Source: a phage. Taken from it: a stretch of DNA of 43,803 nucleotides. The position numbers and the translations under genes were made by a program. This document shows positions 1-43,803 of this stretch, piece after piece (position 1 is the first letter of the stretch; each line of letters begins with the position of its first letter). Below the pieces are notes generated by a model, which had not been told where the DNA came from, did not search any database, and was given only the letters and a program-made list of their open reading frames with translations. The stretch is from NCBI GenBank assembly GCA_018167155.1, contig GCA_018167155.1_4332.1. One strand, written 5' to 3'.

Positions 1-30
1 AAAAAAAATCCCGGCTGGGTCAGGGCCGGG
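1..30 (-). terminator. Rho-independent terminator ending the leftward lysis operon
   Basis: Minus-strand transcript forms a CCCGGC...GCCGGG stem (about 10-30) followed by a run of 8 U (plus-strand A1-A8), 67 nt downstream of the lysozyme stop. Confidence 0.7.
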
Positions 31-96
31 ATAAAACTGGAGAGCAGAGGGATGGAACAGGAGGTGATTTAAGTATCGTCGGATTAGTCTTGGGTG

Positions 97-585
97 TCAA
101 CCTTTCACCGCGCGCCCGATAGCCTCTGCCTCTTGCCACGGTTTACCGTCAAACAGCGCCAGGCGACCGGCGGTACGGCGACGCAGGCCGAGGAGCGGTT
201 TGCCGTTCTGGTTGATGAACAGCGCCAGCTTAGCCCGCAGCGTCGCGATATCCCCGGAACGCAGCGCCTTACCCGTGCCAGTAGTAGCGGCAATCACACC
301 AGCACCCGCGTTATAGACCAGGTCGCACACAGCATCGAAATGTGCCTGTGTCAGTGAATGGTGTGCTGCCGCATCAACCGCGGCAACGGCCTTAGCCATA
401 TCGCGATTCAGTAACAGGAGGCCTTGCCCGGGAGTGATTGTCTTACCTGGTGTTACGTCTGGGCCATAGTGTCCGTAACCAATAGTCAGGTACTTCTCGT
501 TTGGTGTAGCACGATACGCAGTTCCGCGGAACCCCTCAAACGCGGCGGTAAAATGCAACCCGTTATCTGAAATGTTTCGAGACAC
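97..585 (-). CDS. Endolysin, glycoside hydrolase family 24 (T4-type lysozyme)
   Basis: ORF track 97..636 contains the motif FEGFRGTAYR...YLTIGYGHYG typical of phage lysozymes with catalytic Glu. Track start is TTG at 636; a GTG at about 585 preceded by GGAGGA is the more likely start. Confidence 0.85.
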   Translation of the reverse strand: MSRNISDNGLHFTAAFEGFRGTAYRATPNEKYLTIGYGHYGPDVTPGKTITPGQGLLLLNRDMAKAVAAVDAAAHHSLTQAHFDAVCDLVYNAGAGVIAATTGTGKALRSGDIATLRAKLALFINQNGKPLLGLRRRTAGRLALFDGKPWQEAEAIGRAVKG

Positions 586-835
586 GCTTATGTCCTCCGT
601 ATGACAGCCACGCCTGACGAATCTGACGCAGCGCAACTAATGTGATTAATGTCTCAGGCAGCGTCGGCGACATGCTGCCCTGTAACAGGTGGATACATCC
701 GGCGGCGCAGACGATAGCAGTCAGGATATAGAGCACCCGACCAAATAGCCCGTCGTCTACGCTGGGATGGTATACGTTAAACAGCGATGTGCCCCCGATT
801 GCCAGCATACCACCGAACCAGAATAACTCATTCAT
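563..835 (-). CDS. Holin-like small membrane protein
   Basis: ORF track 563..874; ATG start at 835 (MNELFWFGGMLAIGG...). About 90 aa, two hydrophobic helices and a charged C-terminus, directly upstream of and overlapping the lysozyme gene. Confidence 0.65.
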   Translation of the reverse strand: MNELFWFGGMLAIGGTSLFNVYHPSVDDGLFGRVLYILTAIVCAAGCIHLLQGSMSPTLPETLITLVALRQIRQAWLSYGGHKRVSKHFR

Positions 836-1136
836 CCGGGCCTCCTCGACGTGCGATGTATTCTCCGGCGACAATACCGGAGAGACGGGAATAGATAGGC
901 ATCCAGAGAATAGCGATTATGAAGCCCAGGCCTGCGATTTCACGGTCGCCCGTGATACCGAACCATTGAGCCGCGAGAGGTGCGCCAAATACGGCGCAAG
1001 TGAAGCCAGTTGCAATAAAGCAGAAGCCGTCTATGGGGCCAGAAATAACGGACTTATGTTGTCGTAGTCCGATTACCCCACCGGCTAGTGCGGCAGTGAG
1101 AAGCCAGCCTGTCACTGTTTCAGTAAATTTATCCAA
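828..1136 (-). CDS. Holin or antiholin-like membrane protein
   Basis: 102 aa with multiple hydrophobic segments, TTG start preceded by GGAGGA, overlaps the next holin gene by 8 nt. Confidence 0.55.
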   Translation of the reverse strand: MDKFTETVTGWLLTAALAGGVIGLRQHKSVISGPIDGFCFIATGFTCAVFGAPLAAQWFGITGDREIAGLGFIIAILWMPIYSRLSGIVAGEYIARRGGPDE

Positions 1137-1211
1137 GATGAATCCTCCAGGTGCGTATTAAGTATGCAGTAACTGGAGGATACCACGGGTAGGAATTATC
1201 TTAATAACGGT

Positions 1212-1505
1212 TTATTTGTGTCTCCAGATGTATTGTCGTCTCTGCGGTTTCGTCGGAATATCTTCATAACCCAGCGATTTCCAGTAATTAAATAGCCGAT
1301 TAGCAATAGCCGCGCGCTCCTGTGTCTTAAACTCACCGAGATTCACGGCCTTCCCGTTCTGGAATCCACAGGCGCGGACAGCTTTGCGTCTGGCCTGAAT
1401 CTCGGGGTACATCGCGTTACGGCGGCGCTTGTATATCTGTGTTTTAGCTCTCGGTGACAGCGGCGCAAGGCCGCTTCGTTTCAGGATGTCAGTTGCGAGG
1501 CTCAT
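1212..1505 (-). CDS. Hypothetical basic protein
   Basis: ORF track 1212..1529; internal ATG at 1505 overlaps the upstream stop as ATGA (translational coupling). Confidence 0.5.
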   Translation of the reverse strand: MSLATDILKRSGLAPLSPRAKTQIYKRRRNAMYPEIQARRKAVRACGFQNGKAVNLGEFKTQERAAIANRLFNYWKSLGYEDIPTKPQRRQYIWRHK

Positions 1506-1882
1506 GCTATGGCCCCACATTTCGAGCATGTCTGGAAGTCGTCCACATCATGCATAACCCACTCATGCTTGCATTCCTGCGCGTCTTCTTTACGACATCC
1601 GGATTGCCCCATAGCGTCTCCAACCCCTTCCACATGTGTAACGGACCCACAGTTCGCGCACTCGACGTAATCCGGGAACTGGTCTTTGTATTTCTGTAAC
1701 TCGGCTTCCGCTTTTTCGGCACGTGTCAAAAAGCTGAAAGCGTCATTGAGTATCTGCACACGCCGCGCCACGAGTTCCTTGAACTTACGCTCAAGTTCCT
1801 CGTAGTCTTCGTATCTTACGTATTCGCCGTCAGCATCCGCTACACAAAAACCGTTGTTAGAGTATCTCTGAACCATAATCAT
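1502..1882 (-). CDS. Cys-rich hypothetical protein, paralog A (coiled-coil N-term, QSGCRKEDxQECxHxW motif)
   Basis: 126 aa ORF; shares the motif QSGCRKED(A/T)QEC(K/E)H(E/S)W and a C-terminal CxxCG with the protein at 2079..2585. Confidence 0.55.
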   Translation of the reverse strand: MIMVQRYSNNGFCVADADGEYVRYEDYEELERKFKELVARRVQILNDAFSFLTRAEKAEAELQKYKDQFPDYVECANCGSVTHVEGVGDAMGQSGCRKEDAQECKHEWVMHDVDDFQTCSKCGAIA

Positions 1883-2082
1883 TTCTCCTGTTTACCAAGT
1901 CGCTTAGGTGAGCAGATAGTGCGTACCTCTGAATCGATGGGCTTGTCGCCCTGAAACAGGAAGTGCGCGTTCTCTGCGGCGCGTGCCGCTGACTGGCACG
2001 CCTCCATCGAGTAAAACGTTTCTGACGCCGCTAGTTGCATCTGGCCTGCGGATAGTACCCAGATAAAAAGGATGCTGGTCAT
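1879..2082 (-). CDS. Hypothetical small protein with hydrophobic N-terminus
   Basis: 67 aa ORF tiled between the two paralogs with 4-nt overlaps on both sides. Confidence 0.45.
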   Translation of the reverse strand: MTSILFIWVLSAGQMQLAASETFYSMEACQSAARAAENAHFLFQGDKPIDSEVRTICSPKRLGKQEK

Positions 2083-2585
2083 TCAACTCTCCCGCACGCA
2101 CGACACACAACATAATCCTCGTCAGACAACACCCAATCGTGCTCGCATTCCTGAGTATCGTTTTTCGGTTTATATTCCTTGTCGTCCCACTCACGTTTAC
2201 AACATTTAGAGCAAAGCTCACTACCAGGAACGTTGTTCGGATTGCCTTCGCTGAGAAACAACCCAGGCATAATAATCCAAGAGTGCTCGCATTCCTGAGT
2301 ATCTTCCTTACGGCAACCGGATTGCTCAGGCCCGTGCCCACCTACTACGTAGCTCTCCCCTTTAGGTAAAGGACCGCCCCGCCCTGTTACGCGGCCAAAG
2401 TCTTCATTCATCAACTTTATTGTCTCCTGCAACTCAGCCACCAGTGCCGAAGCATCACGTAACTGGTTCTTAAGTGACAGCACCTCATGGGCCAGGTCTT
2501 CGCACTGTTGCTTGTATGGGTTGTTACTTACCTGCTGCCGTAGCTGGTCAATCAGGTATTCGAATACTTCGTTTTTGTTACTCAT
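2079..2585 (-). CDS. Cys-rich hypothetical protein, paralog B (two copies of the QEC-H-W module)
   Basis: 168 aa; N-terminal coiled coil, then SGCRKEDTQECEHSW and DTQECEHDW repeats and a C-terminal CRACG. First gene after the leftward promoter at about 2616-2644. Confidence 0.55.
   Translation of the reverse strand: MSNKNEVFEYLIDQLRQQVSNNPYKQQCEDLAHEVLSLKNQLRDASALVAELQETIKLMNEDFGRVTGRGGPLPKGESYVVGGHGPEQSGCRKEDTQECEHSWIIMPGLFLSEGNPNNVPGSELCSKCCKREWDDKEYKPKNDTQECEHDWVLSDEDYVVCRACGRVE
2148..2303. repeat. Two exact 21-bp direct repeats (GTGCTCGCATTCCTGAGTATC) inside paralog B
   Basis: Copies at 2148-2168 and 2283-2303; a related copy sits near 1561-1580 in paralog A. Confidence 0.7.
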
Positions 2586-2615
2586 CTCTGTCTTTCCTCT
2601 CGTTTGTGTAAATGA

Positions 2616-2644
2616 ATAGTAGCCTATTATATCTTAGTGTGCAA
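2616..2644 (-). promoter_or_regulatory. Sigma70-like promoter (minus-strand TTGCAC-N17-TACTAT) with embedded AATAG-N4-CTATT palindrome
   Basis: Plus-strand gtgcaa at 2639-2644 and atagta at 2616-2621 with 17-nt spacing; palindrome AATAGTAGCCTATT at 2615-2628; 30 nt upstream of the start at 2585. Confidence 0.6.
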
Positions 2645-2791
2645 GTAAATTTTATTGGTGTTTGTATTGTTGCATCTCCTGCAATAGTCGCTTTGATTGT
2701 TGCGTTTGGTGAAATAGAACAAAAATGATACGCTGCTGGGTAGCAGCGTAAGTCACTCAGTAAAATCCCAAACTATTGTTACAATATAACA

Positions 2792-2977
2792 TCACACTTC
2801 TGGTGGCTCTGGTAACGGCATCCAGTGTGTGATATCACCATGATATAAACTCTTTGCGGGCCCCCAGTAGCCATCTGAATTAACACGCATAACCTCACAG
2901 CCAACAAAACCATCAGTTACAAGAACGTATTCATAAGGCTCTGGCATCCGCTGACTACACTTAACCCACTCACTCAT
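2792..2977 (-). CDS. DUF551-family phage protein
   Basis: 61 aa with W...RMPE...THWMPLPEPP, the signature I recognise for DUF551; SD GAGGTGA upstream. Confidence 0.6.
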   Translation of the reverse strand: MSEWVKCSQRMPEPYEYVLVTDGFVGCEVMRVNSDGYWGPAKSLYHGDITHWMPLPEPPEV

Positions 2978-2980
2978 AAA

Positions 2981-3124
2981 TCACCTCGTATTCATCGCAT
3001 ACTGCACACCAGCTTTCCACGCCCGCCACGCGAGACGCGTCTTAACGTTCAGGTACTCTTTCTTTGAACCCTTGTTAACAGGCAGACCCTCGACGACGGC
3101 CCACCGTTCGAATGCTTCTCTCAT
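2981..3124 (-). CDS. Hypothetical small protein (about 47 aa; hand-called, below track cutoff)
   Basis: ATG overlaps the upstream stop as ATGA and its stop lies 3 nt before the DUF551 start; reads MREAFERWAVVEGLPVNKGSKKEYLNVKTRLAWRAWKAGVQYAMNTR. Confidence 0.35.
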   Translation of the reverse strand: MREAFERWAVVEGLPVNKGSKKEYLNVKTRLAWRAWKAGVQYAMNTR

Positions 3125-3396
3125 ATGCGCGTCTCCTTCTTATCATTTACATGCACCCAAAACTCACCACCAGCCCAACACCACAGAAGCCACTCAGTTC
3201 GGCGCACCCAGCCATAGTCCTTTCTTGCGCTAATCGGATAAACGTCTTTGCAAAAATAATACCCTGTACTAAGAAACTCAGGGTCGCGCGTCGCGGTGCG
3301 CCACATGTTGTAAAACTGTTCAAGTCCGGCGCCACGGCGCAATACCTGTATTTTATGCAGGGAACTGGAAACATAATTAAGTTCGTTATTATTCAC
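3121..3396 (-). CDS. Hypothetical protein
   Basis: ORF track 3121..3432; a GTG at about 3396 preceded by AGGGAGG is the likelier start. Confidence 0.45.
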   Translation of the reverse strand: MNNNELNYVSSSLHKIQVLRRGAGLEQFYNMWRTATRDPEFLSTGYYFCKDVYPISARKDYGWVRRTEWLLWCWAGGEFWVHVNDKKETRI

Positions 3397-3628
3397 GGCA
3401 ACCTCCCTCAGAGTCGTCGGCACTCGCATCATGATTCGATGCCGTTGTGTGTACCTTCGCCTCGGCTTTAGTTACTGGCACTTTGTAATGTCCTACCTTA
3501 ATCCACCAGCCATCGTTACAGGAGTCCAGCATATCAAAAACATCACCAACATTTACGCCTATGCTTTCCAGAGTATCGTTAGCTGTTTCGTAGGTAACGG
3601 TGTTATCTGTAATTATGATTTGCATCAC
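3389..3628 (-). CDS. Hypothetical protein
   Basis: 79 aa ORF, co-directional and tightly packed with its neighbours. Confidence 0.5.
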   Translation of the reverse strand: MMQIIITDNTVTYETANDTLESIGVNVGDVFDMLDSCNDGWWIKVGHYKVPVTKAEAKVHTTASNHDASADDSEGGCRE

Positions 3629-3822
3629 TTCACCCCTTTGAATTTAAAATTGTTGCCGATGAGTTCTAAATCGGATGGCTTGCGATACGCTATCCATGAA
3701 CCTGTAACAGTTTTAACAGGCAAGAATCCTTTAAATTCAGATTCAATATTAATAGGCTTGCTGACAACCTGAACTAAAAGCCCTGTACCTATATCCCTGG
3801 CCAACTGACCCTTCTTAAACAT
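3625..3822 (-). CDS. Hypothetical protein (first gene of the leftward operon)
   Basis: ORF track 3625..3831; ATG at 3822 preceded by GAGGAGTGAGGG; promoter immediately upstream. Confidence 0.5.
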   Translation of the reverse strand: MFKKGQLARDIGTGLLVQVVSKPINIESEFKGFLPVKTVTGSWIAYRKPSDLELIGNNFKFKGVK

Positions 3823-3856
3823 AACCCTCACTCCTCTGTCTCGTTCCGATAAGTGA

Positions 3857-3885
3857 ATAGTATCCTATTATGTTGGGGTGTGCAA
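3857..3885 (-). promoter_or_regulatory. Sigma70-like promoter (TTGCAC-N17-TACTAT) with AATAG-N4-CTATT palindrome
   Basis: Plus-strand gtgcaa 3880-3885 and atagta 3857-3862; palindrome AATAGTATCCTATT at 3856-3869. Confidence 0.6.
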
Positions 3886-4266
3886 GAGATTCATTGAAAA
3901 TGGTTACGTTGCCGTTGTGGATTCTTTATGGGAGGTTGTGCCTTTATTCTTATTACTTGGTAACTAAAGGGCAGGCCTTAAGCCTGCCCAATAATCGTTA
4001 CATTTTTACGGTCGCGAATCTATGGCACATTAAGAAAATCAGATACTTAAGAGATATGCTGCCGATGTGAATAGAGCTTGCCCAGGGCAACCGGAGATAC
4101 TTAGGAAGGAAAGTTACGACAATTCTTATGTTCAGTAAGCCTGTGTTTAACCCTTTGCTTGACGCACGGGTTAAACATTCTTACAAGGTGAACAAGAATC
4201 AAAGTAACTAAGATATAGAAGCACCTTAAACGAAGATTTTCATAATGTCAATAGGTGCGATTATGT

Positions 4267-4295
4267 TTGATTTCCCATTATTCGCAATGTATACT
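4267..4295 (+). promoter_or_regulatory. Sigma70-like promoter TTGATT-N17-TATACT for the rightward replication operon
   Basis: Hexamers at 4267-4272 and 4290-4295, about 30 nt upstream of the SD and ATG at 4328; lacks the AATAG palindrome. Confidence 0.5.
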
Positions 4296-4327
4296 TGGTT
4301 TCGTTAACTGATAGTGAGGGTTTGAGA

Positions 4328-4498
4328 ATGACTCAGAATGAGGTAGCTGAGCGTATCGGGGTTACTCGTCGCACGCTTAATAACTGGTTAAAGAGTGGGA
4401 AGTTCCCGGATTGTTGTATTCGCATTATGGGTCGCCGGCAGCCAGGTACGTTCGACCCGGAGAAAGTGGAAGCGTGGATTAAGGAGAATGTGAAATGA
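4328..4498 (+). CDS. AlpA/excisionase-like HTH DNA-binding protein
   Basis: ORF track 4295..4498; ATG at 4328 after GAGGG; motif VAERIGVTRRTLNNWLKSGKFP...VEAWI resembles AlpA-family HTH regulators. Confidence 0.5.
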   Translation: MTQNEVAERIGVTRRTLNNWLKSGKFPDCCIRIMGRRQPGTFDPEKVEAWIKENVK

Positions 4499-4728
4499 CC
4501 GAGTTCCAGTCACGTGTATTTACGGCAGTCGTTTCATTAACCCGTAAAAAAGGGTCGTGCAGCGTTATGGACTTGCGCCGTAGTTATTTTAAGTACTATA
4601 GTTCAGCCATTATTGAAGGGTCGTTACGTGTACTGGTTAAATCCGGTGTCGTGAAAAATGTTGGCGGGAAATATAGTGCCGTTGCCGAAGTTCGCGGAAT
4701 GACCGCTACTTTAGAAGACCTGGAATAA
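4495..4728 (+). CDS. Hypothetical protein
   Basis: 77 aa, ATGA-coupled to the upstream gene. Confidence 0.5.
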   Translation: MTEFQSRVFTAVVSLTRKKGSCSVMDLRRSYFKYYSSAIIEGSLRVLVKSGVVKNVGGKYSAVAEVRGMTATLEDLE

Positions 4729-4787
4729 AAGAAAGCCCCGACGCGGTGAACGCCGAGGCCAAATTACTTGCTGAAGGAATATACAAC

Positions 4788-7028
4788 ATGTCCGATGTAA
4801 TTTTATCCTACTCTTGGTCCCGTCGCAACGCGCGGGCAGAGAAAAAGGATATAAACGTCAGAACCACCCACACGGCAACACTGGACGACCTGAAAGAGTT
4901 AATCCGGCCGCTTGATGCTGTTCGTGGTGGGATTAACCCGAAGACCGCGCCCGGTTATATCACCGCCGCGTGCGACTCGACGCACAGCACCGTAAAAGAC
5001 CCGGAAACAGGGGACTTTAAGCAGGCGCGTAAAGGCTTCTTTTATCGCTGTGATGCGTCTGTAAGCAAATCGTCGCTGGCGTACCTGGACTTTGACAGCG
5101 CAACGCCGGAAGAGTACCAGGAAGCTGTGCGCCTGGTTAAGCGCAGCCGCCAGGCCATGTGCCTCTACACCACGGCATCACATACCGACGAATCGCCGCG
5201 CTTTCGCGTCGTTATGCCGCTGGCCCGTCCGGTCGAAGGTGGTAACATCATCCGTGTTCGCCACGGATTGCTGGAGCACTTCTTCAAAGGCATGGGCGCG
5301 GATCGCAGCGGGTTCACTCTTTCGCAGCCGATGTACCTGCCGCCGGTTGGCTCTACCGTTATCTGGTCGCGCCGCAACGACCTGATTGACCCGGACGAAT
5401 TACTGGAAGGCATCCCGGATTACGAGGTGAGCAGCGCATCTGACTACCAGATACCGGAAGAACTGCGCACTGCATTTACCAACGCATTCGAGGCATTAGC
5501 GTTTGAGTACGGCGGCATCATGACACCCCGCGGCCTTAAGATGCCGGCCACACCAGAACACGCCGAAAACTACAGCGACCCGACGCCGCGCCATGACGAC
5601 TTCCTGCTGTGCTTCCCGCGCGAGGGATATGAAGCGCCGAATGTAACAATGATTCACGACACCGACATTACGGCAACCGAAGGCATGTCACCGAAAGAGG
5701 TGTGGAAATACGCGTGCGATGCGACCGGGCTGCCGTTCGGTGAAGTGGCTGAGGCGATAGGATGGGGCGCACGTGAATCTGCCTCATGCAGCCTTGACGA
5801 CCTGGAAGACGACGAGGACTCAGAGGATGGCGAGCTACCGGAACCAGTAAAGGCTGATTTCATCGTCGAAGGGTACATGCCGTCGGATTGTATCTGGGAT
5901 ATCGTCGGGGAATCTGGCACGTACAAATCGTTCTATACGCTGGGGATGATGTACCTTAGCGCCGCCGGATACCGGTTTGCCGGGGCTGATACCCAGCGTT
6001 GCCACCATTTCTATATCGACGGTGAGGGTGGCGCGGCCACACGTACACGTATTGATGCACTCGCGGCTAAATATGGCGAGGAAGGTAAAGATTACGTACA
6101 TGTCATCGACATGGGCGAAGTTGGAAAACTGAAAAGCCTGATTAAGCTAATGCGCGAAACTGCTGGCGACGAGCCAATTGGGATGGTTGCCTTTGACACA
6201 CTCAACCAGACGCTGGCGCTGACGATTGATAAGTTCGACGAGAATAGTTCATCAACGGCAATCGGCATGGGTAAAGTTATAGCCATCCTGAAAGAAGTTC
6301 GCGACGCGACTAGAGCCGCAGTAGGCGTTGTTCACCACACACCGAAGGGTGGAAAGAAAGCCCGTGGCAGCGGGGCATTGTACGCGGGCGTCGACGTGGA
6401 ACTGACAATCGAACGCGCTACTAACCAACAAATAAACGTATACCACTCAAAATTTAAGCACGGTCCTCAACAGAAAACGGTTGGTATGGTTCTGGAGTCT
6501 GTACAGTTCCGTGAAGCTCCGCCTCCAAAAGAGTACCGCGCGGTTGAGTTCCTCGGTAGCACGGAGGAATACGGCACAATCGTAAACCTCGACCTGCCTG
6601 AGCCGCACAAAGCGCTTGTTCTGATGCCGTGGGGTTTCGAGCCGTTCAAGACCGACGAGGAGAAAGAGCGGGAAGAAGGGCTGACAAAGGAAGGTAAAGA
6701 AAACGTAAAGAATGCCGTAAAACGTGGGAAGGATGAAGGGTGTAAGGAATCAATACTCGCTGCGCTGGAAGACCTGCAGCAGTCCGACGACACTGGACGC
6801 GGTTTCACCCAACGGCAGATAGTAGCGAACTCTGGCGACCACGCCATCACCAACCACCATCTTGAGAAGATGCTGAAAGACGGTGAGTTGATGCTTGGGT
6901 GTGATATTGACGGTGAAGTTATTCCCGGTACATACCGGATACCGGAAAAGATGGGTGACAGATTAAGACCGAAGACAATATACGAACCTAATGAAATGCT
7001 GATAGTTACAGAAGAGGATTTAGAGTAG
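4788..7028 (+). CDS. Primase-helicase-like replication protein (N-terminal AEP primase-polymerase motifs, C-terminal RecA-like P-loop ATPase)
   Basis: ORF track 4746..7028 (GTG); ATG at 4788 after AAGGA. N-terminal LDFDSA (DxD) and ASHTDESPRFRVVMPL (sxH) are AEP primase motifs; C-terminal Walker A GESGTYKS and HHTPKGG suggest a RepA/DnaB-like ATPase. Confidence 0.6.
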   Translation: MSDVILSYSWSRRNARAEKKDINVRTTHTATLDDLKELIRPLDAVRGGINPKTAPGYITAACDSTHSTVKDPETGDFKQARKGFFYRCDASVSKSSLAYLDFDSATPEEYQEAVRLVKRSRQAMCLYTTASHTDESPRFRVVMPLARPVEGGNIIRVRHGLLEHFFKGMGADRSGFTLSQPMYLPPVGSTVIWSRRNDLIDPDELLEGIPDYEVSSASDYQIPEELRTAFTNAFEALAFEYGGIMTPRGLKMPATPEHAENYSDPTPRHDDFLLCFPREGYEAPNVTMIHDTDITATEGMSPKEVWKYACDATGLPFGEVAEAIGWGARESASCSLDDLEDDEDSEDGELPEPVKADFIVEGYMPSDCIWDIVGESGTYKSFYTLGMMYLSAAGYRFAGADTQRCHHFYIDGEGGAATRTRIDALAAKYGEEGKDYVHVIDMGEVGKLKSLIKLMRETAGDEPIGMVAFDTLNQTLALTIDKFDENSSSTAIGMGKVIAILKEVRDATRAAVGVVHHTPKGGKKARGSGALYAGVDVELTIERATNQQINVYHSKFKHGPQQKTVGMVLESVQFREAPPPKEYRAVEFLGSTEEYGTIVNLDLPEPHKALVLMPWGFEPFKTDEEKEREEGLTKEGKENVKNAVKRGKDEGCKESILAALEDLQQSDDTGRGFTQRQIVANSGDHAITNHHLEKMLKDGELMLGCDIDGEVIPGTYRIPEKMGDRLRPKTIYEPNEMLIVTEEDLE

Positions 7029-7029
7029 G

Positions 7030-7056
7030 TAAAAAGAAAGGGGCGTTAAGCCCCTT
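7030..7056. terminator. Hairpin terminator between convergent genes
   Basis: AGGGGC-GTTAA-GCCCCT stem-loop; on the minus strand it is followed by TTTCTTTTT (terminates the XRE gene). Confidence 0.5.
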
Positions 7057-7261
7057 CACCGAACGCCAGCCACTTGGCGTCTACTTCCAGCACTTCCGCC
7101 AGTTTAAACAGCGTTGCCGGGCGGACGTCCTGAGTTACACCGAGCGCAAGTTGGTTAATTGCGCCCTGGGAAACACCAGCCAGGACAGCCAAACGGCGCT
7201 GGGAGATGCCGAGTTCTTTACGGCGTTGTTCTACACGGATGCCTAGTTCAGATGGTTGCAT
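7046..7261 (-). CDS. XRE-family (Cro/CI-type) helix-turn-helix transcriptional regulator
   Basis: 71 aa; LGISQRRLAVLAGVSQGAINQLALG is a classic HTH_3 motif. The only leftward gene inside the rightward operon; SD AAGGAG upstream of the ATG. Confidence 0.75.
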   Translation of the reverse strand: MQPSELGIRVEQRRKELGISQRRLAVLAGVSQGAINQLALGVTQDVRPATLFKLAEVLEVDAKWLAFGEGA

Positions 7262-7281
7262 GTCAATTACTCCTTAGTTAG

Positions 7282-7354
7282 TTGATATGTGAATAGTACC
7301 ATATTAATTATTTTATAAAAGCACATTGACATGTGAATAGTTCGCTATTATAGT
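7282..7354. promoter_or_regulatory. Divergent control region with two copies of the AATAG-N4-CTATT operator-like palindrome
   Basis: Copy 1 AATAGTACCATATT at 7292-7305; copy 2 AATAGTTCGCTATT at 7336-7349 inside TTGACA(7326-7331)-N17-TATAGT(7349-7354), which drives the + gene at 7386. A minus-strand TACTAT over copy 1 may serve the XRE gene. Confidence 0.55.
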
Positions 7355-7385
7355 TAGTCCATACCAAACGAGAGGAGAGAAACAG

Positions 7386-7643
7386 ATGCAGTTAATTGAC
7401 TTGCTGCTTAGAGAGCTGCCTAAGTATGGTGGTTGGCCTGCAGGTGCTACGGAATGTATCAGGTTTGTAGATGAAGCGACGATTGACTTCTACGACTCTA
7501 ACGGGGATTGGCCGTACGATTGTGCAGAGATATACGGTGGGATAGCATCCTGTCTGGTGCGTGATCCATCTAGACCGCTTGAAAGTGAAGTAGTTTACTA
7601 CGAAGACTATAAAAATGCGTTAAATAAACAGGAGAACAGATAA
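7386..7643 (+). CDS. Hypothetical protein
   Basis: 85 aa, ATG after GAGAGGAGAGAAACAG. Confidence 0.55.
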   Translation: MQLIDLLLRELPKYGGWPAGATECIRFVDEATIDFYDSNGDWPYDCAEIYGGIASCLVRDPSRPLESEVVYYEDYKNALNKQENR

Positions 7644-8140
7644 TGTTAGAGAAATTCTTAGTATTACTGGAACGTTTCGTAGTTGCACATGAACTGATTG
7701 CCGCGAACAGTGCGAAACAAGTTGTCGTTGCCGAAGTAGGTGGGTTAACCGCAGAGACTAAAGCAGACGTAGTTCGTGCCGTTGTAAAAGCTGAAGCAAC
7801 AAAAGAAATCCCGGTCGAAGGTGAAGATGTAGTTGACACCAAACCGGCAGAAGAAGAGAAGCCAAAACGCAAGCCGCGTAAAGCTAAAGTAGAGGAACCG
7901 ACGCCAGGGCCGCAAGAAGAGAAAGAAGAGGTCGATTATAAGTCTCTGCGCGACCAGATTCAGGCTATCGACGATGCGATTAACGAAGGCCCGAGCGATG
8001 CTGCGTGTGATGATTCTGATGAACTGCTGGAAGAGTTTACCGGTAAGAAGATGAAGATTGCCGCGATTAAAGATGAAGACCTGGCCGAGTACCTTGAACG
8101 TCTGACAGCAATCAAGAACAAGTATTTCGAAGAAGAATAA
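7643..8140 (+). CDS. Hypothetical acidic, Lys/Glu-rich protein
   Basis: 165 aa, start overlaps the upstream stop (TAATG). Confidence 0.55.
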   Translation: MLEKFLVLLERFVVAHELIAANSAKQVVVAEVGGLTAETKADVVRAVVKAEATKEIPVEGEDVVDTKPAEEEKPKRKPRKAKVEEPTPGPQEEKEEVDYKSLRDQIQAIDDAINEGPSDAACDDSDELLEEFTGKKMKIAAIKDEDLAEYLERLTAIKNKYFEEE

Positions 8141-8145
8141 CTATC

Positions 8146-8166
8146 CGGCGGCCTTCGGGCCGCTTT
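8146..8166 (+). terminator. Putative hairpin terminator or attenuator
   Basis: GCGGCC-TTCG-GGCCGC stem followed by TTT, just after the 7643..8140 stop. Confidence 0.35.
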
Positions 8167-8183
8167 AACTGAGGGTCGGAATT

Positions 8184-8498
8184 ATGAACTACGAAAATTT
8201 AACAGACATAGAAATTAATGCGCGTGTCAGCCGCGCACTATACGGAGATGTTTCGCGACGACATCAGATGCAATTAGCTTCTGGAGTAGTTGATTATTGT
8301 AATCGAATAGAGGACGCATGGCCTATTATTGAAGAAAACAACATCAGCCTGATTTTAGATAACCCGACAATGCCGTGTGCAACGTCAAACGCTCGGGATT
8401 TATTTAACGACGACGATACAGAAGTGGGTGTTGCCTATGGCAAGCCACTCCGCGCGGCCATGATAGTCTTTCTGGAAATGCAGGAGAAGGCACAATGA
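8184..8498 (+). CDS. DUF2591 (NinX-like) phage protein
   Basis: N-terminal MNYENLTDIEINARV and C-terminal PLRAAMIVFLEMQ resemble NinX/DUF2591 proteins as I recall them. Confidence 0.45.
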   Translation: MNYENLTDIEINARVSRALYGDVSRRHQMQLASGVVDYCNRIEDAWPIIEENNISLILDNPTMPCATSNARDLFNDDDTEVGVAYGKPLRAAMIVFLEMQEKAQ

Positions 8499-8767
8499 TT
8501 TACCAACTCTACCGCGCCGTTGACAGGCGGGATACCACAGAGGCGTTGTGGCTATTGCGTGCACCGTCAGGTGCGCACCTGATGGAAGAGATGGCGTACT
8601 TAGGCAAAGTACCACGGCCTAAAGATATAGGCCGTCACGTGTCTCAGATTAAGCGCACGACTTTCGCCAAGCCTGACTTTTATGTCTTCGAGTCGATGTA
8701 TGGGTGGGCTATGCACTGCGAACATAAGACACGGCATTTAATTGACCAGTGGGAGAACAGGGCATGA
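8495..8767 (+). CDS. Hypothetical protein
   Basis: 90 aa, ATGA-coupled. Confidence 0.5.
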   Translation: MIYQLYRAVDRRDTTEALWLLRAPSGAHLMEEMAYLGKVPRPKDIGRHVSQIKRTTFAKPDFYVFESMYGWAMHCEHKTRHLIDQWENRA

Positions 8768-10014
8768 TTTTAAAAGAACGCGGTGGCAATAACGATGTGC
8801 ACGCATTACTGTCGCCGTCTGGGGCTAAAAAGTGGCTGGCGTGCAGTGCATCACTGGCCTGTGAAAAAGATATTCCTAACACGTCAGGTAAAGCCGCGGT
8901 ATTAGGCACAGCCATGCATACAATAGCCGAGGTCCATTTAAATCAGTACATCAAAGGCACTGCACTGCCGTTAGAGCGTGAAGTTGGTGCTTATGTACTG
9001 GACGAGGGCAAAGGCCAGATTAAGGCGCTAATCAGTCCGATGAAAGGTGCGGTACTGATTACGGCGGACATGATTGAGCAGGTGCGCAAGTACACCGACT
9101 ACTGCAAAGCGATTATCGATGTGGCGACTTACGCCAAACTCGAGATGCGTGTCAATCTTACTGAGGTGTTGCATCCGGGGTATGAAGGCGTTGAGACGTT
9201 CGGAACTGCTGACCTTGTTGCCGTCCAGGAACTGGCTAACACCGACGAGCACATGCTTATCATCGGCGACCTGAAAACTGGACGGCATCGTGTCGAAGCG
9301 AAAGAAAACAAGCAGCTTATGCTTTACGCGCTAGGTGTTTATCGCAGACTCAAGAGACGTTATAGCATAACAACCGTTCGTCTGGTCATCTTCCAGCCGT
9401 ACGCGGGCGGTGCGTCGGAGTGGGACATCTCGGTTGAAGGCCTGGAACTGTTCGCTAAGTTCGCGCAGAAACGAGCACTGTTAGCGCTTGATGCTTATTC
9501 CCGAGGTAAGAAGAACCTGAAAGCGTCGGACTTCCGGCCGTCTGTCGACGGTTGTCAGTGGTGTCGGTTCTCGGAACAGTGCGCCGCGCGAACAAAAACC
9601 GTTAACGCGGTATTGGCGGAAGAACTGGAAGACGACTTTGCACTGGAACTTACGCCAGAGCAACTTGTAGCTGAGTATGAGAAGTTGCCGTTGTTGCGCC
9701 AGCACATAGACAAGGTTGAGAAAGCGATGGCTGCTGCGTTGCATTCCGGTAAAAAAGTACCGGGGTACAAGCTGGTAGAAGGTCGTCCTGGTAATCGTGC
9801 GTGGAAAGACGCCGATGCGATTGAAGTGTCGCACGGAGACATTCTCAAAAAAGAGGTATTGATGTCCCCTACGGAGGCGGCAAAAGTTCTTTCGGCAGAT
9901 GAGATGGCAGCGCTTGAGCCATTTATCACACGTAAGCCGGGTGCACCATGTGTCGCAACGGCGGACGACAAACGTCCTGAGTGGAATCAGGTAACAGAGG
10001 AGGATTTGGAATGA
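8764..10014 (+). CDS. PD-(D/E)XK nuclease, Cas4/RecB-like (DUF2800 family)
   Basis: ORF track 8749..10014; ATG at 8764. HALLSPSGA N-term, GDLKTGRHRVEAKENKQLMLYALG (D...EAK...QxxxY nuclease motif) and C-terminal CQWCRFSEQC Cys cluster. Confidence 0.6.
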   Translation: MILKERGGNNDVHALLSPSGAKKWLACSASLACEKDIPNTSGKAAVLGTAMHTIAEVHLNQYIKGTALPLEREVGAYVLDEGKGQIKALISPMKGAVLITADMIEQVRKYTDYCKAIIDVATYAKLEMRVNLTEVLHPGYEGVETFGTADLVAVQELANTDEHMLIIGDLKTGRHRVEAKENKQLMLYALGVYRRLKRRYSITTVRLVIFQPYAGGASEWDISVEGLELFAKFAQKRALLALDAYSRGKKNLKASDFRPSVDGCQWCRFSEQCAARTKTVNAVLAEELEDDFALELTPEQLVAEYEKLPLLRQHIDKVEKAMAAALHSGKKVPGYKLVEGRPGNRAWKDADAIEVSHGDILKKEVLMSPTEAAKVLSADEMAALEPFITRKPGAPCVATADDKRPEWNQVTEEDLE

Positions 10015-10166
10015 GCACGATTCAAGAACTGCATAAAAGCTATCTACAACAACACCGAAACGGAGCAAAGCTAGGCCGGAGCAAAGCCGTATACCGTGTA
10101 TTCAGTATGGTAATTAGAGACGAGTCGGCGAAAATTATCCGTATGACAAAAGAAACGTTTAAATAA
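10011..10166 (+). CDS. Hypothetical small protein
   Basis: ORF track 9981..10166; ATG at 10011 overlaps the nuclease stop as ATGA. Confidence 0.4.
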   Translation: MSTIQELHKSYLQQHRNGAKLGRSKAVYRVFSMVIRDESAKIIRMTKETFK

Positions 10167-10170
10167 AGTG

Positions 10171-10199
10171 TTGACACCTGAATAGCGAACTATTATAGT
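10171..10199 (+). promoter_or_regulatory. Sigma70-like promoter TTGACA-N17-TATAGT with AATAG-N4-CTATT palindrome in the spacer
   Basis: TTGACA 10171-10176, TATAGT 10194-10199, palindrome AATAGCGAACTATT at 10181-10194. Confidence 0.6.
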
Positions 10200-10254
10200 T
10201 CTAATCACTGGCCGGGCCGTTCCCGGAGTAAACTGAAAACTGAGGAATCGAAAA

Positions 10255-10881
10255 ATGGGAATTAAGCTTAATCTGCGTAAAGTAAACACTGCATGGGTCA
10301 ATGTATTCGAACGCGAAAAAGACCGTGAAAATGATGATGGCTCAATTACTAAAGGCCAGTACAGCGCGACTATTATCCTGCCGTCTGATCATGCTCAAAT
10401 CGACGCACTATACGACACCGTTTACGCTGTAGTTGAAGAGGCGTTAGGTGCAGCCGCTGCCGAGAAGTGGATGAAGTCCAACTACGGTGAAGGTAAGCAC
10501 ATGGATAAATGCGCGATTAAAGACATCGCCGAGCGCGACAATCCGTTTGAAGACTTCCCGGAAGGCTTCTACTTCAAAGCGAAGGCACAGAAACAGCCAC
10601 TGATTGTAACCTCTAAAAAAGGTGAGACTCAGGTAGAGCAGGACTTCAATGTAGACGGCGAACAGATTGAAGGCGAACAGGTTTACAGCGGCTGCGTCGC
10701 TAACGTAAGCGTAGAAATCTGGTTTAGCCAGAAATACAAAGTACTCGGCGTTAACCTGCTGGCGATTAAATACGTCGGCGAAGGTAAAGCATTCGGCGGT
10801 TCTAAAGTCGCCGCAAGCGTCGACGACCTGGAAGATGACGAAGAAGACGAAGCACCGCGCCGCGAACGTCGCCGCCGTTAA
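10255..10881 (+). CDS. Putative ssDNA-binding protein (DUF2815-like) with acidic C-terminal tail
   Basis: 208 aa; context (after DUF2800 nuclease, before polA) and the C-terminal DDLEDDEEDE tail match phage SSB-like DUF2815 proteins. Confidence 0.45.
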   Translation: MGIKLNLRKVNTAWVNVFEREKDRENDDGSITKGQYSATIILPSDHAQIDALYDTVYAVVEEALGAAAAEKWMKSNYGEGKHMDKCAIKDIAERDNPFEDFPEGFYFKAKAQKQPLIVTSKKGETQVEQDFNVDGEQIEGEQVYSGCVANVSVEIWFSQKYKVLGVNLLAIKYVGEGKAFGGSKVAASVDDLEDDEEDEAPRRERRRR

Positions 10882-10898
10882 TATCTGAATCAATTTAA

Positions 10899-10925
10899 CT
10901 AAGGCCCTTCATTGGGCCTTTTTAC
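10899..10925 (+). terminator. Rho-independent terminator
   Basis: AAGGCCC-TTCATT-GGGCCTT stem-loop followed by TTTTTA. Confidence 0.55.
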
Positions 10926-10935
10926 CGGAGTCAGA

Positions 10936-11409
10936 ATGGAACATATAAAAGATTTTCTTAGTTATAACCGAGAAACCGGAATATTCACATGGATACAACC
11001 TACGTACAGACGAGGAAAACCCGGAGACATCGCAGGATGCATCAATAGTAGCGGATACTGGCGAATACCTTATATGGGTAGATATTACATGGCCCACAGG
11101 CTTGCTTGGTTTTTCGAGTACGGTGAATGGCCCGAGGGGCCTCTTGACCACATAAACCGTGACAGGTTAGACAATAGGATTTCTAACCTAAGGAAAGCAA
11201 CCACCGCAGATAATGTGCGAAACGCTAAAAATAAGGGAGCGAGAACGGGAGTTAAGGGAGTAGTTAAAAACGGCAACCGATTTTATGGGCGGGTACATTT
11301 TAACTACAAAAGTTATAACGCGGGCAGCTACGGAACTCTTGAAGAAGCAGAAAGCGCTGTAAAGAAATTAAGAGAAAAACTGCATAAGGAATTTTATTGC
11401 CATGACTAG
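10936..11409 (+). CDS. HNH homing endonuclease with AP2-like DNA-binding domain (paralog 1)
   Basis: ORF track 10912..11409; ATG at 10936. HINRDRLDNRISNLR is an HNH motif; GVKGV...GNRFYGRV...EEA is AP2-like. Confidence 0.7.
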   Translation: MEHIKDFLSYNRETGIFTWIQPTYRRGKPGDIAGCINSSGYWRIPYMGRYYMAHRLAWFFEYGEWPEGPLDHINRDRLDNRISNLRKATTADNVRNAKNKGARTGVKGVVKNGNRFYGRVHFNYKSYNAGSYGTLEEAESAVKKLREKLHKEFYCHD

Positions 11410-13600
11410 TTTATTATACCTGGATACCGAGACATTCTCCGAAGCAGACTTAAAGAAAGTCGGGTCGTATGCGTATGCGGAGCACCCAACGACAGAGGTT
11501 ATAATTTGTACGTATGCCGTTGACGACGGTCCTGTAGAAGTATGGGATTGCACTTCCGAACCAGTAATGCCAATAAGCCTACGCGTGGCGCTCCGTAATG
11601 TTATGCGTGGGCGTATGAAAATCGTGGGCCATAACTTTTTAATGTTCGACCGCCTAATCATGAAACATTGCTGGGGCTTTGATATTCCGGTAAGCAACAC
11701 CATCGATACTATGATTTGGGCGTTTCGTCACGCGCTGCCGGGATCACTTGATGCGTTGTGCGAAGTGCTTGGCGTGTCCGCCGACAATGCGAAAGATAAA
11801 CGCGGCAAGGCGCTGATTCAGCGTTTCTCTAAACCGACACCGAAGAACTACAAAATCCGCCGTTACACCGCCGAAACACACCCGGATGAGTGGGCGCTGT
11901 TCATCAAGTACGCCGTTAGTGACATCACTGCGATGCGTGAAGTCTTCCATAAGCTGCCACGTTGGGGTAACTCCGAGTTCGAAGACCGGGTACTGGAACT
12001 GGACCAGTTAATCAATGACCGTGGGTTTAAGGTCGACGTTGCACTGGCGGAAGCTGCGATTGAAGCAGTGGAGAAGCACAAGGCACAGTTACAGGAAGAA
12101 GCCCAACGAAAATACGGCGGCTCACTTACTGGTAAGGACTTTCTGCCGATTCTGCGTGAACTTGCGCCGGCGCACCGAATCCACAACGCACAGAAGTCGA
12201 CGCTGAATGACCTGTTGGCGGATGATGATTTACCGGACGATGCTCGAACGATTATCGAAATGCGCCTGGGGGCCGCGTCCACTGCGTCAACGAAATATAA
12301 CCCATTGCTGCTGGGCCGCTCGTCTGACGACCGCCGCCGTGGTTGCTTACAGTACGGTGGGGCGAAACGTACTCTGCGGTGGGCGGGTAAAGGCTTCCAG
12401 CCGCAGAACCTGGCGCGCGGGTACTATCACGATGATGAACTGGATAAAGGCATTTCAGCGTTACTTAAAGGCCGCGCGCATCGCCGTTTCGATGTCGCTA
12501 AGCTAACAGCATCAACGGTGCGAAGCTGCATCATACCGGAAGCTGGACATAAGTTTGTCGTTGCCGATTACTCTAACGTCGAAGGCCGTGGGCTTGCGTG
12601 GCTGGCGGGCGAAGAAACCGCGCTTGATACGTTCCGCGCCGGACTGGATATTTATTGCGTAACCGCAGGTAAGATGTTTGGCATGGACCCAGATGATATT
12701 AAGAAAAACTTTAAGGAAATCAGACAGATAGGTAAGGCTTGCGAGCTTGGCCTCGGCTATGAAGGCGGCGTCGGAGCGTTCGTTACGTTTGCTAAAAACT
12801 TAGGTCTTGACCTTATTGAGATGGCAAAAACAATGGACGGTACTTTCCCTGATCATATATGGGCGGCTACCGCACGTGGTTATGAATGGGCGCGTATCCA
12901 GGAAGCAAAGCGACCACCGCATCCTGGTGAAAAGGACGACCGACCATCGTATATTCTGGACAAGAAAGTGTGGCGCACATGCGACGCAATCAAGCGTATG
13001 TGGCGTGAGTCACACCCTGAAACAGTAGCGTTCTGGCGCGACCTTAAAGACGGAATTTTAGCCGCTGTGCGTAATCCTGGTCGTGAATTTTGGGCGGGAG
13101 CACACTTGCGCAGGAATGGCGAGCGCGCTATCCGAATATGGAGAACAGTAGAATTTGATTCATCCGGTAGGAAGGTTCCTGGTTGGTGGTTGTGCGTGGA
13201 GTTGCCGTCGGGCCGTATCCTTTCGTATCCGGGAATCGGAGTTAGCGTGACAAAGGAAACAGACGAAGACGGACGGGTAAACACGAATGTGCGAATCAAG
13301 TACCAAGGTGAAAACCAGTTAACCCGCCAATGGACTACCCTGTACACCCACGGCGGTAAAGCCTGTGAAAACATTGTTCAGGCGCTGTGCCGTGATTTAC
13401 TCGCATATGCGATGGTTAATGTTGAGGGTGGCGGGTATCCCATCGTGCTTTCGGTACACGATGAACTGGTATGTGAAACTCCGGATACGCCCGAGTACAC
13501 GGTGGCTGAACTGGAAAAATTAATGTGCGCGTTGCCTGAGTGGGCGGAGGGGTTCCCTCTTGTAGCGGAAGGTGCGGAGATGAAGCGCTATGCTAAGTAA
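11402..13600 (+). CDS. DNA polymerase, family A, with N-terminal 3'-5' exonuclease domain
   Basis: 732 aa; LYLDTETF (exo I), DYSNVEGRGLAWLAGE (motif A), RQIGKACELGLGYEGG (motif B), VLSVHDELV (motif C). Confidence 0.85.
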   Translation: MTSLLYLDTETFSEADLKKVGSYAYAEHPTTEVIICTYAVDDGPVEVWDCTSEPVMPISLRVALRNVMRGRMKIVGHNFLMFDRLIMKHCWGFDIPVSNTIDTMIWAFRHALPGSLDALCEVLGVSADNAKDKRGKALIQRFSKPTPKNYKIRRYTAETHPDEWALFIKYAVSDITAMREVFHKLPRWGNSEFEDRVLELDQLINDRGFKVDVALAEAAIEAVEKHKAQLQEEAQRKYGGSLTGKDFLPILRELAPAHRIHNAQKSTLNDLLADDDLPDDARTIIEMRLGAASTASTKYNPLLLGRSSDDRRRGCLQYGGAKRTLRWAGKGFQPQNLARGYYHDDELDKGISALLKGRAHRRFDVAKLTASTVRSCIIPEAGHKFVVADYSNVEGRGLAWLAGEETALDTFRAGLDIYCVTAGKMFGMDPDDIKKNFKEIRQIGKACELGLGYEGGVGAFVTFAKNLGLDLIEMAKTMDGTFPDHIWAATARGYEWARIQEAKRPPHPGEKDDRPSYILDKKVWRTCDAIKRMWRESHPETVAFWRDLKDGILAAVRNPGREFWAGAHLRRNGERAIRIWRTVEFDSSGRKVPGWWLCVELPSGRILSYPGIGVSVTKETDEDGRVNTNVRIKYQGENQLTRQWTTLYTHGGKACENIVQALCRDLLAYAMVNVEGGGYPIVLSVHDELVCETPDTPEYTVAELEKLMCALPEWAEGFPLVAEGAEMKRYAK

Positions 13601-13721
13601 ACTGATTATCGCGGGGCTGGCAGGATTTGCCGCCGGTGTCTACTGTCACGAGGGGCAATACGGCATGACTGTCGCCGTATTAGGCATGTTCATCGCAATT
13701 TATCTGTGGGTGCTGGAATGA
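13590..13721 (+). CDS. Hypothetical small membrane protein (hand-called, 43 aa)
   Basis: Reads MLSKLIIAGLAGFAAGVYCHEGQYGMTVAVLGMFIAIYLWVLE; its stop overlaps the next ATG. Confidence 0.3.
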   Translation: MLSKLIIAGLAGFAAGVYCHEGQYGMTVAVLGMFIAIYLWVLE

Positions 13722-13807
13722 AAATTTACTGGTTATACGAAGAAGACTGTCGAATCTGCCCGCGTTGCGGGATTGAGCATACAAAACGAGAGGGGTGCGT
13801 ATTATGA
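13718..13807 (+). CDS. Hypothetical mini-protein with CxxCxxC motif (hand-called, 29 aa)
   Basis: Reads MKIYWLYEEDCRICPRCGIEHTKREGCVL; ATGA overlaps at both ends. Confidence 0.25.
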   Translation: MKIYWLYEEDCRICPRCGIEHTKREGCVL

Positions 13808-13998
13808 GCAACAAACCATTTAGTAAGAAACTAGCCGCGTTAGTGGATATGCCAGAATGGGAATTTATCATGGTAATGGGAGATGGGTTCTTTAGTGACG
13901 TTTGTGCAGGATGTACGCACAAAGGTGTTTACTACTCAGAACACGACATCTACCAAGCGTACTTCCTGCGTAACCCGGATGCGGAGCCGTTGTTATGA
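13804..13998 (+). CDS. Hypothetical protein
   Basis: ORF track 13795..13998; ATG at 13804. Confidence 0.45.
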   Translation: MSNKPFSKKLAALVDMPEWEFIMVMGDGFFSDVCAGCTHKGVYYSEHDIYQAYFLRNPDAEPLL

Positions 13999-14492
13999 AA
14001 GCACCAAGTGACGATATAAAAGATTTTCTGTCATACGACCCGGATACCGGGATATTTAAATGGGTCAAGCACAGATGCCAGACCGCGAAACCTGGAGATG
14101 TTGTTACCTACAAGGACCGTAAAGGGTACATATTGTTAGGATGGAATAGGGTGTATTACCGCGCACACAGGCTGGCGTGGTGGTGGGTATACGGAGAGAT
14201 GCCAACTAAGCAAATAGACCATATTAACGGCATACGGGACGATAACCGGATTTGTAACCTACGGCTTGCGGATGAATTTCAACAGAACCATAACCGCAAG
14301 ACCCCAGTTACGAACACCAGCGGCGTGAAAGGGGTTAACTGTAGTAAGCCTCATAATGCTTGGTGTGCTCGAGTTGCTTTTAAAGGTACACGCTATCAGA
14401 TTGGGTATTTCCAGAACCTAAATGAAGCAGAGGAATCGCTGAGAGAATTTAGGGCAAAACTGCACGGAGAGTTTTGCAACCATGGCGACTAA
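13995..14492 (+). CDS. HNH homing endonuclease with AP2-like domain (paralog 2)
   Basis: 165 aa; shares DIKDFLSYD...TGIF.W, AHRLAWW..YGE.P, DHINGIRDDNRICNLR and GVKGV...EEA with the paralog at 10936. Confidence 0.7.
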   Translation: MKAPSDDIKDFLSYDPDTGIFKWVKHRCQTAKPGDVVTYKDRKGYILLGWNRVYYRAHRLAWWWVYGEMPTKQIDHINGIRDDNRICNLRLADEFQQNHNRKTPVTNTSGVKGVNCSKPHNAWCARVAFKGTRYQIGYFQNLNEAEESLREFRAKLHGEFCNHGD

Positions 14493-14796
14493 AGAGGGCC
14501 GCGTACAGAAATACGCAAAAGAGCGATTCGAGGCCATTGGTGGCCTCGTTCGTAAACTTTCCTACGAAAACAGACGCGCAGCGATGGATTTGTTAGTGGT
14601 CCTGCCCGGCGGCATCATCTGGTTCGTCGAGATTAAGAAAGACGAAAACACGAAGCCAGACCCGCACCAGCTACGGGAACATGAGAGATTCCGGAAACGT
14701 GGTGCGAATGTTTTTGTCGTTGGTTCGTTTAAACAGGTTGACACCCTAATAGCGAACTATTATAGTCAGCCCTACACCAACAATATAAGGAATTGA
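14482..14796 (+). CDS. VRR-NUC domain nuclease
   Basis: 104 aa; DLLVVLPGGIIWFVEIKK...QLREHERFRKRGANVFVV matches the VRR-NUC PD-(D/E)XK pattern. Confidence 0.6.
   Translation: MATKEGRVQKYAKERFEAIGGLVRKLSYENRRAAMDLLVVLPGGIIWFVEIKKDENTKPDPHQLREHERFRKRGANVFVVGSFKQVDTLIANYYSQPYTNNIRN
14738..14766 (+). promoter_or_regulatory. Sigma70-like promoter TTGACA-N17-TATAGT with AATAG-N4-CTATT palindrome, inside the 3' end of the VRR-NUC gene
   Basis: TTGACA 14738-14743, TATAGT 14761-14766, palindrome AATAGCGAACTATT at about 14748-14761. Confidence 0.55.
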
Positions 14797-14799
14797 GAA

Positions 14800-14991
14800 A
14801 TGAAACACGAATATGACCGCAAACCAGCACGTGACATTGTACCAGGTGACATGATTTTCAACGTTAAAACACGTCGGCCTGTTGCCGTAGATACGGTGTA
14901 CGTAGAGTCGAATGGTAAACTGGTTATTGAAGACGTAACTGGCAACGTTACGGCGTTCGGGCGTAAAGAGTTAGTTCTGGTGCTGAAATGA
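14800..14991 (+). CDS. Hypothetical protein
   Basis: 63 aa ORF with SD AAGGAATTGAG. Confidence 0.5.
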   Translation: MKHEYDRKPARDIVPGDMIFNVKTRRPVAVDTVYVESNGKLVIEDVTGNVTAFGRKELVLVLK

Positions 14992-15671
14992 TTGTCTGGT
15001 CATTGTTTGACGGTTCGGGCCTTATGGCCCAACCGTGGGCGGAAGCGGGCCATACTTGCTATTGTTTCAACTACGACGGTGCCGACCACGGCGACTACGC
15101 ACGACTGGGTGCAAAAGTTGAACACGACAATATCCACTATATAAACGCGTGGATTGATAATAAGTTCGACTTCGAGGTTGCGCCGGATATTATTTTCGCG
15201 TTCCCTCCGTGCACAGATTTAGCCGTTAGCGGTGCGGCGCATTTTGAAACGAAGCGGAAGAAGAATCCAACGTTCCAAGTAGAGGCCGTGATTACATGCA
15301 AAGTGGCGGCGCGTCTGGCTAAAAAGTACAACGTACCTTATATGATTGAGAACCCGGTTAGTGTTCTTTCGTCTTTATGGCGTAAGCCGGATTATGTATT
15401 CAACCCGTATGAATACGGTGGTTATTTACCCGAAGACGACACGCATCCAATGTTCCCTGAATACATAAAACCACGGGACGCGTACCCTAAAAAGACATGT
15501 CTTTGGACGGGTAATGGTTTCGTAATGCCAGTTAAGTCATGTGTTGCTTCCAGAGACGGGTACTCTGACCAACACAATAAATTAGGCGGTAAATCGGTGA
15601 GGACAAAAACAATACGCAGCCTTACCCCGCGCGGTTTCGCAAAAGCAGTTTATGAGGCCAATCATGTCTAA
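14988..15671 (+). CDS. DNA (cytosine-5)-methyltransferase-like protein, short form
   Basis: LFDGSG (motif I-like), FAFPPCTDLAVSGAA (PC motif IV) and MIENPVSV (ENV motif VI). Confidence 0.55.
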   Translation: MIVWSLFDGSGLMAQPWAEAGHTCYCFNYDGADHGDYARLGAKVEHDNIHYINAWIDNKFDFEVAPDIIFAFPPCTDLAVSGAAHFETKRKKNPTFQVEAVITCKVAARLAKKYNVPYMIENPVSVLSSLWRKPDYVFNPYEYGGYLPEDDTHPMFPEYIKPRDAYPKKTCLWTGNGFVMPVKSCVASRDGYSDQHNKLGGKSVRTKTIRSLTPRGFAKAVYEANHV

Positions 15672-17088
15672 GTTTCAAAGGCGCGAATACCAGAAAATAA
15701 TGACGTCGTTTATGCTACAGCACCCACGTTGCAATATCTGGTGCGGTATGGGCGGCGGCAAGACCTCGTCGACAATGTGGGTGCTCAACCGACTGTTTCG
15801 CAACGGGCAGCTTACGGACGACGACAGGGTATTAATCCTCGCCCCGCTGCGCGTTGCGTCCGGCACATGGCCCGCAGAACAAGAGAAATGGCGATTCCCA
15901 TGCCTGAGTGTCGTCGATGCAACGGGTTCAGAGAAGCGCCGCATCGCGGCACTGGAGTCGGATGCTAACGTGGTGTGCACGAACTACGAAGTTATCGAAT
16001 GGCTGATTGACTACTACGGCAAAGACGACTGGCCTTTTACGGTTATTGTTGCCGATGAAAGCACGAAACTTAAATCATTCCGCAGCCGTTCAGGTGGTAG
16101 CAAGAGAGCGAAGGCGCTTAGTAAAGTGGCGTTCGGTAAGGTTAAGCGTTTCATCAACCTTACTGGCACCCCGTCGCCGAACGGCCTCAAGGACTTGTGG
16201 GGGCAGAACTGGTTTATCGACGCTGGCGAGCGCCTCGGGTCTTCATACACGGCATTCACCGACCGATGGTTTAACTCGGTACAGAAAGGCAAATCGGCTA
16301 TGGCGCGTGAGTATCATGCGCGCCCGGGTGCGGATACTGAGATTCATCAGAAGATGAAAGACATCAGTCTCACGATTGACGCTGCCGAGTGGTTTGGGTG
16401 TGAAGCACCGATTATTGTACCGGTTGAAATCGACCTGCCGAAGAAAGCACGTCAGGCGTACATCGATATGGAGGAAAAGTTATTCGCGGAACTGGAGAGC
16501 GGGGAAGTTGAAGCGGCTAACGCCGCGGCGAAGACCTCAAAATGCTTGCAGATTGCATCTGGTGCCGTATATGTGACGGGTGAAGACGGGGAAGCAACGA
16601 AAGACTGGGAGAAAGTGCACGACACGAAACTGGATGCGCTCGAGTCAATTGTTGAGGAGCTACAAGGTGCGCCGTTGCTTGTGGCTTATCAGTTTAAGCA
16701 TGAACTGGAGCGCATCCTTAAGCGATTCCCGCAGGCGCAGGCGTTCGCCAAAGGTGCGAAGGGTAATAAGCAGATGGAAGCGTGGAACCGTGGCGAAATC
16801 GAAATCTTATGCGTGCACCCGGCGTCAGCCGGGCATGGTTTGAATTTACAGGACGGCGGGCATCATCTGGCGTTTATTTCGCAAGGCTGGAATCTTGAAC
16901 ACTATTTGCAGGTTGTCGAGCGAATAGGCCCGGTCCGCCAGAAACAGGCAGGACACGAGCGGCCGGTGTTCCTGTACCACATCGTTGCTAAAGACACGCT
17001 GGACGAGGTTGTTGCCGCGCGTACAGACGAGAAGAAATCGGTCCAGGAAGAATTGCTTAATTATATGAAGAGAAGAGGTAAGAAATGA
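15664..17088 (+). CDS. SNF2-family helicase
   Basis: ORF track 15652..17088; ATG at 15664. Walker A CGMGGGKT, VIVADESTKLK, LTGTPSPNGLKDLW and C-terminal GHGLNLQDGGHHLAF helicase motifs. Confidence 0.75.
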   Translation: MSKFQRREYQKIMTSFMLQHPRCNIWCGMGGGKTSSTMWVLNRLFRNGQLTDDDRVLILAPLRVASGTWPAEQEKWRFPCLSVVDATGSEKRRIAALESDANVVCTNYEVIEWLIDYYGKDDWPFTVIVADESTKLKSFRSRSGGSKRAKALSKVAFGKVKRFINLTGTPSPNGLKDLWGQNWFIDAGERLGSSYTAFTDRWFNSVQKGKSAMAREYHARPGADTEIHQKMKDISLTIDAAEWFGCEAPIIVPVEIDLPKKARQAYIDMEEKLFAELESGEVEAANAAAKTSKCLQIASGAVYVTGEDGEATKDWEKVHDTKLDALESIVEELQGAPLLVAYQFKHELERILKRFPQAQAFAKGAKGNKQMEAWNRGEIEILCVHPASAGHGLNLQDGGHHLAFISQGWNLEHYLQVVERIGPVRQKQAGHERPVFLYHIVAKDTLDEVVAARTDEKKSVQEELLNYMKRRGKK

Positions 17089-17223
17089 ACATCATAGCCC
17101 CGATTCCCGCATTGCAAAAACGTATCAAGGAACTCGAAGAGGAGGTTCTACGACTACGACAACAGAGGGATGCCGCTAATGCACAACTGGCGTTTGTACT
17201 GGAGAAGCTATCAGAAGAGTAGA
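17086..17223 (+). CDS. Hypothetical small coiled-coil protein (hand-called, 45 aa)
   Basis: ATGA-coupled to the helicase stop; reads MNIIAPIPALQKRIKELEEEVLRLRQQRDAANAQLAFVLEKLSEE. Confidence 0.3.
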
Positions 17224-17253
17224 GAAAAGGCCCCGTTTGGGGCCTTAGTTTTA
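17224..17253. terminator. Bidirectional terminator between convergent operons
   Basis: AAAAGGCCCC-GTTT-GGGGCCTT followed by TAGTTTTA; flanked by T/A runs in both orientations. Confidence 0.65.
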
Positions 17254-20205
17254 TTTATCTTCTAGTGCTGCCAGCCTCTTCTCGAACTCGCGCATCTTCT
17301 TACGCTGATAGGCAATCTCGATGAAGAACATCTGGTCCGCCCTAACCCCCCATCTGCCGCCGGGAGGGGATACTTGTACAGTCTGGCCATCTTCATCAAT
17401 ATCATACGCAGCTTCAATTGAGTCGTAGCACAAGAAAGCATATTTACAATCGGTAGAATCTTTCTCCATAAGCCCATGGTTGACCAATATGTCTCGCACA
17501 TCTTGGGCTATCACACCGAAGTGTATCCTTGCAGTGTCACCCTTGATTGCTAGGCTTTCAAGCCACTTAAAAGATATTACATGTATATCCTCCCATGCGG
17601 TAAGGAGTTGTCCCTCAATTTCCTCTTTGTTCGTCTTAAGTGTACCATCAGACGTGTTTATCGTACCGGTGGCCGCGTACACCGTAGTCCACCTATTACC
17701 TGCCGAACCTAAAGACACTTGCGAGTCTAAGTAAGGAAGAAAATTGTTGTATGAGTAGAAGCCTCCTGACGCATACATAATAGCCCTGTTAGGCGTTGCA
17801 TGGTTTGCCCCGTACAGTTGCAGCAACGCACCATCGGAACTGGATGCACCATCACCACCGCTAACTATCAGTCTTTGACCCGATGGGGTTTTAGTGGGGA
17901 CTGTTTTTGAAATCAGCCCGTAATCACCATCAAACCGTGCGCGCACGGCAGACTGTTGTGTACCATCGTATTCCAGCCCCGTTACATGCAGGGAGTACAC
18001 GCTTACATCATTGTCAAACGTTAAAGGTGCTTCTACATGGCGTACACCATCTACCCCCATGGCGACAGGTATTGTACGGTTAGGAGTTGCTCCGTATTTG
18101 AAATCACGTGATACGTACGGGTGGTCTTCAATCTTTATCCGGTAGCTATATAAGTCAGCCGGATGCCCATCATGTTTGTACCATAACTTCGCACTGTTAT
18201 CCCCTATGCTCCAGGGAGAGAAGAAGTCTTCCCCACCAAAGATATAGTACAACCAGCCATCTTTAACACAGACCGAGCCGGCGCCGACAGCAGAGTTAAC
18301 GATATGACCCTGGTATATTTGGTCGGTAATATTAAACCACTGAACATCATCTAAAGATGAAGGCCAGGACGACACATTAACTTTGCACATAAAGGTCCTC
18401 GGATACGAACCTTCATAGCGGCTGTCCTGCTCGCCACCTTCCCACTCACCAAAGGCACGTTCTGTACCAAAGATGTAGAGATAGTCACCTACTTTAGCGA
18501 ACGGAAGATTGGAGCGATGTACATTGTTCGGAAATCGCAAGTAGCTCCAGTTTTGCCCAGAATCGGTGCTCATCGCCAGTGTAGAGCCAGGGGAAGTAGG
18601 TAATGTGCCGCGTGTGGTAAGGTATAACACACCACCATAACTTTTCACGCACGGCTCAGAAGCGTTATCAGCGTATGCCTGAGCGACAGTGCGACGAACG
18701 AATACGCCAGGATTGTCATACACGTTACTAAAATACAAGACACCGAGACGCCTAGGGGACACATCGCCGTTGTGATAGCCGACAGCGATAGTGTAGTTAA
18801 CATCATCTATAACCGCAAAACTATGTGTCTCCGTGACACACAAATCAGCGTTAGTGGAGTATGCTACCCCAGGCAATTCAGTAATTTCCCACGGGCTGTC
18901 CCAGAATCGCGTTGCGAAGTTCCAGGTAACACCCGCATTGTTTATGGTGGAACTCGCCGGGGTTGAGAGCGTAACAGTGAACGTATTTCGGTTAATTATA
19001 GACGAAACCGTCATATTACCCGATACGCCAGTTGCCGATGTATTAGAGAAGTTAACCGCATCTCCTGCTTTTAGGCCATGATTTTCTATGACAATGGTAG
19101 CAGTAGTGGAGCCAGAACTAATAGTTATTCCGCCGGTTGGGTGTCTAAAATACGGCATTGGGCGTGACCAAAGTTCTGCCTTCTTCATCCGCGTATTAGA
19201 TAAGTAGCGGGTTTCTATAACTGCATATAATCGGTTGCCGCATGTACCCATGCTCATGCAGTGGTAGTTAACTCTGTCCGTAGAAACACTAGCATTATAG
19301 TCAGCATGGATTGGAGTCAACCACTCAGGCATTGACCAAGTCTGCCCGTCGTCTCCAGAGCGAACCCAAGCTACATGTAAGTTTTGAACACCATGTCGTT
19401 CGCCCGCCATAAACGGGGCGTAAATAACATGGTCGTAGACGAAAGTTTTATCCTGCGTCCATGCGTTGTAGAACGGGGTATCCGTCACCTTAGTTAGTGA
19501 GCCGTTAAAGAAGCCATCAGCTACATAAGTAAGCGGTTGCCCGGCTACGCGCTCGTAAACGAATGCAGCATTCTTAAATTTACTAATGTCAGGTAATTGG
19601 GAAACTTTATAAGTCAAACCCCTGCCGTCTATAATCCAATTGTTGGGGGAAGCTGCTAATACATTAAAAATAGATTGAGTATCATCAGTTACGCCGTCGC
19701 CCACGGCGCCCCATGCGCGCGGGTCGTATTCGTCCTTCCATCGCGCCACATGTAAATCTGGGTACAGAATTGCACCGTTTACATCAGATATTTGCTGCCG
19801 CAGTATGACCGACCCGACAGGCTGCCACGCCCCATCTGCCACGCCACCGGTGGACTGCGGAGAAGATGACGCTGGGATAATTTTTGGTAGAGCACCCAAC
19901 CAATAGTACCAATCCCCGTCACCGCCAGAGGACGACGACCACAAAACTGCGGTGTTTCGGTCGTTAGCGGATAGTGTACCGCCTGACGTGAAATCAAAAT
20001 CTGCCAGTTTAAAACCAGCATCACGCAACACGGCAGGTAACGTCTTCTGGGTCTGTCCAGTAACCTGATTTGTCGCGTAATCAATATCGGCACCACCGGC
20101 GACACCGCCGGATTTGCCAGTGATAACCTCGGCCTCGAAAATCTGATGTTTCTTGGCGGTTTGTAAATCCGCCAGGCTTAAAACGTCACCGCATCCGCTT
20201 GACAT
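17251..20205 (-). CDS. Tailspike / tail fibre with Asp-box glycosidase-like domain and C-terminal intramolecular chaperone (peptidase S74-like) domain
   Basis: 984 aa; Asp-boxes SGDDGQTW and STDSGQNW; C-terminal roughly 130 aa resemble the auto-cleaving chaperone domain of endosialidases and L-shaped tail fibres; SD AAGAGGA. Confidence 0.7.
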   Translation of the reverse strand: MSSGCGDVLSLADLQTAKKHQIFEAEVITGKSGGVAGGADIDYATNQVTGQTQKTLPAVLRDAGFKLADFDFTSGGTLSANDRNTAVLWSSSSGGDGDWYYWLGALPKIIPASSSPQSTGGVADGAWQPVGSVILRQQISDVNGAILYPDLHVARWKDEYDPRAWGAVGDGVTDDTQSIFNVLAASPNNWIIDGRGLTYKVSQLPDISKFKNAAFVYERVAGQPLTYVADGFFNGSLTKVTDTPFYNAWTQDKTFVYDHVIYAPFMAGERHGVQNLHVAWVRSGDDGQTWSMPEWLTPIHADYNASVSTDRVNYHCMSMGTCGNRLYAVIETRYLSNTRMKKAELWSRPMPYFRHPTGGITISSGSTTATIVIENHGLKAGDAVNFSNTSATGVSGNMTVSSIINRNTFTVTLSTPASSTINNAGVTWNFATRFWDSPWEITELPGVAYSTNADLCVTETHSFAVIDDVNYTIAVGYHNGDVSPRRLGVLYFSNVYDNPGVFVRRTVAQAYADNASEPCVKSYGGVLYLTTRGTLPTSPGSTLAMSTDSGQNWSYLRFPNNVHRSNLPFAKVGDYLYIFGTERAFGEWEGGEQDSRYEGSYPRTFMCKVNVSSWPSSLDDVQWFNITDQIYQGHIVNSAVGAGSVCVKDGWLYYIFGGEDFFSPWSIGDNSAKLWYKHDGHPADLYSYRIKIEDHPYVSRDFKYGATPNRTIPVAMGVDGVRHVEAPLTFDNDVSVYSLHVTGLEYDGTQQSAVRARFDGDYGLISKTVPTKTPSGQRLIVSGGDGASSSDGALLQLYGANHATPNRAIMYASGGFYSYNNFLPYLDSQVSLGSAGNRWTTVYAATGTINTSDGTLKTNKEEIEGQLLTAWEDIHVISFKWLESLAIKGDTARIHFGVIAQDVRDILVNHGLMEKDSTDCKYAFLCYDSIEAAYDIDEDGQTVQVSPPGGRWGVRADQMFFIEIAYQRKKMREFEKRLAALEDK

Positions 20206-20217
20206 ATAGAGTCCTCT

Positions 20218-22773
20218 TTAATTAAAACCATTGCTGAATCCGTCGGAGAAACCGCTGCCGTATGGCGCGACGCCGTCGTATTTATAGAATCCGTCGTCAT
20301 AGTTGTAGCCAGTAATCTTGACCGTGCGGTCGTCGCCAGGGTCGATTGAAGAAACAACTATCTTCTGAGCATTATGCCTTGCTTCGTTGCCGAATGAAAA
20401 CTCAGTTTTTAGCGCACTATTCCCCGTGTAGATTGCCTCCTCCGGCGCGGAGAGCATAATCACTTCGCGGTCGTGGCTTCCTTTGATAACAGAGATACTC
20501 TGCACAGAGCCGTCGCGCTTCTTAAGAATGATGGAGTGGTCGTCCCCGGGAGTAAACGTAACAGGCTGTGACAGCGTCAGCGTAAGCCCGTTAACGTCAA
20601 CAACATAACCATCTTGCGGGGCGATGCGGGAGCCTTTAACTACGCTGATTACACCGCCGGGTGTAGCGAGAGCGCCTTCTTCTGTAGCTTCGAACTCTAC
20701 GACAACTTTACTTAACGCATTGCGCTGATAGCGACGCCGCGCCAGCCAGTACGCCTGCTGATAGTTACGCACGCCTTTCGATTCGTACTCCTCCGTGTTT
20801 GCGCCGAGTTCTTCCGGGATATAAATAGTTTCCTGTACGTTAGTATCCGGGTCAATGTACGAGAACGACAGGCTATCGTAGGTCGTAGAATCATTAAACG
20901 TGCGGGTCCATTTCTCTGTACCAGTAGTTTTGCTGCGGTGAGTGAACACCATCTCGGGCCCTGCAACCGGGCGGTCGAAGCGCAACATAATATCCGCGCC
21001 TTTACGGTACGCGGTACAGAACACGGCTTCGGCTATAGTCTGAACGATGTCCTGCATCGTGGTGTCGTAATCGTCGAACGTGTAGCAGAACTGACCTGCT
21101 AATTCGCTGCCAAAATAGGACTCAATTTCTTCTTGCACGGCAAGCAACTTATCCATGTTTGCCGTTGTCAGTTCCAGATTACCCACCACCGGGTCGCGAG
21201 CCAGTCTGATTAGCGACTGCACCGCTTGAGTATTTGGGGTCATTACTGTATCGAATACCCCATTGCCTAAGTATTTGTAGCACATCTCTGTCGCGATCAT
21301 GCGCAGTTCCGGGTTGTCGATACTGGCTGCACGCGGTGTCTGTTTACGGGCACAATGTACGGTAGTTCGGTTGCCGTAGTGCGGGGTTGTGTCCAGAGAC
21401 TGCCCGTACAGGTTAATGAAGGTTATCTCGTCGCTTACCGTTCCGTCGTAGTCCTTGTCGAAATTCGTTACACGGCGCATACGGGCGCGGAAACGCGATG
21501 CAGTAGGCAACTGCCCGTAGATAGACGTACCGACGTAATCCGTGCTATTACCAGTAATCGTAGCACGTACCGTGTAAATGTCGCTCAACGGGTTACGCTG
21601 AGAGTCAATCATCTGGTACTGGAGTTCTACCGTTACGCTGGTGCGATTATAGCCGCCGTCATATTTGTAGAGGCCGTTTTGCCCTGCAACGTTAGCAAGC
21701 ACACGGTCAACTTCCCCGCGCACCATGTAATACCAGTCGGTCAGGGATACGTCATAGGTGTTGCTCGGGCCGATAAACGTATCTGAACGCTCTGTTAGCG
21801 TGTACGTCTGCCCGCTAGTCAACGCGGCCCAGTTAGACGCCCCGTTTACGGCTAATCTTACTTCGAAGTCGTCAACGTATAAAACCTCAAACGAGCCGTT
21901 CAGGTTAGTGACATCAGTAACGTCAAAGTTGCTCAACACCGCGACATCACCGACGCTAAGAAACTCAGAAAAAGCAGAGTCGCCGGACGGGTCATAAATG
22001 TAGCCGGTGTTTGAAATACGTTTGGCTGTGCCGTCGGCGCTTGGGTTAGCCCCGATGTCGTTTGGCGCTTTCAGTACAATACCGTCAACGTCGTCGTTGG
22101 AGTATGTCACATAGAGTTTCTGGTCAATGACGTCGCCGATTTGTAGTTGCGGCGATGCGGTGTTGTTCGGTGACGTGTACGGTGCATATACAGCAACAGA
22201 GGAACCGGTGATGTCGCTTATCAGGGTATCGCCTTCCGTGACGCCATCAGACTCGATATGCAGATGCCCGCGCCCGGCATCATAGTACGAATACTCCAGC
22301 AAAGCACCCGTGGAGTTGAACGCCTTATACGTCTGCATCAGGTCGTTAGGGATTGTCTGCACAGTCCCGCAGATGTCATAAGAGCGCTCATAGGGGCGCG
22401 GCTTGTTGGAGCGGTCTGTGAGACTGTTATTAGGCGATGTTGTCTGGTTGTTAGTCGCCGTGTAGTTGGCGTTGGTGGCCGTGTTCAGACCGAACAACTT
22501 GGCAATTGGCTTAAGGATAAAACCGAACACCTTACTAACTGCACCGAGCGCCCCGCTACCGGCGCCCTCAATAATGTGGTACACGGCGTCTTCGTCTTTG
22601 AGTGCGTCGAAGTCGTCGGTGACATCAGTATCATCGCCAATCTCGCCCAGGTAGACGCGCACCGGCACGCCGTCCGGGATACGGTTAACGACAAACTCCA
22701 TCGGCATCCCGACGTGTTTTGTACGGTCGAAAGCTCCATCAGCGTTTCGCGTGTAGTGCAGGATTATCGCCAA
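20218..22773 (-). CDS. Central tail / host-specificity protein (gpJ-like)
   Basis: 851 aa, last large gene of the tail module before the tailspike; call is by size and synteny. Confidence 0.5.
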   Translation of the reverse strand: MAIILHYTRNADGAFDRTKHVGMPMEFVVNRIPDGVPVRVYLGEIGDDTDVTDDFDALKDEDAVYHIIEGAGSGALGAVSKVFGFILKPIAKLFGLNTATNANYTATNNQTTSPNNSLTDRSNKPRPYERSYDICGTVQTIPNDLMQTYKAFNSTGALLEYSYYDAGRGHLHIESDGVTEGDTLISDITGSSVAVYAPYTSPNNTASPQLQIGDVIDQKLYVTYSNDDVDGIVLKAPNDIGANPSADGTAKRISNTGYIYDPSGDSAFSEFLSVGDVAVLSNFDVTDVTNLNGSFEVLYVDDFEVRLAVNGASNWAALTSGQTYTLTERSDTFIGPSNTYDVSLTDWYYMVRGEVDRVLANVAGQNGLYKYDGGYNRTSVTVELQYQMIDSQRNPLSDIYTVRATITGNSTDYVGTSIYGQLPTASRFRARMRRVTNFDKDYDGTVSDEITFINLYGQSLDTTPHYGNRTTVHCARKQTPRAASIDNPELRMIATEMCYKYLGNGVFDTVMTPNTQAVQSLIRLARDPVVGNLELTTANMDKLLAVQEEIESYFGSELAGQFCYTFDDYDTTMQDIVQTIAEAVFCTAYRKGADIMLRFDRPVAGPEMVFTHRSKTTGTEKWTRTFNDSTTYDSLSFSYIDPDTNVQETIYIPEELGANTEEYESKGVRNYQQAYWLARRRYQRNALSKVVVEFEATEEGALATPGGVISVVKGSRIAPQDGYVVDVNGLTLTLSQPVTFTPGDDHSIILKKRDGSVQSISVIKGSHDREVIMLSAPEEAIYTGNSALKTEFSFGNEARHNAQKIVVSSIDPGDDRTVKITGYNYDDGFYKYDGVAPYGSGFSDGFSNGFN

Positions 22774-23129
22774 AATTCAATCTCCGTGTACGTGTCTCTG
22801 AGGTCCGCCAGCCTGTCAAGCCGTACCTGACGTGAGGCAAGCTCGCAATGGCTGACCATCCCGTCGAAGTAAACTCCTGCGTGCCACACGATACGACCCC
22901 CACGGCGATACCCCATAAGCACCGCACAGAAGTTTTCAGGCTTATCAATTTTCGTAAGCCCTTTTGTGTTGCGGTGGCCTTCGTCAAACGCTTCGTTAAT
23001 TGCCGTCGGGCTTGTAACGTCGAACGCCGGAGTATCTAGCCCGGCATCCGCGCGGACAATGCGCACGTGATGCCAGCAATTGCGCTTGCGAAAGTCGTAA
23101 GGTATGCCCGTGTAGTCGTTAATATTCAT
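22764..23129 (-). CDS. Minor tail protein (gpK-like, possible Cys/His peptidase fold)
   Basis: 121 aa between the distal tail genes and the J-like gene; Cys (RNCWHH) and His (WHAGVY) spacing reminiscent of NlpC/P60. Weak. Confidence 0.35.
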   Translation of the reverse strand: MNINDYTGIPYDFRKRNCWHHVRIVRADAGLDTPAFDVTSPTAINEAFDEGHRNTKGLTKIDKPENFCAVLMGYRRGGRIVWHAGVYFDGMVSHCELASRQVRLDRLADLRDTYTEIEFWR

Positions 23130-23641
23130 GTGGTCAACAGGCCGCGTAATAACGGTATCTCTTTAGGTGTCATCAGTATACCAGTGCTTCGTTGGTTCAG
23201 CATAGGCGTACCAACATCCGCAGAAAACTCGCCTTTCTCCTGGTTGATGGCCTGTAACTCGTACACGACGGGGCCGTCAGCCGGGTAAGACAGGTCGGTG
23301 CTGACGTAACGGCGGAATACGAACTTCGGCAACTCAGTATTGCTCATCGGGATTTTATCCATCTCATCGTCCAGTTGATTGAGGATATCCGGTAGAGTAA
23401 ACGTTGTCGTCTGGTCCATATCACTATTGTTAGCGGCCCCCGACGCCTCCATCGGGGTTGGCTCAAACGTGATAGTTTCGCCTGTCTCCAGTGTTGCCGT
23501 AAGTTCCTGTAGCCCGCGCACGAGATAGTACGTCTTTGATAGCAGCGGGTGGCTGATTTGCAACGTGATGTAGTCCATCTCGCCGTCCGGGTTAGACGCC
23601 AGCTTACGGCGATAGGCTGCTTCTACTGATTCCTGGCTCAT
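23126..23641 (-). CDS. Minor tail protein (gpL-like by position)
   Basis: ORF track 23126..23656; ATGA coupling on both sides. Confidence 0.4.
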   Translation of the reverse strand: MSQESVEAAYRRKLASNPDGEMDYITLQISHPLLSKTYYLVRGLQELTATLETGETITFEPTPMEASGAANNSDMDQTTTFTLPDILNQLDDEMDKIPMSNTELPKFVFRRYVSTDLSYPADGPVVYELQAINQEKGEFSADVGTPMLNQRSTGILMTPKEIPLLRGLLTT

Positions 23642-24138
23642 TGCATCGGGTCCCAAATTCGTGGAAACGTTGATTGTGCAGTTCCGTAGGCTTTAAGGAA
23701 ACACCCCAGCCCGTCACCATAGCAACCGTACAAATCCGGCAGATTGTTAATCAGGCACTGGTTCTCAAGATCCTGGAACGGCGATTTCTCAGCGGTTGCC
23801 GTGAAAGTAATTGTCCAGTTAATCCCGTCTTCGGTGGACTCAGCGATGGTTGACGTGATTGTTACCTGGTAATCCTCGATACCCATGCCGAAGTCATGTG
23901 CCATCCAGAAACTTGACGCACCGCCATCGACTTTCTCAAGGAACGACAGAAACGCCTGCCGCCCTAGCGCCGATGTAATCAGGGTTACGCTTATCGGGAA
24001 CACGTCGTAATACGTGTCGCGCCCCTGACGTACACCTCCGCCAGCTAAATCGACGCTCCAGACGTTGTTACGTCTGGTCATTGAGTAGCCTTTTGACACC
24101 ACCGGCTTAAGGCTACGTGGGAAATATAAGTCGCTCAT
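23638..24138 (-). CDS. Minor / distal tail protein (gpM-like by position)
   Basis: 166 aa, immediately downstream of the tape measure gene. Confidence 0.45.
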   Translation of the reverse strand: MSDLYFPRSLKPVVSKGYSMTRRNNVWSVDLAGGGVRQGRDTYYDVFPISVTLITSALGRQAFLSFLEKVDGGASSFWMAHDFGMGIEDYQVTITSTIAESTEDGINWTITFTATAEKSPFQDLENQCLINNLPDLYGCYGDGLGCFLKAYGTAQSTFPRIWDPMQ

Positions 24139-24183
24139 TATTTGAACCTCGATAGATTGGATATTAACCTAACACCCATATTA

Positions 24184-26456
24184 TCACTTAAAGCCTGGTG
24201 CGTTTCTTGTAGCCTTCCTAGCTTTCGATATTTTGCTGTTACTATTCTGCAGCGAAGCAGCAACTTGTTCCTCTATGATGATACGCAAACGGCCTTCTTC
24301 GTCCTGTTCAACGCTGGTGTTGCCAATTTGTGCGCTGGTGTTATTTATAATGCTGATATTGGCCGGCCCGGTACCGCCGCCGTTCTGCCCCATAATTTCC
24401 TTCATCTGCTGTGCTGTGCGTACACGAGACGCGCCAGCTGGCATGATAACTTCTGGTTTACCACGTTCGGCGATAGTAGAAGCCTGCCCCGCAGATAACT
24501 GACCGCCTTGTTCACGGGCGGACCTGATAGCGGAAATCTGCGCCATACCAGCCCCAACGGCAGCAGCAGCGGCTACAGGTGCCAGGAACGGACCAACAAC
24601 AGGGATAGCGGCCGTTGACTTATACGCTTCAATAGCTGCGGTGTACGTGGCGATAGTGGCCTGTACGATAGCGAATGCCTTATACGCGCCAGAAGCCTCG
24701 CCCAACGCGGACCCGATATTTGAGGCCATGTTACCAAAGGCCGTTGCCGTTGCCTCAGCACGCTTGGTGGCGTATTGCTCGTTGATGGCGTTAAGTGCCG
24801 CTTGATACTGTTCCTCTTTAATCAGACCCTGCTCGCGGTACTTATCAGCTACCGCCAGTTTCTGCTGTTCCTGGATATCGAGAAGCTCAAGCTCCGTGGC
24901 ATTCTGGCCCATAATTTGAGCCATGAAGTCGTCGCCTTTCTGCTGCTTTTCCTGGGCTTCTTTCTGACGTTTATCCAGTTCATCTTGCCGTTTTTGCCCT
25001 GCTTCAAGGACAATAGCCGTTTTTGCTTGCTCGTATTCTTTCAGAGACAACGCGCCCTGGCTGTAAAACTCTTTTGCTTTAGCCAGTTTCTGCTGTTCCT
25101 GGGCGTCAATAGCCTTTAACTCGTCGTTGTTCTGACGGGCCAAAGTGTCGAGGTAATCTTGCGCCTGATTGCGCAATTGCTCCGCCTTCTTAGCGGCGGC
25201 TTTTGCCGCTTTATCGTCGGCGTTTCCGGTGCCGCCAGTTCCGCCCTTTTTATTAACAAGGCTGGCTAAGTCAATTTCTTGCTTCTTGCGCTCGTCATAC
25301 TGCTTGCGCTGTTCCTCAATTTCTTTCTTACGCTGCTTAGACCTGTCGGTAATGGCCTGGGATTCCGCCGCTGCGCGTTTTATGCTGGCGGCGTATGCGG
25401 CGTCAGCCTCTGCGGTCAGGTTTTTAAATGTGAGCGCTGCCGTTTTGCTCGGGTCAAACACATCAGCAAGGGTCTGACCTAACGCTACAGCGTAATCGTC
25501 AATGCGCTGGAACCACGCAATAACCTCGTGGAACGTCTGCTGAATGTCAGGCAACCACTCACGGATAGCATCAGGTATAGCCCCCAGCGAGTCTGACATA
25601 TCAACGGATTTGTCCTCGGTGTCGTATGCCAGGTCATTCAGGGCATCAGAAATAAACTTGAACGATTCATTGAACAGTGTCACCCAATCCTGGAGCGTGG
25701 CTGCTATCTCATTAGACGCTATGGCGTCGGTGAGTGCCGCGATAGCATCTTCCGCTCTCGCGGCTTGCTCACCTACGGCGTCACCAAAACCGGATTGCGC
25801 TACCGCAAGAACAAGACCATCGAAGGAGTCGGCGAGGCTCGACAACTGGCCATCTAAGGTCTTCGAACGCGTCTCCATAGCTCCGGCGAAATCAGTGTTG
25901 CCGATGTTTAGCAGGTATTTCTGAATCTCTTCGGAGTTCTTCTTAACGGTAGTCGTTACGCCGCGGAACGTGAACGAAACGGTATCTGCCTGTTGGGAAG
26001 ACTTAATGCCGAACTCTTTCAGCCGCTCAAACTCAAAGGTACTGGCGTCAGCCACAGCCTCAATCATCTGATTAAGGTCTTTACCCATAGCCGCCGCGGT
26101 GTTGCCGTAGGAGATTAACGCCTCTTTGCTGGGATTCAGGCCGAGGGCTACAAGTTTAGTGAAACCCTCTACCGCCTGATTGAGGCCATACGGGGTTTCT
26201 TTTGCGAACTGTTGCAGGACGCTGAAAGCCTTAGCCGCGTTCTCGGCGCTTCCGGTCATTGTGATGAGGCCGGAATTCAGCTTATCGAAGTTGCGCTGAG
26301 AGTCCACCAGCGCACTGAACACCTGTTTGGCGGTTTCCAGACTGACAATGGCAGCCGCGGCAGCACCTGCGGCTTTGGTAAGCCCGTTCAGTTGTGATGT
26401 GGTTTTATCGACGCCGGTCGAAGATACTCGTACTATCAAGCTAGCGGTATCAGCCA
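24184..26456 (-). CDS. Tail tape measure protein
   Basis: ORF track 24184..26472; about 757 aa, Ala/Gln/Glu-rich helical low-complexity sequence, follows the G/T chaperone pair. Confidence 0.85.
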
Positions 26457-26782
26457 TGATTTCTACCTTCAAAGATTGCTTCTAAGCCCATGATAATGTC
26501 TATCTCGAACAGGCTAAGCTGTTTTTGCGTAACATCGAGATAGGCTTTCAGGTCTTGCCACGTAACGGATTCTCTTGCAAACAATACTACAGCGTCCTCG
26601 CGCACGTGTCGCGTAAACTTAATGTCGCAATACGTCTCAAAGGTGGATATAAAAAGGGGCGGGCATTCTGGCCCACCCCGTCGCGCTGCACGTTTTTTCT
26701 TATCGATTACACCCATCGCGATAAGCGCCTGTTCGTGCCCGTCAGCTATAGAATCAAACTCTCTGATTTTATGCTTATCCAC
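26450..26782 (-). CDS. Tail assembly chaperone, gpT-like frameshift extension
   Basis: 110 aa ORF in the -1 frame relative to the upstream G-like gene; that frame stays open upstream across the G stop. Confidence 0.5.
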   Translation of the reverse strand: MDKHKIREFDSIADGHEQALIAMGVIDKKKRAARRGGPECPPLFISTFETYCDIKFTRHVREDAVVLFARESVTWQDLKAYLDVTQKQLSLFEIDIIMGLEAIFEGRNHG

Positions 26783-26814
26783 AAACTCGTAGGTGGCGAA
26801 CCTGTACAGCGCGT

Positions 26815-27231
26815 CTACTTTTCCTGTAATGCTTTGCGCTCAGCGTTATGGAACGCAGCTACCTGTGTGCCTAATGCCTTGAACTGGTCGAGCAACTTGT
26901 TAAACGCTTCCTTAGAGAAGGGCTCATCAAAGCTCCAGCCGTTTACAACTTCTGCTGCAAGTTGCCGGTTGAGGTCTTCCGCCAGTTCGTTAACCGCCAG
27001 GTTATATTCAGTATAGTCGCCGGTTTCTTTGGCGGCTTTTTCCAGTTCTTCAAAACGCGCCAGTCCGCGACGGTACGCGATAATGAAAGCACGCCCCGCT
27101 TTAACGGCGACATCCGCATCCGGGCTTACAACATTAAGCCATTCCCCCGAGTCTTCACCATTCGGCAGGAGAATCGGCATCTTCTTGCCTACCAGCGCTT
27201 TCTCTTCGAAATAAAAATCAGAAAGTTTCAT
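26815..27231 (-). CDS. Tail assembly chaperone (gpG-like)
   Basis: 138 aa acidic protein just upstream of the tape measure gene; candidate slippery site GGAAAAG before its stop. Confidence 0.6.
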   Translation of the reverse strand: MKLSDFYFEEKALVGKKMPILLPNGEDSGEWLNVVSPDADVAVKAGRAFIIAYRRGLARFEELEKAAKETGDYTEYNLAVNELAEDLNRQLAAEVVNGWSFDEPFSKEAFNKLLDQFKALGTQVAAFHNAERKALQEK

Positions 27232-27338
27232 TCTTTAATCCTTTGGTTAAGAGGTTACAGGTTAAGGAAAATGCGCCAGACGGGAACCACCCGCTTTTCG
27301 TGTGCGACACTAGGCGCAAAATTATTCTATCACATTAC

Positions 27339-27367
27339 TTGCACACCCCAATATAATAGGGTACTAT
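27339..27367 (+). promoter_or_regulatory. Sigma70-like promoter TTGCAC-N17-TACTAT with AATAG-N4-CTATT palindrome
   Basis: TTGCAC 27339-27344, TACTAT 27362-27367, palindrome AATAGGGTACTATT at about 27355-27368. Confidence 0.6.
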
Positions 27368-27396
27368 TCACTTACACCAACAATGAGGGGTTTAAA

Positions 27397-27588
27397 ATGT
27401 CAAGTTTACCAGTTTCCTTAATCCTGTTTGCACTTCTCGCCTATTTCGCACCTTTCCTGGTTGCATATTTCCGTAACCATAAAGCGAAGTTGGCGATATT
27501 CATGGCCAACCTGTTTCTCTGTTGGGTTCTGCTGCCGTGGGTATTTATTTTAATCTGGGCGTGCAACTCGAATGTTAACGAGAAGTGA
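27397..27588 (+). CDS. Superinfection immunity (Imm-like) small membrane protein
   Basis: 63 aa; YFAPFLVAYFRNHKAKLAIFMANLFLCWVLLPWVFILIWA matches the Imm_superinfect pattern as I recall it. Track ORF 26962..27588 is a longer frame; the ATG at 27397 follows SD GAGGGG. Confidence 0.55.
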   Translation: MSSLPVSLILFALLAYFAPFLVAYFRNHKAKLAIFMANLFLCWVLLPWVFILIWACNSNVNEK

Positions 27589-27626
27589 GCTAGTATAGGA
27601 CAAATCCTAAACACGAGGAAGTAAGC

Positions 27627-28757
27627 ATGGCCCGTAAGAAAATAACCGACGAACAGTTACAGGAAGAATTGAACGCCGGAATGAAGAATATCGATATAGC
27701 CCGTAAATACGGCATCTCAGACCGCGTTATTCGTATCCGTAAAGCGAAGCTGGCAAAGAAAGGCGTAGGCCACGGCCGCGACGTCAGCCACCTTGTACCG
27801 GACGGCTACAAGATTAAAGGCACGTCGTCACTGGTGGACGAGTTCGGCAACACTAAGCTGCAATGGGTTAAAACCGACACTGACGCCGAACGTCAGGTCG
27901 AGTTGATGAAAGCCGTAATCGAAGGCATGAAGTCAGAGATTACGCCGGTTGCGCCTGTTAAAGCTGCACGCGTCAAACGCGACGATAAACTACTCAATCT
28001 TTACACTGTATCTGATTTCCATCTCGGTATGCTGGCCTGGGCCGACGAGAGCGGCGACGACTGGGATATGAAAATCGCGGAAGACCTGTTCTCTCGTTGG
28101 TTCGACGCGGCGTTTCAGAAAGCGCCAGATGCAGGAACAGGGGTTATTAACCTGCTGGGCGACTTCGCGCACTTCGATAGTCTGGATGCCGTTACCCCCG
28201 AGTCGCGTCATGTGTTGGACGCAGACACTCGCTACCAGAAACTGGTGCGCTACATGATTCGTATGGTGCGCCGTGTTGTTGATATGGCGCTGGTTAAGCA
28301 TAAAAATGTCCGCTTGCTCATCGTGCAAGGGAACCACGACGAGAGCGGAATGATTTGGTTGGCTGAGATGTTTAGCACTCTGTACGACAACGAGCCGCGT
28401 GTGTTCGTCGATACGTCGCCGGATGTGTACAAGATGGTGCAACACGGCAAAACGACATTGTTCTTTACCCACGGACATAAAGCGCGCTTCGACGCTATCG
28501 AACCGGTTATGATTGCCAAGTTCCGCAAAGCGTTTGGTGAGAGCGTTTACAGCTACGCCCACGTAGGACACCTACACCATCAGAAGATTGTAGAAAGCCG
28601 TAATATGATTGTTGAGCAACACCGCACCTTAGCGGCTAAAGACGCCTACGCCTCCCGCGGCGGATGGATGTCAAGCCGCAGTGCAAACGTAATTACTTAT
28701 AGCGCCGAATATGGCGAGGTTGCACGTTTAACTATTTCACCGGAGATGCTGGGATGA
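27627..28757 (+). CDS. Calcineurin-like metallophosphoesterase with N-terminal HTH-like domain
   Basis: 376 aa; ordered motifs SDFHLG (DxH), GDFAHFD (GD), QGNHDE (GNH[DE]), THGH, GHLHH (GHxH); N-terminal KNIDIARKYGISDRVIRIRK looks like an HTH. Confidence 0.65.
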   Translation: MARKKITDEQLQEELNAGMKNIDIARKYGISDRVIRIRKAKLAKKGVGHGRDVSHLVPDGYKIKGTSSLVDEFGNTKLQWVKTDTDAERQVELMKAVIEGMKSEITPVAPVKAARVKRDDKLLNLYTVSDFHLGMLAWADESGDDWDMKIAEDLFSRWFDAAFQKAPDAGTGVINLLGDFAHFDSLDAVTPESRHVLDADTRYQKLVRYMIRMVRRVVDMALVKHKNVRLLIVQGNHDESGMIWLAEMFSTLYDNEPRVFVDTSPDVYKMVQHGKTTLFFTHGHKARFDAIEPVMIAKFRKAFGESVYSYAHVGHLHHQKIVESRNMIVEQHRTLAAKDAYASRGGWMSSRSANVITYSAEYGEVARLTISPEMLG

Positions 28758-28984
28758 CTTCAAAATACAACCGAACAATGACAAACACTCACGGCAGCAC
28801 TATGACCGTAGACGTTTACGATGTTCTCCGTGCATTCGACATCCGTGACCCCGCACTACAGCACGCATTGAAGAAACTATTGTGTATGGGTCTTCGCGGG
28901 CACAAGGACACCGGAACCGACTTAGCGGAAGCAATTGAAAGTCTGGAGAAGTTACGAGAGTACCGTAGTAATATAGATGAGTAA
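28754..28984 (+). CDS. Hypothetical protein
   Basis: 76 aa, ATGA-coupled to the phosphoesterase gene. Confidence 0.45.
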   Translation: MTSKYNRTMTNTHGSTMTVDVYDVLRAFDIRDPALQHALKKLLCMGLRGHKDTGTDLAEAIESLEKLREYRSNIDE

Positions 28985-28991
28985 GAATGTA

Positions 28992-29150
28992 ATGAAAACA
29001 ATATACGTAATCCGCGTATATGACGAAGAATGGGATGAGTGGGTTGGTATTTATGCTGTTGGTAGTAAGGAAGAGGCCTCGAAAGAAATGACAGAACGTA
29101 GTAACCGAGGTCAGTTAACTAACTTCTATGAAATGCCATTCAAAAGTGAG
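28992..29150 (+). CDS. Hypothetical small protein (hand-called, 52 aa)
   Basis: Reads MKTIYVIRVYDEEWDEWVGIYAVGSKEEASKEMTERSNRGQLTNFYEMPFKSE; ends 5 nt before the terminator. Confidence 0.3.
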
Positions 29151-29154
29151 TGAG

Positions 29155-29183
29155 AAAAGGCCCCGTTAGGGGCCTTAGTTTTA
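29155..29183. terminator. Bidirectional terminator (strong on minus strand after the tail tube gene)
   Basis: AAAAGGCCCC-GTTA-GGGGCCTT-AGTTTTA, a near-identical copy of the element at 17224. Confidence 0.7.
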
Positions 29184-30353
29184 GGCGTAACTAATACGCT
29201 GGATGACAATAGATGACTGGTACTGGTTGCCTGTGGACTGCCCTTCTATACTTTGAGTAATTGATTCCGGACCAGATATTTCTGGTGTAACAGCCGTAAG
29301 TTCGGCGCGTTTCAAACTGAAAGACATAGCCCCGTTTACCCCAGCCAGAATAGAGTTAATCTCTACCTGCTGTTCGTTGATAAACTTCTGAATCATAGCC
29401 ATATCGTACAGCTTACCGGAGATGGAGAAGGTGTTAGCTGCGCGGCTACGTTCCACAAACGCAACGTTAGAGTTGCCGAGTTCGAACTGTGCGGACGCGC
29501 TGTTGTCGTTGGTGATGGTAAGGCTATCGCAACGCAACGGGGTAGAACCGTCGAACACAGAAACGTCGACCGAGGAGAACGGCTCATCACCAAACGTAAC
29601 GGAAGAGAAGTCAGAACCAGACGGCGCCGCGGTGAGAATCTCCTGGCTGCGACCGATGAACGGGAAGCTGCCCGTTACCATCGCGTTAACGGCCTGCTCA
29701 ACGGTAAAACCAGAAACTTCCACGCCTTTGGTTAACGTGTACGCGTCAGTCCCGCCGCACTGGCCTTTGTACCAGGTGAGGATAGAGAACGTCTTACACG
29801 CGTTACCAGTTTCCAGTTTGTCGCCGGTCTTAGCCGCAGTAGTGGCAGTCTCTGTGGTGAGGGTGTGCTGAATGCCCGCACCGGTAACTACCAGTGCCTC
29901 TACCGAGGTAACGATAAACGGTTTTGCGTTGTCGCCCGTCAAGTCGGTAAACGCAATCAGGTCACCCACTTCAACGCCGTCAGTAATGAAGCTGCCATCA
30001 GCACGAGTGAACGTCTTGCCCGCCGGTGCGACGGTAATCGATAGACTGGACAGGGAAACACCGGATTGCCACGTAGAGCCTAAAGCACCCGCCAGCCAGT
30101 CGTCCTGGCTTTTCGAGCTAAGCTCGATCGCGTATTCACCGCTAACCTGTTTGTTACCGGTGCGGATGGATGTAGTCTCACGGCTGCCGTCCAGTTCGTT
30201 GGATGTCAGCGTGTCTCGGGTAATAGCAGGAACGCCACCTGTGTTACGCAACGGCGACCATACCGGGTTAGTCGGTGTTACGCCCGGGGTGACTTCCGCC
30301 ACATAGAATTGCGCGGTAGTCGCGCCCTTAAAAGGAGTTGTAGCCATATTCAC
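29181..30353 (-). CDS. Major tail (tube) protein
   Basis: 390 aa Thr/Ser/Gly-rich protein upstream of the chaperone and tape measure genes, followed by a strong terminator. Confidence 0.65.
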   Translation of the reverse strand: MNMATTPFKGATTAQFYVAEVTPGVTPTNPVWSPLRNTGGVPAITRDTLTSNELDGSRETTSIRTGNKQVSGEYAIELSSKSQDDWLAGALGSTWQSGVSLSSLSITVAPAGKTFTRADGSFITDGVEVGDLIAFTDLTGDNAKPFIVTSVEALVVTGAGIQHTLTTETATTAAKTGDKLETGNACKTFSILTWYKGQCGGTDAYTLTKGVEVSGFTVEQAVNAMVTGSFPFIGRSQEILTAAPSGSDFSSVTFGDEPFSSVDVSVFDGSTPLRCDSLTITNDNSASAQFELGNSNVAFVERSRAANTFSISGKLYDMAMIQKFINEQQVEINSILAGVNGAMSFSLKRAELTAVTPEISGPESITQSIEGQSTGNQYQSSIVIQRISYA

Positions 30354-30763
30354 AGCCTCTTGGTGAATGCAATAAAGTTAATTGACAATGGTCTTTTGGC
30401 CCATCCGTTTTCTACAATCAGCGGCCCCAGGCTAACCGATTGAACCTCGGCGCAGATGTCGTTACGTGAAAATGACTTACCTGCTTTAAACGCCGTGTTA
30501 AGTAAGTCTGCCATTTTATTGATTGGCGCGCTACCTTTCACCGATGCGTAGTTAATATCCACCTGATAGACGCCAGAGCGTTGTTCCGTGAAGAATAAGT
30601 CAGCCTGCTCGGTATCCGCCAGCAACATGTAACTTGCCAGATACGGCGTATCTGTTGACGTCGGCGCGTCGATGTTTTCAAGCGCTACCTTGATGCCGTT
30701 GGTTGTTCCGAAGGATACCAGCGGCACGTCAAACGCTTTTGTTAAGTCCTCAAAGTAGCCCAT
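30350..30763 (-). CDS. Tail terminator / tail completion protein (by position)
   Basis: 137 aa immediately upstream of the tail tube gene, ATGA-coupled. Confidence 0.4.
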   Translation of the reverse strand: MGYFEDLTKAFDVPLVSFGTTNGIKVALENIDAPTSTDTPYLASYMLLADTEQADLFFTEQRSGVYQVDINYASVKGSAPINKMADLLNTAFKAGKSFSRNDICAEVQSVSLGPLIVENGWAKRPLSINFIAFTKRL

Positions 30764-31158
30764 TATTTCACCTTGTTGGCTTCTTCGTTAATTAGTTGCT
30801 GGAAGCGGGACACGTTAGTCCTGACCATCCCGGCGGGGGCCTGTTGTGACCAACCGTACTCCAGCCGTTGCGCATACGGCAGGTTATTAGTCAGCGTGAA
30901 CTCGCGCCAGTCGGTGTCTTTCAGTACGAAACTTGTAGCGTTTCCGATAGCTATGTTTCCCGATTTATCGGTGGCGTCTGTAGTTCCGGAGGAAGGGGCG
31001 CTGCCAGACGCCATCCAGTTCATACGAAAGCGACCCGTATCTACCGGACTCGCCTTTATAATAGCGGAAAACAGCTTGATAGACACCTGACGCATCACCT
31101 TCTCAGGGTTCTTCTTCGCCTTTTCCACGAACTTAGAGACATCAAGCGCAAAACTCAT
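30763..31158 (-). CDS. HK97 gp10-like neck / tail completion protein
   Basis: 131 aa; PVDTGRFRMNWMAS resembles the DTGxLRxSW core of the HK97 gp10 family. Confidence 0.5.
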   Translation of the reverse strand: MSFALDVSKFVEKAKKNPEKVMRQVSIKLFSAIIKASPVDTGRFRMNWMASGSAPSSGTTDATDKSGNIAIGNATSFVLKDTDWREFTLTNNLPYAQRLEYGWSQQAPAGMVRTNVSRFQQLINEEANKVK

Positions 31159-31514
31159 TTTCTCACCTGAATAAAGTAGGCCACGACATCATCGTTAACC
31201 ATCTTCTTCTCAATGGCTACGACAGACCATTGCTCGCCACCGTATTGTACCTTGTCTTCCATCTTAGGAACGACGCTGCAATCGGCTTTAACAATCATGT
31301 CCCCCGCCTGAATCGTCGTACCGTTCACCAGTCCAGCGTTTACCGGAACCGGAACAGCCTTCAACGGCAACACTTCATCCGCAGACCAGACGTACTCCCC
31401 CAGAACTTCATCCCACACTTTCGAGCCAGCGCGAACCAGAGATACCGTGCTACCGAATTTGGTTAACAGGCGCGTACCTACGCCTTGCATACGTTTACTG
31501 AAAGCGGTGCTCAT
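31155..31514 (-). CDS. Head closure / head-tail joining protein (by position)
   Basis: ORF track 31155..31568; internal ATG at 31514 abuts the upstream stop. Confidence 0.4.
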   Translation of the reverse strand: MSTAFSKRMQGVGTRLLTKFGSTVSLVRAGSKVWDEVLGEYVWSADEVLPLKAVPVPVNAGLVNGTTIQAGDMIVKADCSVVPKMEDKVQYGGEQWSVVAIEKKMVNDDVVAYFIQVRK

Positions 31515-32128
31515 CAGGCGGCCTCCAGTCTCGAGATAACCAGTAGCGCAGATGGCGCGGTACCCCATGAGGTTACAGTAGCTGCTTGTGGGTATACTCC
31601 GCCGAAGTCACTCCCGGCGCTGTCCCGCATAATCTGAACGGCAAAAGTCTGGCCTGCGGTCGTGTTAATAACAACGCGAGACTCAATCGGGATTGTCATG
31701 TCGGCGCTGACTAGTTTTGTAGCTGCGGGAGAGCCGTACTGGGCACCGTTCAGGAGAATGCGTGATAGCAGGATAGAGGTCCCGCTGGCCCCTGTGCGGC
31801 CCGCCTGTAACTTGACGCGAACGGCATAGCTACCCGCTGTGTTGAACGTAACCAGCCCCGCGGCATTAATCATCACGGGGTCAGATGCGCTTCCCTGAGC
31901 AGAGCCGAACGATACCTGCAACGCCGTGTCCACTGCGGTAGGCGCTTGTGCCACGGTTGCCGCGGCACGGAGAACCTCAACCTCTTTCACCCCAGGAGTG
32001 GCGTAAATAGGTGAGTCCGCCATCTGAGTCATTACCTCGCGTAGCTTCGCGGGTGTAATAGCTCCGGTGGTGTTATCTGGGAGATTCGCACCGATAAGAG
32101 TAAACATCTCTGTTTTAGTCTTCGCCAT
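31514..32128 (-). CDS. Virion structural protein, hypothetical
   Basis: 204 aa Ala/Thr/Gly-rich protein in the neck region. Confidence 0.45.
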   Translation of the reverse strand: MAKTKTEMFTLIGANLPDNTTGAITPAKLREVMTQMADSPIYATPGVKEVEVLRAAATVAQAPTAVDTALQVSFGSAQGSASDPVMINAAGLVTFNTAGSYAVRVKLQAGRTGASGTSILLSRILLNGAQYGSPAATKLVSADMTIPIESRVVINTTAGQTFAVQIMRDSAGSDFGGVYPQAATVTSWGTAPSALLVISRLEAA

Positions 32129-32130
32129 TT

Positions 32131-32643
32131 TTAACCCCGGTACACGTTAAATGAGAAGCCATTATTAAGACCACCACACAATAAAGGGCGCAAAGCGTCG
32201 TCCGCAGCGGTAATCGCGGTTGTAGAGCCACTGTTGCCGTTATTGAAGTAGGTAACTGTTACCGCACTCTCGACACGCTCAGTCTGCACGGAACGACCGT
32301 CTGTGTTGGCCCGCACCTCAGTACCCGCACCATACGTAACGGCGGCGGTTACCTGCGCAAGAATTACCTGCTTCGGAATGACATTGTTCGCTACAGGGAA
32401 CCCATTTAATGTAACTCCGGTGCGCGGATACGCAAGAGACTGTTCGGCGGTTACACGACGACCGCACATCTGCGGTTCCGCAAGCCCAACATAAGTAGCA
32501 CCGTTGCGCAGGGCCACCTCTGCGGCTGTATCGTCTGCGGGTAGCTCCAGACCATAATTAGCCGCTAACGCGCGGGCGTCAGCCAGACTAATGTAGCTGT
32601 CAGCATTAAGTACGATTTCGCCCGTTTCCACGATTAGCGGCAT
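32131..32643 (-). CDS. Head-tail adaptor-like structural protein, hypothetical
   Basis: 170 aa; assignment by position only. Confidence 0.4.
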   Translation of the reverse strand: MPLIVETGEIVLNADSYISLADARALAANYGLELPADDTAAEVALRNGATYVGLAEPQMCGRRVTAEQSLAYPRTGVTLNGFPVANNVIPKQVILAQVTAAVTYGAGTEVRANTDGRSVQTERVESAVTVTYFNNGNSGSTTAITAADDALRPLLCGGLNNGFSFNVYRG

Positions 32644-32649
32644 AAATTA

Positions 32650-32826
32650 TTCCTCTGACTTACGGCGACGACGCTTAGTACCACCGCCGTTGTTGTGCGC
32701 TTCTTCGTTCTCCGGTTGGGCCGCAACCAGTTCATCCGCTTCTACCACACCGCGAACAGGCATTACCTGACCGTCAACAATATCGACGTGGGTGTACTTT
32801 TCGCGGATTACATAATTATCTGCCAT
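32650..32826 (-). CDS. Hypothetical small protein (hand-called, about 58 aa)
   Basis: ATG after AAGGAAAGG; reads MADNYVIREKYTHVDIVDGQVMPVRGVVEADELVAAQPENEEAHNNGGGTKRRRRKSEE. Confidence 0.3.
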
Positions 32827-32862
32827 GACCTTTCCTTATTACGGCCCCGAAGGGCCGTTGCA

Positions 32863-33213
32863 TTAAGACACAGTTGCTACGGTGCTGCTGGAGATAATAT
32901 TACCATACACATCGTGAACAACCACTTTATACGTGCCTGAATCTGCGGTAGTAGTGGACGCTTTAGCATAGGTAGCTGCGGTAGCTCCGTCGATAGCGTT
33001 GTTGTTCTTGTACCACTGGTAAGTGTACGGAGCCAGACCGCCAGTAACAACTACGGTCAGGGTCATAGTCTGCCCGGCTGTAACTGCTGTGGTAGCGTTC
33101 AGCGCGGTAGAAAAAGACGCTGGAGAGATGTTTGCCATGTCGATTTCAACCTGACCATCAGCAGGAGAATCGTCAGAAACTCCGGTAATACGACGTTTGA
33201 TTACATCAACCAT
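32863..33213 (-). CDS. Ig-like domain protein (possible head decoration)
   Basis: 116 aa; TMTLTVVVTGGLAPYTYQWYKNNNAI...SGTYKVVV is a bacterial Ig-like signature. Confidence 0.5.
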   Translation of the reverse strand: MVDVIKRRITGVSDDSPADGQVEIDMANISPASFSTALNATTAVTAGQTMTLTVVVTGGLAPYTYQWYKNNNAIDGATAATYAKASTTTADSGTYKVVVHDVYGNIISSSTVATVS

Positions 33214-33225
33214 TTTTAAGCTCCT

Positions 33226-33525
33226 TTAGCTTACAGTTCCTGCGTTTTTAAGCGCAGTCAACAGATCTGCTACGGTAGTGCGCAGCGCGATAACATCAGT
33301 TAGAAGTTTGTCGTACTCCGCTACAAGCGCATCGAACTCCGCCTTAGTCGGGTCCGTCGCGGCCTGAACTCCAGCAGCGGCGGTAATGGCGGCGGGTGCA
33401 GCCACAGTAGCTGACTTTTTAACGCCACCAACTACGCTGGTAGTGGCGGGAGTGACGGGGATATCAAAGTCGCCGAAATTGACATTCTGAAGGCTGCGCG
33501 GCAAGCCTTTTCCGGTCTTAGCCAT
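33226..33525 (-). CDS. Hypothetical structural protein
   Basis: 99 aa Ala/Thr-rich protein between the capsid and Ig-like genes. Confidence 0.45.
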   Translation of the reverse strand: MAKTGKGLPRSLQNVNFGDFDIPVTPATTSVVGGVKKSATVAAPAAITAAAGVQAATDPTKAEFDALVAEYDKLLTDVIALRTTVADLLTALKNAGTVS

Positions 33526-33584
33526 AATTTACCTCTTAGTAAATGAAAAGAGGGACCGAAGTCCCTCTCGATTATATCTTAACC

Positions 33585-34634
33585 TTAAGCACCGACACCA
33601 GTTACCAGGAAGGCAATCGGTACATGCTTACGGTCAACAACACGGTTCCAGTTAGAGGCGTTCGCCAGGTCCTGCCAGGAAGCGGAACGCGCAACAGTCT
33701 CGGTGCCGTTACCGGTGATTACCGCGCTGGTGAAGCTGTAACCAAACGGATGCAGCAACCAGGTCTTACGTGACCACAGGGTTTCAACACCACCACCGTT
33801 ACCACGAGACGCTTCATACTCATAGTGCAGCGGTTTGACCGGATTGCCTTCACCGTAACCGATAGCGCCGTTACCGAAGATGATAGAGATGAACTTGCGG
33901 CTACCACCGGAGCCAACTACGGTCATGCTGTCGTCGACAATAACGCGGTAGCCCTGGTAGGTGGCGAACAGGGTGTCGTTGTCGGCGTCTTTGATGAAGT
34001 CGATAAGCTGCTGCTTACGCGCCTGCGCATAAACGAAGCTGTGCATCGCGATAGCACCCAGCACTTCACCACCGTTATCCATCAGAGCATCACCCATAGT
34101 CTGGGTAGCGTCGATGAACGCGCCAGCGTCGAAGCCCAGAGTAGCGGACACGTCGATAACCATGTCATTCTGCTCGTGGTAAGCATCAGTAGCGGCTACG
34201 TTGTCATTGTACAGGCCGAGCGCGGTAGCAATCAGACGGCGCTGTGCCTGACGCTGCCAGAAGTTATCAAGACGGGACGCTACGGATTGCAGCGGGTTCT
34301 GGCTGGTGAGTTCAACAGTCAGGTCAGCCTGGCCAAAACCTTCGTTCAGGTACGCAACGCGGGCCATCATCTCACCAGTCTGCACATTACGCGGGGTGGC
34401 TATGTCCTGATACACATCGTTCGAGTAATTAGGCTCGATGGATGTGTCAATCGCTTTCCAGAAAGGAATGTTGGCGACGTTGGACGAGCCGCGAGCAATC
34501 TCTGCGGCGTACGGAGTCGGGGTCAGAATACCGGACTGGAAGAACGCGGTTTTTTCTACCGGGTCCTCGGTCATGTAAGACGCCAGGACCGGGATGTTGC
34601 CAGTTACGATATCGCCGATAGTGGTAATTGCCAT
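33585..34634 (-). CDS. Major capsid protein
   Basis: 349 aa directly downstream of the scaffold gene; SD GAGGAAATAATA; size and position fit an HK97-fold capsid protein. Confidence 0.75.
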   Translation of the reverse strand: MAITTIGDIVTGNIPVLASYMTEDPVEKTAFFQSGILTPTPYAAEIARGSSNVANIPFWKAIDTSIEPNYSNDVYQDIATPRNVQTGEMMARVAYLNEGFGQADLTVELTSQNPLQSVASRLDNFWQRQAQRRLIATALGLYNDNVAATDAYHEQNDMVIDVSATLGFDAGAFIDATQTMGDALMDNGGEVLGAIAMHSFVYAQARKQQLIDFIKDADNDTLFATYQGYRVIVDDSMTVVGSGGSRKFISIIFGNGAIGYGEGNPVKPLHYEYEASRGNGGGVETLWSRKTWLLHPFGYSFTSAVITGNGTETVARSASWQDLANASNWNRVVDRKHVPIAFLVTGVGA

Positions 34635-34636
34635 TA

Positions 34637-35338
34637 TTATTTCCTCAGGGCTTTAAGTTGCCGTTCAAATTCGGCAGGGTTCGATTTATACAGAGCTAAA
34701 CGCTCCGCTTCACTCATGTCTTTAAACGCTGGTGCGGCCCCGCCGCATTTGCCACCGGAAGCCCCGCCGCCGGAAGCTGCATTTGCTTTAATCAAATGCG
34801 AAAACGCTTTGTGTTCACGCAGGTATTTGCGGAACTGTTCCGGGTCAGTCGTGATTACGTTACCGTCTGCGCCAACAAACTTAGTAACCACATCATCACC
34901 TTCGAACTCAGTCTTAACGAACGGTGCAAGAATGTCCACTGCTTCCGGGGTGATAAAGTCGCCCGCGAAAGAGCCTAACACCGCTTTACGTTCGCTGCCG
35001 AGGATGCGCTCAGCCATTTTGGTGATGCGGCCATCTTTCTCGGCTAACACCGGGTCATACTGGCTACGAATCGTCTTTTCGAACTCGTCCATTTTACCAG
35101 CGGCTTTTAACGCCTCCTGGTGTGCACGTTGCCGTTCTTCTTCGGCCTCTTTTGCTTTGCGAGCGGCTTCTTTCTTCTCCGCCAGCAATGCTTCCTGATT
35201 GGCCTTAAGACCGGCAACTTCTTTCTCAATCAGCGCCTGAACTTCTTCAGCGGTGAACATTTTCGGAGCGTCACCGCCACCGGCTTTATCTTCTGCCCCA
35301 GCTTCTTCCTGGAACGGATAACGTAAAAAACGATTCAT
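34637..35338 (-). CDS. Capsid scaffolding protein
   Basis: ORF track 34637..35392; ATG at 35338. Highly charged coiled-coil sequence (EALLAEKKEAARKAKEAEEERQRAHQEALKAAG) immediately upstream of the capsid gene. Confidence 0.65.
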   Translation of the reverse strand: MNRFLRYPFQEEAGAEDKAGGGDAPKMFTAEEVQALIEKEVAGLKANQEALLAEKKEAARKAKEAEEERQRAHQEALKAAGKMDEFEKTIRSQYDPVLAEKDGRITKMAERILGSERKAVLGSFAGDFITPEAVDILAPFVKTEFEGDDVVTKFVGADGNVITTDPEQFRKYLREHKAFSHLIKANAASGGGASGGKCGGAAPAFKDMSEAERLALYKSNPAEFERQLKALRK

Positions 35339-35420
35339 AGTCAGTATGTCCCCTGGACGTTGGAACCCGGGCCACCCGGATTTACATGTCAAGAATAAAT
35401 TATTCCAACATGCAAGGCAA

Positions 35421-35684
35421 CTATTCCAGAATATTCCTCACGTAATCCTGCAACATGAACACTTTCAGTCTCAGTTGCCGTACGCATTCGGCATTCTGAA
35501 CGTCGATAGCCAAATCCTCGTCAGCGTCGTTACTTGGCGGCGCCAGTTTGCACGGCGGCTGCATCATCGTCGTATCCGGGGATGGAATTGGCGTTGGCGA
35601 CGGCGCGGGACTTGAGCTGCACGCGCTCAGGGTCAAAAGTGCACACGCTGCGACCAGGCGTTTTAATGTACTTAACGACTTCAC
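35421..35684 (-). CDS. o-spanin (Rz1-like outer-membrane lipoprotein), overlapped with the i-spanin gene
   Basis: 87 aa in a different frame; signal peptide with lipobox LTLSAC, then Pro-rich SSSPAPSPTPIPSP. Starts inside the Rz-like gene and extends past its stop. Confidence 0.65.
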   Translation of the reverse strand: MKSLSTLKRLVAACALLTLSACSSSPAPSPTPIPSPDTTMMQPPCKLAPPSNDADEDLAIDVQNAECVRQLRLKVFMLQDYVRNILE

Positions 35685-35916
35685 GGGTAATCACCTCTGA
35701 TTTCGTCTTGCCTTCGTTGTCAGCGGCTGCGGCCTTCGATTCATCCTGCTGCTGCCGTTGTGTTTTCTTCGCTAACTCAGCCTGTGCTTTCTGCTGTTGC
35801 TGCGAAACGAGATTCTCCCGGCCTTCGCCCCAGCCGATGCGGTATTGATAGTAGCCGTGTGCGTATAACAGGATGATGAAACATGCTCCCGCTACGACAG
35901 TTGCTTTAAGATTCAT
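35530..35916 (-). CDS. i-spanin (Rz-like)
   Basis: 128 aa; N-terminal transmembrane segment TVVAGACFIILLYAHGYY, then Gln/Ala/Lys/Glu-rich coiled coil; perfect SD AAGGAG 5 nt upstream. Confidence 0.65.
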   Translation of the reverse strand: MNLKATVVAGACFIILLYAHGYYQYRIGWGEGRENLVSQQQQKAQAELAKKTQRQQQDESKAAAADNEGKTKSEVITREVVKYIKTPGRSVCTFDPERVQLKSRAVANANSIPGYDDDAAAVQTGAAK

Positions 35917-36140
35917 GTTTCTCCTTTCTAGATAAGTAAAGCCCCGCCTTAAAGCGGGGCGCTAGTCCTTATCATTTAAACATAGAAACGGCGTAATCTC
36001 AGTAAACCAGTTACTTTTTACACAAGCAATAGAGTATGGCCCTTCCGAACGCGTCAGCGTAACTACACTCAGGACTTACGTCCCGCTCCGTTACCTGCCC
36101 GCGCCGCGGTCGCTTGTTCATACTTCACAAGCTCAGGTGG

Positions 36141-36184
36141 AGCTTAGCACATTTTCAGTTAAAAGTCAACTATTCGAATAGTTT
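36141..36184 (-). promoter_or_regulatory. Candidate leftward promoter (TTGACT-N17-TAAGCT) abutting a 16-bp perfect palindrome AACTATTCGAATAGTT
   Basis: Minus-strand -35 from plus agtcaa 36164-36169 and -10 from plus agctta 36141-36146; palindrome at 36168-36183. Confidence 0.35.
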
Positions 36185-36235
36185 ATTCCAACATTTACAA
36201 TTGAGCGGAATAACTGGAATAGGTAAATAAATAGT

Positions 36236-36264
36236 TTGCAGACACCAGTATAATAGGGTACTAT
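36236..36264 (+). promoter_or_regulatory. Sigma70-like promoter TTGCAG-N17-TACTAT with AATAG-N4-CTATT palindrome
   Basis: TTGCAG 36236-36241, TACTAT 36259-36264, palindrome AATAGGGTACTATT. Confidence 0.6.
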
Positions 36265-36298
36265 TCAGTTATCGAAGCGAGAGATAAGGGGCTTAAAG

Positions 36299-36535
36299 AT
36301 GAAAGAATTAATTATCGCGGTATTGACGACACTGGCAGTTTCGCTGGCAGTTTCGCTGGCAGTTTCACTGGTAATTGCTGCTGGTGTACGTAGCCTAGAT
36401 AAACACGAGTGTGAGAACTACGGAGATGTCACAGGCAGAGAGGTAATGTATAGTTACACAACTTGTTATGTGAAAACTGATAGAGGTTTTATCCCTCGTG
36501 GAGAACTTAATTTTAGAGCAGCGACACATGAATAA
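36299..36535 (+). CDS. Small membrane-anchored protein with tandem AVSL repeats
   Basis: 78 aa; N-terminal hydrophobic LIIAVLTTLAVSLAVSLAVSLVIAAGV encoded by three tandem 12-bp repeats, then a 50-aa Cys-containing domain; own promoter and terminator. Confidence 0.6.
   Translation: MKELIIAVLTTLAVSLAVSLAVSLVIAAGVRSLDKHECENYGDVTGREVMYSYTTCYVKTDRGFIPRGELNFRAATHE
36334..36369 (+). repeat. Three tandem 12-bp repeats (GGCAGTTTCGCT-like) inside the CDS
   Basis: Directly visible: ctggcagtttcgctggcagtttcgctggcagtttcactgg. Confidence 0.7.
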
Positions 36536-36538
36536 AAC

Positions 36539-36564
36539 TAAGGCCCCATAACGGGGCCTTTTAT
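36539..36564. terminator. Terminator hairpin between convergent genes
   Basis: AGGCCCC-ATAAC-GGGGCCT followed by TTTTAT; identical stem to the element at 38641. Confidence 0.65.
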
Positions 36565-37025
36565 CATTCTGGCTTAGTAACCTTCGCCGCCTTGCTTACC
36601 GCCTCAACTCCATCGGCATCGGTAACTTTAACGAAGTATTCGCCAACGGCATTAACCGTCAGGGACAGGGCCTCTTCCGGGGCGTTTACCACTTCCTTAC
36701 CGTCTTTGTACCAGGTCAGCGCGTATGGCGCTTTTCCAGCCTTAACCTCGACAGTGATAGTCGCGCTGCCGTCTACCAGTTCAGCGTCCTGGGGTTGTAC
36801 GGAGAAATACACATCACCTGCGTCCGCCAGATACGGAATCTCGTAAAACATGCCCGCCGCCGGTAGCGCAATACCGGTCTTGTCTGCAAACGGCATATCG
36901 TCTACCGGTGTACCGAGTACACTTTCGTCTTCAATAAACACCACGTTCTCGCCGGAGCCAGACACGCGGGCATACTGGACTACACGACGCGACGGCACAT
37001 CTGTTACTTTGAAAAAGCCCATCAT
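36564..37025 (-). CDS. Hypothetical structural protein with C-terminal Ig-like domain
   Basis: 153 aa; TITVEVKAGKAPYALTWYKDGKEV is Ig-like. Confidence 0.5.
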   Translation of the reverse strand: MMGFFKVTDVPSRRVVQYARVSGSGENVVFIEDESVLGTPVDDMPFADKTGIALPAAGMFYEIPYLADAGDVYFSVQPQDAELVDGSATITVEVKAGKAPYALTWYKDGKEVVNAPEEALSLTVNAVGEYFVKVTDADGVEAVSKAAKVTKPE

Positions 37026-38070
37026 TATTCCCCTTTCAGATAATCAGCAACACGTTTATCGAGTTCCGCCATCTGCTTAAGTGTGAGCGGATTCCCGAAA
37101 CAATCTACAGATATTACGCGAAACTCTTCTGGCGATATACCGCTGTTGCGGAAAATCTTACCTCGCACCGGGCCGAGGGCTTCATCCACGAACCACGCCG
37201 GTTGTTGTTTCAGGAACTCGTAGTAAGTGGTGTCTGCGCTTACCTGAGTACCTCCGTCCGCACCCTTAGCCGCACGTTTTGCACCTTTATCGAGGAAGTC
37301 GAACTCTGAACTGATTACAGGCGCAGTGGTCGTTCTGCAGTTAGGATGGAAAGGTGGCCTCGGCCCTTTGCCGATTTCGTATTCCTGCCCGTCCAGGCTA
37401 CGGCATATTGTTGATGTACGACTGTCGAGTGTGGCGACGATTTCGTATTTCTCGATGATGTCGTCGTTCTGGCGGTACGTCTCGTTGCGTGCTTCGTTGG
37501 ACACGTGAGACAGCGCAGTACGTATTACCGTAGCGGCGTTACGTTCAGAGATGTCAGCCAGTCCACCAGCGCCTACGACATTCTTAACAATCTGCCGTGT
37601 TGTTTGGCCTTGTACAAAGCCCATCTTAACGCCGGTTACCAGGCGAGCGACTTCGGTTTCACCCCAGCCAGACATCAACTTAGTGAAATCAACCGGCTTG
37701 TCGCTTAGCGATAGCGGTTGAAACTCGGCGGCGGCCCACACCTGTTCGGCGGTAGGCGTAACAAATTCCGCATTAACGTTGGTGGTAAGTGTCTTTACGT
37801 TCCACTCTGCTTCATATGCCGCCAGTTCCTTAAGGTCTTCTGTCAGCTTTGTCTGCCAGTCACCAGTAAGCCCTGTCAGTGCTTCTTCAAGGTCACGTAA
37901 CAGTTTATTCAGTCGCGCTGTGCTGCGACCGTCGTCGCCGAACAACAGCACCTGTCGTTTGATTTCGTCCCGCATTTCCCGGATGAACGGTGTGAGGTCT
38001 TTCACTTCGCCGGATGCGGTGCGTTGCAGCCATATCTGGTGGCTAATTAGGGATGTAAGTAAGCTCATAT
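37025..38070 (-). CDS. Head morphogenesis protein (Mu gpF / SPP1 gp7 family)
   Basis: ORF track 37025..38125; ATG at 38070 after AGGAGGG. C-terminal ICRSLDGQEYEIGKGPRPPFHPNCRTT matches the Mu F HPNCRC signature. Confidence 0.7.
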
Positions 38071-38112
38071 GCCCTCCTGTAGTATCGACAGTGTAACGTA
38101 TAAAAATAATAT

Positions 38113-38141
38113 TTGCAGACACCAATATAATAGGGTACTAT
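38113..38141 (+). promoter_or_regulatory. Sigma70-like promoter TTGCAG-N17-TACTAT with AATAG-N4-CTATT palindrome
   Basis: TTGCAG 38113-38118, TACTAT 38136-38141; the promoter-to-SD sequence is nearly identical to the 36236 promoter. Confidence 0.6.
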
Positions 38142-38167
38142 TCAGTTAACTTAAACAGGAGATGAAA

Positions 38168-38329
38168 ATGGTTACTTTGATTACTTGGGAACACGAAAAT
38201 AGTCAACCTGAAACGCGTGAATTCGAAACTGTAGCGGCTTGCTACCGCCTGGCGTCAGGCGGATTCTATAAATCACAGATTGTAAATGAGTTTGGAGTGG
38301 TGGATTATGAGTTTACGAAACAATCTTAA
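38168..38329 (+). CDS. Hypothetical small protein (hand-called, about 53 aa)
   Basis: ATG 6 nt after AGGAG; reads MVTLITWEHENSQPETREFETVAACYRLASGGFYKSQIVNEFGVVDYEFTKQS. Confidence 0.35.
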   Translation: MVTLITWEHENSQPETREFETVAACYRLASGGFYKSQIVNEFGVVDYEFTKQS

Positions 38330-38651
38330 GAACCACTTGAAGGTCTACGGGCCTTATGGCTTGCATTCATGGAACGGTGGGTATGACGTAAACGATGACC
38401 TGCCGATACGTAAAATAGCACGCGCGGCGCGACGCAATGTAAAGCCGGGTGACGTGCTAGTCATACGAGATAATAATGTCATTGTTGAGGTTGAGAAAGT
38501 TCATGGCATGTTTCTCACAGTAATACCTGTTGATGTTGCTTTGCGTGACGCAAGGCCCTACCGAGAAGCTGGGGGTGGTAAAACTGGTAAATACACATAC
38601 GGCAGGATTGAGATACATAAAACACATCTTGATAAAGTTAAGGCCCCATAA
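38307..38651 (+). CDS. Hypothetical protein
   Basis: ORF track 38286..38651; internal ATG at 38307 after GGAGTGGTGG; 114 aa basic protein. Confidence 0.5.
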   Translation: MSLRNNLKNHLKVYGPYGLHSWNGGYDVNDDLPIRKIARAARRNVKPGDVLVIRDNNVIVEVEKVHGMFLTVIPVDVALRDARPYREAGGGKTGKYTYGRIEIHKTHLDKVKAP

Positions 38652-38664
38652 CGGGGCCTTTTTC
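38641..38664. terminator. Rho-independent terminator between the plus cassette and the portal gene
   Basis: AGGCCCC-ATAAC-GGGGCCT followed by TTTTTCTTT. Confidence 0.7.
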
Positions 38665-38665
38665 T

Positions 38666-40138
38666 TTACTGCGGTTGTTGTTGAGCCGACTGCGGAATCT
38701 CTCCTGATACCTGAGTAACCGCACCCAACGGCAGCGGCGCGTCCTCGATAGCGTTCTGAATATCCTCGTCTGTCCAGTCGATTACACCCGCTTTACGCAA
38801 CGCAGCATAATAAGCAGTAGCGGGTAGCAGGCCGGCGTTAATATCCGCCATCCACTGCGCTCGTTCGGGCGCGGTCATCGGTTGCAGGAAGAACTCCATG
38901 TTAAGTTTAAACTCAATCTCTGTGCCTTCACGCAACCCTAACATCGCGGCTACCCAGCGCAACGCATCGGTGTACGCCATGCTTACGTTACGCGCAATTG
39001 TCGCCATAACAGACGTGTCGGCGCCGCGTTGCAGGCGGGCCGATTCGGCGGTGATTTGCTGCGTCGGGGTGATAAGCTGTGCGCCAATCTGAATGGCCTG
39101 ATTCTCCTTATCCAGCATGTTCTGCTTGGCGAGGTTGTTCTCTCCAGCCTGAACCAGAAACGCGTTGCCGCCGTAACCGATGTTATGGCCTGAACGCGAC
39201 CCCATACGCACGCCGTGGGGGTTGGCTTCTTTCCACTGTTCCATGCTCATGTTCTCGCCAGGGGCGATGAACAGAGTGGGCTGGCCTACAACGAAGCTGG
39301 ATTCCTCATTGTCTGCGCTGTTGCGGAAATGTCCGATATTAAGCTCAGCCAACGGCAGCAAAGGTGCGTCGTCAATGGTTGCATCGTTGTTGCTCGCCCC
39401 AATGAACGTGAACGGGATTTTACCGCGCAACTGTTCGCCGAGTTCCGGGAATATCTCGATTACTTCGTCCTTAGCGCCACCTTCGGCATCGAAGCGGTAA
39501 ATGCGCTGGCGATAACGACCGTCAATCAGGTCAAGGACGCGGTATTGTTCGCCGAACTTTGTTTCGAACTCTGCACCAGGTTCTGAGTATTCCCATACCT
39601 CACGCAGCACGACCATTGTCACACGGTTAACTGAACCGACGCGGGTCAGTCGCCAGTTGATGATGTTCTCTGCGGTGTAGAATGCGATGACCGGGTTTAA
39701 TAATCCTGCGTTCTGTTCGGCTGCTGTTGCCGCTGCTGTCTCCGGCGCATCCACCAGCAAGCCCCCACGCCCCATTGAGTCAATCTCCATTAGCGTGTCC
39801 TGCGCGTGCTGCCACAGCCCGACACCGGAGCCATCAGCATTGCGCAACAGGTACTCCAGTTCAGGCGGGATAATCTGCTCAGGGTCTTTGTGCATCACTG
39901 ACCCCACCATCCCAGCCAGGGTACGTTTAGTGAAGTTGTAGCAAATAGCGCCGTTCTCGTATTCTTCCTGGCGCTGTGCAGCGTAGGTCTGGTCGGGTTC
40001 GTTCTTCCCGACATTTCGAAGATAGCGAATAAGGTCGCCTTCCAGCGCGTGTCGCACCTTCTGCCATTTATTGAAGTGATGCAGCCATTCCCGGTGTTTT
40101 GTCTTAACACCCTGATTCTGACCGTTCATAGTTAACAT
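38666..40138 (-). CDS. Portal protein
   Basis: 490 aa directly downstream of TerL; SD AAGAGGA; call rests on size and conserved TerS-TerL-portal-MuF synteny. Confidence 0.65.
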   Translation of the reverse strand: MLTMNGQNQGVKTKHREWLHHFNKWQKVRHALEGDLIRYLRNVGKNEPDQTYAAQRQEEYENGAICYNFTKRTLAGMVGSVMHKDPEQIIPPELEYLLRNADGSGVGLWQHAQDTLMEIDSMGRGGLLVDAPETAAATAAEQNAGLLNPVIAFYTAENIINWRLTRVGSVNRVTMVVLREVWEYSEPGAEFETKFGEQYRVLDLIDGRYRQRIYRFDAEGGAKDEVIEIFPELGEQLRGKIPFTFIGASNNDATIDDAPLLPLAELNIGHFRNSADNEESSFVVGQPTLFIAPGENMSMEQWKEANPHGVRMGSRSGHNIGYGGNAFLVQAGENNLAKQNMLDKENQAIQIGAQLITPTQQITAESARLQRGADTSVMATIARNVSMAYTDALRWVAAMLGLREGTEIEFKLNMEFFLQPMTAPERAQWMADINAGLLPATAYYAALRKAGVIDWTDEDIQNAIEDAPLPLGAVTQVSGEIPQSAQQQPQ

Positions 40139-40150
40139 TGAATAATCCTC

Positions 40151-41422
40151 TTAAAGTGCGAAAGTCACCGGGACGTTAATAACTGGTTTGCGAATCGGCA
40201 TTTCATATGCAATTGGGTATGTGGTTCCGTCATTCTGGTGGTCCACGCCGCCAGATTTATCCGGTTCGCCGTTCTTGTCGTAAGCCTGTTGCTCCAGGCA
40301 TCGCGCCGTAACTGGGCAAGCCTGTTCATTAATCATGACCATACCAGATTCAAGCGCCTTATTCATCGCCGATACGCGGTCTTTAACCGGCGGGTTTGTC
40401 GATTTAGCGCGTACTTCGAAACCGGCCTGCTGTAGCTGGGCGATGTCTGAGGTACTGGCGTTGTTGCTTTTACGGTTTTTGCCGCTGGCGTCCGGGTACA
40501 TAACGATATAGTGGCCCTTACTTTTCCAGCGTTCAGTTATAGCCCGCACTACATCCGGCGTATCGAACATATCAACCAACTCGGCAACAGCGTGCCACAC
40601 CTTCCCGCGTTGCACGTAAACTGTGCTCGCCATGTGACCTACGTTAAAGTCCTGCCCGATATACAGAGTCTCGCCAGGCTTGATTGTTTCGCGACTACTA
40701 TTTTTCCTGCGGTCGTAAGCGTAGTAGACCGTCCCAGCCGTGAGGTTCACGAACTCGCCGTTGATGTAGGCGTCGATCAACTGACCCGGGTATGTGTCGC
40801 GTAATGACTGCACATAATCTTCTGGCAGGAACGGGTTAGACAGGGTAGATGCCTGAATCATCTCGTAGCCTGGATTCTTTTTTACTACCCAGCGGTCATG
40901 TACGAAACGGAACCCTTCCGGCGTAGTGAACACGGAAACGGTATTAGCCGGTTTCGGCGTAATAGGTTTATACGTCCGCGGTAACTGGCGGTTACGGGCG
41001 ATTACTTTGTTCCACGCGTGCTCAGCGTGTTCCATGTTAAGGGTGTCCAATTCGTCGATTTTTGCACGAAACGATTCGTAGCCAACTATTCGTGCTGGAT
41101 TATCGAGTGTACGCAGGACAAAATCCCCGAATTGTCCTGAAGACGTATATATTATGTTGTCTGACTTGTTGTATTTGTACCGGATACCCCAGTCCGTCAG
41201 CTTCTCTTCCATACGAGGCGCAAGGATAAGACGTACCAGGTCGTAGGTAGGCTCGTACATGGCGATGATAGAATCGCTACCACCTTCCATACTGTCCAGT
41301 AGCGCGGAGTTGCACATAACCTCTGATTTCCCGGTGCCGAAGCCAGCTACGAACGCAGGGAACTTGCAATGCATACCGAGAAACGCGCCTTGCGGTTCTG
41401 TCGCCGTGATATTAACGTTCAC
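40151..41422 (-). CDS. Terminase large subunit
   Basis: 423 aa; Walker A FVAGFGTGKSE near the N-terminus, acidic nuclease-like C-terminal region; GTG start with AAGGTG SD. Confidence 0.8.
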   Translation of the reverse strand: MNVNITATEPQGAFLGMHCKFPAFVAGFGTGKSEVMCNSALLDSMEGGSDSIIAMYEPTYDLVRLILAPRMEEKLTDWGIRYKYNKSDNIIYTSSGQFGDFVLRTLDNPARIVGYESFRAKIDELDTLNMEHAEHAWNKVIARNRQLPRTYKPITPKPANTVSVFTTPEGFRFVHDRWVVKKNPGYEMIQASTLSNPFLPEDYVQSLRDTYPGQLIDAYINGEFVNLTAGTVYYAYDRRKNSSRETIKPGETLYIGQDFNVGHMASTVYVQRGKVWHAVAELVDMFDTPDVVRAITERWKSKGHYIVMYPDASGKNRKSNNASTSDIAQLQQAGFEVRAKSTNPPVKDRVSAMNKALESGMVMINEQACPVTARCLEQQAYDKNGEPDKSGGVDHQNDGTTYPIAYEMPIRKPVINVPVTFAL

Positions 41423-41921
41423 CGGGCACCACCTTAATCGTTACTTCACTGATTGGCTCGTCGCGTACTTCTTCGGCGGCAACTGTTTTATTCAGTCCCA
41501 GCTTCGCAGCAGCAAACGTAGCGGAGATGCCCGCAGCCCCTGTCTCGGTGAAGTATGCCTCTTCCAGCGCCTGTGCTGTTTCATAGGCTTCTGCAAATGC
41601 GGGGATCTCACGCAGCCACAGCTTAATAATCGGGATAGTGACGCCGATGTGTAAGGCAAAGCGGGCGAGTGATGGTGGTTTATCCTGAATCAGTGGGCGT
41701 TCGTCACCTTTGGACGTTGGCACAAGCTCCCACGACGTGCGGTCGAAGAACTCGATTAACGCGTCGCAATAGTCCGGGTCCCACAACGCGGCGGAATTAC
41801 GGGATGATTGGTAAAGGCTCTGTTTACCGCGCGGCCGTCTGCGGCGACGGTTTGCGCTAACAGCTTCTTCATGTGCAGCTTGCACCACCTCTGGCGATGG
41901 CTGCTTGAGTTTCAGCTTCAT
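41412..41921 (-). CDS. Terminase small subunit (putative)
   Basis: ORF track 41412..41960; ATG at 41921 after AAGGGGA; basic N-terminus, overlaps the TerL start by 11 nt. Confidence 0.5.
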   Translation of the reverse strand: MKLKLKQPSPEVVQAAHEEAVSANRRRRRPRGKQSLYQSSRNSAALWDPDYCDALIEFFDRTSWELVPTSKGDERPLIQDKPPSLARFALHIGVTIPIIKLWLREIPAFAEAYETAQALEEAYFTETGAAGISATFAAAKLGLNKTVAAEEVRDEPISEVTIKVVPGER

Positions 41922-42011
41922 AGAATCCCCTTGCATATGCGTCTGACCATCAGAGCGCATCAGACGCGCCCTGCGCGTCTAAAGGGATTATATAAGGGGA
42001 TTGGGCGGGAT

Positions 42012-42040
42012 GTACAGAAAAGCCCTCAGTAGAGGGCTTG
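42012..42040 (-). terminator. Rho-independent terminator ending the right-end early operon
   Basis: Minus-strand hairpin AAGCCCTC-TACT-GAGGGCTT followed by TTTTCT. Confidence 0.55.
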
Positions 42041-42140
42041 TGTCAGTTATATAGGCCGTGTCGTGGTGCTCTTTTGCCATCGCCGCCGTAATGGTCGTTA
42101 GCCACAGCGATAACCCAGGCGTTAGGGATCACCAACAGTC

Positions 42141-42377
42141 TCATTCCCCGCTCTCCCCTTTAGCAATGCGTTGTTCAGTTTTAGTGATACCCCGGCGCGT
42201 GAATAACACAGGGCTTGTCTTAACGTGCGTCATCAGACGGTTGTTATAAATTACGTGGCGCTCGCAGTTCACGTCTTTGCTGTACTTGGCAATCGTCATT
42301 TCGTTGAGGCCAGTTTGTCGGCATGTCTCCGCCATCGTGCCAAATTCTTTAATCAGGTTCGGAATGCTGGTAATCAT
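42141..42377 (-). CDS. Hypothetical protein (possible HTH)
   Basis: ORF track 42141..42401; internal ATG (MITSIPNLIKEFG...) is the likelier start. Confidence 0.45.
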   Translation of the reverse strand: MITSIPNLIKEFGTMAETCRQTGLNEMTIAKYSKDVNCERHVIYNNRLMTHVKTSPVLFTRRGITKTEQRIAKGESGE

Positions 42378-42546
42378 CCTAAGAAATTCCTCGTTGTCCA
42401 CATCGCATTCGGGTATTTGTTATCGCGATCCTGTACCACGGCAATCATGTTTCCGCGTTGCACCAGGCAGAAGTGCCGTTGTTGGTCGCCGTTGTACCTG
42501 CGCCAGATTGCTTCTTCGATTGCTGCGTTGATGTCACTGAACACAA

Positions 42547-42777
42547 TCAATCCTCCATACTTAGTAGAACGTATCCCGGCAGGTAAACCCCAACGTCCGC
42601 AACATGGATAACGCGGCGGTAAACGATACGTCCTGTGTATTCGCCGTTTTCATATTCTCTCAGGCACAGAGTGTCGTCTTCCTTGAAATCGCGGTCGTTT
42701 AATCGCAGTTCTGCCAGCTTGATTCCTGCCATAACAGGCTCAAAATGCTCAGGTAATATCTTTAGTTCGTGAAACAT
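42547..42777 (-). CDS. DUF3850 / ASCH-like (PUA-fold) phage protein
   Basis: 76 aa; MFHELKILPEHFEPVMAGIKLAELRLNDRDF...EYTGR matches the DUF3850 pattern as I recall it. Confidence 0.5.
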   Translation of the reverse strand: MFHELKILPEHFEPVMAGIKLAELRLNDRDFKEDDTLCLREYENGEYTGRIVYRRVIHVADVGVYLPGYVLLSMED

Positions 42778-42781
42778 ACCC

Positions 42782-42964
42782 TTACCCCACTATCTCATCG
42801 CCAAGCCACGCTGTTTCTCGTATATCATCAACCACACAAGCGGCGTGCTCACGGCTAATTGCAAAAATGTAGAAGCTGAACTTCTTCCCGTCGGCGTCGA
42901 TGTGGTTAACCGAGTAGGGTTTCCACAGGACGCCATCGATAACTACTGGTTCAGGCGCTTTCAT
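42782..42964 (-). CDS. Hypothetical protein
   Basis: 60 aa ORF tiled in the early block. Confidence 0.45.
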   Translation of the reverse strand: MKAPEPVVIDGVLWKPYSVNHIDADGKKFSFYIFAISREHAACVVDDIRETAWLGDEIVG

Positions 42965-43250
42965 CTTCTGGCCCGACTACATTGTCGTACAGCGGGATTA
43001 TTACGTCGGCCCCGTTCTTTAAGGCCTCGTTTGCAGTGGTGTAATAGGCCAGTGACGAACCACTCTCACCGACGAACAACCCCGCGTACACGTTCGGTTC
43101 TTGCGTCTTAATAGCCAGTAGCTCTTTAAACGCCTCCAGTTGAAACTCACCGTTAATTGACAGTTGCCCACCTAACGTCTGTTTCTCTGACTCAAGAACA
43201 TGAATACGGCGTTCGAGTGATGCGATTGTGATTTTAGGCATTGGTATCAC
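42951..43250 (-). CDS. Hypothetical protein
   Basis: 99 aa ORF tiled in the early block. Confidence 0.5.
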   Translation of the reverse strand: MIPMPKITIASLERRIHVLESEKQTLGGQLSINGEFQLEAFKELLAIKTQEPNVYAGLFVGESGSSLAYYTTANEALKNGADVIIPLYDNVVGPEDESA

Positions 43251-43419
43251 CTTTGTTCAGGTTAAAGCGGTTAATCAGTTCGCGGCGTGTCTCGTAAAGC
43301 GACTCAACCATTTGCTCCGCTACTGCGATTTTAGTATTAAGGACGTGCATCACGTGCCCGATGTCTACGCCGCCGTTAACAGCCTCTACCATCATCTTTT
43401 CGTATTCGCGGTCAGTCAT
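43234..43419 (-). CDS. Hypothetical protein
   Basis: 61 aa ORF. Confidence 0.45.
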   Translation of the reverse strand: MTDREYEKMMVEAVNGGVDIGHVMHVLNTKIAVAEQMVESLYETRRELINRFNLNKGDTNA

Positions 43420-43573
43420 TTTTACGCTCTCCCCACATGCGATTTAGATACTTATTCTTGTCCGGCCCCGGAAAACTGTTACGTTTCATCAATTCCTCGC
43501 GTGTCGGGAACGGGGTGTGGCTGACTTTACGGCCTACCCGTAATGGTTGGCTTACTTGACCTTGTTCGCTCAT
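43412..43573 (-). CDS. Hypothetical small protein (hand-called, about 53 aa)
   Basis: ATG after AGGAGA, ATGA-coupled to the gene upstream; reads MSEQGQVSQPLRVGRKVSHTPFPTREELMKRNSFPGPDKNKYLNRMWGERKND. Confidence 0.3.
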   Translation of the reverse strand: MSEQGQVSQPLRVGRKVSHTPFPTREELMKRNSFPGPDKNKYLNRMWGERKND

Positions 43574-43719
43574 TTCTTCTCTCCTGCATAAGCTGCTTTA
43601 AGTGCCTGCATCGCCGCGTTCCAGAACGCGTCCGCGGGAATGCTCCCACCAAGGTTGCTAACGGCAATGCGTGCCATCAGTTGCGCGTCTTCGAATGCTT
43701 CGATATCTGTGATTTTCAT
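43570..43719 (-). CDS. Hypothetical small protein (hand-called, 49 aa), first gene after the right-end promoter
   Basis: ATG after GGAG; reads MKITDIEAFEDAQLMARIAVSNLGGSIPADAFWNAAMQALKAAYAGEKK. Confidence 0.3.
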   Translation of the reverse strand: MKITDIEAFEDAQLMARIAVSNLGGSIPADAFWNAAMQALKAAYAGEKK

Positions 43720-43752
43720 CTTCTCTACTCCGTTCTCGTTGTCGATGGAGTA

Positions 43753-43781
43753 AATATAGTAGGGTCGCAGGTAATAGTCAA
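43753..43781 (-). promoter_or_regulatory. Sigma70-like leftward early promoter TTGACT-N17-TATATT with a degenerate AATAG/CTAGT palindrome over the -35
   Basis: Plus agtcaa 43776-43781 and aatata 43753-43758; about 30 nt upstream of the first early ORF. Confidence 0.5.
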
Positions 43782-43803
43782 CTAGTCATTGCAGAAAATA
43801 GAT

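Follow-up and report, generated by a model that had tools for sequence, protein, structure and literature searches.

Conserved GGAATA repeats at two predicted promoters around the spanin genes of a Kagunavirus-like phage: candidate operator arrays

Introduction

In phages lambda and 434, the operators OR and OL offer to dimers of the Cro/CI type several copies of a short word that overlap or abut the -35 and -10 elements, between or beside divergent promoters. In phi29, the p4 switch region separates the early promoters A2b/A2c from the divergent late promoter A3, while the late region of lambda is ordered as pR', 6S RNA and tR', followed by the lysis and head genes. The Guernseyvirinae (Kagunavirus, Jerseyvirus and Cornellvirus) rank among the phages isolated most frequently for therapy and biocontrol directed at E. 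coli and Salmonella, and Kagunaviruses include K1-capsule (polysialic acid) phages. Short tandem words are also found in host regulation, as in the NanR operator of the E. coli sialic-acid regulon, which has at least two closely spaced GGTATA repeats downstream of the RNA polymerase site (PMC8012715). Regarding the Guernseyvirinae themselves, these phages are reported without lysogeny genes (PMC7203180, PMC9825357), and the transcriptome available for a Kagunavirus resolves gene-level time classes, not start sites (PMC12645636). In the literature searched, we found no mention of GGAATA repeats in these phages.

Results

GGAATA repeats cluster on both sides of the spanin genes

The window, that is the whole stretch of 43,803 nt analyzed here, corresponds to a near-complete genome of a Kagunavirus-like (Guernseyvirinae) coliphage. 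The repeats lie on either side of its two spanin genes:

35916..35530, minus strand: i-spanin, an Rz-like spanin in the annotation of relatives
35684..35421, minus strand: o-spanin, overlapping the i-spanin, with lipobox LSAC, an Rz-like spanin in the annotation of relatives

On the left flank, the plus strand carries ttattcc (35400-35406), ctattcc (35421-35427) and atattcc (35431-35437), which read on the minus strand as GGAATAA, GGAATAG and GGAATAT with starts 21 and 10 bp apart. On the right flank are found ttattcc (36183-36189), ggaataa (36207-36213) and ggaatag (36216-36222), as well as a TTGCAG at 36236-36241. All the coordinates of the initial annotation on both flanks were re-checked in the sequence and are correct.

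GGAATA occurs 27 times in the window for 17.7 +/- 4.0 expected copies, and six of the 27 fall in 35401-36221. Clusters of at least three copies per 40 bp occur twice; among 2000 simulated first-order Markov genomes, one such cluster was obtained in four and two clusters in none, and when the local AT-rich composition was simulated, six copies were reached in 0 of 20,000 simulations. Of the 2080 hexamer classes scanned, GGAATA and the coding-type CCGCCG are alone in forming two clusters. The 12-mer said to be common to both flanks, TTATTCCAACAT, is indeed present exactly twice, at 35400-35411 and 36183-36194, both on the plus strand, and widens to a 19-mer with 17 of 19 identical positions (35393-35411 vs 36176-36194). 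By our own arithmetic, a genome of this size should contain about 2 direct 12-mer repeats spaced by no more than 800 bp and ~0.2 repeats matching at 17/19 positions; these flank-to-flank identities are not significant by themselves, and the extended 12/19-mer identity is found in Kagunavirus only. The argument against chance hence draws on the clustering and, most of all, on the conservation seen in relatives.

A leftward promoter and its array upstream of the spanins

The right flank contains the following elements:

36141..36169, minus strand: P_L1, predicted leftward sigma70-type promoter upstream of the structured leader and the spanins (-35 TTGACT 36169..36164, 17-nt spacer, extended -10 TGc-TAAGCT 36149..36141, predicted start ~36134)
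36168..36189, strand not given: proximal operator-like block of P_L1 (palindrome, inverted repeat and GGAATAA)
36207..36222, plus strand: distal tandem pair GGAATAA-CT-GGAATAG with a 9-bp period, at ~-73..-88 of P_L1
36236..36267, plus strand: rightward promoter of a small plus-strand gene (TTGCAG, 17 nt, TACTAT), with the embedded 19-mer TATAATAGGGTACTATTCA (36249-36267)
36299..36535, plus strand: variable cargo, here a 78-aa membrane-type ORF, within the cargo region 36299..36560
36540-36560: bidirectional terminator common to the cargo ORF and the Hoc-like gene

P_L1 agrees with the sigma70 consensus at five of six positions in TTGACT and at three of six, plus the TG, in TAAGCT, and on these features it reads as a sigma70-type promoter. 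Its counterparts are TAGACT..TGcTACGCT in Jerseyvirus and TGGA(C/T)T..TGaTAACCT in Cornellvirus, and the same promoter was independently predicted as HP1 in the related phage fBC-Eco01 (PMC9825357, Table S2); the leftward promoter proposed beside the palindrome is real at the level of sequence. The perfect 16-bp palindrome, AACTATTCGAATAGTT (36168-36183), overlaps the inverted repeat GAATA-N3-TATTC (36176-36188) and GGAATAA (36189..36183). The succession GGAATA(A/C)-N2-TATTC, 6 nt and the -35 is kept in three genera, and the CTATTC/GAATAG extension of this block is Kagunavirus-specific. The distal tandem, which reads TTATTCC-AG-TTATTCC on the structural strand, keeps its 9-bp period in Kagunavirus, Jerseyvirus and Cornellvirus, where 16-17 nt separate it from the proximal block. 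Indeed, in 51 distinct P_L1 regions of the three genera, which align in gapless register, the four-half-site layout and its spacing to the -35 and -10 are fixed while the interspersed and outer positions vary.

These right-flank repeats had been described as a mirror set between back-to-back promoters. Their position is correct, and the rightward promoter is one of seven copies in the window of the phage's consensus promoter, whose 19-mer motif was found by PHIRE in the Golestan and fBC-Eco01 papers (PMC7203180, PMC9825357). The tandem, however, belongs to P_L1 and is not an activator site of the rightward promoter, since it is retained in phages devoid of the rightward promoter or gene; where no rightward gene exists, it comes right after the Hoc-gene terminator (SETP7 and the K1ind1-like L018). 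None of the six other copies of the rightward promoter type has a GGAATA array upstream. The cargo at 36299..36560 differs among relatives, being a methylase, a PAPS reductase, a sliding-clamp-like gene, or none.

A second array interleaved with the predicted scaffold promoter

On the left flank, alignments of relatives point to a second promoter on the structural strand:

35392..35420, minus strand: P_L2, predicted sigma70-type promoter of the scaffold and major capsid genes (-35 TTGCCT 35420..35415, 17-nt spacer, -10 TATTCT 35397..35392, predicted start ~35385)
35431..35437, minus strand: GGAATAT, distal half-site of the left tandem pair, at ~-52..-46 of P_L2 and within the o-spanin codons AGG AAT ATT
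35421..35427, minus strand: GGAATAG, half-site abutting the P_L2 -35 (~-42..-36) and holding the o-spanin stop TAG (35423..35421)
35393..35406, minus strand: GGAATAA and inverted repeat GAATA-ATT-TATTC in the P_L2 spacer and -10, centered at ~-14
35387..35392, minus strand: TTGACA of the initial annotation (tgtcaa on plus), at about the predicted P_L2 start and without a -10 partner
35364..35382, minus strand: hairpin AATCCGGG-TGG-CCCGGGTT in the scaffold 5' untranslated region, ~10 nt past the predicted P_L2 start

P_L2 agrees with the consensus at 8 of 12 positions (TTGCCT 4/6; TATTCT 4/6 with A2 and T6), below the cut-off of 9 of the promoter scanner, and it combines the hexamers, the 17-nt spacer and the A2/T6 of sigma70-type promoters. 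A -35/17/-10 arrangement occupies this position in every clade examined: TTGCCT-17-TATTCT in Jerseyvirus and Cornellvirus, TTGCAT-17-TATTCT in L057 and L064, TTGCAT-17-TATATT in L065, TTGTTA-17-TATATT in L062 and TTGCCC-17-TATATT in the Serratia phage Tsm2. P_L2 is kept even in clades with an opposite-strand gene between spanins and scaffold, a setting that calls for a restart promoter.

The TTGACA noted next to the left repeats is present, but it is not the -35 of P_L2 and lies instead at ~+1 of this promoter. It is the homologue of the P_L1 -35 TTGACT within a 19-25-nt duplicated block, is replaced by TTGTTACA in Jerseyvirus and is absent in L062 and L065; as the -35 of a scaffold promoter it was rejected on this lack of conservation and because no -10 is found 16-18 nt downstream of it, where a conserved hairpin is located. 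An alternative scaffold promoter, TTGGAA-17-GTAAAT, is likewise not conserved. The scaffold-leader hairpin itself has no U-tract and is found in every clade with a varying loop base and compensatory changes at the base of its stem (AGCCGGG..CCCGGCT, ACACCGGG..CCCGGTGT, GACGGG..CCCGTC).

The last six codons of the o-spanin, AGG AAT ATT CTG GAA TAG, show zero third-position variation in 43 distinct sequences, for ~10 minor alleles out of 43 on average in the codons upstream, and GGAATAT is invariant, third codon positions included, in 43 distinct Kagunavirus and Jerseyvirus sequences. Judging from this pattern, the left-flank repeats within the o-spanin end are under purifying selection, with constraint at the nucleotide level. 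Cornellvirus has no left-flank GGAATAT, a moron sitting there between the o-spanin and P_L2, and retains GGAATAG as non-coding DNA (AATAGGAATAGTTGCCTT). The GAATAG-TTG junction of P_L2 is also present at P_L1. GAATANNNTATTC has two exact matches only in the window, at the 35393..35406 block and at 36176-36188, and the inverted repeat block of P_L2 is kept in Kagunavirus, Jerseyvirus and Cornellvirus. The element GGAA(A)TAATTTAT at P_L2 is kept even in L065, whose repeats upstream of the spanins differ.

The layout is shared more widely than the word

Both arrays, each composed of a tandem pair and an inverted pair of GGAATA-type half-sites, are present in Kagunavirus, Jerseyvirus and SP-031-type Cornellvirus, and SP-031 has a third array within the spanin genes. 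A repeated word, fixed positions relative to promoters and conservation above background are thus found, as in operator arrays. Tsm2, L057, L064, L062 and L065 have P_L2 without the GGAATA tandem, which shows the repeats to be an addition to the core promoter and no component of it. VSiP-type phages too are array-lacking. In distant clades, place and layout are kept and the repeats are others (of the TTGCGAG type): two copies of GACTCGCAA with a 9-bp period, a palindrome and TTGCGAGT, or two copies of TTTGCGAAA and an inverted one. Such a change of word within one layout points to a clade-specific regulator, which would probably be encoded by the phage.

A structured leader precedes the spanins

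Between the predicted P_L1 start and the i-spanin lies a further element:

35917..36134, minus strand: untranslated structured leader RNA of P_L1, ~200 nt, including a G+C hairpin (35960..35941)

Its 5' end pairs with the sequence just past the hairpin, forming a closing helix, and its folding energy has a z of -3.2. In the alignment (RNAalifold, pair counts), 98.3% of cells are paired vs 33-53% when partners are slid; nine pairs have compensatory changes, and the G-U pairs agree with the minus strand. Comparison with Rfam was negative for relevant families, both in the window region (E <= 1) and in five related loci (E <= 0.5). A 36-aa ORF in the leader (36121..36011) is ruled out by single-base indels in relatives. 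The hairpin 35960..35941 is on the terminator scanner list with 8 pairs and a weak tail (TTTACTTATC), weaker still in Jerseyvirus and Cornellvirus, and this tail pairs with the leader 5' end in the covariation-supported helix. Of note, an apparent plus-strand promoter by the spanin start in the Serratia phage Tsm2 shares bases with the conserved leader motif CATTCGGAA and probably arose by coincidence.

Candidate regulators

Two phage genes were considered as sources of a regulator:

7261..7046, minus strand: XRE-type helix-turn-helix protein gene, encoded in Kagunavirus, Jerseyvirus and Cornellvirus
4295..4498, plus strand: HTH_17 protein gene

Assignment of a regulator by co-occurrence failed, as no protein tracks the arrays. 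The XRE protein is present everywhere and diverged, with only 54% and 43% identity between genera and a different recognition helix, for identical half-sites. The HTH_17 protein and a neighboring 77-aa protein gave no matches outside Kagunavirus and Jerseyvirus; they are absent from Cornellvirus, and the array-bearing SP-031 has no annotated gene for either. Among host factors, we know of no fit to the spacing or key bases of the arrays for the DnaA, Fis, OxyR, ArgR, CRP, sigma54, sigmaE and sigma32 motifs, on an informal comparison. The NanR operator was rejected, all six repeats being GGAATA with no GGTATA in either array. The RcsB/RcsAB box, TN(G/A)GAN4TC(T/C)NA (PMC7913699), matches the window just twice, at 1190 and 27596, both away from the arrays, and GAGGAATATTCTGG fails both outer positions. 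In the time course of a related Kagunavirus, a helix-turn-helix gene is among four early genes and may not be the XRE gene (PMC12645636).

Discussion

Candidate operators at two restart promoters

With a probability of roughly 55%, we propose that a conserved operator array, with the GGAATA repeats as its half-sites, accompanies each of two sigma70-type promoters that would restart transcription of the structural strand around the spanins. The initial view of these repeats as promoter-associated and resembling protein-binding sites is borne out by their clustering beyond chance, their conservation in three genera and their fixed geometry to the -35 and -10. Host RNA polymerase of the sigma70 type would use both promoters: P_L1, located just past the terminator and cargo gene that end the terminase-to-Hoc unit, would drive the ~200-nt leader and then the spanins, and P_L2 the scaffold, major capsid and downstream genes. 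At P_L1 the predicted array stands upstream (tandem pair with 9-bp period, 17-nt gap, inverted pair, -35); at P_L2 it would be interleaved with the promoter, the tandem lying at ~-50 and ~-40 and the inverted pair spanning the spacer and the -10. Both arrays are most likely bound by a sequence-specific protein, dimeric or of higher oligomeric order, which would thereby couple or time the expression of spanin and capsid genes. The predicted positions are mixed, a palindrome over a -10 being repressor-like and sites at ~-40 and ~-50 activator-like. Moreover, the tandem pairs have opposite orientations at P_L1 and P_L2 and the arrays are placed differently with respect to the -35 and -10, two features that sit uneasily with one mode of action.

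The protein might instead be a host transcription factor common to Escherichia and Salmonella that ties the spanin and capsid promoters to a host signal, a reading we hold unlikely. Identical half-sites in E. coli phages (Kagunavirus) and Salmonella phages (Jerseyvirus, Cornellvirus), the drift of the sole shared phage helix-turn-helix protein to 43-54% identity with a changed recognition helix, the lack of arrays in the Serratia phage Tsm2, and the likeness in form of GGAATAA-CT-GGAATAG to hexamer-repeat operators such as NanR (GGTATA)3 (PMC8012715) speak for it. However, no known factor fits, the RcsB box being unmatched at the arrays and the NanR hexamer differing at position 3 in all six repeats, and quite different repeats fill this layout in metagenomic clades whose sample series also yielded many of the Kagunavirus contigs, an observation that a phage-specific factor explains better. 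Decidedly unlikely, in our judgment, is that no dedicated protein is involved and that the repeats are a by-product of the promoter core (GAATAG serving as an extended -35 or upstream element, and an AT-rich spacer), of codons of the o-spanin gene and of local homogenization between two related promoters. Parts of the left array do double as promoter core or codons: TATTCT serves as the -10 of P_L2, GAA-TAG encodes Glu-stop and AAT encodes Asn, two repeats corresponding to Arg-Asn and Glu-stop codons (K-N...E-stop in Cornellvirus homologues). GAATAG abuts the -35 at both leftward promoters, the persistence of GGAA(A)TAATTTAT in L065 goes the same way, and the 12-mer and 19-mer identities carry no significance alone. 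Such a by-product would nevertheless leave unexplained the distal tandem at ~-73..-88 of P_L1, whose 9-bp period is fixed in three genera amid variable neighboring bases, as well as the six codons without synonymous change, the third array of SP-031 and the arrays with different words elsewhere.

That the repeats are module boundaries, either scars of spanin insertion, as the initial annotation offered, or short homologies promoting exchange of cassettes or cargo, is very unlikely, even if direct 12/19-nt repeats bracket a 783-bp segment containing the spanins, BLAST homology to relatives stops exactly where the arrays end on their outer sides (query 972 = 36221, query 178 = 35427) and variable cargo genes lie directly outside. 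In every genus, and as far out as the most distant metagenomic relatives sampled, the spanins are located between the head-morphogenesis genes (Hoc-like where present) and the scaffold gene, with an i-spanin match upstream of the scaffold gene in 57 of 58 IMG/VR loci; no spanin-less empty site was seen among 10 GenBank relatives and the IMG/VR loci inspected, so the suggested comparison with relatives lacking spanins at this site found no such relative, and scars are unsupported. A neutral scar would not remain invariant across genera nor suppress synonymous change, the extended flank identity is restricted to Kagunavirus, and any essential regulatory block should show breakpoints where its conserved sequence ends. 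The repeats flank the spanins because one promoter is upstream and the other downstream of them. Extremely improbable, finally, is an action of the left-flank repeats in RNA, for instance as GGA sites for a CsrA-like protein controlling scaffold translation or mRNA processing. This would suit the three GGA motifs of the sense strand, which have spacings of 10 and 21 nt and precede a conserved hairpin and a GGGGA ribosome-binding site; yet the right-flank tandem reads UUAUUCC in the structural-strand sense and both predicted starts are downstream of it, so that it would not be transcribed in the GGA sense, and inverted repeats with fixed -35/-10 distances are features of DNA sites.

Operator arrays thus being the preferred reading, a more speculative extension, to which we give a low probability, is that a phage-encoded oligomeric regulator bridges the arrays, 783 bp apart and with a third in the spanin genes of SP-031, looping out the spanins. 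Together with the undescribed ~200-nt leader, it would form a late-gene switch of this virulent siphophage subfamily, its specificity being swapped between clades (GGAATA vs TTGCGAG) like immunity modules. The map offered here comprises two predicted internal promoters, a shared candidate operator word with its geometry, a spanin leader RNA and cargo insertion points. If a regulator binds the sites, it would give a handle on late-gene control in the subfamily and be of use in engineering, safe insertion sites being marked and late promoters made tunable; if nothing binds, the sites still delimit essential promoter blocks.

Comparison with known systems

The right flank recalls phi29 in that a promoter of early-type consensus and a structural-gene promoter stand back to back ~66 bp apart with repeats between them, and by analogy a single protein bound there could act as repressor of one promoter and as activator of the other. 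Unlike in phi29, there is no p4 homologue and no sequence similarity, and the rightward promoter is dispensable, many relatives being devoid of it, so that the sites are not primarily a divergent-promoter switch. With the lambda and 434 operators the arrays share the multiple copies of a short word at the -35 and -10, beside divergent promoters, as well as an XRE/Cro-type helix-turn-helix protein encoded by the phage and words that differ between clades as immunity regions do. The sites are here at internal structural-gene promoters, without an immunity switch, and mix tandem and inverted pairs; moreover, the XRE protein is a candidate binder whose recognition helix varies while the sites do not.

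The likeness to the NanR (GGTATA)3 operator is one of form, with tandem hexamers 2-3 nt apart at the same period, bound in NanR by cooperative dimers (PMC8012715); every repeat here has A for T at position 3, and the arrays also occur in Salmonella Jerseyvirus and Cornellvirus. Regarding the PHIRE motif tgAATAGTa-ccTATTat-T (PMC9825357, PMC7203180), the rightward promoter (36236-36267) is a perfect copy, and the AATAG/CTATT inverted repeat of the motif is related to the GAATAG word of the arrays. The arrays are nonetheless distinct from it, being absent from its other six copies, unmentioned in both papers (PMC9825357, PMC7203180) and present in SP-031, where the PHIRE 19-mer is absent. With respect to the late region of lambda, no Q-like protein was recognized, none being annotated in Bas70 or SP-031, and the hairpin has a poor U-tract that is paired in the conserved closing helix; the order of elements is nevertheless similar, with P_L1, a ~200-nt untranslated leader ending in a G+C hairpin, the spanins and then the head genes.

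Genome identity and gene layout

Positions 34600-37100 match 484 phage records by BLAST. Genomes of Escherichia Kagunavirus, 42-45 kb long, are nearest (92-95% identity); the remainder are mostly Salmonella phages, whose opened records are classed as Jerseyvirus or Cornellvirus. Judged from the matches to 42-45-kb Kagunavirus genomes, the window is essentially a whole Guernseyvirinae siphophage genome, with the following features:

41422..40151, minus strand: large terminase
40138..38666, minus strand: portal
38125..37025, minus strand: head morphogenesis
37025..36564, minus strand: Hoc-like decoration protein
36540-36560: bidirectional terminator, on the spanin side of the Hoc-like gene
36299..36535, plus strand: small membrane-type ORF, between the Hoc-like gene and the spanins
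35916..35530, minus strand: i-spanin
35684..35421, minus strand: o-spanin, overlapping the i-spanin, lipobox LSAC
35338..34637, minus strand: scaffold
34634..33585, minus strand: major capsid

The Hoc-to-spanin interval also includes 382 bp devoid of a credible ORF, and the holin and endolysin genes are located elsewhere in the genome, away from the spanins. Read from its GTG start, the o-spanin (35421-35684, minus strand) has 87 aa with a signal peptide and a lipobox (LLTLSAC), while GenBank relatives have it annotated for its last 47-48 codons only. The spanin region of the Kagunavirus phage fEg-Eco19 (locus L004) harbours an inserted HNH homing endonuclease gene (1887-2393).

Reality of the repeats

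All coordinates of the initial annotation proved correct when re-read in the window sequence. The window has 27 copies of GGAATA where 17.7 are expected, with six copies concentrated in 820 bp and two clusters of three copies per 40 bp. Among 2000 Markov-simulated genomes, four contained a single cluster of this density and not one contained a pair; a pair is formed by just two of the 2080 hexamer classes, GGAATA and the coding-type CCGCCG. Clustering beyond that of simulated genomes means that the repeats are real and non-random, the comparative argument being stronger than the statistics. The 12-mer common to both flanks is exact and extends to a 17/19 match; by our arithmetic, a 12- or 19-mer repeat within 800 bp is not improbable by itself, and the extra identity producing both is restricted to Kagunavirus.

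The right flank and P_L1

On the minus strand, the right-flank array reads in order a TTATTCC-AG-TTATTCC tandem, a 17-nt gap, GGAATAA-AC-TATTC, GAATAG and TTGACT. It adjoins P_L1, a predicted extended -10 promoter upstream of the leader and spanins:

36169..36164, minus strand: -35, TTGACT
36146..36141, minus strand: -10, TAAGCT, after a 17-nt spacer ending TGc

Across 51 distinct sequences from three genera, the alignment is gapless from the tandem through the P_L1 -10; the half-sites, -35 and -10 are conserved, and the bases between and outside them vary. The counterpart is TAGACT..TGcTACGCT in Jerseyvirus and TGGA(C/T)T..TGaTAACCT in Cornellvirus. The leftward promoter initially proposed beside a palindrome is thus upheld by a -35 and -10 conserved in three genera; it was also predicted independently, as HP1, by the authors of phage fBC-Eco01 (PMC9825357, Table S2). 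The tandem at 36207-36222 belongs to P_L1 and not to the rightward promoter, since SETP7 and K1ind1-like phages retain it without the plus-strand gene, in the order Hoc stop, terminator, tandem, P_L1.

A conserved leader RNA

From P_L1 to the i-spanin start extends an untranslated leader of ~200 nt (35917-36134, minus strand), which folds well (z = -3.2) and is conserved across the three genera Kagunavirus, Jerseyvirus and Cornellvirus. When 28 Kagunavirus and Jerseyvirus sequences are aligned, 98% of its predicted pairs are kept, versus 33-53% with slid partners, and nine pairs are compensatory; its G-U pairs are consistent with the structural strand. In the closing helix, the 5' end is paired with bases directly past a G+C hairpin (35960..35941), so this hairpin may not be a simple terminator. 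The leader includes the conserved motif CATTCGGAAGGGCC and matches no Rfam family. A 36-aa ORF within it (36011-36121, minus strand), a hypothetical protein in several relatives (e.g., Bas70_0007), is probably not a gene, its frame being broken by single-base indels in relatives. The leader is a candidate for a new cis-regulatory RNA that merits a study of its own.

The left flank and P_L2

Sequences preceding the scaffold start codon were aligned for 10 GenBank relatives and 58 IMG/VR loci, and every clade has one sigma70-like arrangement:

Kagunavirus, Jerseyvirus and Cornellvirus: TTGCCT-17-TATTCT
Relatives' loci L057 and L064: TTGCAT-17-TATTCT
Relative's locus L065: TTGCAT-17-TATATT
Relative's locus L062: TTGTTA-17-TATATT
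Serratia phage Tsm2: TTGCCC-17-TATATT

This alignment of relatives defines the predicted P_L2 in the window, together with its repeats:

35420..35415, minus strand: predicted -35
35397..35392, minus strand: predicted -10
about -52..-46 of P_L2, minus strand: GGAATAT
about -42..-36 of P_L2, minus strand: GGAATAG
P_L2 spacer, minus strand: GGAATAA, with an inverted repeat GAATA-ATT-TATTC spanning the -10

In several clades an opposite-strand gene separates the spanins from the scaffold gene, so that a separate promoter is required there for the scaffold and capsid genes, a role that P_L2 fits. The TTGACA at 35392..35387, initially noted next to the left-flank repeats, is better read as part of the putative P_L2 start-site region: its first base is the last base of the P_L2 -10, Jerseyvirus lacks it, and no -10 pairs with it, the expected position falling inside a hairpin. 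This hairpin, CCGGGnGGCCCGG (35382..35364, minus strand), lies in the scaffold 5' untranslated region ~10 bases past the predicted P_L2 start and is kept in all clades, with compensatory changes at the stem base and a free loop base. Lacking a U-tract, it probably serves to stabilise or process the scaffold mRNA as a 5' stem-loop.

GGAATAT and GGAATAG fall in the final six o-spanin codons (AGG AAT ATT CTG GAA TAG, R N I L E stop), and since the Cornellvirus protein ends K N V T E stop, the GAAT pattern is partly inherited from the protein. Third positions of these six codons show zero variation among 43 distinct Kagunavirus and Jerseyvirus sequences, versus ~10 minor alleles per third position on average in the 34 preceding codons. 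Moreover, in Cornellvirus, where a moron lies between the o-spanin and P_L2, GGAATAG-TTGCCT is retained there as non-coding DNA. Both observations indicate that selection acts on the nucleotides of the left-flank repeats themselves.

The rightward promoter and cargo genes

The 36236 rightward promoter includes the 19-mer TATAATAGGGTACTATTCA, of which the window has seven copies, each preceded by TTGCA(C/G)-N8:

2613-2631, 3854-3872, 7290-7308 and 7334-7352, minus strand
27352-27370, 36249-36267 and 38126-38144, plus strand

This motif, containing the inverted repeat AATAG-N4-CTATT, is the predicted consensus promoter of the phage; it is absent from Cornellvirus SP-031. It had already been detected by PHIRE in two Kagunavirus papers (PMC9825357, PMC7203180); the attribution to a phage RNA polymerase made in one of them is probably mistaken. 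The three plus-strand copies each head a plus-strand gene islet within the minus-strand structural operon. Back-to-back promoters on the right flank are real as predictions; with SETP7 and K1ind1-like phages lacking the plus-strand gene, and no GGAATA array upstream of the other six copies in the window, the small gene and its promoter are nonetheless cargo inserted beside a pre-existing control region.

Opposite-strand cargo hot spots of the structural operon (36299-36560, 38126-38651 and 27352-29180) match sites in relatives, whose Hoc/spanin junction holds a DpnIIB-type methylase, PAPS reductase, sliding-clamp-like protein, RusA-like resolvase, small membrane proteins or nothing. Within the small plus-strand ORF, three tandem copies of the 12-mer CTGGCAGTTTCG (36332-36367, the last ending in A) encode LAVS x3 in a predicted membrane segment. 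Beside the XRE gene, at 7300-7352, the plus strand carries TTGACA-17-TATAGT, which faces and overlaps the leftward promoter at 7334-7352. This is likely a control region for early divergent transcription, and TTGACATGT(G/A)AAT is common to it and to the region of the P_L2 start.

Origin of the arrays and candidate binders

The repeats had alternatively been proposed to be insertion scars of a spanin module. In line with this proposal, BLAST breakpoints coincide with the outer edges of the arrays; such breakpoints are expected if the arrays bound an indispensable block beside exchangeable cargo. All relatives examined have their spanins at this location, including those whose scaffold proteins are only 56-70% identical to that of the window, and no spanin-less empty site was found among them. 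As the 12-/19-mer identity is also limited to Kagunavirus, insertion scars are rejected. Since the spanins lie between P_L1 and P_L2, they are of necessity flanked by a pair of arrays sharing one putative operator design.

In Salmonella phage FSL SP-031 (L073, Cornellvirus), a third GGAATA-type array (GAATAAATTATTCC, GGAATAA, GGAATAC; 26069-26125) falls within the spanin genes where i-spanin meets o-spanin, and partly encodes o-spanin M-N-K-L-F-L. Two distant metagenomic clades have another word upstream of the spanins, in matching position and layout: L062 (1639-1681, 1729-1871) has GACTCGCAA twice, repeating every 9 bp and followed by a perfect palindrome partner and then TTGCGAGT adjoining TATAAAT, and L065 (1845-1884) has TTTGCGAAA twice plus one inverted copy.

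Two recognisable helix-turn-helix proteins are encoded by the phage:

7261..7046: XRE-type protein, in all genera
4295..4498: HTH_17 (Xis/AlpA-like) protein

The former is only 54% and 43% identical between genera and its recognition helix differs; the latter is 80-85% conserved between Kagunavirus and Jerseyvirus and missing from SP-031, the 77-aa protein adjoining its gene being likewise limited. None of these three proteins tracks the arrays. A host factor shared by Escherichia and Salmonella may bind them instead; RcsB does not fit, and the NanR hexamer is one base off in every GGAATA repeat (PMC8012715).

The initial observation is thus confirmed and its interpretation partly right: the repeats are promoter-linked candidate binding sites, for an activator or a repressor, and not scars, with the promoter assignments corrected to P_L1 and P_L2. 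The tandem-plus-inverted layout of L062 and L065, with 9-12-bp periods, is similar to that of the GGAATA arrays, and a word swapped with its layout kept is the pattern that would be expected of a phage-specific regulator and its operators. The GGAATA repeats are hence candidate operator arrays on phage promoters, a familiar kind of feature.

Follow-up and report, generated by a model that had tools for sequence, protein, structure and literature searches.

A predicted Rz/Rz1-type spanin pair of the Jersey family in the head module of a Kagunavirus-like phage

Clustering with the holin and endolysin genes is typical of spanin genes, although it does not define them, and a spanin-like pair among head genes raises the question of whether the pair is what it seems and whether its distance from the other lysis genes implies a different timing of outer-membrane disruption. 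We addressed this question in a 43,803-bp stretch of phage DNA, hereafter the window, for which a preliminary description had proposed an overlapped Rz/Rz1-like pair at 35421-35916 and a split lysis system. In our reading, which we hold to be highly probable, the pair is a canonical Jersey-family spanin in an ancestral head-module position, heads a unit of its own together with scaffold and capsid, and is gated by peptidoglycan. The features concerned are collected in Table 1.

Table 1 Features of the spanin locus and of the lysis cassette, in window coordinates
Feature	Coordinates	Strand	Basis and remarks
Intrinsic terminator after endolysin, ends holin-endolysin unit	1..31	-	8-bp G+C stem 31..9, U8 at 8..1; fold -13.8 kcal/mol
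Endolysin	97..636	-	Phage_lysozyme PF00959; functional partner
Second holin or antiholin	563..874	-	phrog_2508; functional partner
Holin	828..1136	-	phrog_2359; functional partner
o-spanin gene, 87 aa, GTG start	35421..35684	-	ORF list; phrog_5672, phrog_1267; lipobox LSAC; Pro-rich linker; conserved C-terminal domain
Spanin reading-frame overlap, 155 nt, o-spanin in +1 frame	35530..35684	-	Computed from ORFs; equals Jersey overlap in PMC6139136
i-spanin gene, 128 aa	35530..35916	-	ORF list; phrog_2536; hydrophobicity; AlphaFold; annotated spanin in relatives
Extended stem-loop directly upstream of i-spanin ATG	35917..35989	-	Terminator-like call; same architecture in folds of four lineages
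Leader domain I, 98 nt: hairpin P1 and long irregular hairpin with GNRA loop	36038..36135	-	Covariance model R1
Promoter-like site P2, TTGACT-17 nt-TGcTAAGCT, inferred start near 36134	36141..36169	-	Read from sequence; conserved in eight-phage alignment
Promoter-like site P1, carries 19-mer TGAATAGTACCCTATTATA (36267..36249)	36247..36275	-	Consensus scan
78-aa membrane ORF, reverse-strand	36299..36535	+	Between MuF and spanins
Bidirectional terminator-like hairpin	36540..36560		Between Hoc-like gene (-) and 78-aa ORF (+); divides MuF/Hoc from spanin unit
Hoc-like Ig-domain gene	36564..37025	-	Between MuF and spanins
Promoter-like site TTGACT-17-TATATT	43753..43781	-	Starts next unit: small genes through to terminase

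Both open reading frames of the proposed pair are present, the second overlapping the first in another frame, as expected of a spanin pair. The first starts at an ATG with AAGGAG 5 nt upstream, and its product is matched over its full length by the 'Rz-like spanin' family phrog_2536 (E=2.5e-56). The N-terminal transmembrane segment previously ascribed to it corresponds to residues 1-21, the sole strongly hydrophobic 19-mer region (Kyte-Doolittle 1.76). AlphaFold, run on the single sequence, returned one long helix (residues 3-63, pLDDT 70-93) and nothing reliable beyond residue 63, leaving the C-terminal half without a confident model. The protein is thus predicted to have what an i-spanin should have, one transmembrane domain at the N-terminus and a mostly helical domain in the periplasm, and its one cysteine outside the membrane segment, Cys92, would be periplasmic in this topology. 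None of the Pfam and NCBIfam models matches it.

The second gene opens at a GTG preceded, 7 nt upstream, by GAGGTG, and was described beforehand as an out-of-frame, Pro-rich lipoprotein with the lipobox LSAC, in good agreement with what we find. Its N-terminus reads MKSLSTLKRLVAACALLTLSAC, the signal, followed by SSSPAPSPTPIPSPD..., and combines a K/R n-region, a hydrophobic core, the lipobox L19-S-A-C22 and Ser23 at +2; the lipoprotein signal was called by regex and hydrophobicity rules. Because the residue at +2 is Ser rather than Asp, the protein is predicted to be sorted to the outer membrane, as an o-spanin should be. The mature protein of 66 aa holds 10 prolines as well as Cys45 and Cys67, which in the predicted topology are periplasmic, so that each subunit would offer at least one periplasmic cysteine for disulfides. 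Two 'Rz-like spanin' families match it, phrog_5672 (E=1.5e-29) and phrog_1267 (E=1.2e-20); among Pfam and NCBIfam models there was no spanin match, the sole match being a sub-threshold one to the LppU lipoprotein. A rule-based scan of the circularised genome from every start codon yielded just two lipoprotein signals, this one and an ORF at 22739..22948(-), which lies out of frame within tail genes, has no PHROG match and was treated as chance. The earlier statement that these are the only spanin candidates in the genome therefore holds, the scan having given no other family-supported lipoprotein signal.

How far the pair lies from the other lysis genes depends on what the window is. Megablast with 34600-38200 matched 486 phage records, many of which annotate an 'Rz-like spanin' there, and the best matches were E. 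coli Kagunavirus phages at 91-93% identity. The last 600 and first 600 bases of the window form one contiguous alignment in phages K1H and UTI-CM001, and the BASEL relative Bas74 was deposited as a circular 43,096-bp record; the window therefore reads as the complete, arbitrarily linearised genome of a Kagunavirus-like siphophage (Guernseyvirinae), whose virion DNA would be circularly permuted. Profile matches (phrog_2359, phrog_2508 and PF00959) place the holin and lysozyme genes at 97-1136, as had been proposed; the endolysin probably starts near 582, as in Bas74. The distance of about 34 kb given in the preliminary description is correct on the linear map, but it is an artefact of linearisation, because the window ends join: the short arc, which leaves the endolysin stop (97), crosses the junction and reaches the i-spanin ATG (35916), measures 7,984 bp, all on the same strand. 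The spanins do sit in the head-gene cluster, away from the holin and endolysin and with terminators in between, and distances on linearised, circularly permuted genomes can evidently mislead, 34 kb on the line being 8 kb on the circle. On the circular map of Bas74 about ten small genes separate the holins and endolysin (39759-40908) from terS on the same strand, and terL, portal, MuF, the Hoc-like gene and, at 5486, the spanins come after it. The holin-endolysin unit thus lies some 8 kb upstream of the spanins, which come a few genes further along the late-strand array. The lambda lysis cassette is likewise situated just upstream of packaging and head genes.

The holin-endolysin genes and the spanins probably form separate transcription units, since transcription of the former would end at a strong predicted terminator behind the endolysin, and the latter are preceded by promoter-like sites and a structured leader of their own. 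The consensus scan missed the endolysin terminator because its loop is 9 nt long. The 19-mer TGAATAGTACCCTATTATA at promoter-like site P1 occurs in 7 copies in the genome against 0 expected, and its three minus-strand copies, identical to one another, stand ahead of the MuF, spanin and tail-chaperone units. In the fBC-Eco01 paper this consensus figures as a PHIRE prediction, assigned to a phage RNA polymerase; no polymerase of the kind proposed there is annotated in Bas74. Site P2 was not reported by the consensus scan.

The leader itself, about 220 nt long (about 36134..35917, -), is exceptionally conserved: between E. coli and Salmonella phages its nucleotide identity is 96-97%, against 83% for the major capsid gene. 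Measured over the 355 nt from the first promoter-like site to the i-spanin ATG, identity to the Salmonella phages dunkel and SETP13 is 96.9% and 96.3%, respectively, and the neighbouring i-spanin, scaffold and capsid genes are 71-84% identical in those comparisons. The segment was found in 183 phage records, in 161 of them at 95-99% identity. A second leader type, carried by other Jerseyviruses, is about 60% identical to that of the window and for most pairs is more conserved than the neighbouring gene. Recombinational spread of the module boundary may account in part for the extreme identity.

Several observations point to a conserved RNA structure in the leader. Covariance model R1, built on domain I (36135..36038), gave exactly one match per genome at 52 of 52 loci, and its alignment spans the full length of both leader types. 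In the R1 alignment, itself fitted to the model, pairing extends to 97.7% of cells, and 15 of the 30 pairs have both positions changed; sliding the partner as a control lowers these values to about 30% of cells and 0-4 pairs. Compensatory pairs are also visible in plain MAFFT alignments, and several pairs alternate between G-U and G-C, consistent with an RNA read from the spanin strand. Within the stem-loop next to the i-spanin gene, the apex (35960..35941) is a G+C-rich terminator-like hairpin with compensatory exchanges of CG to UA, GC and AU, and at the base a G/U-rich 5' arm pairs with the spacer between Shine-Dalgarno and AUG in the folds of all four leader types. An antiterminator alternative to this terminal hairpin was searched for by eye, and none was convincing. 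Two candidates within the leader were rejected. RNAalifold proposed a long-range pairing, AGUAUG/CAUACU, but 4 sequences disrupt it with no compensating change, and the local hairpin P1 was adopted in its stead. A 36-aa ORF (36121..36011), annotated in some records, is not conserved and was not taken for a gene, its ATG being lost in L037 and its region deleted in type B leaders.

Database comparisons suggest that the element is confined to this phage group. Against Rfam 15 the leader gave nothing at the gathering threshold (best wcaG at 16.2 and CC0196 at 14.2 bits, against 35-42), the best score anywhere in the scanned stretch was 18 bits against 55, and the three other leader types gave no match; ARAGORN found no tRNA or tmRNA in it. 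In IMG/VR the element is confined to contigs that also carry this spanin. The leader is absent from Dhillonvirus EP23, and the covariance model found none in EP23 or Hafnia phage TS33; in Cornellvirus Shemara its top match lies at the expected place but is weak (12.5 bits, E=0.52). A pattern scan of viral contigs led back to the same contigs of Guernseyvirinae and added four chance matches, none of them matched by the model. A looser, degenerate pattern scan of genome contigs fetched 80 loci, all of them chance matches from G+C-rich genomes (at most 20 bits, E of at least 0.2), and is uninformative on bacterial genomes.

We therefore propose, tentatively and at slightly less than even confidence, that the leader is an undescribed, Guernseyvirinae-specific structured RNA, which may act in cis as a checkpoint for spanin, scaffold and capsid expression (by read-through and/or occlusion of the ribosome-binding site) or may be a ~195-nt non-coding RNA ending at the hairpin. 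Two analogies may be drawn for the leader alone, the lambda late leader and the put RNA of HK022. With the former (pR'-6S RNA-tR', read through by Q) it has in common the succession of a promoter, a leader of about 200 nt, a terminator-like hairpin and late lysis and head genes. It differs from both in having no sequence or Rfam match and in being highly structured and ultraconserved, and no Q-like gene was identified here. The leader RNA is the sole part of the finding that may be new, and this by-product may matter more than the spanins themselves: if functional, it would offer a new way into the control of late genes in phages of a group that is in wide use for therapy and typing.

Do these elements mean that outer-membrane disruption is regulated apart from the rest of lysis? 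One could argue that unlinked spanins have a regulatory programme of their own, made up of promoters, leader and a hairpin occluding the ribosome-binding site, by which the timing or dosage of disruption is tuned separately. The terminator after the endolysin with a new promoter behind it, the bidirectional terminator upstream of the spanin unit, both promoter-like sites, the leader covariation and the hairpin bracketing the Shine-Dalgarno sequence in four lineages are all compatible with such an arrangement. We nonetheless judge it unlikely. In lambda and T4, what controls spanin action is a post-translational gate (PMC6139136). The scaffold and capsid genes also lie behind the leader and may be what it really acts on, and the homologous Dhillonvirus pair, joined to the end of the MuF gene, does without a leader, which would therefore seem dispensable for spanin function. 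In the lambda paradigm, spanins accumulate in the envelope by late expression and act after the endolysin has removed the peptidoglycan (PMC6139136); lysis timing would accordingly be set by the holin rather than by spanin transcription. The one Kagunavirus RNA-seq study found places the lysozyme, MuF and capsid genes in a single temporal class, although its time classes are coarse and the spanin genes are not named. Given this, and given that T4 spanins are unlinked as well, the preliminary description went too far in deducing a different timing from the split location, which does not warrant it.

The head-module position of the Jersey-type pair appears to be inherited. The pair does lie between the MuF-like and scaffold genes, where it had been placed, but a Hoc-like gene and the 78-aa ORF also stand between MuF and the spanins, giving the order MuF, Hoc-like, reverse-strand 78-aa ORF, spanins, scaffold, capsid. 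An order of MuF-like, Hoc-like, variable cargo, spanins, scaffold and capsid is shared by Bas74, K-02, the Jerseyviruses ABTNLsp11241, dunkel and SETP13, Cornellvirus Shemara, whose genes the Center for Phage Technology annotated as i-/o-spanin, and Hafnia phage TS33. Dhillonvirus EP23 has no Hoc-like gene here, and its reverse-strand cargo comes after the spanins, ahead of the scaffold gene; its i-spanin start overlaps the stop of the head morphogenesis (MuF) gene, which suggests co-expression with head genes. Relatives from Kagunavirus to Dhillonvirus, by way of Jerseyvirus, Cornellvirus and TS33, hence keep spanins at this locus, a check that had been suggested beforehand. Since the slot is the same in the Guernseyvirinae genera examined and in Dhillonvirus, the position would represent the ancestral layout of their common head module. 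Its separation from holin and endolysin has been stated in the genome papers on Schulenberg and fBC-Eco01 and is implicit in that on Golestan (spanins ORF7-8, holins/endolysin ORF66-68). Such a layout is usual among these E. coli and Salmonella phages and already in print, being neither new nor phage-specific.

What varies is the cargo beside the spanins: this phage has a 78-aa membrane ORF, SETP13 has endonuclease VII, dunkel a methyltransferase, Shemara a phosphatase and EP23 RusA. A slot that is such a hotspot for reverse-strand cargo might also have received the spanins, as a recent moron or translocated cassette in the plastic Hoc-like/scaffold slot of this phage. This is very improbable: every Guernseyvirinae genus examined, and Dhillonvirus as well, has the spanins at this position, they have diverged in step with their neighbours (62-96% nucleotide identity), and no alternative spanin is found beside the lysis cassette in these phages.

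The full-length, +1-frame lipobox ORF is kept in five lineages (Kagunavirus, Jerseyvirus, Cornellvirus Shemara, Hafnia phage TS33 and Dhillonvirus EP23), among which the signal peptides differ and the lipobox Cys and a C-terminal domain of the form ...PC...(A/P)D(A/P)DEDL..DV(Q/K)... are retained; tblastn finds this domain in 665 phage records and the i-spanin in 663. That the lipobox ORF is a chance reading frame, and the 128-aa protein a membrane or head-assembly protein unrelated to lysis, is scarcely credible: the blank Pfam and NCBIfam scans and the many database records that annotate just a 47-aa o-spanin fragment without the lipobox would fit it, but they are outweighed by retention of the full-length ORF through such signal-peptide turnover, the breadth of the C-terminal domain, the PHROG spanin matches and the only family-supported lipoprotein signal in the genome. 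The GTG-start ORF is a better call than the 47-aa fragment.

For the Jersey-type spanin reading, the following course of events can be sketched by analogy with the lambda and T4 paradigm, from which topology in vivo, peptidoglycan gating and membrane fusion are borrowed. The unit would run from the promoter-like sites through the structured leader and terminator-like hairpin to i-spanin, o-spanin, scaffold and capsid; as the pair heads a unit that continues into scaffold and capsid, the spanins would be made together with head proteins. The i-spanin would be held in the inner membrane by its N-terminal helix, and the o-spanin would receive a lipid on Cys22 after export and end up in the outer membrane. 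Their C-terminal domains would bind across the periplasm, the conserved cysteines probably giving disulfide-linked dimers, and the complex would build up during late expression, kept inactive by the peptidoglycan mesh. Triggering of the holins (563..1136) and breakdown of the wall by the endolysin (97..636) would then free the spanins to fuse or disrupt the outer membrane and complete lysis. Kagunavirus-type phages would accordingly carry a complete holin-endolysin-spanin set, with spanins in the head module as the family norm. As this position is already in the spanin census and several genome papers, little changes.

The closest known system is the Jersey family, defined by Kongari et al. 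2018 (PMC6139136), whose i-spanin tables contain no larger family of the overlapped type; it includes Jersey, SETP3, SE2, K1G, K1H, K1ind1-3 and the Dhillonviruses EP23 and HK578. The spanin overlap given for Jersey is 155 bp, and the o-spanin cysteines of the family are constant at 45 and 67 (PMC6139136). The present pair is homologous to the family in both subunits and has an overlap of 155 nt. By tblastn it is 90-98% identical at the amino-acid level to the spanins of known Kagunavirus phages (92-98% for K1G-type phages), 64-76% to those of Jerseyvirus and about 40-57% to those of Dhillonvirus over C-terminal parts; other 'Rz-like' PHROGs show weak profile similarity (E=1e-6 to 5e-3). With the same sequence family (phrog_2536, phrog_1267, phrog_5672), Cys45/Cys67, Pro-rich linker and head-module slot, it does not differ substantially and is another member. 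Judged on sequence, the overlapped pair is a genuine Rz/Rz1-type two-component spanin, and one already catalogued. We found no report in the literature of an experimental test, lambda Rz-am Rz1-am complementation included, for any member of the Jersey family.

Like lambda Rz/Rz1, the pair combines a predicted type II inner-membrane protein with an outer-membrane lipoprotein that is read in another frame from DNA the two genes share, and has periplasmic cysteines and a Pro-rich o-spanin. It differs in its partial overlap, lambda Rz1 being fully embedded in Rz, and in its location, lambda Rz/Rz1 directly following S and R in the lysis cassette whereas here the spanins lie about 8 kb downstream, among head genes. 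The LysB/LysC genes of P2 are located in the P2 lysis cluster. They are the prototype of the overlapped architecture (PMC6139136), which they have in common with this pair, the sequence family being different. The T4 spanins PseT.3/PseT.2 are separated rather than overlapped and belong to another family, and in T4 the holin and endolysin genes are also unlinked from each other, unlike here. Although their genes lie apart from t and e, they can complement lambda Rz/Rz1, which argues that linkage to holin and endolysin is not required of spanins.

The noncoding leader that precedes the i-spanin gene proved far better conserved than its surroundings: between the E. coli phage window and the Salmonella Jerseyviruses it is 96-97% identical, against just 71-84% for the flanking genes, including that of the capsid. 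Its predicted fold comprises a covarying RNA of several helices (domain I, 36135..36038), after which comes an extended hairpin bracketing the ribosome-binding site. The leader is present in one copy per genome, contains no conserved ORF and has no match in Rfam. Separately, we observed that the interval from the lysis cassette to terS includes a small gene (42547-42777, minus strand) with a hit to PHROG 986, 'RNA-binding protein' (E=1.7e-36); its product could have a bearing on the structured leader.

Coordinates of the leader, the repeated 19-mer, the cargo ORF and the loci with misannotated o-spanins
Feature	Position	Strand	Remarks
i-spanin leader, noncoding	window 35917-36271	minus	counterparts: L008 (dunkel) 3001-3355, L009 (SETP13) 3001-3355, L006 4184-4500
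19-mer copies	38126-38144, 36249-36267, 27352-27370	minus	
19-mer copies	2613-2631, 3854-3872, 7290-7308, 7334-7352	plus	
78-aa ORF, N-terminal membrane segment	window 36299-36535	plus (reverse-strand)	matches PHROGs of unknown function
o-spanin misannotation	L001 2322-2465		Bas74_0009
o-spanin misannotation	L009 3708-3851		SETP13 gp09
o-spanin misannotation	L007 3719-3862		further relative
o-spanin misannotation	L003 4908-5066		EP23p06
o-spanin misannotation	L006 4501-4996		further relative

Many deposited genomes place the start of the o-spanin at an internal ATG, which yields a product of 47-52 aa devoid of signal peptide and lipobox; the DNA of these genomes does contain full-length lipobox ORFs. 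PHROG family 5672, with its 47 positions, mirrors the truncated annotation, and in the ABTNLsp11241 record the i-spanin and o-spanin labels are interchanged. Besides the o-spanin, the only lipoprotein-like signal in the genome (…GIAVGVVSC) belongs to an ORF lying out-of-frame within the tail genes (22739-22948, minus strand), which has no PHROG match and probably arose by chance.

The 78-aa ORF, part of which is made up of a 12-nt tandem repeat (LAVSLAVSLAVSL), occupies a slot that in relatives holds other reverse-strand cargo, namely endonuclease VII, a methyltransferase, a metallophosphatase or RusA. This slot is a moron hotspot with a bidirectional terminator at its boundary.

Several candidate regulatory sites were also identified. 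Directly upstream of the -35 of P2, a promoter-like site, lies the inverted repeat TATTCC-N-GGAATA(A) (window 36184-36221), found once in the genome where 0.03 occurrences are expected, and a related palindrome, GGAATAA-TT-TATTC (window 35400-35413), lies immediately beside a TTGACA hexamer in the stretch separating the o-spanin gene from the scaffold gene. In Hafnia TS33, GGAATAA repeats are likewise present upstream of the spanin leader, and repeats of this type may be a binding site of a late regulator. At the window ends, the opening point coincides exactly with the end of the U-tract of an intrinsic terminator 3' of the endolysin gene (window 1-31, minus); 22 nt beyond this U-tract, across the junction, starts a near-consensus promoter, TTGACT-17-TATATT (43753-43781, minus).

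A 19-mer, TGAATAGTACCCTATTATA, has 7 occurrences in the genome compared to 0 expected, every copy heading a gene block. Within it, the inverted repeat GAATAG-N4-CTATTA overlaps a -10-like hexamer. A matching consensus was termed 'phage RNA polymerase promoter' in the fBC-Eco01 publication. The annotation of the relative Bas74 includes no phage RNA polymerase, and a host sigma-70 promoter combined with an operator is a likelier reading of the 19-mer than a phage RNA polymerase promoter.

Follow-up and report, generated by a model that had tools for sequence, protein, structure and literature searches.

A putative mobile, moron-like cassette encoding a small predicted membrane protein with a private tandem-repeat expansion in a Kagunavirus-like siphophage

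The window analysed here, a stretch of 43,803 nucleotides, comes from an E. coli siphophage with a Kagunavirus-like genome. Within it, an open reading frame (ORF) of 78 codons plus a stop codon lies on the plus strand at 36299-36535, starting with ATG and encoding the protein MKELIIAVLTTLAVSLAVSLAVSLVIAAGVRSLDKHECENYGDVTGREVMYSYTTCYVKTDRGFIPRGELNFRAATHE. A Shine-Dalgarno sequence, AAGGGG (36286-36291, plus strand), can be read directly from the DNA 7 nt 5' of the start codon, and is kept as AAGG(A/G)(A/G) in homologous cassettes. The neighbouring genes run in the opposite direction: Rz/Rz1-like spanin genes (35530-35916, minus strand) flank the ORF on one side, and a Hoc-like Ig-domain head decoration gene (36564-37025, minus strand), convergent with it, on the other. 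Near its 5' end the ORF contains a 12-bp tandem repeat (36332-36371, plus strand; units CTGGCAGTTTCG, ..CG and ..CA) encoding AVSL-AVSL-AVSL, which TRF reports with a period of 12, 3.3 copies, 96% match and a score of 73. The first-pass annotation had described this locus as an antisense, self-contained cassette for a single-pass membrane protein with a three-unit repeat and a Cys-containing C-terminal domain. That outline stands: the ORF, its repeat and its antisense orientation are real, a promoter element, ribosome binding site (RBS), ORF and terminator can be delimited as a unit which related phages may have, lack or exchange for another, and the C-terminal domain, put earlier at 50 aa, spans 48 aa with two cysteines (C38 and C56).

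The cassette had also been credited with a promoter of its own, and this is supported by the conservation and repetition of a 48-nt element ('D1-type', 36224-36271, plus strand), although the hexamers are not those that catch the eye. TATAAT at 36249-36254 has no -35 at a suitable distance, and relatives have CATAAT in its place; a consensus scan of the plus strand found no canonical sigma-70 site for the cassette. The predicted promoter consists instead of a -35 hexamer TTGCAG (36236-36241), a 17-nt spacer and a -10 hexamer TACTAT (36259-36264) on the plus strand, of which relatives keep TTTGC. and TACTAT. The putative promoter appears to belong to a phage-wide element with five copies, three on the plus strand (27327, 36224, 38101) and two inverted (2615, 3856), each with an RBS and a small ORF 20-35 nt downstream. 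Overlapping it is an operator-like palindrome, AATAGGGTACTATT (AATAG-N4-CTATT, 36252-36265), the exact form of which is found 8 times where chance would predict 0.02. The palindrome prompted us to consider the element as a minus-strand promoter of the TTGACA-17-TATAGT class. We do not adopt this as the main reading, since the conserved flank (TTGCAC…) lies on the plus side, the element is missing from the genome in which the slot is empty (L023), and both inverted copies (2615, 3856) stand ahead of ORFs on the minus strand. The element may nonetheless have weak divergent activity.

The terminator proposed earlier is likewise predicted, but it would not belong to the cassette exclusively. An 8-bp GC-rich stem (hairpin at 36540-36560) followed by the T-run TTTTATCATT forms an intrinsic terminator at 36540-36569 with a folding energy of -17 kcal/mol (z = -4.6). 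As the hairpin folds equally well on the minus strand, the terminator is predicted to be bidirectional and common to the convergent Hoc-like gene. A third plus-strand cassette in the same genome ends in a near-identical terminator (38632-38662). Another near-identical copy of the 48-nt element precedes a gene for an Imm_superinfect (PF14373) membrane protein at 27397-27588, which scores 43 bits against that profile (cut-off 27.9 bits). In one Kagunavirus transcriptome, the Imm gene of that phage was classed as late, not early (PMC12645636), an observation that counts against the reading favoured below. An Rfam scan of 35300-37100 matched no family. A conserved candidate RNA of ~200 nt neighbours the cassette on the minus strand, from about 36134 to 35935.

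Comparison with related phages shows that the cassette occupies a hot insertion slot. Its flanks show 95-99% conservation across 179 genomes, and of 181 related GenBank phages only 1 (EC3-1) covers the stretch that separates the spanin genes from the Hoc-like gene. In other genomes the same position is empty (L023) or occupied by a Dam methylase (S100), an acidic protein of 67 aa (Bas70), a 114-aa lipoprotein together with a 33-aa TM peptide (fBC-Eco01), or a PAPS-reductase with a 70-aa homologue of the present protein (L013, L014). Antisense homologues occur at other positions too: L070 has one between its tail-assembly-chaperone and tail-tube genes, and in L071 one adjoins the scaffold gene. 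The search for a conserved partner gene yielded only the overlapping downstream ORFs of phage bob and L009, which are mutually unrelated.

Morons, as defined by Hendrix and colleagues, are independent units in phage genomes with their own promoter and terminator, for example HK97 gp15, lambda bor and lom, and HK97 gp15 is an inner-membrane superinfection-exclusion protein. The cassette resembles them in being an independent unit, bounded by a predicted promoter and terminator, that separates genes lying side by side in relatives, and in its lower GC content (41.6% against 50.8% for the genome, within the lowest 3% of equal-size windows). It is also present, absent or swapped for other cargo among close relatives, and moron cargo is often a small envelope protein. 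The resemblance has limits: the predicted promoter belongs to a phage-wide regulated class rather than being foreign and constitutive, and the protein has no sequence or fold similarity to characterised moron products. Kagunaviruses are described as virulent (PMC9825357), so that the expression of morons from a prophage, and with it lysogenic conversion, has no counterpart here.

The protein belongs to a large family that carries no annotation. It is a direct HMM member of PHROGs 26710, 18961 and 27356 (E = 6.5e-10, 1.5e-8 and 4.2e-7), which like the related PHROGs 37489 and 9067 are without a functional label, and phrog_26710 is matched by 59 of 59 sampled relatives. A search for related loci with a narrow alignment recovered only 4 in IMG/VR; searches for family members gave 55 clusters at 90% identity and at least 1,177 at 50% identity (representatives at E<=1e-3), all of 53-117 aa. 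Members share one N-terminal TM helix and an alpha-beta3-alpha domain of ~45 aa with the motif C..Y...TGR…CYVKT..G(F/W)IP..E, and the 78-aa protein conforms to both. In family alignments, C38 and C56 are invariant and Y41, T45, R47, V58, I65, P66 and E69 nearly so. The genes are carried by Jersey/Kaguna-like phages, Dhillonvirus, T4-like phages of Acinetobacter, and phages of Pseudomonas and of Providencia; in the T4-like and Dhillonvirus genomes they lie amid replication and early genes, a position that says nothing specific about the envelope. For the protein and 59 relatives, Pfam and NCBIfam yielded no meaningful match (a single CsrA match came from the C-terminal extension of a metagenomic relative, P0193), PADLOC-DB HMMs, a library of defence rather than anti-defence proteins, matched neither the protein nor 5 relatives, and a PDB sequence profile search returned chance matches only (E>0.07). 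We found no paper in the literature on the PHROG 26710/18961/27356 family.

AlphaFold2 (AF2) predicts an unbroken helix over residues 2-45 (pLDDT 86-94), with a pLDDT of 89 for the whole protein and 85 for the C-terminal domain alone, and so agrees with the earlier proposal of a single-pass membrane protein. The predicted transmembrane helix comprises 27 uncharged residues (4-30; 36308-36388, plus strand) with a hydropathy maximum of 2.67 (KD), and its length ranks sixth among 182 family members, whose median is 20. Alignments and AF2 place a helix extension, three beta-strands and a helix in the 48-aa C-terminal domain (36389-36532, plus strand), which is predicted to be periplasmic, with C38 in the helix and C56 in strand 2. 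Most likely, the product is a bitopic inner-membrane protein with its N-terminus inside and its C-terminus outside, in which a C38-C56 disulfide would staple a periplasmic beta-sheet mini-domain of ~45 aa. Export of the domain is suggested by the invariant Cys pair without any other conserved metal ligand, by the two members with plausible lipobox-like motifs, and by K/R in the N-tails, which is present in 80% of members.

The opposite topology, with a cytoplasmic domain whose cysteines would form an intermolecular metal or redox site and which would act on a host factor in the cytoplasm or close to the membrane, for example in anti-defence or host takeover, appears unlikely. It draws on the charge distribution around the helix: in a first, cruder analysis, 111 of 201 members had a higher K/R content in the 15 residues that follow the TM segment than ahead of it, and the refined count gave equal densities (N-tail 0.12, TM-to-Cys linker 0.11), so that the positive-inside rule is not decisive. 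The N-tails of the family are short and frequently acidic, and anti-restriction-type cargo such as the Dam methylase occurs in the same slot. Against a cytoplasmic site, the two cysteines are the sole conserved candidate ligands, with no further conserved His, Cys or Asp, and a few members bear lipobox-like export signals. Nor was there any PADLOC or anti-defence family match, though that library covers defence proteins. The lipobox evidence itself needs care. By regular expression, 18 of 200 relatives have lipobox-like motifs, and only those of P0138 and P0155 look plausible. P0138 is the Titan-X 'Lipoprotein', but its motif falls within the segment that aligns as the TM helix, and the label may be an automatic call only. 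The 78-aa protein itself has no Cys in residues 1-37 and thus no bacterial lipobox of the form L-[ASTVI]-[GAS]-C.

A role in lysis timing, in which the periplasmic domain would bind holin or spanin in the manner of an antiholin such as T4 RI, seems improbable. The ORF directly adjoins the Rz/Rz1-like spanin genes, and a hydrophobic N-terminal segment followed by a small Cys-bearing periplasmic domain resembles the general architecture of RI. The adjacency is not conserved, however, as unrelated cargo fills the slot in other phages and the family gene itself is found elsewhere or amid replication genes; the gene is missing from most Kagunaviruses and is therefore not part of a core lysis programme. 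The strongly hydrophobic TM segment (KD 2.67) is also unlike the weakly hydrophobic signal-anchor-release (SAR) domains, and holin/antiholin profiles gave no Pfam or PHROG lysis-category match.

We also consider it rather doubtful that the protein is secreted into the periplasm, like T4 Spackle, with the N-terminus of the ancestral 70-aa form serving as a cleavable signal peptide (…VIAA|G) that the repeat triplication would have turned into an uncleaved anchor. The 70-aa alleles do begin with MK(D/E) and a hydrophobic stretch of about 19 residues, followed by I-A-A-G, where signal peptidase might cut. Yet the cleavage motif is not kept (P0001 has VIAVGM, and phiEap-2, Dhillonvirus and T4-like members have other sequences), the family's median hydrophobic run of 20-23 residues is of anchor length, and AF2 models one continuous helix from the TM segment into the domain.

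The repeat at this locus is genuine but rather unremarkable, and we see in it a curiosity, not a mechanism. (AVSL)x3 sits within the 27-residue uncharged run. Every close homologue found (EC3-1 and metagenomic contigs) is 70 aa long and has one unit, as do all five of the five 90%-identity database clusters; alignment of the ORF to EC3-1 and the metagenomic homologues leaves a gap of exactly 24 bp, and among the PHROG family members seen only the 78-aa allele has the 8-aa AVSLAVSL insertion. The suggestion that the anchor is 'built from' the repeats must be dropped, since a single unit already sufficed for the ancestral anchor to span the membrane. The 78-aa allele has no match in a collection of 15 billion proteins, and neither IMG/VR nor JGI metagenome contigs contain 2- or 3-copy alleles; 10 JGI metagenome matches carry an unrelated repeat without a homologous ORF. 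Judged from these comparisons, the additional 24 bp (two units, 8 aa) represent an in-frame expansion private to this genome and not the product of a recurrent contingency locus. The triplication would have arisen recently by slipped-strand, in-frame expansion, extending the membrane anchor from ~19 to ~27 residues and prolonging a 'small-xxx-small' stripe of Ala/Ser; we regard it as tolerated or possibly modulatory, not as a switch.

The expectation of a copy-number-variable tract is accordingly borne out only in that copy number differs between genomes (3 against 1). It is very improbable that the array is a contingency locus, variable in phase or length, by which the protein is frequently switched or diversified. 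In favour of this reading, the array consists of perfect, in-frame units, and the genomes compared show two length states. These are, however, the 1-copy state and a single 3-copy state, with only one expanded allele anywhere searched and no further states in IMG/VR or JGI. The 12-bp unit is a multiple of three, so that the array cannot turn expression off, and both added units carry a G missing from the ancestral unit, which points to a few discrete events rather than ongoing slippage.

The ORF is absent from most close relatives of the phage. Comparison with its close homologues gives dN/dS of 0.18-0.39, as expected of a real gene under purifying selection. That the ORF is a chance or decaying, functionless one, as its shortness and patchy occurrence might suggest, is effectively refuted by the conservation of the family, with invariant residues across its clusters, and runs counter to the dN/dS values, the confident AF2 fold, and the conserved RBS and promoter.

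The searches found no similarity, by sequence or structure, to known exclusion, immunity, holin/antiholin or spanin proteins. T4 Imm and PF14373 proteins are small phage inner-membrane proteins, as is predicted here, but the Imm type has two TM helices in place of one TM helix and a folded domain with a Cys pair, and the 78-aa protein does not match PF14373 at E<=1. T4 Spackle (Sp) is secreted and blocks the tail lysozyme of superinfecting phage, and T4 RI, a helical domain on a releasable SAR anchor, binds holin. Both are, like the present product, small exported or anchored phage proteins with cysteines, and both act in the periplasm; neither shares detectable sequence or fold similarity with it. 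An i-spanin (Rz-like) combines a type II anchor with a long periplasmic coiled coil and an embedded or adjacent o-spanin lipoprotein gene, whereas this ORF encodes a 48-aa beta-rich predicted domain and contains no embedded lipoprotein ORF, and the genome has an Rz/Rz1 pair already (35421-35916). The 'lollipop' of type IV pilins and pseudopilins is an architectural resemblance with insignificant scores, the protein being much smaller than a pilin and lacking the prepilin-peptidase motif (G|F…E5).

Taken together, we lean towards a mobile, moron-like cassette (~36224-36562) that lies among the late genes of a virulent Kagunavirus-like siphophage and encodes an envelope-acting membrane protein. 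Host RNA polymerase would start at the TTGCAG-17-TACTAT promoter, overlapped by the AATAG-N4-CTATT operator, and transcribe the single ORF against the head and spanin genes up to the bidirectional hairpin. The TM helix of the product would continue into the periplasm, bearing the disulfide-stapled mini-domain, and the protein would most likely bind a component of the envelope, to the benefit of the infecting phage. Superinfection exclusion, that is, a block to entry, is the leading functional candidate, though we hold it only tentatively; it is suggested indirectly by the Imm_superinfect gene behind a near-identical promoter element and by a lipoprotein as alternative cargo of the slot. The protein may alternatively affect the timing of lysis or interfere with functions of the host envelope or of host defence. 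More speculatively, the family, spread over Jersey/Kaguna-like, T1-like, T4-like and Pseudomonas/Providencia phages, may represent unrecognised, widespread phage mini-effectors facing the periplasm, which for example block entry or neutralise envelope defences, with the AVSL expansion tuning the distance of the domain from the membrane or oligomerisation through the Ala/Ser stripe; we think this conceivable, but doubt it.

For this genome, the value of these findings lies mainly in annotation: a hot insertion slot, and a five-member predicted promoter class with an operator-like palindrome. The natural allele pair, with anchors of 19 and 27 residues, is a ready-made experiment on anchor length. 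Should the family act at the envelope, a compact (~70 aa) and broadly distributed module would join the short list of phage exclusion and envelope effectors, and its disulfide domain of ~45 aa would be a tractable probe for a conserved envelope target in Gammaproteobacteria.

The window amounts to an essentially whole siphophage genome of Kagunavirus-like (Guernseyvirinae) type, and an 801-nt query around the cassette matches 181 phage records at 90-99% identity (Escherichia, Salmonella, Kagunavirus, Raoultella), with the middle of the query covered by only one of them, Escherichia phage EC3-1. The first-pass annotation had described a 78-aa ORF antisense to its neighbours, and both points hold: the ORF is present exactly as stated at 36299-36535 (+), with a ribosome-binding site (AAGGGG) 7 nt upstream on the same strand, and both of its flanks are on the minus strand. 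These flanks are an Rz/Rz1-like spanin pair (35530-35916, with an embedded lipoprotein frame at 35421-35684) and a gene for a 153-aa Ig-like protein of the 'Hoc-like head decoration' type (36564-37025). The spanin region (35421-35916, minus strand) comprises a 128-aa Rz-like i-spanin and the embedded Rz1-like lipoprotein frame (…LLTLSAC…), with the scaffold gene on one side and the variable slot on the other; the spanins thus lie within the head-gene block and not beside a holin and endolysin.

The cassette occupies a site of variable gene content. The ~300 nt to its left (35935-36223) keep 95-99% identity across 179 genomes regardless of what comes next, and to the right of the 36223 boundary gene content varies between phages. 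The slot is empty in the IMG/VR contig L023, where the backbone continues directly into the Hoc terminator and the promoter element is absent; it holds a Dam methylase in Salmonella phage S100, a 67-aa acidic protein in Bas70, and a 114-aa lipoprotein with a 33-aa TM peptide in fBC-Eco01. Cargo can also be stacked, since in two metagenomic Kagunavirus-like contigs, L013 and L014, the slot carries a 270-aa PAPS_reduct (PF01507) gene (416-1228 and 197-1009, respectively) directly upstream of a 70-aa homologue of the 78-aa protein. Homologues occur in other antisense slots, between tail-assembly-chaperone and tail-tube genes (locus L070) and beside a scaffold gene (locus L071). The GC content of the cassette is 41.6% vs 50.8% for the genome, among the lowest 3% of equal-size windows. 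Given the variable slot content, the homologues in other slots and the low GC, the cassette has the hallmarks of a moron-like accessory unit in a virulent phage, an interpretation that is well supported; three of the four features of a classical moron are found in it at the level of sequence, while the fourth, prophage expression, is inapplicable to a virulent phage.

Transcription from its own promoter and termination by its own terminator had also been proposed. A generic sigma-70 scan found no site on the plus strand near the cassette, and the TATAAT at 36249-36254 has no -35 at usable spacing and reads CATAAT in four homologous cassettes. A repeat search nevertheless identified a 48-nt element (36224-36271) with further copies at 27327 and 38101 and inverted copies at 2615 and 3856; all five lie 20-35 nt upstream of a ribosome-binding site and a small ORF pointing away from the element, and share a conserved TTGCA(C/G), a 17-nt spacer and TACTAT. 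As the element is repeated and conserved in this position, we infer that TTGCAG (36236-41), 17 nt and TACTAT (36259-64) form the cassette promoter, which probably belongs to a co-regulated, phage-wide class; the proposed promoter thus survives in this candidate, and not in the TATAAT. The cassette does end in a strong hairpin (36540-36560; 8 bp, -17 kcal/mol, z = -4.6) followed by TTTTATCATT, but it folds with equal stability on the opposite strand and so would serve as terminator for both convergent units, the cassette and the Hoc-like gene.

The other copies of the element precede genes of their own. The first plus-strand cassette in the minus-strand late block (27327-29153) encodes a 63-aa membrane protein of the Imm_superinfect family (PF14373, T4 Imm-type; 27397-27588, +). 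It also encodes a 376-aa protein in which an N-terminal stretch is HTH-like and a calcineurin-like phosphoesterase domain scores below the Pfam cut-off, and it has two further small ORFs. This cassette lies between a 138-aa gene (26815-27231, minus) and a 390-aa gene (29181-30353, minus), and its site is the putative counterpart of the L070 slot if these are the chaperone and tube genes. The third (38101-38662, +), between the head-morphogenesis and portal genes, carries a gene for a 55-aa DUF7170 protein, overlapped by a 121-aa ORF that has no Pfam hit, and ends in a terminator sharing 94% identity with that at 36532-36562; in EC3-1 this slot is empty, with only a degenerate palindrome. At 2585-3831 (minus), the inverted copies at 2615 and 3856 head leftward runs of small ORFs, among whose products are one of 168 aa in which CEH(S/D)W…C motifs recur and others of 68, 79, 103, 47 and 61 aa; these runs look like an early host-takeover cluster.

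Tandem 12-bp repeats in the membrane anchor, as first described, were recovered by Tandem Repeats Finder (3.3 copies at 36332-36371; 96% matches, score 73), and encode AVSL-AVSL-AVSL, placed centrally in a run of 27 uncharged residues. The suggestion that their copy number might vary stands only in part. Comparison with EC3-1, 96% identical over the whole region, reveals a single clean 24-bp gap of exactly two units; the single unit recurs in three further independent homologous cassettes from metagenomes, and all five database clusters at 68-79% full-length identity are 70 aa long. The exact 78-aa sequence has no record among 153 billion gene positions, and a pattern of two adjacent units gave no match in IMG/VR and only unrelated repeats in JGI metagenomes, so that no second expanded allele appeared in either. 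Copy number therefore differs between genomes (three here, one elsewhere), but the array appears to be one private in-frame expansion rather than a recurrently variable tract. Because the two extra units share TCG at their end where the ancestral unit has TCA, it arose through no fewer than two duplications with a point change between them, or through some equivalent sequence of events. The resulting anchor of 27 uncharged residues is the sixth longest of 182 family members (median 20); with A and S spaced four residues apart, the added units also lengthen a small-xxx-small stripe on one helix face, which could affect helix packing.

The 78-aa gene is a fairly ordinary phage accessory gene of a large uncharacterised family. 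The protein has no Pfam match, is negative in PADLOC and NCBIfam scans, and matches PHROGs 26710, 18961 and 27356, unnamed families all of unknown function; it belongs to none of the Imm_superinfect, holin/antiholin, spanin and lipoprotein families, whose defining features were each looked for and not seen. Using tblastn of phage genomes, its C-terminal domain was found in phiEap-2 (same slot), in the Dhillonvirus phages bob, Envy, SECphi4 and others (among early genes), and in T4-like Acinetobacter phages (between regA and gene 43). A profile search of a 5.8-billion-cluster set yielded 55 clusters, and HMMER, run exhaustively against 1.84 billion representatives clustered at 50% identity, retrieved 1,177 proteins of 53-117 aa at E<=1e-3, of which 122 reach E<=1e-10; further members occur in Pseudomonas phages, Providencia phages and phage Titan-X. 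The layout is constant, in that a short N-tail leads into a single hydrophobic helix, which 5-10 residues separate from a Cys motif (C-x2-Y-x3-T-G-R-x-T-x-(Y/F)…C-Y-V-K-T-x2-G-(F/W)-I-P-x2-E-x3-R), and dN/dS is 0.18-0.39 among close homologues. One 117-aa metagenomic relative, P0193, has a C-terminal extension that matches CsrA over its C-terminal half (Pfam E = 4.5e-7; phrog_9500), the product of gene fusion or of read-through in gene calling.

A confident AlphaFold2 model built on the family alignment (pLDDT 89) has a helix at residues 2-45, short strands at 49-52, 55-60 and 63-66, and a C-terminal helix at 67-76, and the isolated domain returned an identical topology (pLDDT 85). Foldseek found no solved structure significantly alike (best E-value 0.69), a PDB sequence profile search gave chance hits only, and BFVD held only uncharacterised relatives; the helix-plus-sheet 'lollipop' resembles pilins in outline only. 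Two cysteines are invariant in every family alignment, one on the helix just beyond the membrane, the second on the model's central strand, and with no other conserved metal ligand the pair is best explained as a structural disulfide. Such a bond would make the domain periplasmic, and we consider an N-in/C-out orientation probable; the share of members with K/R in the N-tail (80% vs 52% in the linker) and lipobox-like signals in two members (one the Titan-X protein P0138, labelled 'Lipoprotein' in UniProt) lend weak support, while K/R densities equal on either side of the TM helix speak against it.

Superinfection exclusion or entry blocking is ranked first among possible functions, though tentatively, because one of the four other promoter-element copies drives a bona fide T4-Imm-type superinfection immunity protein (PF14373, 43 bits) and because a lipoprotein and a Dam methylase, both typical host-interaction cargo, are among the alternatives carried in the slot. 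A host-takeover or anti-defence factor facing the cytoplasm is doubtful. Control of lysis timing by this neighbour of the spanins, and secretion of the protein instead of anchoring by its hydrophobic helix, are each improbable.

Between the cassette and the spanin start lies a ~200-nt noncoding stretch (35935-36169, minus strand), conserved at 95-99% identity across 179 genomes of Kagunavirus and Jerseyvirus, partly kept in phiEap-2 and the related loci L049 and L020, and without a match in Rfam. It has a good predicted promoter (TTGACT 36169-36164, 17 nt with TGn, TAAGCT 36146-36141), a GC-rich core of several stems and, ~25 nt ahead of the spanin ATG, an intrinsic terminator (35960-35941). 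Folding favours the minus strand over the plus (MFE -42 vs -28.7 kcal/mol; alifold -25.9 vs -17.6), six pairs show compensatory changes, e.g. GUAAC/GUUAC to GGAAC/GUUCC, and several G-U pairs form on the minus strand only; some relatives have a 36-aa ORF annotated here, which a 1-nt indel hits in fBC-Eco01. Possible roles of the RNA are those of an sRNA, an attenuator, or a put-like leader for antitermination in the spanin-scaffold-capsid operon.

An exact palindrome, AATAG-N4-CTATT, overlaps the -10 hexamer of the element and has eight exact copies in the genome (2615, 3856, 7336, 10181, 14748, 27355, 36252 and 38129) vs 0.02 expected by chance. It always falls within promoter-like sequences of two classes, over the -10 of TTGCAC-17-TACTAT or in the spacer of canonical TTGACA-17-TATAGT promoters, the latter (7336, 10181, 14748 and a one-mismatch copy at 7292) heading the plus-strand replication module. 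Overlapping the -35 of the promoter for the minus-strand RNA is a perfect palindrome of 16 bp in which the half-sites are swapped (AACTATTCGAATAGTT, 36168-36183). The authors of the fBC-Eco01 study found the same motif (tgAATAGTa-ccTATTat-T) in seven copies by PHIRE search and attributed it to a phage RNA polymerase (PMC9825357). Its distribution here suggests one phage or host regulator acting over about 10 promoters. Phages of this kind are not known to encode an RNA polymerase of their own. The most interesting by-products of this analysis are the promoter class, with its five members and its palindrome, and the putative minus-strand RNA directly upstream of the cassette, which is highly conserved and structured and ends in a terminator.

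Follow-up and report, generated by a model that had tools for sequence, protein, structure and literature searches.

The Unit between the MuF-Like and Portal Genes

The window, by which we mean the whole stretch of 43,803 nt that was analysed, is the genome of a Kagunavirus (Guernseyvirinae), a coliphage and a 44-kb siphovirus. The published descriptions of its relatives call them lytic or virulent. At 38101-38669, a plus-strand unit is set between two minus-strand genes and is reversed relative to both of them. It is made up of a palindrome-bearing promoter-like block, two coding ORFs of 53 and 114 aa that overlap (ORF1 and ORF2) and a strong hairpin terminator. The left neighbour is the MuF-like head morphogenesis gene (37025-38068, minus strand), which matches PF04233 at E = 9.2e-13 and is annotated as head morphogenesis protein in the relatives. 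The right neighbour is the portal gene (38666-40138, minus strand), which matches DUF4055 at E = 3.3e-24 and is annotated as portal protein in the relatives. An earlier note on this DNA, made from the letters alone, had placed an insertion between a MuF-like gene and a portal gene, and these two matches bear it out. The start codon of the MuF-like gene is 45 nt from the core of the cassette promoter in a divergent orientation, and the portal stop codon is 6 nt from the terminator hairpin. The note had also called the cassette antisense. The reverse orientation is there, but the unit overlaps no coding sequence; therefore, the term holds for the orientation only. The cassette has a GC content of 43.1%, lower than the genome (50.8%) or the flanks (52-55%), and is among the lowest 3.5% of windows by composition. 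A reading of the cassette as a non-coding RNA was dropped because an Rfam scan of 35900-38750 returned no RNA family.

The Two Encoded Proteins

Both of the overlapping plus-strand ORFs that had been called from the sequence were found. ORF1 (38168-38329) encodes an acidic protein of 53 aa with a pI of 4.6. The ORF list begins it at 38162 (55 aa), and the homologues fix the start at MVTLITW. It is a member of the Pfam family DUF7170, matching PF23776 at E = 2.5e-27 and 95.2 bits (cut-off 27) with residues 1-49 aligned to positions 1-50 of the 52 in the profile, and it matches phrog_4653 at E = 1.7e-29. Matches to DUF7170 or ORF1 occur in 461 phage records, and the copies in Drexlerviridae and Webervirus are 80-90% identical to ORF1. 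DUF7170 proteins at large stop right after a terminal YEF, whereas ORF1 has a four-residue C-terminal extension, TKQS. The usual stop has been lost, hence the extension and an overlap with the downstream gene of 23 nt instead of 11 nt. A search of the PDB with the DUF7170 family profile gave nothing significant, and a literature search on DUF7170 found nothing.

ORF2 (38307-38651) encodes a basic protein of 114 aa with a pI of 9.9, and its 5' end overlaps the 3' end of ORF1 by those 23 nt. The list start is 38286 (121 aa), and here the homologues fix the start at MSLRNN. The last codons (K-A-P-stop) are encoded within the stem and loop of the terminator. The family is very rare, with 15 representatives among 1.84 billion proteins. 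Its alignment has eight invariant residues, and the best-conserved motif, RNxLKNHxKxFG, is in an N-terminal two-helix segment. ORF2 belongs to no Pfam, PHROG or NCBIfam family, and a comparison of 17 family members to Pfam yielded only noise. The PDB search with the ORF2 family profile likewise gave nothing significant. Scans for defence and anti-defence families found nothing significant either; the PADLOC matches of ORF2 were below threshold, with PDC-M16A at E = 0.01. With six sequences in the alignment, AF2 gave an unusable model (pLDDT 46.7); with 16 diverse sequences, it gave one with a pLDDT of 90.3 consisting of a helix and an SH3/KOW-like barrel. The remote homology and structure checks that the note had proposed for this protein thus led to a rare family and a confident model. 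The model matches only generic SH3-like barrels. The closest fold class is that of the SH3-like small beta-barrels (Spt5/NusG KOW, Tudor and PWWP domains, the N-terminal domain of Hpy99I, and YfhH), but ORF2 has no membership in it at the sequence level, and its N-terminal two-helix segment has no counterpart there. Because the fold class is so generic, no function can be transferred to ORF2 from it.

Both ORFs are under purifying selection. The dN/dS values are 0.13 for ORF1, which is from only three substitutions versus UTEC10, and 0.17 for ORF2; versus the Salmonella copy, dS is saturated and dN is 0.23. This is the opposite of the lack of conservation and coding signal that would have spoken against the ORFs being genes.

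The Promoter Block and Its Palindrome

The putative class-1 promoter core, TTGCAGACACCAATATAATAGGGTACTATTCA, is at 38113-38144 on the plus strand. It is one of five copies in the window of a 32-nt element, TTGCASAC-N6-ATAATAGGNTACTATTCA, the others being at 36236 and 27339 on the plus strand and at 2644 and 3885 on the minus strand. In the five copies, an invariant TTGCA and a fixed spacing point to the plus-strand ORF side and are followed by a ribosome-binding site and an ATG. Over 48 nt, the larger block at 38101-38148 shares 88% of its positions with 36224-36271 and 75% with 27327-27374; the flank alignment to the cassette at 36236 thus agrees with the note on the near-identity of the two promoters. 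Its extension of that claim to the 5' UTRs fails. The likeness ends about 6 nt (CAGTTA) past the promoter block, and the rest of the way to the ribosome-binding site and ATG differs. Across phage records, the core is found in 149 at 228 places, with at most three places per genome. All but one of those records are named as Escherichia, Salmonella, Shigella, Raoultella or Kagunavirus phages, and every core-bearing record with its taxonomy checked is in Guernseyvirinae.

We propose a sigma-70 reading of the core, in which a putative -35 hexamer TTGCAG (38113-38118) is followed by a 17-nt spacer and a putative -10 hexamer TACTAT (38136-38141). These hexamers have 3/6 and 4/6 matches to consensus; they are absent from the list made by a consensus scan and were read from the sequence. 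An internal TATAAT at 38126-38131 is without a usable -35. The proposed -10 is overlapped by the palindrome AATAGGGTACTATT (AATAG-N4-CTATT, 38129-38142), a candidate operator. The sites of this palindrome in the window are all at promoter-like positions, and in the paper on fBC-Eco01, the same motif is given as a PHIRE repeat, tgAATAGTa-ccTATTat-T. The earlier description of an operator-bearing promoter therefore stands as far as a repeated block with a palindrome goes, while promoter and operator are calls at the level of sequence only. A ribosome-binding site, AGGAG, can be read at 38157-38161, 6 nt 5' of the ORF1 ATG, and the 5' UTR forms no stable structure (-1.2 kcal/mol, z = +0.46). The candidate operator might be bound by a 71-aa HTH_3 (XRE-type) protein encoded at 7046-7261 on the minus strand (PF01381, E = 2.3e-12), whose gene adjoins palindromes at 7292 and 7336. 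The link from palindrome to regulator is a guess.

The Terminator and the Sister Cassettes

The intrinsic terminator (38640-38669, plus strand) has an 8-bp GC-rich stem, the loop AUAAC and then UUUUUCUUU. The hairpin, AAGGCCCCATAACGGGGCCTT at 38640-38660, has a plus-strand folding energy of -18 kcal/mol (z = -4.6) and the U-tract UUUUUCUUU on its 3' side, which matches its earlier description as a strong terminator. On the minus strand it folds at -18.9 kcal/mol, and the minus-strand U-tract (UUAACUUUAU) is weaker. The hairpin is identical at 21 of 21 positions to 36540-36560, so the near-identity of the two terminators held up for the hairpin. Terminator loops were found in nine of ten relatives; they are all different, and ATAAC is in none of them. 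Since the loop is shared by the two cassettes in the window while those of the relatives differ, the terminator was likely copied within the genome, judging by these sequences.

The cassette identified by this comparison (36224-36562, plus strand) is the second of three in the window, the unit at the portal gene being the third. It has a promoter of the same class, the identical terminator hairpin and, as cargo, a 78-aa membrane protein. The first cassette (27327-29176, plus strand) also has a promoter of this class, and a related terminator is at its end. It carries genes for an Imm_superinfect membrane protein and a metallophosphatase-like protein of 376 aa, along with two small ORFs. The window therefore contains three promoter-terminator pairs, each around accessory ORFs. 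The repeats are not random, since the promoter core has five copies versus 0.00 expected in shuffles, the palindrome has 12 sites versus 0.96 expected and the terminator family has four copies versus 0 expected.

The Same Slot in Related Phages

The MuF-portal slot was compared in 11 Kagunavirus genomes (the window and 10 relatives) out of 226 matching records. Seven kinds of cargo occur among them, and in one genome the slot is empty. The pair of DUF7170 and the 114-aa protein occupies the slot in the window and UTEC10, a 173-aa ORF in fBC-Eco01 and SHAK7693, a 94-aa ORF in EF2-1 and K-02, ORFs of 64 and 79 aa in phiWAO78-1 and an ORF of about 93 aa in 22664BS2, all behind the same promoter core. 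In ST20, a 55-aa ORF is there without a promoter matching the regular expression, and in EcoPhCCP1, a 217-aa ORF is behind a foreign promoter. Thus, the same core is at the same position in seven of the nine relatives with an occupied slot. In the five relatives aligned in detail, the match with the window continues past the core to the ribosome-binding site and ATG. Identity resumes at the terminator hairpin in the sampled genomes, with unrelated cargo in between. The empty slot is that of Bas75, where 36 nt separate the MuF-like and portal genes and a terminator and a palindrome-like relic are still present. Conversely, the same pair is found in Salmonella Jersey-like phages in a different slot, between the scaffold and spanin genes, with another promoter and terminator. 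Different cargo in the same slot, the same cargo in a different slot, the atypical GC content and the constraint on the ORFs together support the modular exchange of accessory genes that had been suggested from the two cassettes of the window.

Alternative Readings of the Unit

The persistence of the pair in another setting could mean that ORF1 and ORF2 form an obligate two-component system, whether toxin-antitoxin, inhibitor-effector or chaperone-client, in which the acidic DUF7170 protein neutralises or partners a basic effector and the pair is the functional and mobile unit. The overlapping junction is kept in the window, UTEC10 and the Salmonella phages (where ORF2 is 69% identical) in spite of the other slot, promoter and terminator; the two proteins have opposite charges; and the overlap of 11-23 nt implies translational coupling. 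However, DUF7170 has the same kind of coupling to a 90-96-aa family unrelated to ORF2 in Bas07, Bas70 and TLS, to a 69-aa ORF in Roth71 and even to the housekeeping gene nrdG in the T4-like phage JSE, and these other partners weaken the case. The more distant homologues of ORF2 occur without DUF7170, and scans of the pair against toxin-antitoxin and defence families found no match. We consider an obligate pair unlikely. The Roth71 homologue, from a Klebsiella phage and 86% identical to ORF1, also raises a different idea by its annotation as 'anti-RM protein stp1', namely that ORF1 counters restriction as a peptide of the kind of T4 Stp and that the cassette is an anti-defence unit directed at type I restriction systems or those linked to PrrC. 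The small size, acidity and very wide conservation of ORF1 among enterobacterial phages would fit, and the pentapeptide RNNLK is common to ORF2 and Stp. The label was followed to the KlebPhaCol preprint, in which such calls derive from AntiDefenseFinder; a literature search on AntiDefenseFinder together with Stp found nothing. At the level of sequence, the identity of DUF7170 as stp1 is rejected. The 26-aa T4 Stp gives no BLASTP alignment to ORF1 or ORF2, and its hhalign probability is 0.2% with the DUF7170 profile and 1.2% with the ORF2 profile. Moreover, genuine Stp, 92-96% identical to that of T4, is present in other Kagunaviruses as a distinct 26-aa peptide at a different locus, and it is absent from the window, where the best tblastn match has an E value of 0.47 at an unrelated position. 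This makes a Stp-type function highly improbable.

Another way to see the locus is that its conserved elements mainly serve the late operon, with the hairpin as a bidirectional terminator or attenuator after portal and the palindromic region as a minus-strand promoter that restarts transcription for the MuF-like gene, the ORFs being passengers of little consequence. The elements remaining between portal and MuF in the empty slot of Bas75 would fit this, as would the equally good fold of the hairpin on the minus strand. In addition, the minus strand has TATTAT at the palindromic -10 region, and a minus-strand candidate at the second cassette is listed by the consensus scan. Against this, the TTGCA element and its spacing face ORFs on the plus strand in five copies out of five, the minus-strand -35 positions, as read directly, are not conserved, the minus-strand U-tract is weak at 38640-38669, and the ORFs are clearly under purifying selection. 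We regard a role mainly for the late operon as quite improbable.

A Probable Autonomous Accessory Unit and How It May Work

Our preferred reading, to which we assign a probability of about 0.8, takes the unit for an accessory one of the moron or PeSL type that is transcribed autonomously and that occupies, in a virulent Kagunavirus, an insertion hot spot from the MuF-like to the portal gene. Under this reading, host sigma-70 RNA polymerase would start at about 38148 and make an mRNA of about 0.5 kb, on which the translation of ORF2 would be coupled to that of ORF1. A phage regulator, for which the 71-aa HTH protein is the simplest candidate, would bind the palindrome, and the cassette would thereby join one regulon with the other nine or so promoters bearing the palindrome. 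We presume that the regulator silences the cassette when late transcription on the opposite strand must cross the slot. The repeated promoters and terminators could act as patches of homology, with recombination shifting cargo from slot to slot and from phage to phage. The cargo may provide a non-essential host-interaction function, such as host takeover, anti-defence or exclusion, and going by the model, nucleic acid or a host protein is the probable ligand of the ORF2 barrel. The one Kagunavirus RNA-seq study found (PMC12645636) has time points and gene calls that are too coarse to resolve the cassette units.

The unit is an accessory insert of a familiar phage kind and overturns no current view of phage genome evolution. 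It is like a moron in having its own terminator, in being inserted between genes that are adjacent in Bas75 and in its GC content (43% versus 51%). A conserved promoter-like block is directed toward the ORFs and may be the promoter expected of a moron; its putative hexamers are moderate relative to consensus. The moron concept reportedly goes back to the work of Juhala et al. and Hendrix et al. in 2000 on the lambdoid phages HK97 and HK022. Classical morons belong to temperate phages, mostly run in the direction of the late operon and are switched on in the prophage, to the lysogen's benefit. Unlike them, the present unit is in a virulent group, has the reverse orientation and has a putative promoter that would belong to the phage's own regulon. 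The criterion of prophage expression may not be applicable here.

The other likeness is to the PeSLs (promoter-early stem-loops), which are mobile regulatory cassettes of T4-type phages (Arbiol et al. 2010, PMC2839356; Comeau et al. 2014, PMC4122927). In both systems, short repeated motifs, a sigma-70-like promoter and a stem-loop, bound small non-essential ORFs, and the indels and replacements between close relatives stop at the motifs, which implies that recombination between motifs shuffles the cargo. The arrangement is different. PeSLs are composites of a terminator and a promoter; they are found in the hyperplastic regions of large myoviruses, arrayed in tandem between early genes that share one orientation. 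In the Kagunavirus unit, the composite motif is absent; about 500 nt separate the promoter (38113-38144) from the terminator (38640-38660), with the cargo in between, and 5' of the promoter is the MuF start rather than a stem-loop. The unit is also reversed within a block of structural genes, and its promoter carries the phage's own palindrome, the candidate operator.

A broader view, which we offer as a tentative possibility with the odds well against it, is that the three reversed units of the window are standardised 'expression sockets' of Guernseyvirinae. Each would have a fixed operator-bearing promoter, a terminator of a fixed family and a defined gap in the structural operon, and, in a PeSL-like manner, they would let virulent siphoviruses swap host-interaction genes with unrelated families of phages, Drexlerviridae and Straboviridae among them. 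DUF7170 would be a portable 'leader' in such sockets, since the codons from YEF to the stop hold the start codon of the downstream gene and would therefore couple it to variable partners. The pair of DUF7170 and the SH3-like protein would then be a new module for anti-defence or host takeover.

For the unit as an accessory insert, the slot is a clean natural example of how a structural operon takes in accessory genes under standard regulatory signals, and this in a type of virulent siphovirus that is used for phage-therapy work. It marks sites where such phages could be engineered to carry inserts. DUF7170 and the rare 114-aa family are small, strongly conserved host-interaction candidates for functional screens. 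The comparison is also of use in correcting the annotation of the slot cargoes, whose present labels include 'sliding clamp', 'RusA-like', 'efflux permease' and 'amidase'; the sole Pfam match of the 173-aa cargo is far below threshold.

Position and Gene Content of the Cassette

Cassette 3, the plus-strand unit at 38101-38669, is a real, well-delimited accessory cassette. It sits, as the earlier note placed it, between the genes for a MuF-like head morphogenesis protein (minus strand, 37025-38068; PF04233) and the portal protein (minus strand, 38666-40138; DUF4055), and the large terminase is a further flanking gene of the region. The 3.2-kb stretch around it matches 226 phage records. The closest is Escherichia phage vB_EcoS_UTEC10 (Guernseyvirinae, Kagunavirus), at 89% identity and 100% query coverage; all other matches cover at most 85% of the query and are split into two or three pieces. 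The cassette has a GC content of 43.1%; that of the genome is 50.8%, and the flanks are at 52-55%.

The two overlapping small plus-strand frames proposed for the cassette are present. ORF1 (38168-38329, 53 aa) and ORF2 (38307-38651, 114 aa) overlap by 23 nt, and both starts are fixed by homologues. Ribosome binding sites can be read on the plus strand at 38157-38161 (AGGAG, 6 nt 5' of ORF1) and 38294-38297 (GGAG, 9 nt 5' of ORF2). ORF1 is a full-length match to Pfam DUF7170 (E = 2.5e-27) and a member of phrog_4653. For ORF2, no family was found in Pfam, PHROGs or NCBIfam; its homologues amount to 7 clusters in a set of 5.8 billion proteins and 15 representatives in one of 1.84 billion, and all except three are about 110 aa long. 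An alignment of 16 full-length sequences has eight invariant residues and an N-terminal motif, RNxLKNHxKxFG. Conservation and coding signal in relatives, named beforehand as the test of these frames, are both in evidence: beyond the DUF7170 match and the ORF2 homologues, dN/dS relative to UTEC10 is 0.13 for ORF1 (from three substitutions only) and 0.17 for ORF2. Relative to the Salmonella homologue, dN is 0.23 and synonymous sites are saturated. Judged by this conservation, ORF1 and ORF2 are genes. An Rfam scan of the cassette region matched no family.

Predicted Promoter and Terminator

The flanks of cassette 3 had been described as near-identical to those of cassette 2, its sister unit at 36224-36562, in promoter, 5' UTR and terminator. 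This is right for the two ends and wrong for the leader. The promoter block at 38101-38148 is 88% identical to 36224-36271 of cassette 2 and 75% identical to 27327-27374 of cassette 1 (27327-29176), and the closing hairpins are identical, but the leaders are unrelated past CAGTTA. The block contains a 32-nt core, TTGCASAC-N6-ATAATAGGNTACTATTCA (class 1), with five copies in the window and none in 100 shuffles. Each of the three reverse-oriented cassettes has one plus-strand copy; the other two, on the minus strand (2644 and 3885), each lie 5' of a minus-strand gene run, that at 3885 being followed exclusively by small ORFs. The element occurs at 228 places in 149 phage records, with at most three per genome. 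For the predicted cassette 3 promoter we take TTGCAG as the -35 and TACTAT as the -10, separated by 17 nt, since this makes the invariant block of every one of the five copies cover exactly the stretch from the -35 to about +1. A simple consensus scan did not list this promoter; an internal TATAAT in the block has no usable -35.

The core includes the palindrome AATAG-N4-CTATT, found at 12 sites in the window versus 0.96 expected. The paper on phage fBC-Eco01 gives this palindromic repeat as a PHIRE "phage promoter" motif and ascribes it to a phage-encoded RNA polymerase; among the window proteins examined there was no RNA polymerase gene. A second promoter class, TTGACA-N17-TATAGT (plus strand, 7336, 10181 and 14748), carries the same palindrome within the spacer, not over the -10, and at 7336 and 14748 a ribosome binding site and ATG come next on the plus strand. 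Shortly 5' of the cassette 2 promoter there is also a perfect 16-bp palindrome, AACTATTCGAATAGTT (36168-36183), in which the AATAG and CTATT half-sites are in reverse order.

The cassette 3 terminator is the hairpin AAGGCCCCATAACGGGGCCTT at 38640-38660 (-18 kcal/mol, z = -4.6), followed by UUUUUCUUU; its minus-strand U-tract is poor. Even the loop, ATAAC, is common to cassettes 2 and 3. Terminator loops were identified in nine of the ten relatives; all are different, and ATAAC is not among them. This suggests a recent copy from one of the two sockets, as we call the cassette slots, to the other. The final ORF2 codons, K-A-P-stop, are encoded within the stem and loop here, and likewise within the different terminator of the Salmonella copy, so the right-hand junction falls inside the 3' end of ORF2.

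Exchange at the MuF|Portal Slot

The proposed modular exchange of accessory genes is supported by a census of the gap between the MuF-like and portal genes in the window and ten relatives. The DUF7170 and 114-aa pair is found in the window and UTEC10. The same slot holds a 173-aa ORF in fBC-Eco01 and SHAK7693, a 94-aa ORF in EF2-1 and K-02, 64-aa and 79-aa ORFs in phiWAO78-1, an ORF of about 93 aa in 22664BS2, a 55-aa ORF in ST20 (without a regex-matching promoter) and a 217-aa ORF in EcoPhCCP1 (with a different promoter). In Bas75 it is empty, its 36 nt holding only a terminator and a palindrome-like relic. The same promoter core occupies the same position in seven of the nine occupied relatives; in the five with a printed alignment, the match extends into the ribosome binding site and in some to the first codons (MVT...). 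A AAGGCCCC-type hairpin closes the cassette in eight of the nine, and phiWAO78-1 has a related AAAGCCCC hairpin. Salmonella Jersey-like phages have the pair too, in another slot flanked by the scaffold and spanin genes, and both its promoter and its terminator differ there.

The 173-aa cargo (fBC-Eco01, L002 3667-4188; SHAK7693, L005 1467-1988; L-numbers denote sequence stretches of other phages) is annotated "DNA polymerase III sliding clamp" or "RusA-like resolvase" depending on the record. Both labels look unsafe, since its sole Pfam match, DNA_pol3_beta_2 (E = 0.006), scores 17 bits against a cut-off of 27. SHAK7693 is filed under Autographiviridae, yet is a Kagunavirus relative.

DUF7170 and Its Partners

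DUF7170 is found in 461 phage records, including Drexlerviridae such as TLS, many ~49 kb Klebsiella phages (Webervirus according to the KlebPhaCol preprint), the T4-like Krischvirus group and Vequintavirinae. The Drexlerviridae and Klebsiella copies share 80-90% identity with ORF1. The ATG of the downstream gene lies inside the ...YEF-stop codons of DUF7170 in eight of the nine phages compared, typically with an 11-nt overlap. That gene varies: the 114-aa family in the window, a 90-96-aa family in Bas07, Bas70 and TLS, a 69-aa ORF in Roth71, and nrdG in the T4-like phage JSE (L026 701-1346). There are more distant homologues of ORF2 that lack DUF7170, either in groups of small genes adjoining a DNA methyltransferase or in a phage of 95 kb. 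From these distributions, ORF1 and ORF2 are co-inherited within Guernseyvirinae but are unlikely to form an obligate pair.

The Roth71 homologue of ORF1 is labeled "anti-RM protein stp1"; the KlebPhaCol preprint gives AntiDefenseFinder as the origin of such labels. On sequence comparison, we do not class ORF1 as Stp-like. BLASTP of T4 Stp gave no alignment to ORF1 or ORF2, hhalign against T4 Stp returned probabilities of 0.2% and 1.2% for their respective profiles, and genuine 26-aa copies, 92-96% identical to T4 Stp, lie 3' of the endolysin gene in two other Kagunaviruses: RP180 (NC_048181.1 43056-43130, L024 2501-2575; unannotated) and Ro145clw (MG852086.2 33554-33628, L025 2501-2575). No Stp copy was found in the window. 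Weaker copies occur in ~47-52 kb phages of Salmonella, Citrobacter and Escherichia.

Proposed Operation and Known Systems

These comparisons give cassette 3 the anatomy of an autonomous unit with real genes in a replaceable slot, and predicted regulatory signals common to the phage's other repeated promoters. The interpretation first put forward is supported in all but the 5' UTR. Host RNA polymerase would transcribe an mRNA of ~0.5 kb from ~38148 to 38665, with ORF2 translation coupled to that of ORF1. The palindrome over the -10 is a candidate operator at which a phage regulator would bind; a 71-aa HTH_3 (XRE-type) protein (minus strand, 7046-7261) is the simplest choice, since it is encoded directly beside two such palindromes (7292 and 7336). 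Binding would tie the cassette to the temporal program of the other palindrome-bearing promoters and would turn it off when the slot is crossed by oppositely directed late transcription. The palindromes at 7292 and 7336 are laid out like divergent promoters, a Cro/CI-like arrangement in a phage group described as virulent. Recombination could use the repeated promoter and terminator as stretches of homology. Our best guess for the cargo is a non-essential host-interaction function.

One of the two closest described systems is found in T4-type phages: the PeSL mobile regulatory cassettes, whose repeated sigma-70 promoter and stem-loop motifs bound small ORFs and mediate modular shuffling (PMC2839356, PMC4122927). 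Cassette 3 likewise has repeated motifs and motif-bounded replacements, but lacks their composite terminator-promoter motif. The other is the morons of lambdoid phages. Cassette 3 resembles these in its terminator, its insertion between otherwise adjacent genes and its atypical composition; its own promoter is a predicted one, and it is reverse-oriented and in a group described as virulent. Its interest would rise if the sockets were PeSL-like exchange sites or the cargo an anti-defence module.

Other Cassettes and Small Genes

Cassette 1 also has a class-1 promoter and lies within the tail-gene block. It encodes a membrane protein of the Imm_superinfect family (PF14373, E = 4e-11) and a metallophosphatase-like protein of 376 aa, and contains two small ORFs besides. 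The cargo of cassette 2 is a 78-aa ORF (36299-36535) with weak matches to several PHROGs of unknown function; in its N-terminal segment, which is hydrophobic, three tandem 12-nt repeats (36332-36376) encode three AVSL units. The neighboring minus-strand ORFs at 2079-2585 and 1502-1882, 3' of the class-1 promoter at 2644, have in common the repeated Cys/His-rich motifs QSGCRKED.QECxHxW and, near the C-terminus, C..CG, which suggests that they are paralogous small zinc-binding proteins.

Follow-up and report, generated by a model that had tools for sequence, protein, structure and literature searches.

The pac sites of other phages, e.g., P22 and SPP1, lie in or beside the small-terminase gene, terS, and the SPP1-type pac region overlaps the promoter and the 5′ end of this gene. 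At the RNA level, 5′-terminal stem-loops of the ompA leader type stabilize E. coli mRNAs, and such stabilizers need only a stem. In phage T4, the ribosome site of genes e, soc, 49, and I-TevI is sequestered in the early read-through RNA, and the late-promoter transcripts start inside the 5′ arm of the sequestering structure, which relieves the occlusion (PMC3014915, section 29). The put RNA of phage HK022 (putL and putR) is a cis-acting processive antiterminator; putL is located directly after a promoter and forms two stem-loops, and put is ~70 nt long with a triple helix (PMC9378689).

Here, we discuss the region just upstream of terS, on the minus strand of a Kagunavirus-like phage, in a window of 43,803 nucleotides (the whole stretch of DNA that was analyzed). 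As in the T4 gene e group, the promoter DNA at this locus encodes a 5′ arm that pairs with the Shine-Dalgarno region, and the RNA started at the promoter is without this arm and is predicted to be the sole translated form. Unlike the T4 genes, which use a gp55 late promoter and a single simple hairpin, the promoter is of the host sigma-70 type and the two arms are ~50 nt apart, enclosing two conserved hairpins. A further difference is that a terminator would already block most upstream transcription, and the occlusion described here is an in silico result. The reading that we favor, and consider moderately probable, is that the locus is a boundary between an accessory operon and the packaging operon, composed of a terminator, a sigma-70 promoter, a two-hairpin leader, and an anti-Shine-Dalgarno (anti-SD) sequence that would silence read-through RNA. 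The terminator and the promoter are ordinary; what is of interest is the covarying, widespread, and uncatalogued leader together with the anti-SD embedded in the promoter.

Gene order and the start of terS

The order of genes on the minus strand is the NinH-like gene, the region under study, terS, terL, and the portal gene.

42401-42141, minus strand: NinH-like gene, first in the local gene order
42043-42144, minus strand: 33-aa open reading frame, MRLLVIPNAWVIAVANDHYGGDGKRAPRHGLYN, from the ORF list and a match to phrog_32259
41412-41921, minus strand: terS, small terminase of 169 aa with its ATG at 41921, phrog_3064 "terminase"
41422-40151, minus strand: terL, following terS
40138-38666, minus strand: portal gene, following terL

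The 33-aa reading frame is matched over its full length by phrog_32259 (E = 1.5e-18). Its ATG overlaps the TGA of the NinH-like gene (ATGA), and 3 nt separate its stop codon from the terminator hairpin. In relatives the upstream genes vary, the ATGA overlap is constant, and the changes within the frame are mostly synonymous or conservative. Judged by this conservation, 42144-42043 is a gene for a conserved 33-aa protein and not intergenic DNA. The interval that the earlier note had marked as a switch region, 41961-42140, does hold all the features listed for it, but its upper ~100 nt belongs to this gene.

At the other end of the region, many database records annotate terS from an upstream ATG at 41960, in which case what we call the leader would encode additional N-terminal residues of TerS. 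In keeping with this annotation, all clades have an open frame from 41960 onward, and the between-clade indels sum to multiples of three. The substitutions point the other way: six codons of 41960-41922 differ between Kagunavirus and Jerseyvirus, each of them non-synonymously, whereas past ATG 41921 the first codons differ by synonymous changes only. Moreover, ATG 41960 is replaced by GTG in most Kagunavirus relatives and absent from other clades, and no Shine-Dalgarno sequence is present upstream of it, as opposed to the strong AAGGGGA ahead of ATG 41921. The PHROG terminase profile (phrog_3064, E = 7e-75) also begins at 41921, its position 1 being aligned with residue 1 of the ATG-41921 product. 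The substitution pattern excludes a coding extension from 41960, which we regard as highly improbable; at the level of sequence comparison, this pattern and the profile show that terS starts at ATG 41921. Given the 33-aa gene on one side and this start on the other, the true non-coding stretch is 42042-41922.

Terminator and promoter ahead of terS

The first 60 or so positions of the non-coding stretch contain the following elements.

42012-42039, minus strand: intrinsic terminator with stem AAGCCCTC/GAGGGCTT, loop TACT, and tail TTCTGT, from folding and covariation
42011-42016, minus strand: -35 element TGTACA (4/6), overlapping the terminator tail and followed by an 18-nt spacer
41987-41992, minus strand: -10 element TATAAT, giving a 10/12 promoter match together with the -35 element
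41979-41980, minus strand: predicted transcription start, A 41980 being the 7th base after the -10 element, from promoter geometry

The terminator hairpin spans 42039-42020, with stem arms at 42039-42032 and 42027-42020 and a tail extending to 42012. The stem has 8 bp, five of which are G-C pairs, the loop is 4 nt, and the RNA tail reads UUCUGU (UUUUCUGU including the last stem base). Its folding energy is -15.6 kcal/mol (z = -4.7), and none of 200 shuffled sequences folds as well. A consensus terminator scanner missed the hairpin because one extra A-T stem pair uses up one tail T. In 16 sequences pair 9-18 is changed from U-A to G-C (Kagunavirus versus the other clades), and 96% of the cells in the alignment are paired. 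The element has what is expected of an intrinsic terminator, i.e., a G+C-rich hairpin followed by a U-rich tract, located just past a stop codon and with pairing that is kept in relatives. The same hairpin is already annotated or predicted in the Sciku record, in fBC-Eco01 (as T23), and in the Dhillonvirus WFI. Hence the leftward terminator that had been proposed at 42012-42040 is present, with a compensatory change in its stem. Homology among the relatives starts abruptly at the terminator foot, and the genes upstream of it are unrelated.

The arrangement TGTACA-18-TATAAT agrees with sigma-70 hexamers and spacing at 10 of 12 positions. In a 3.3-kb scan, however, this pattern alone is at chance level (four sites versus 3.0 expected), and the folding energy of the leader alone is likewise unremarkable (z = -1.26). 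With both at chance, the question was settled by comparison with relatives. The comparison set consisted of 50 IMG/VR contigs collected via TerS, GenBank phages, and an IMG/VR scan with the core pattern of the second leader hairpin (H2). As a neutral reference, this phage was compared with the Cornellvirus-type phage St161 at 4-fold degenerate terL sites, where identity is 33%, i.e., these sites are saturated. Against this background the -10 element is TATAAT or TACAAT in every clade (83-100% identical), while the promoter spacer is only 18-41% identical between clades versus the neutral level of ~33%. The -35 sequence TGTACA is invariant in the Kagunavirus and Jerseyvirus sequences, and the core promoters of the clades are as follows.

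Kagunavirus and Jerseyvirus: TGTACA-N18
Cornellvirus-type phages and phiEap-2: TTGCCT-N17
Hafnia phage TS33: TTGCTA-N17
Unclassified clades L231 and L214: TTGCCA-N17 (11/12 with TATAAT)
Dhillonvirus: extended -10, TGnTATAAT

Every clade has a -35 or an extended -10 element at the same place, weak in the clades L206/L207, and a conserved AGA(C/T)G that begins the first leader hairpin (H1) is positioned 6-8 nt past the -10 element in all of them. Conserved hexamers with a free spacer, a -35 problem solved differently at one position, and a fixed distance from the -10 element to H1 together indicate a real promoter. These data support a sigma-70-type host promoter at terS; promoter geometry and the conservation pattern suggest that transcription starts at about 41980, and initiation would be constitutive rather than activated.

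The TATAAT at plus-strand positions 41987-41992 and the poor -35 sequence TGTACA pointed out in the earlier note are thus both in place, the -10 element being kept across clades and the spacer not. The same note had read this combination as an activator-dependent late promoter, i.e., a weak promoter switched on by a phage protein late in infection. In this phage, the 4/6 match of the -35 element and the 18-nt spacer fit such a model. Furthermore, the terS promoter lacks the TGAATAGnnnnCTATTAT motif seen at no fewer than eight (i.e., at least 8) other promoter-like sites of the genome and therefore belongs to a different regulatory class. The relatives, however, carry TTGCCA-N17-TATAAT (11/12), TTGCCT-N17-TATAAT, or TGnTATAAT at this place, near-consensus cores that need no activator, so the core is not poor throughout the family. 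Nor is there a conserved upstream activator site, since homology ends at the terminator foot, beyond which the relatives have unrelated sequence, and the spacer is not conserved. A perfect -10 element with a 4/6 -35 element is also normally active unaided. Activator dependence is therefore not borne out by the comparison, and we rate it as quite unlikely.

In the stretches examined, the terS promoter and the leader appear neither in the promoter list of fBC-Eco01 nor in the annotations of Sciku and WFI. The sole Kagunavirus RNA-seq study is too coarse to bear on the early-to-late switch that the earlier note placed here; it lumps the NinH-like gene with the structural genes and maps no ends. 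Our literature search found no transcript mapping (including Term-seq and Northern analysis) and no pac or DNA-end mapping for this phage group.

The two-hairpin leader and its candidate roles

Downstream of the predicted start, the RNA would form two hairpins before the ribosome site.

41962-41980, minus strand: leader hairpin H1, AGACGCGC-AGG-GCGCGUCU, at the extreme 5′ end of the predicted mRNA, from folds and covariation
41937-41960, minus strand: leader hairpin H2, AUGCG-C-UCUGA-UGG-UCAGA-CGCAU, from folds and covariation

At the DNA level H1 reads AGACGCGC-AGG-GCGCGTCT. It had been described as a perfect 7-bp stem at 41963-41979; the stem-loop is there, with 8 bp and limits at 41980-41962. 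Its proposed location at the 5′ end of the terminase mRNA agrees with the constant distance from the -10 element noted above, and in all relatives examined the terminator, the promoter, and this stem-loop are conserved and occupy the same positions. H2 has two stems of 5 bp each, separated by a bulged C, the upper one being closed by a UGG loop, and the Shine-Dalgarno sequence follows ~5 nt past this hairpin.

RNAalifold predicted H1 and H2 from the alignment unprompted and left the Shine-Dalgarno sequence unpaired. For the full H1-H2 structure in Guernseyvirinae, 97% of the cells are paired, compared with at most 56% when the partners are slid. Compensatory changes in this group include C-G to A-U in H2 as well as G-C to U-G and U-G to G-C in H1. 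Changes on one side only mostly create G.U pairs (A to G opposite U, and C to U opposite G). Read from the other strand, the same changes would give C.A mismatches, which places the constraint on the sense-strand RNA. Across clades, six of nine H1 pairs have changes on both sides; the upper stem of H2 is 100% paired, with three of its five pairs changed on both sides. After addition of Dhillonvirus and the three unclassified clades, 13 of 19 pairs change on both sides, 94% of the cells are paired versus no more than 51% with slid partners, and none of 500 shuffles reaches the covariation score; this enlarged alignment was fitted to the covariance model, a caveat that applies to its covariation counts. 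Covariation of this kind shows, for the RNA predicted from these sequences, a two-hairpin leader structure.

The H1-H2 stretch is 74-89% identical between clades even though neutral sites are saturated. The apical G-C and A-U pairs of H2 and its YGG loop (G-A[YGG]U-C) are invariant in all clades, and the H1 loop is (A/U)GG in nearly all sequences (AGA in TS33); the remaining stems covary. With Rfam 15, no family was matched in the whole window at the gathering threshold, and a permissive threshold applied to 41850-42100 returned chance-level matches only (E > 2). A scan for tRNA and tmRNA found none.

Other uses of the same sequence were considered and set aside. The alternative pairing GCGUCUGA/UCAGACGC (I6) is broken by a G to U change in Jerseyvirus that is compensated in H2, and the two direct repeats TCTGATG, 10 nt apart, were rejected as protein-binding sites on account of the same compensated change. 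GGA loops of the CsrA type and a sigma-dependent pause element (TATGAT in H2 of Jerseyvirus and Cornellvirus-type phages), both noted by eye, are not conserved across clades. The AAGGGGATT 9-mer repeats are not enriched in the window (11 found versus 7 expected).

The leader is a single-copy element, always directly before terS, and was found in Kagunavirus, Jerseyvirus, Cornellvirus-type phages, phiEap-2, Hafnia TS33, three unclassified clades, and Dhillonvirus. In the IMG/VR scan the H2 core pattern occurs exactly once in each of 56 contigs, and the leader covariance model has one match in the window (89 bits) and no second copy. In Cornellvirus-type phages, phiEap-2, and TS33, the model also has correctly oriented matches immediately ahead of terS; it further matches at 24-39 bits in the three unclassified IMG/VR clades and at 21-23 bits in Dhillonvirus, e.g., vB_EcoS_WFI, where TerS is only ~35% identical and over part of its length. 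No match was obtained before more distant TerS relatives. A scan of a genome collection with the H2 core pattern gave 56 matches, estimated to be no more than chance, with one real; the latter is a Jerseyvirus contaminant in a Taishania assembly. In PSP2-22 the module apparently follows terL, but this record is chimeric and unverified.

The earlier note had also suggested that the region could hold the packaging site, so that the conserved hairpins would be DNA signals, i.e., a pac site or part of one, at which the terminase starts headful packaging. As in the SPP1-type pac region, a conserved single-copy element adjoins terS directly upstream in headful siphoviruses (published PhageTerm runs point to headful packaging in these phages, and give no pac position), and the location of known pac sites, as discussed above, speaks for the same idea. 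Unlike the SPP1 case, the element stays constant when TerS changes. Between Kagunavirus and St161 the TerS proteins are 34% identical, with unalignable N-termini, and TerL is 84% identical; the leader is 81% identical in spite of this, and across clades that differ to this extent in TerS it is 74-89% identical. A TerS recognition site should change in step with the DNA-binding domain of TerS; this element does not, and its conservation therefore argues against pac. In addition, the substitutions obey the wobble rules of sense-strand RNA and the compensatory changes keep the pairing. PhageTerm detected no obvious termini in fBC-Eco01, and those database records that begin in this region owe their opening point to convention, e.g., Sciku ahead of terS, so that record starts were dismissed as physical genome ends. 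Many records simply begin at the ATG of the long reading frame. With the leader kept while TerS is replaced, and with RNA-like substitutions, a packaging site in this region is not supported; we consider it very improbable.

With respect to function at the RNA level, the H1-H2 leader likely protects the 5′ end from decay and keeps the ribosome site open. It resembles the ompA-type stabilizers in having a stable hairpin within 0-2 nt of the predicted 5′ end, followed by a second hairpin and the ribosome site. It differs from them in that the hairpin tips are sequence-invariant across clades, and a role as stabilizer or scaffold alone leaves these tips unexplained. The invariant H1 and H2 loops point to an additional binding partner. 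Conservation of the leader while TerS is swapped indicates that this partner is not TerS.

The leader could then be a factor-binding RNA and not merely a stabilizer or scaffold, a reading that can coexist with the boundary model. In one version, it would be put-like, binding host RNA polymerase and leading to read-through of downstream late-gene hairpins or terminators; in another, a translational regulator, which could be a host protein, TerL, or a further conserved protein of the phage, would use it as its operator. In line with this, it is formed by two adjacent stem-loops immediately past a promoter, as in HK022 putL and likewise phage-borne in an enterobacterial setting, its tips are invariant in every clade despite covarying stems and saturated neutral sites, and strong hairpins or terminator-like sites are present downstream on the coding strand at 38660, 36560, 35960, 33569, and 26679. 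The resemblance to put does not extend to sequence or size: the leader covariance model, run one way against HK022 24000-32000, gave a best score of 11 bits inside gene O and no match near PL/PR, i.e., nothing at the put region, and the leader has ~47 nt and 19 pairs compared with ~70 nt and a triple helix in put. Also unlike put, which serves early operons, the leader heads packaging genes, and antitermination is a conjecture here. The lack of an Rfam match and the possibility that other promoters serve the downstream late genes weigh against a bound factor as well. On balance a factor-binding leader is unlikely, although with a better claim than the packaging and activator models, and the same tentative standing applies to the proposal that H1-H2 represents a cis-acting phage RNA of a new class, with a conserved component of the host or the phage as its binding partner.

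Promoter DNA complementary to the ribosome site

Two segments of the promoter are complementary to the Shine-Dalgarno region of terS.

41924-41932, minus strand: Shine-Dalgarno region of terS, AAGGGGAUU, 3′ arm of the proposed occluding helix, from sequence
41981-41989, minus strand: proximal anti-SD, AAUCCCUUU, proposed 5′ arm, inverted repeat I3
41994-42002, minus strand: distal anti-SD, AAUCCCCUU, in the promoter spacer and Kagunavirus-specific, inverted repeat I2

The proximal anti-SD consists of the last three bases of the -10 element and the discriminator, and it is absent from RNA begun at the promoter. The distal anti-SD together with the following UAUAUA forms a 14-nt complement to UAUGCAAGGGGAUU and takes part in both the minimum-energy and the centroid fold predicted for read-through RNA; it varies uncompensated in several relatives. 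The predicted read-through RNA is a three-way junction, with a helix that encloses H1 and H2 and makes the ribosome site inaccessible (z = -3.5). In both the minimum-energy and the centroid folds, the Shine-Dalgarno sequence is paired in read-through RNA and unpaired in promoter-initiated RNA. Moreover, in every clade tested the minimum-energy fold of the read-through RNA pairs the Shine-Dalgarno sequence with the -10/discriminator segment, and the promoter RNA leaves it open. Because the -10/discriminator DNA is complementary to the Shine-Dalgarno sequence, read-through RNA would hide the ribosome site and promoter RNA would not. This complementarity, like the 33-aa gene, the second hairpin, and the terS start at 41921, had been overlooked in the earlier reading of the locus, the listed features of which otherwise stand.

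Is the occluding helix itself under selection? It is paired in 93.6% of the cells versus at most 72% with slid partners, and only two pairs have double changes. Among twelve representatives, binding between a sequence's own 5′ segment and Shine-Dalgarno region is stronger than non-cognate binding (-7.7 versus -5.6 kcal/mol). Permutation of the cognate pairing gave an equally good result in 4 of 20000 trials (for nine clades, 312 of 362880; p about 1e-3), a test that leaves in the effect of slow-evolving lineages keeping an ancestral match. The commonest Cornellvirus-type (St161-type) sequences have a C.A mismatch in the helix, and in these sequences and in L214 the helix is weak or mismatched and the Shine-Dalgarno sequence has a better partner than the -10 segment. 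The 5′ arm also shows uncompensated variation within Kagunavirus. Taken together, the sequences give moderate support to selection on the occluding helix, and the folding models suggest that read-through RNA would be translationally silenced. Two side observations count against occlusion: pyrimidine-rich discriminators readily pair with purine-rich Shine-Dalgarno sequences, and, with a good terminator just upstream, there would be little read-through RNA that needs silencing.

The same fold could be given a different role if there were no promoter, with terS expressed from read-through RNA and the three-way junction acting as a riboregulator that has to be opened or cleaved. For all clades, energy minimization folds the long RNA into this junction, and some covariation is seen in the occluding helix. 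In this scenario, however, the TAnAAT at a fixed distance from H1 and the clade-specific -35 or extended -10 elements are hard to explain, a conserved terminator lies 20 nt upstream, and the uncompensated changes in the 5′ arm within Kagunavirus are again a difficulty. A promoterless riboregulator is accordingly a very doubtful reading, on a par with the packaging site or slightly below it.

The boundary model would work as follows. The locus would separate the accessory-gene operon from the packaging operon (terS, terL, portal, and possibly beyond). Transcripts from upstream would pass the 33-aa gene and mostly be stopped at the intrinsic terminator, and the host sigma-70 promoter, the -35 element of which overlaps the terminator tail, would restart transcription at ~41980. 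The new mRNA would carry H1 at its extreme 5′ end, followed by H2, a free Shine-Dalgarno sequence, and AUG 41921. Read-through RNA that escapes termination would adopt the three-way junction that encloses H1 and H2, with the ribosome site hidden in it, and the promoter-started RNA, being without the anti-SD arm, would be translated. With the former silenced and the latter translated, terS output would depend on this promoter alone, as for T4 e, soc, 49, and I-TevI.

Among siphoviruses, Guernseyvirinae and Dhillonvirus rank with those isolated most frequently for use against E. coli and Salmonella in therapy and biocontrol, and one phage of these groups serves as a synthetic-biology chassis. 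The present analysis provides a defined, predicted promoter of the terminase operon, the correct start of terS (mis-annotated in many records), and a compact RNA element of ~60 nt with strong covariation that is in no RNA-family catalogue. The element marks a recombination boundary between unrelated accessory genes and a swappable terS, a useful landmark for engineering or comparing these genomes. The proposed mechanism, in which only promoter-initiated RNA is translated, would extend the T4 control logic to siphoviruses driven by host promoters. Should the tentative reading of the leader as a new RNA class be true, with RNA polymerase (put-like), the ribosome, an RNase, or a global RNA-binding protein as candidate partners, the leader would determine how strongly or how far packaging and late genes are expressed, with the anti-SD as a second lock, and this would hold for Guernseyvirinae, Dhillonvirus, and allied enterobacterial siphoviruses. 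Because the leader is kept across phage groups and is absent from the catalogues of RNA families, what looks like an ordinary operon boundary holds an undescribed, presumably regulatory RNA.

Motif with a palindromic core and rightward gene blocks

An 18-nt motif with a palindromic core recurs across the window, and it is located within promoter-like sites, in two layouts:

2615, 3856, 7292, 7336, 10181, 14748, 27355, 36161, 36252, 38129 and 43773: 18-nt motif TGAATAGnnnnCTATTAT

Its 14-nt palindromic core has 12 matches in the window, compared with 0.96 expected; one of these, at 21114, may have arisen by chance. The paper describing the related phage fBC-Eco01 lists the motif under "phage RNA polymerase promoters". 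Here its appearance better fits an operator for a phage regulator than a promoter for a phage RNA polymerase. The terS promoter lacks the motif. Three near-consensus promoters, TTGACA-N17-TATAGT (11/12), head rightward gene blocks and have almost identical spacers; their match to the consensus is much stronger than that of the terS promoter:

7326-7354, plus strand: near-consensus promoter
10171-10199, plus strand: near-consensus promoter
14738-14766, plus strand: near-consensus promoter

A rightward cassette is also flanked by the portal and head-morphogenesis genes, which run leftward:

38129-38660, plus strand: two-gene cassette encoding 55 and 121 aa

The cassette has its own promoter-like site, and its 3′ end is the hairpin AAGGCCCCATAACGGGGCCTT (38640-38660), of which an identical copy is found at 36540-36560 and a closely similar form at 17227-17246.

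Database records among the relatives

A stretch matching the Jerseyvirus leader is present in a Bacteroidota assembly (Taishania pollutisoli CZZ-1 scaffold22, positions 4380-4640 of sequence L136) and is almost certainly a contaminating phage contig. The record for Salmonella phage PSP2-22 (ON886116.1; sequences L052/L056), flagged UNVERIFIED_ORG, places T7-like genes and tape-measure gene fragments alongside pieces of terL and terS from Guernseyvirinae. It is a chimeric assembly, unfit for gene-order arguments. Four Dhillonvirus records (L223, L228, L229 and L230) have the TATAAT of the homologous promoter as their very first bases, starting at position 1; such a start is probably a copied convention, for which no source was found.

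Mosaicism around terS

Upstream of terS, a conserved short ORF is coupled through an ATGA overlap to the preceding gene in each relative, whichever gene that is:

42043-42144, minus strand: 33-aa ORF (phrog_32259)

The terminator's 5′ foot (window about 42040; same point in sequences L001-L050) is precisely where similarity among the relatives breaks off, and the accessory genes upstream of it are unrelated. Given this break and the unrelated upstream genes, the site at about 42040 is a mosaic recombination boundary.

Where TerS starts with MKIGKAK, terS codons 3-6 (AUUGGCAAGGC) are complementary to the -35 element TTGCC(T/A) and the adjacent spacer (seen in L057 3470-3610, L058 and L060-L062, and in the unclassified clades L231 and L214). 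In these clades, the complementarity would form an additional, second long-range helix in the read-through RNA.

Between Kagunavirus and the Cornellvirus-type phage St161, TerS identity is 34% (window 41412-41921 versus L057 3582-4088), while the flanking leader is 81% identical and terL 84% (amino-acid level). On these comparisons, terS is a swapped or fast-evolving cassette between a conserved leader and a conserved terL.
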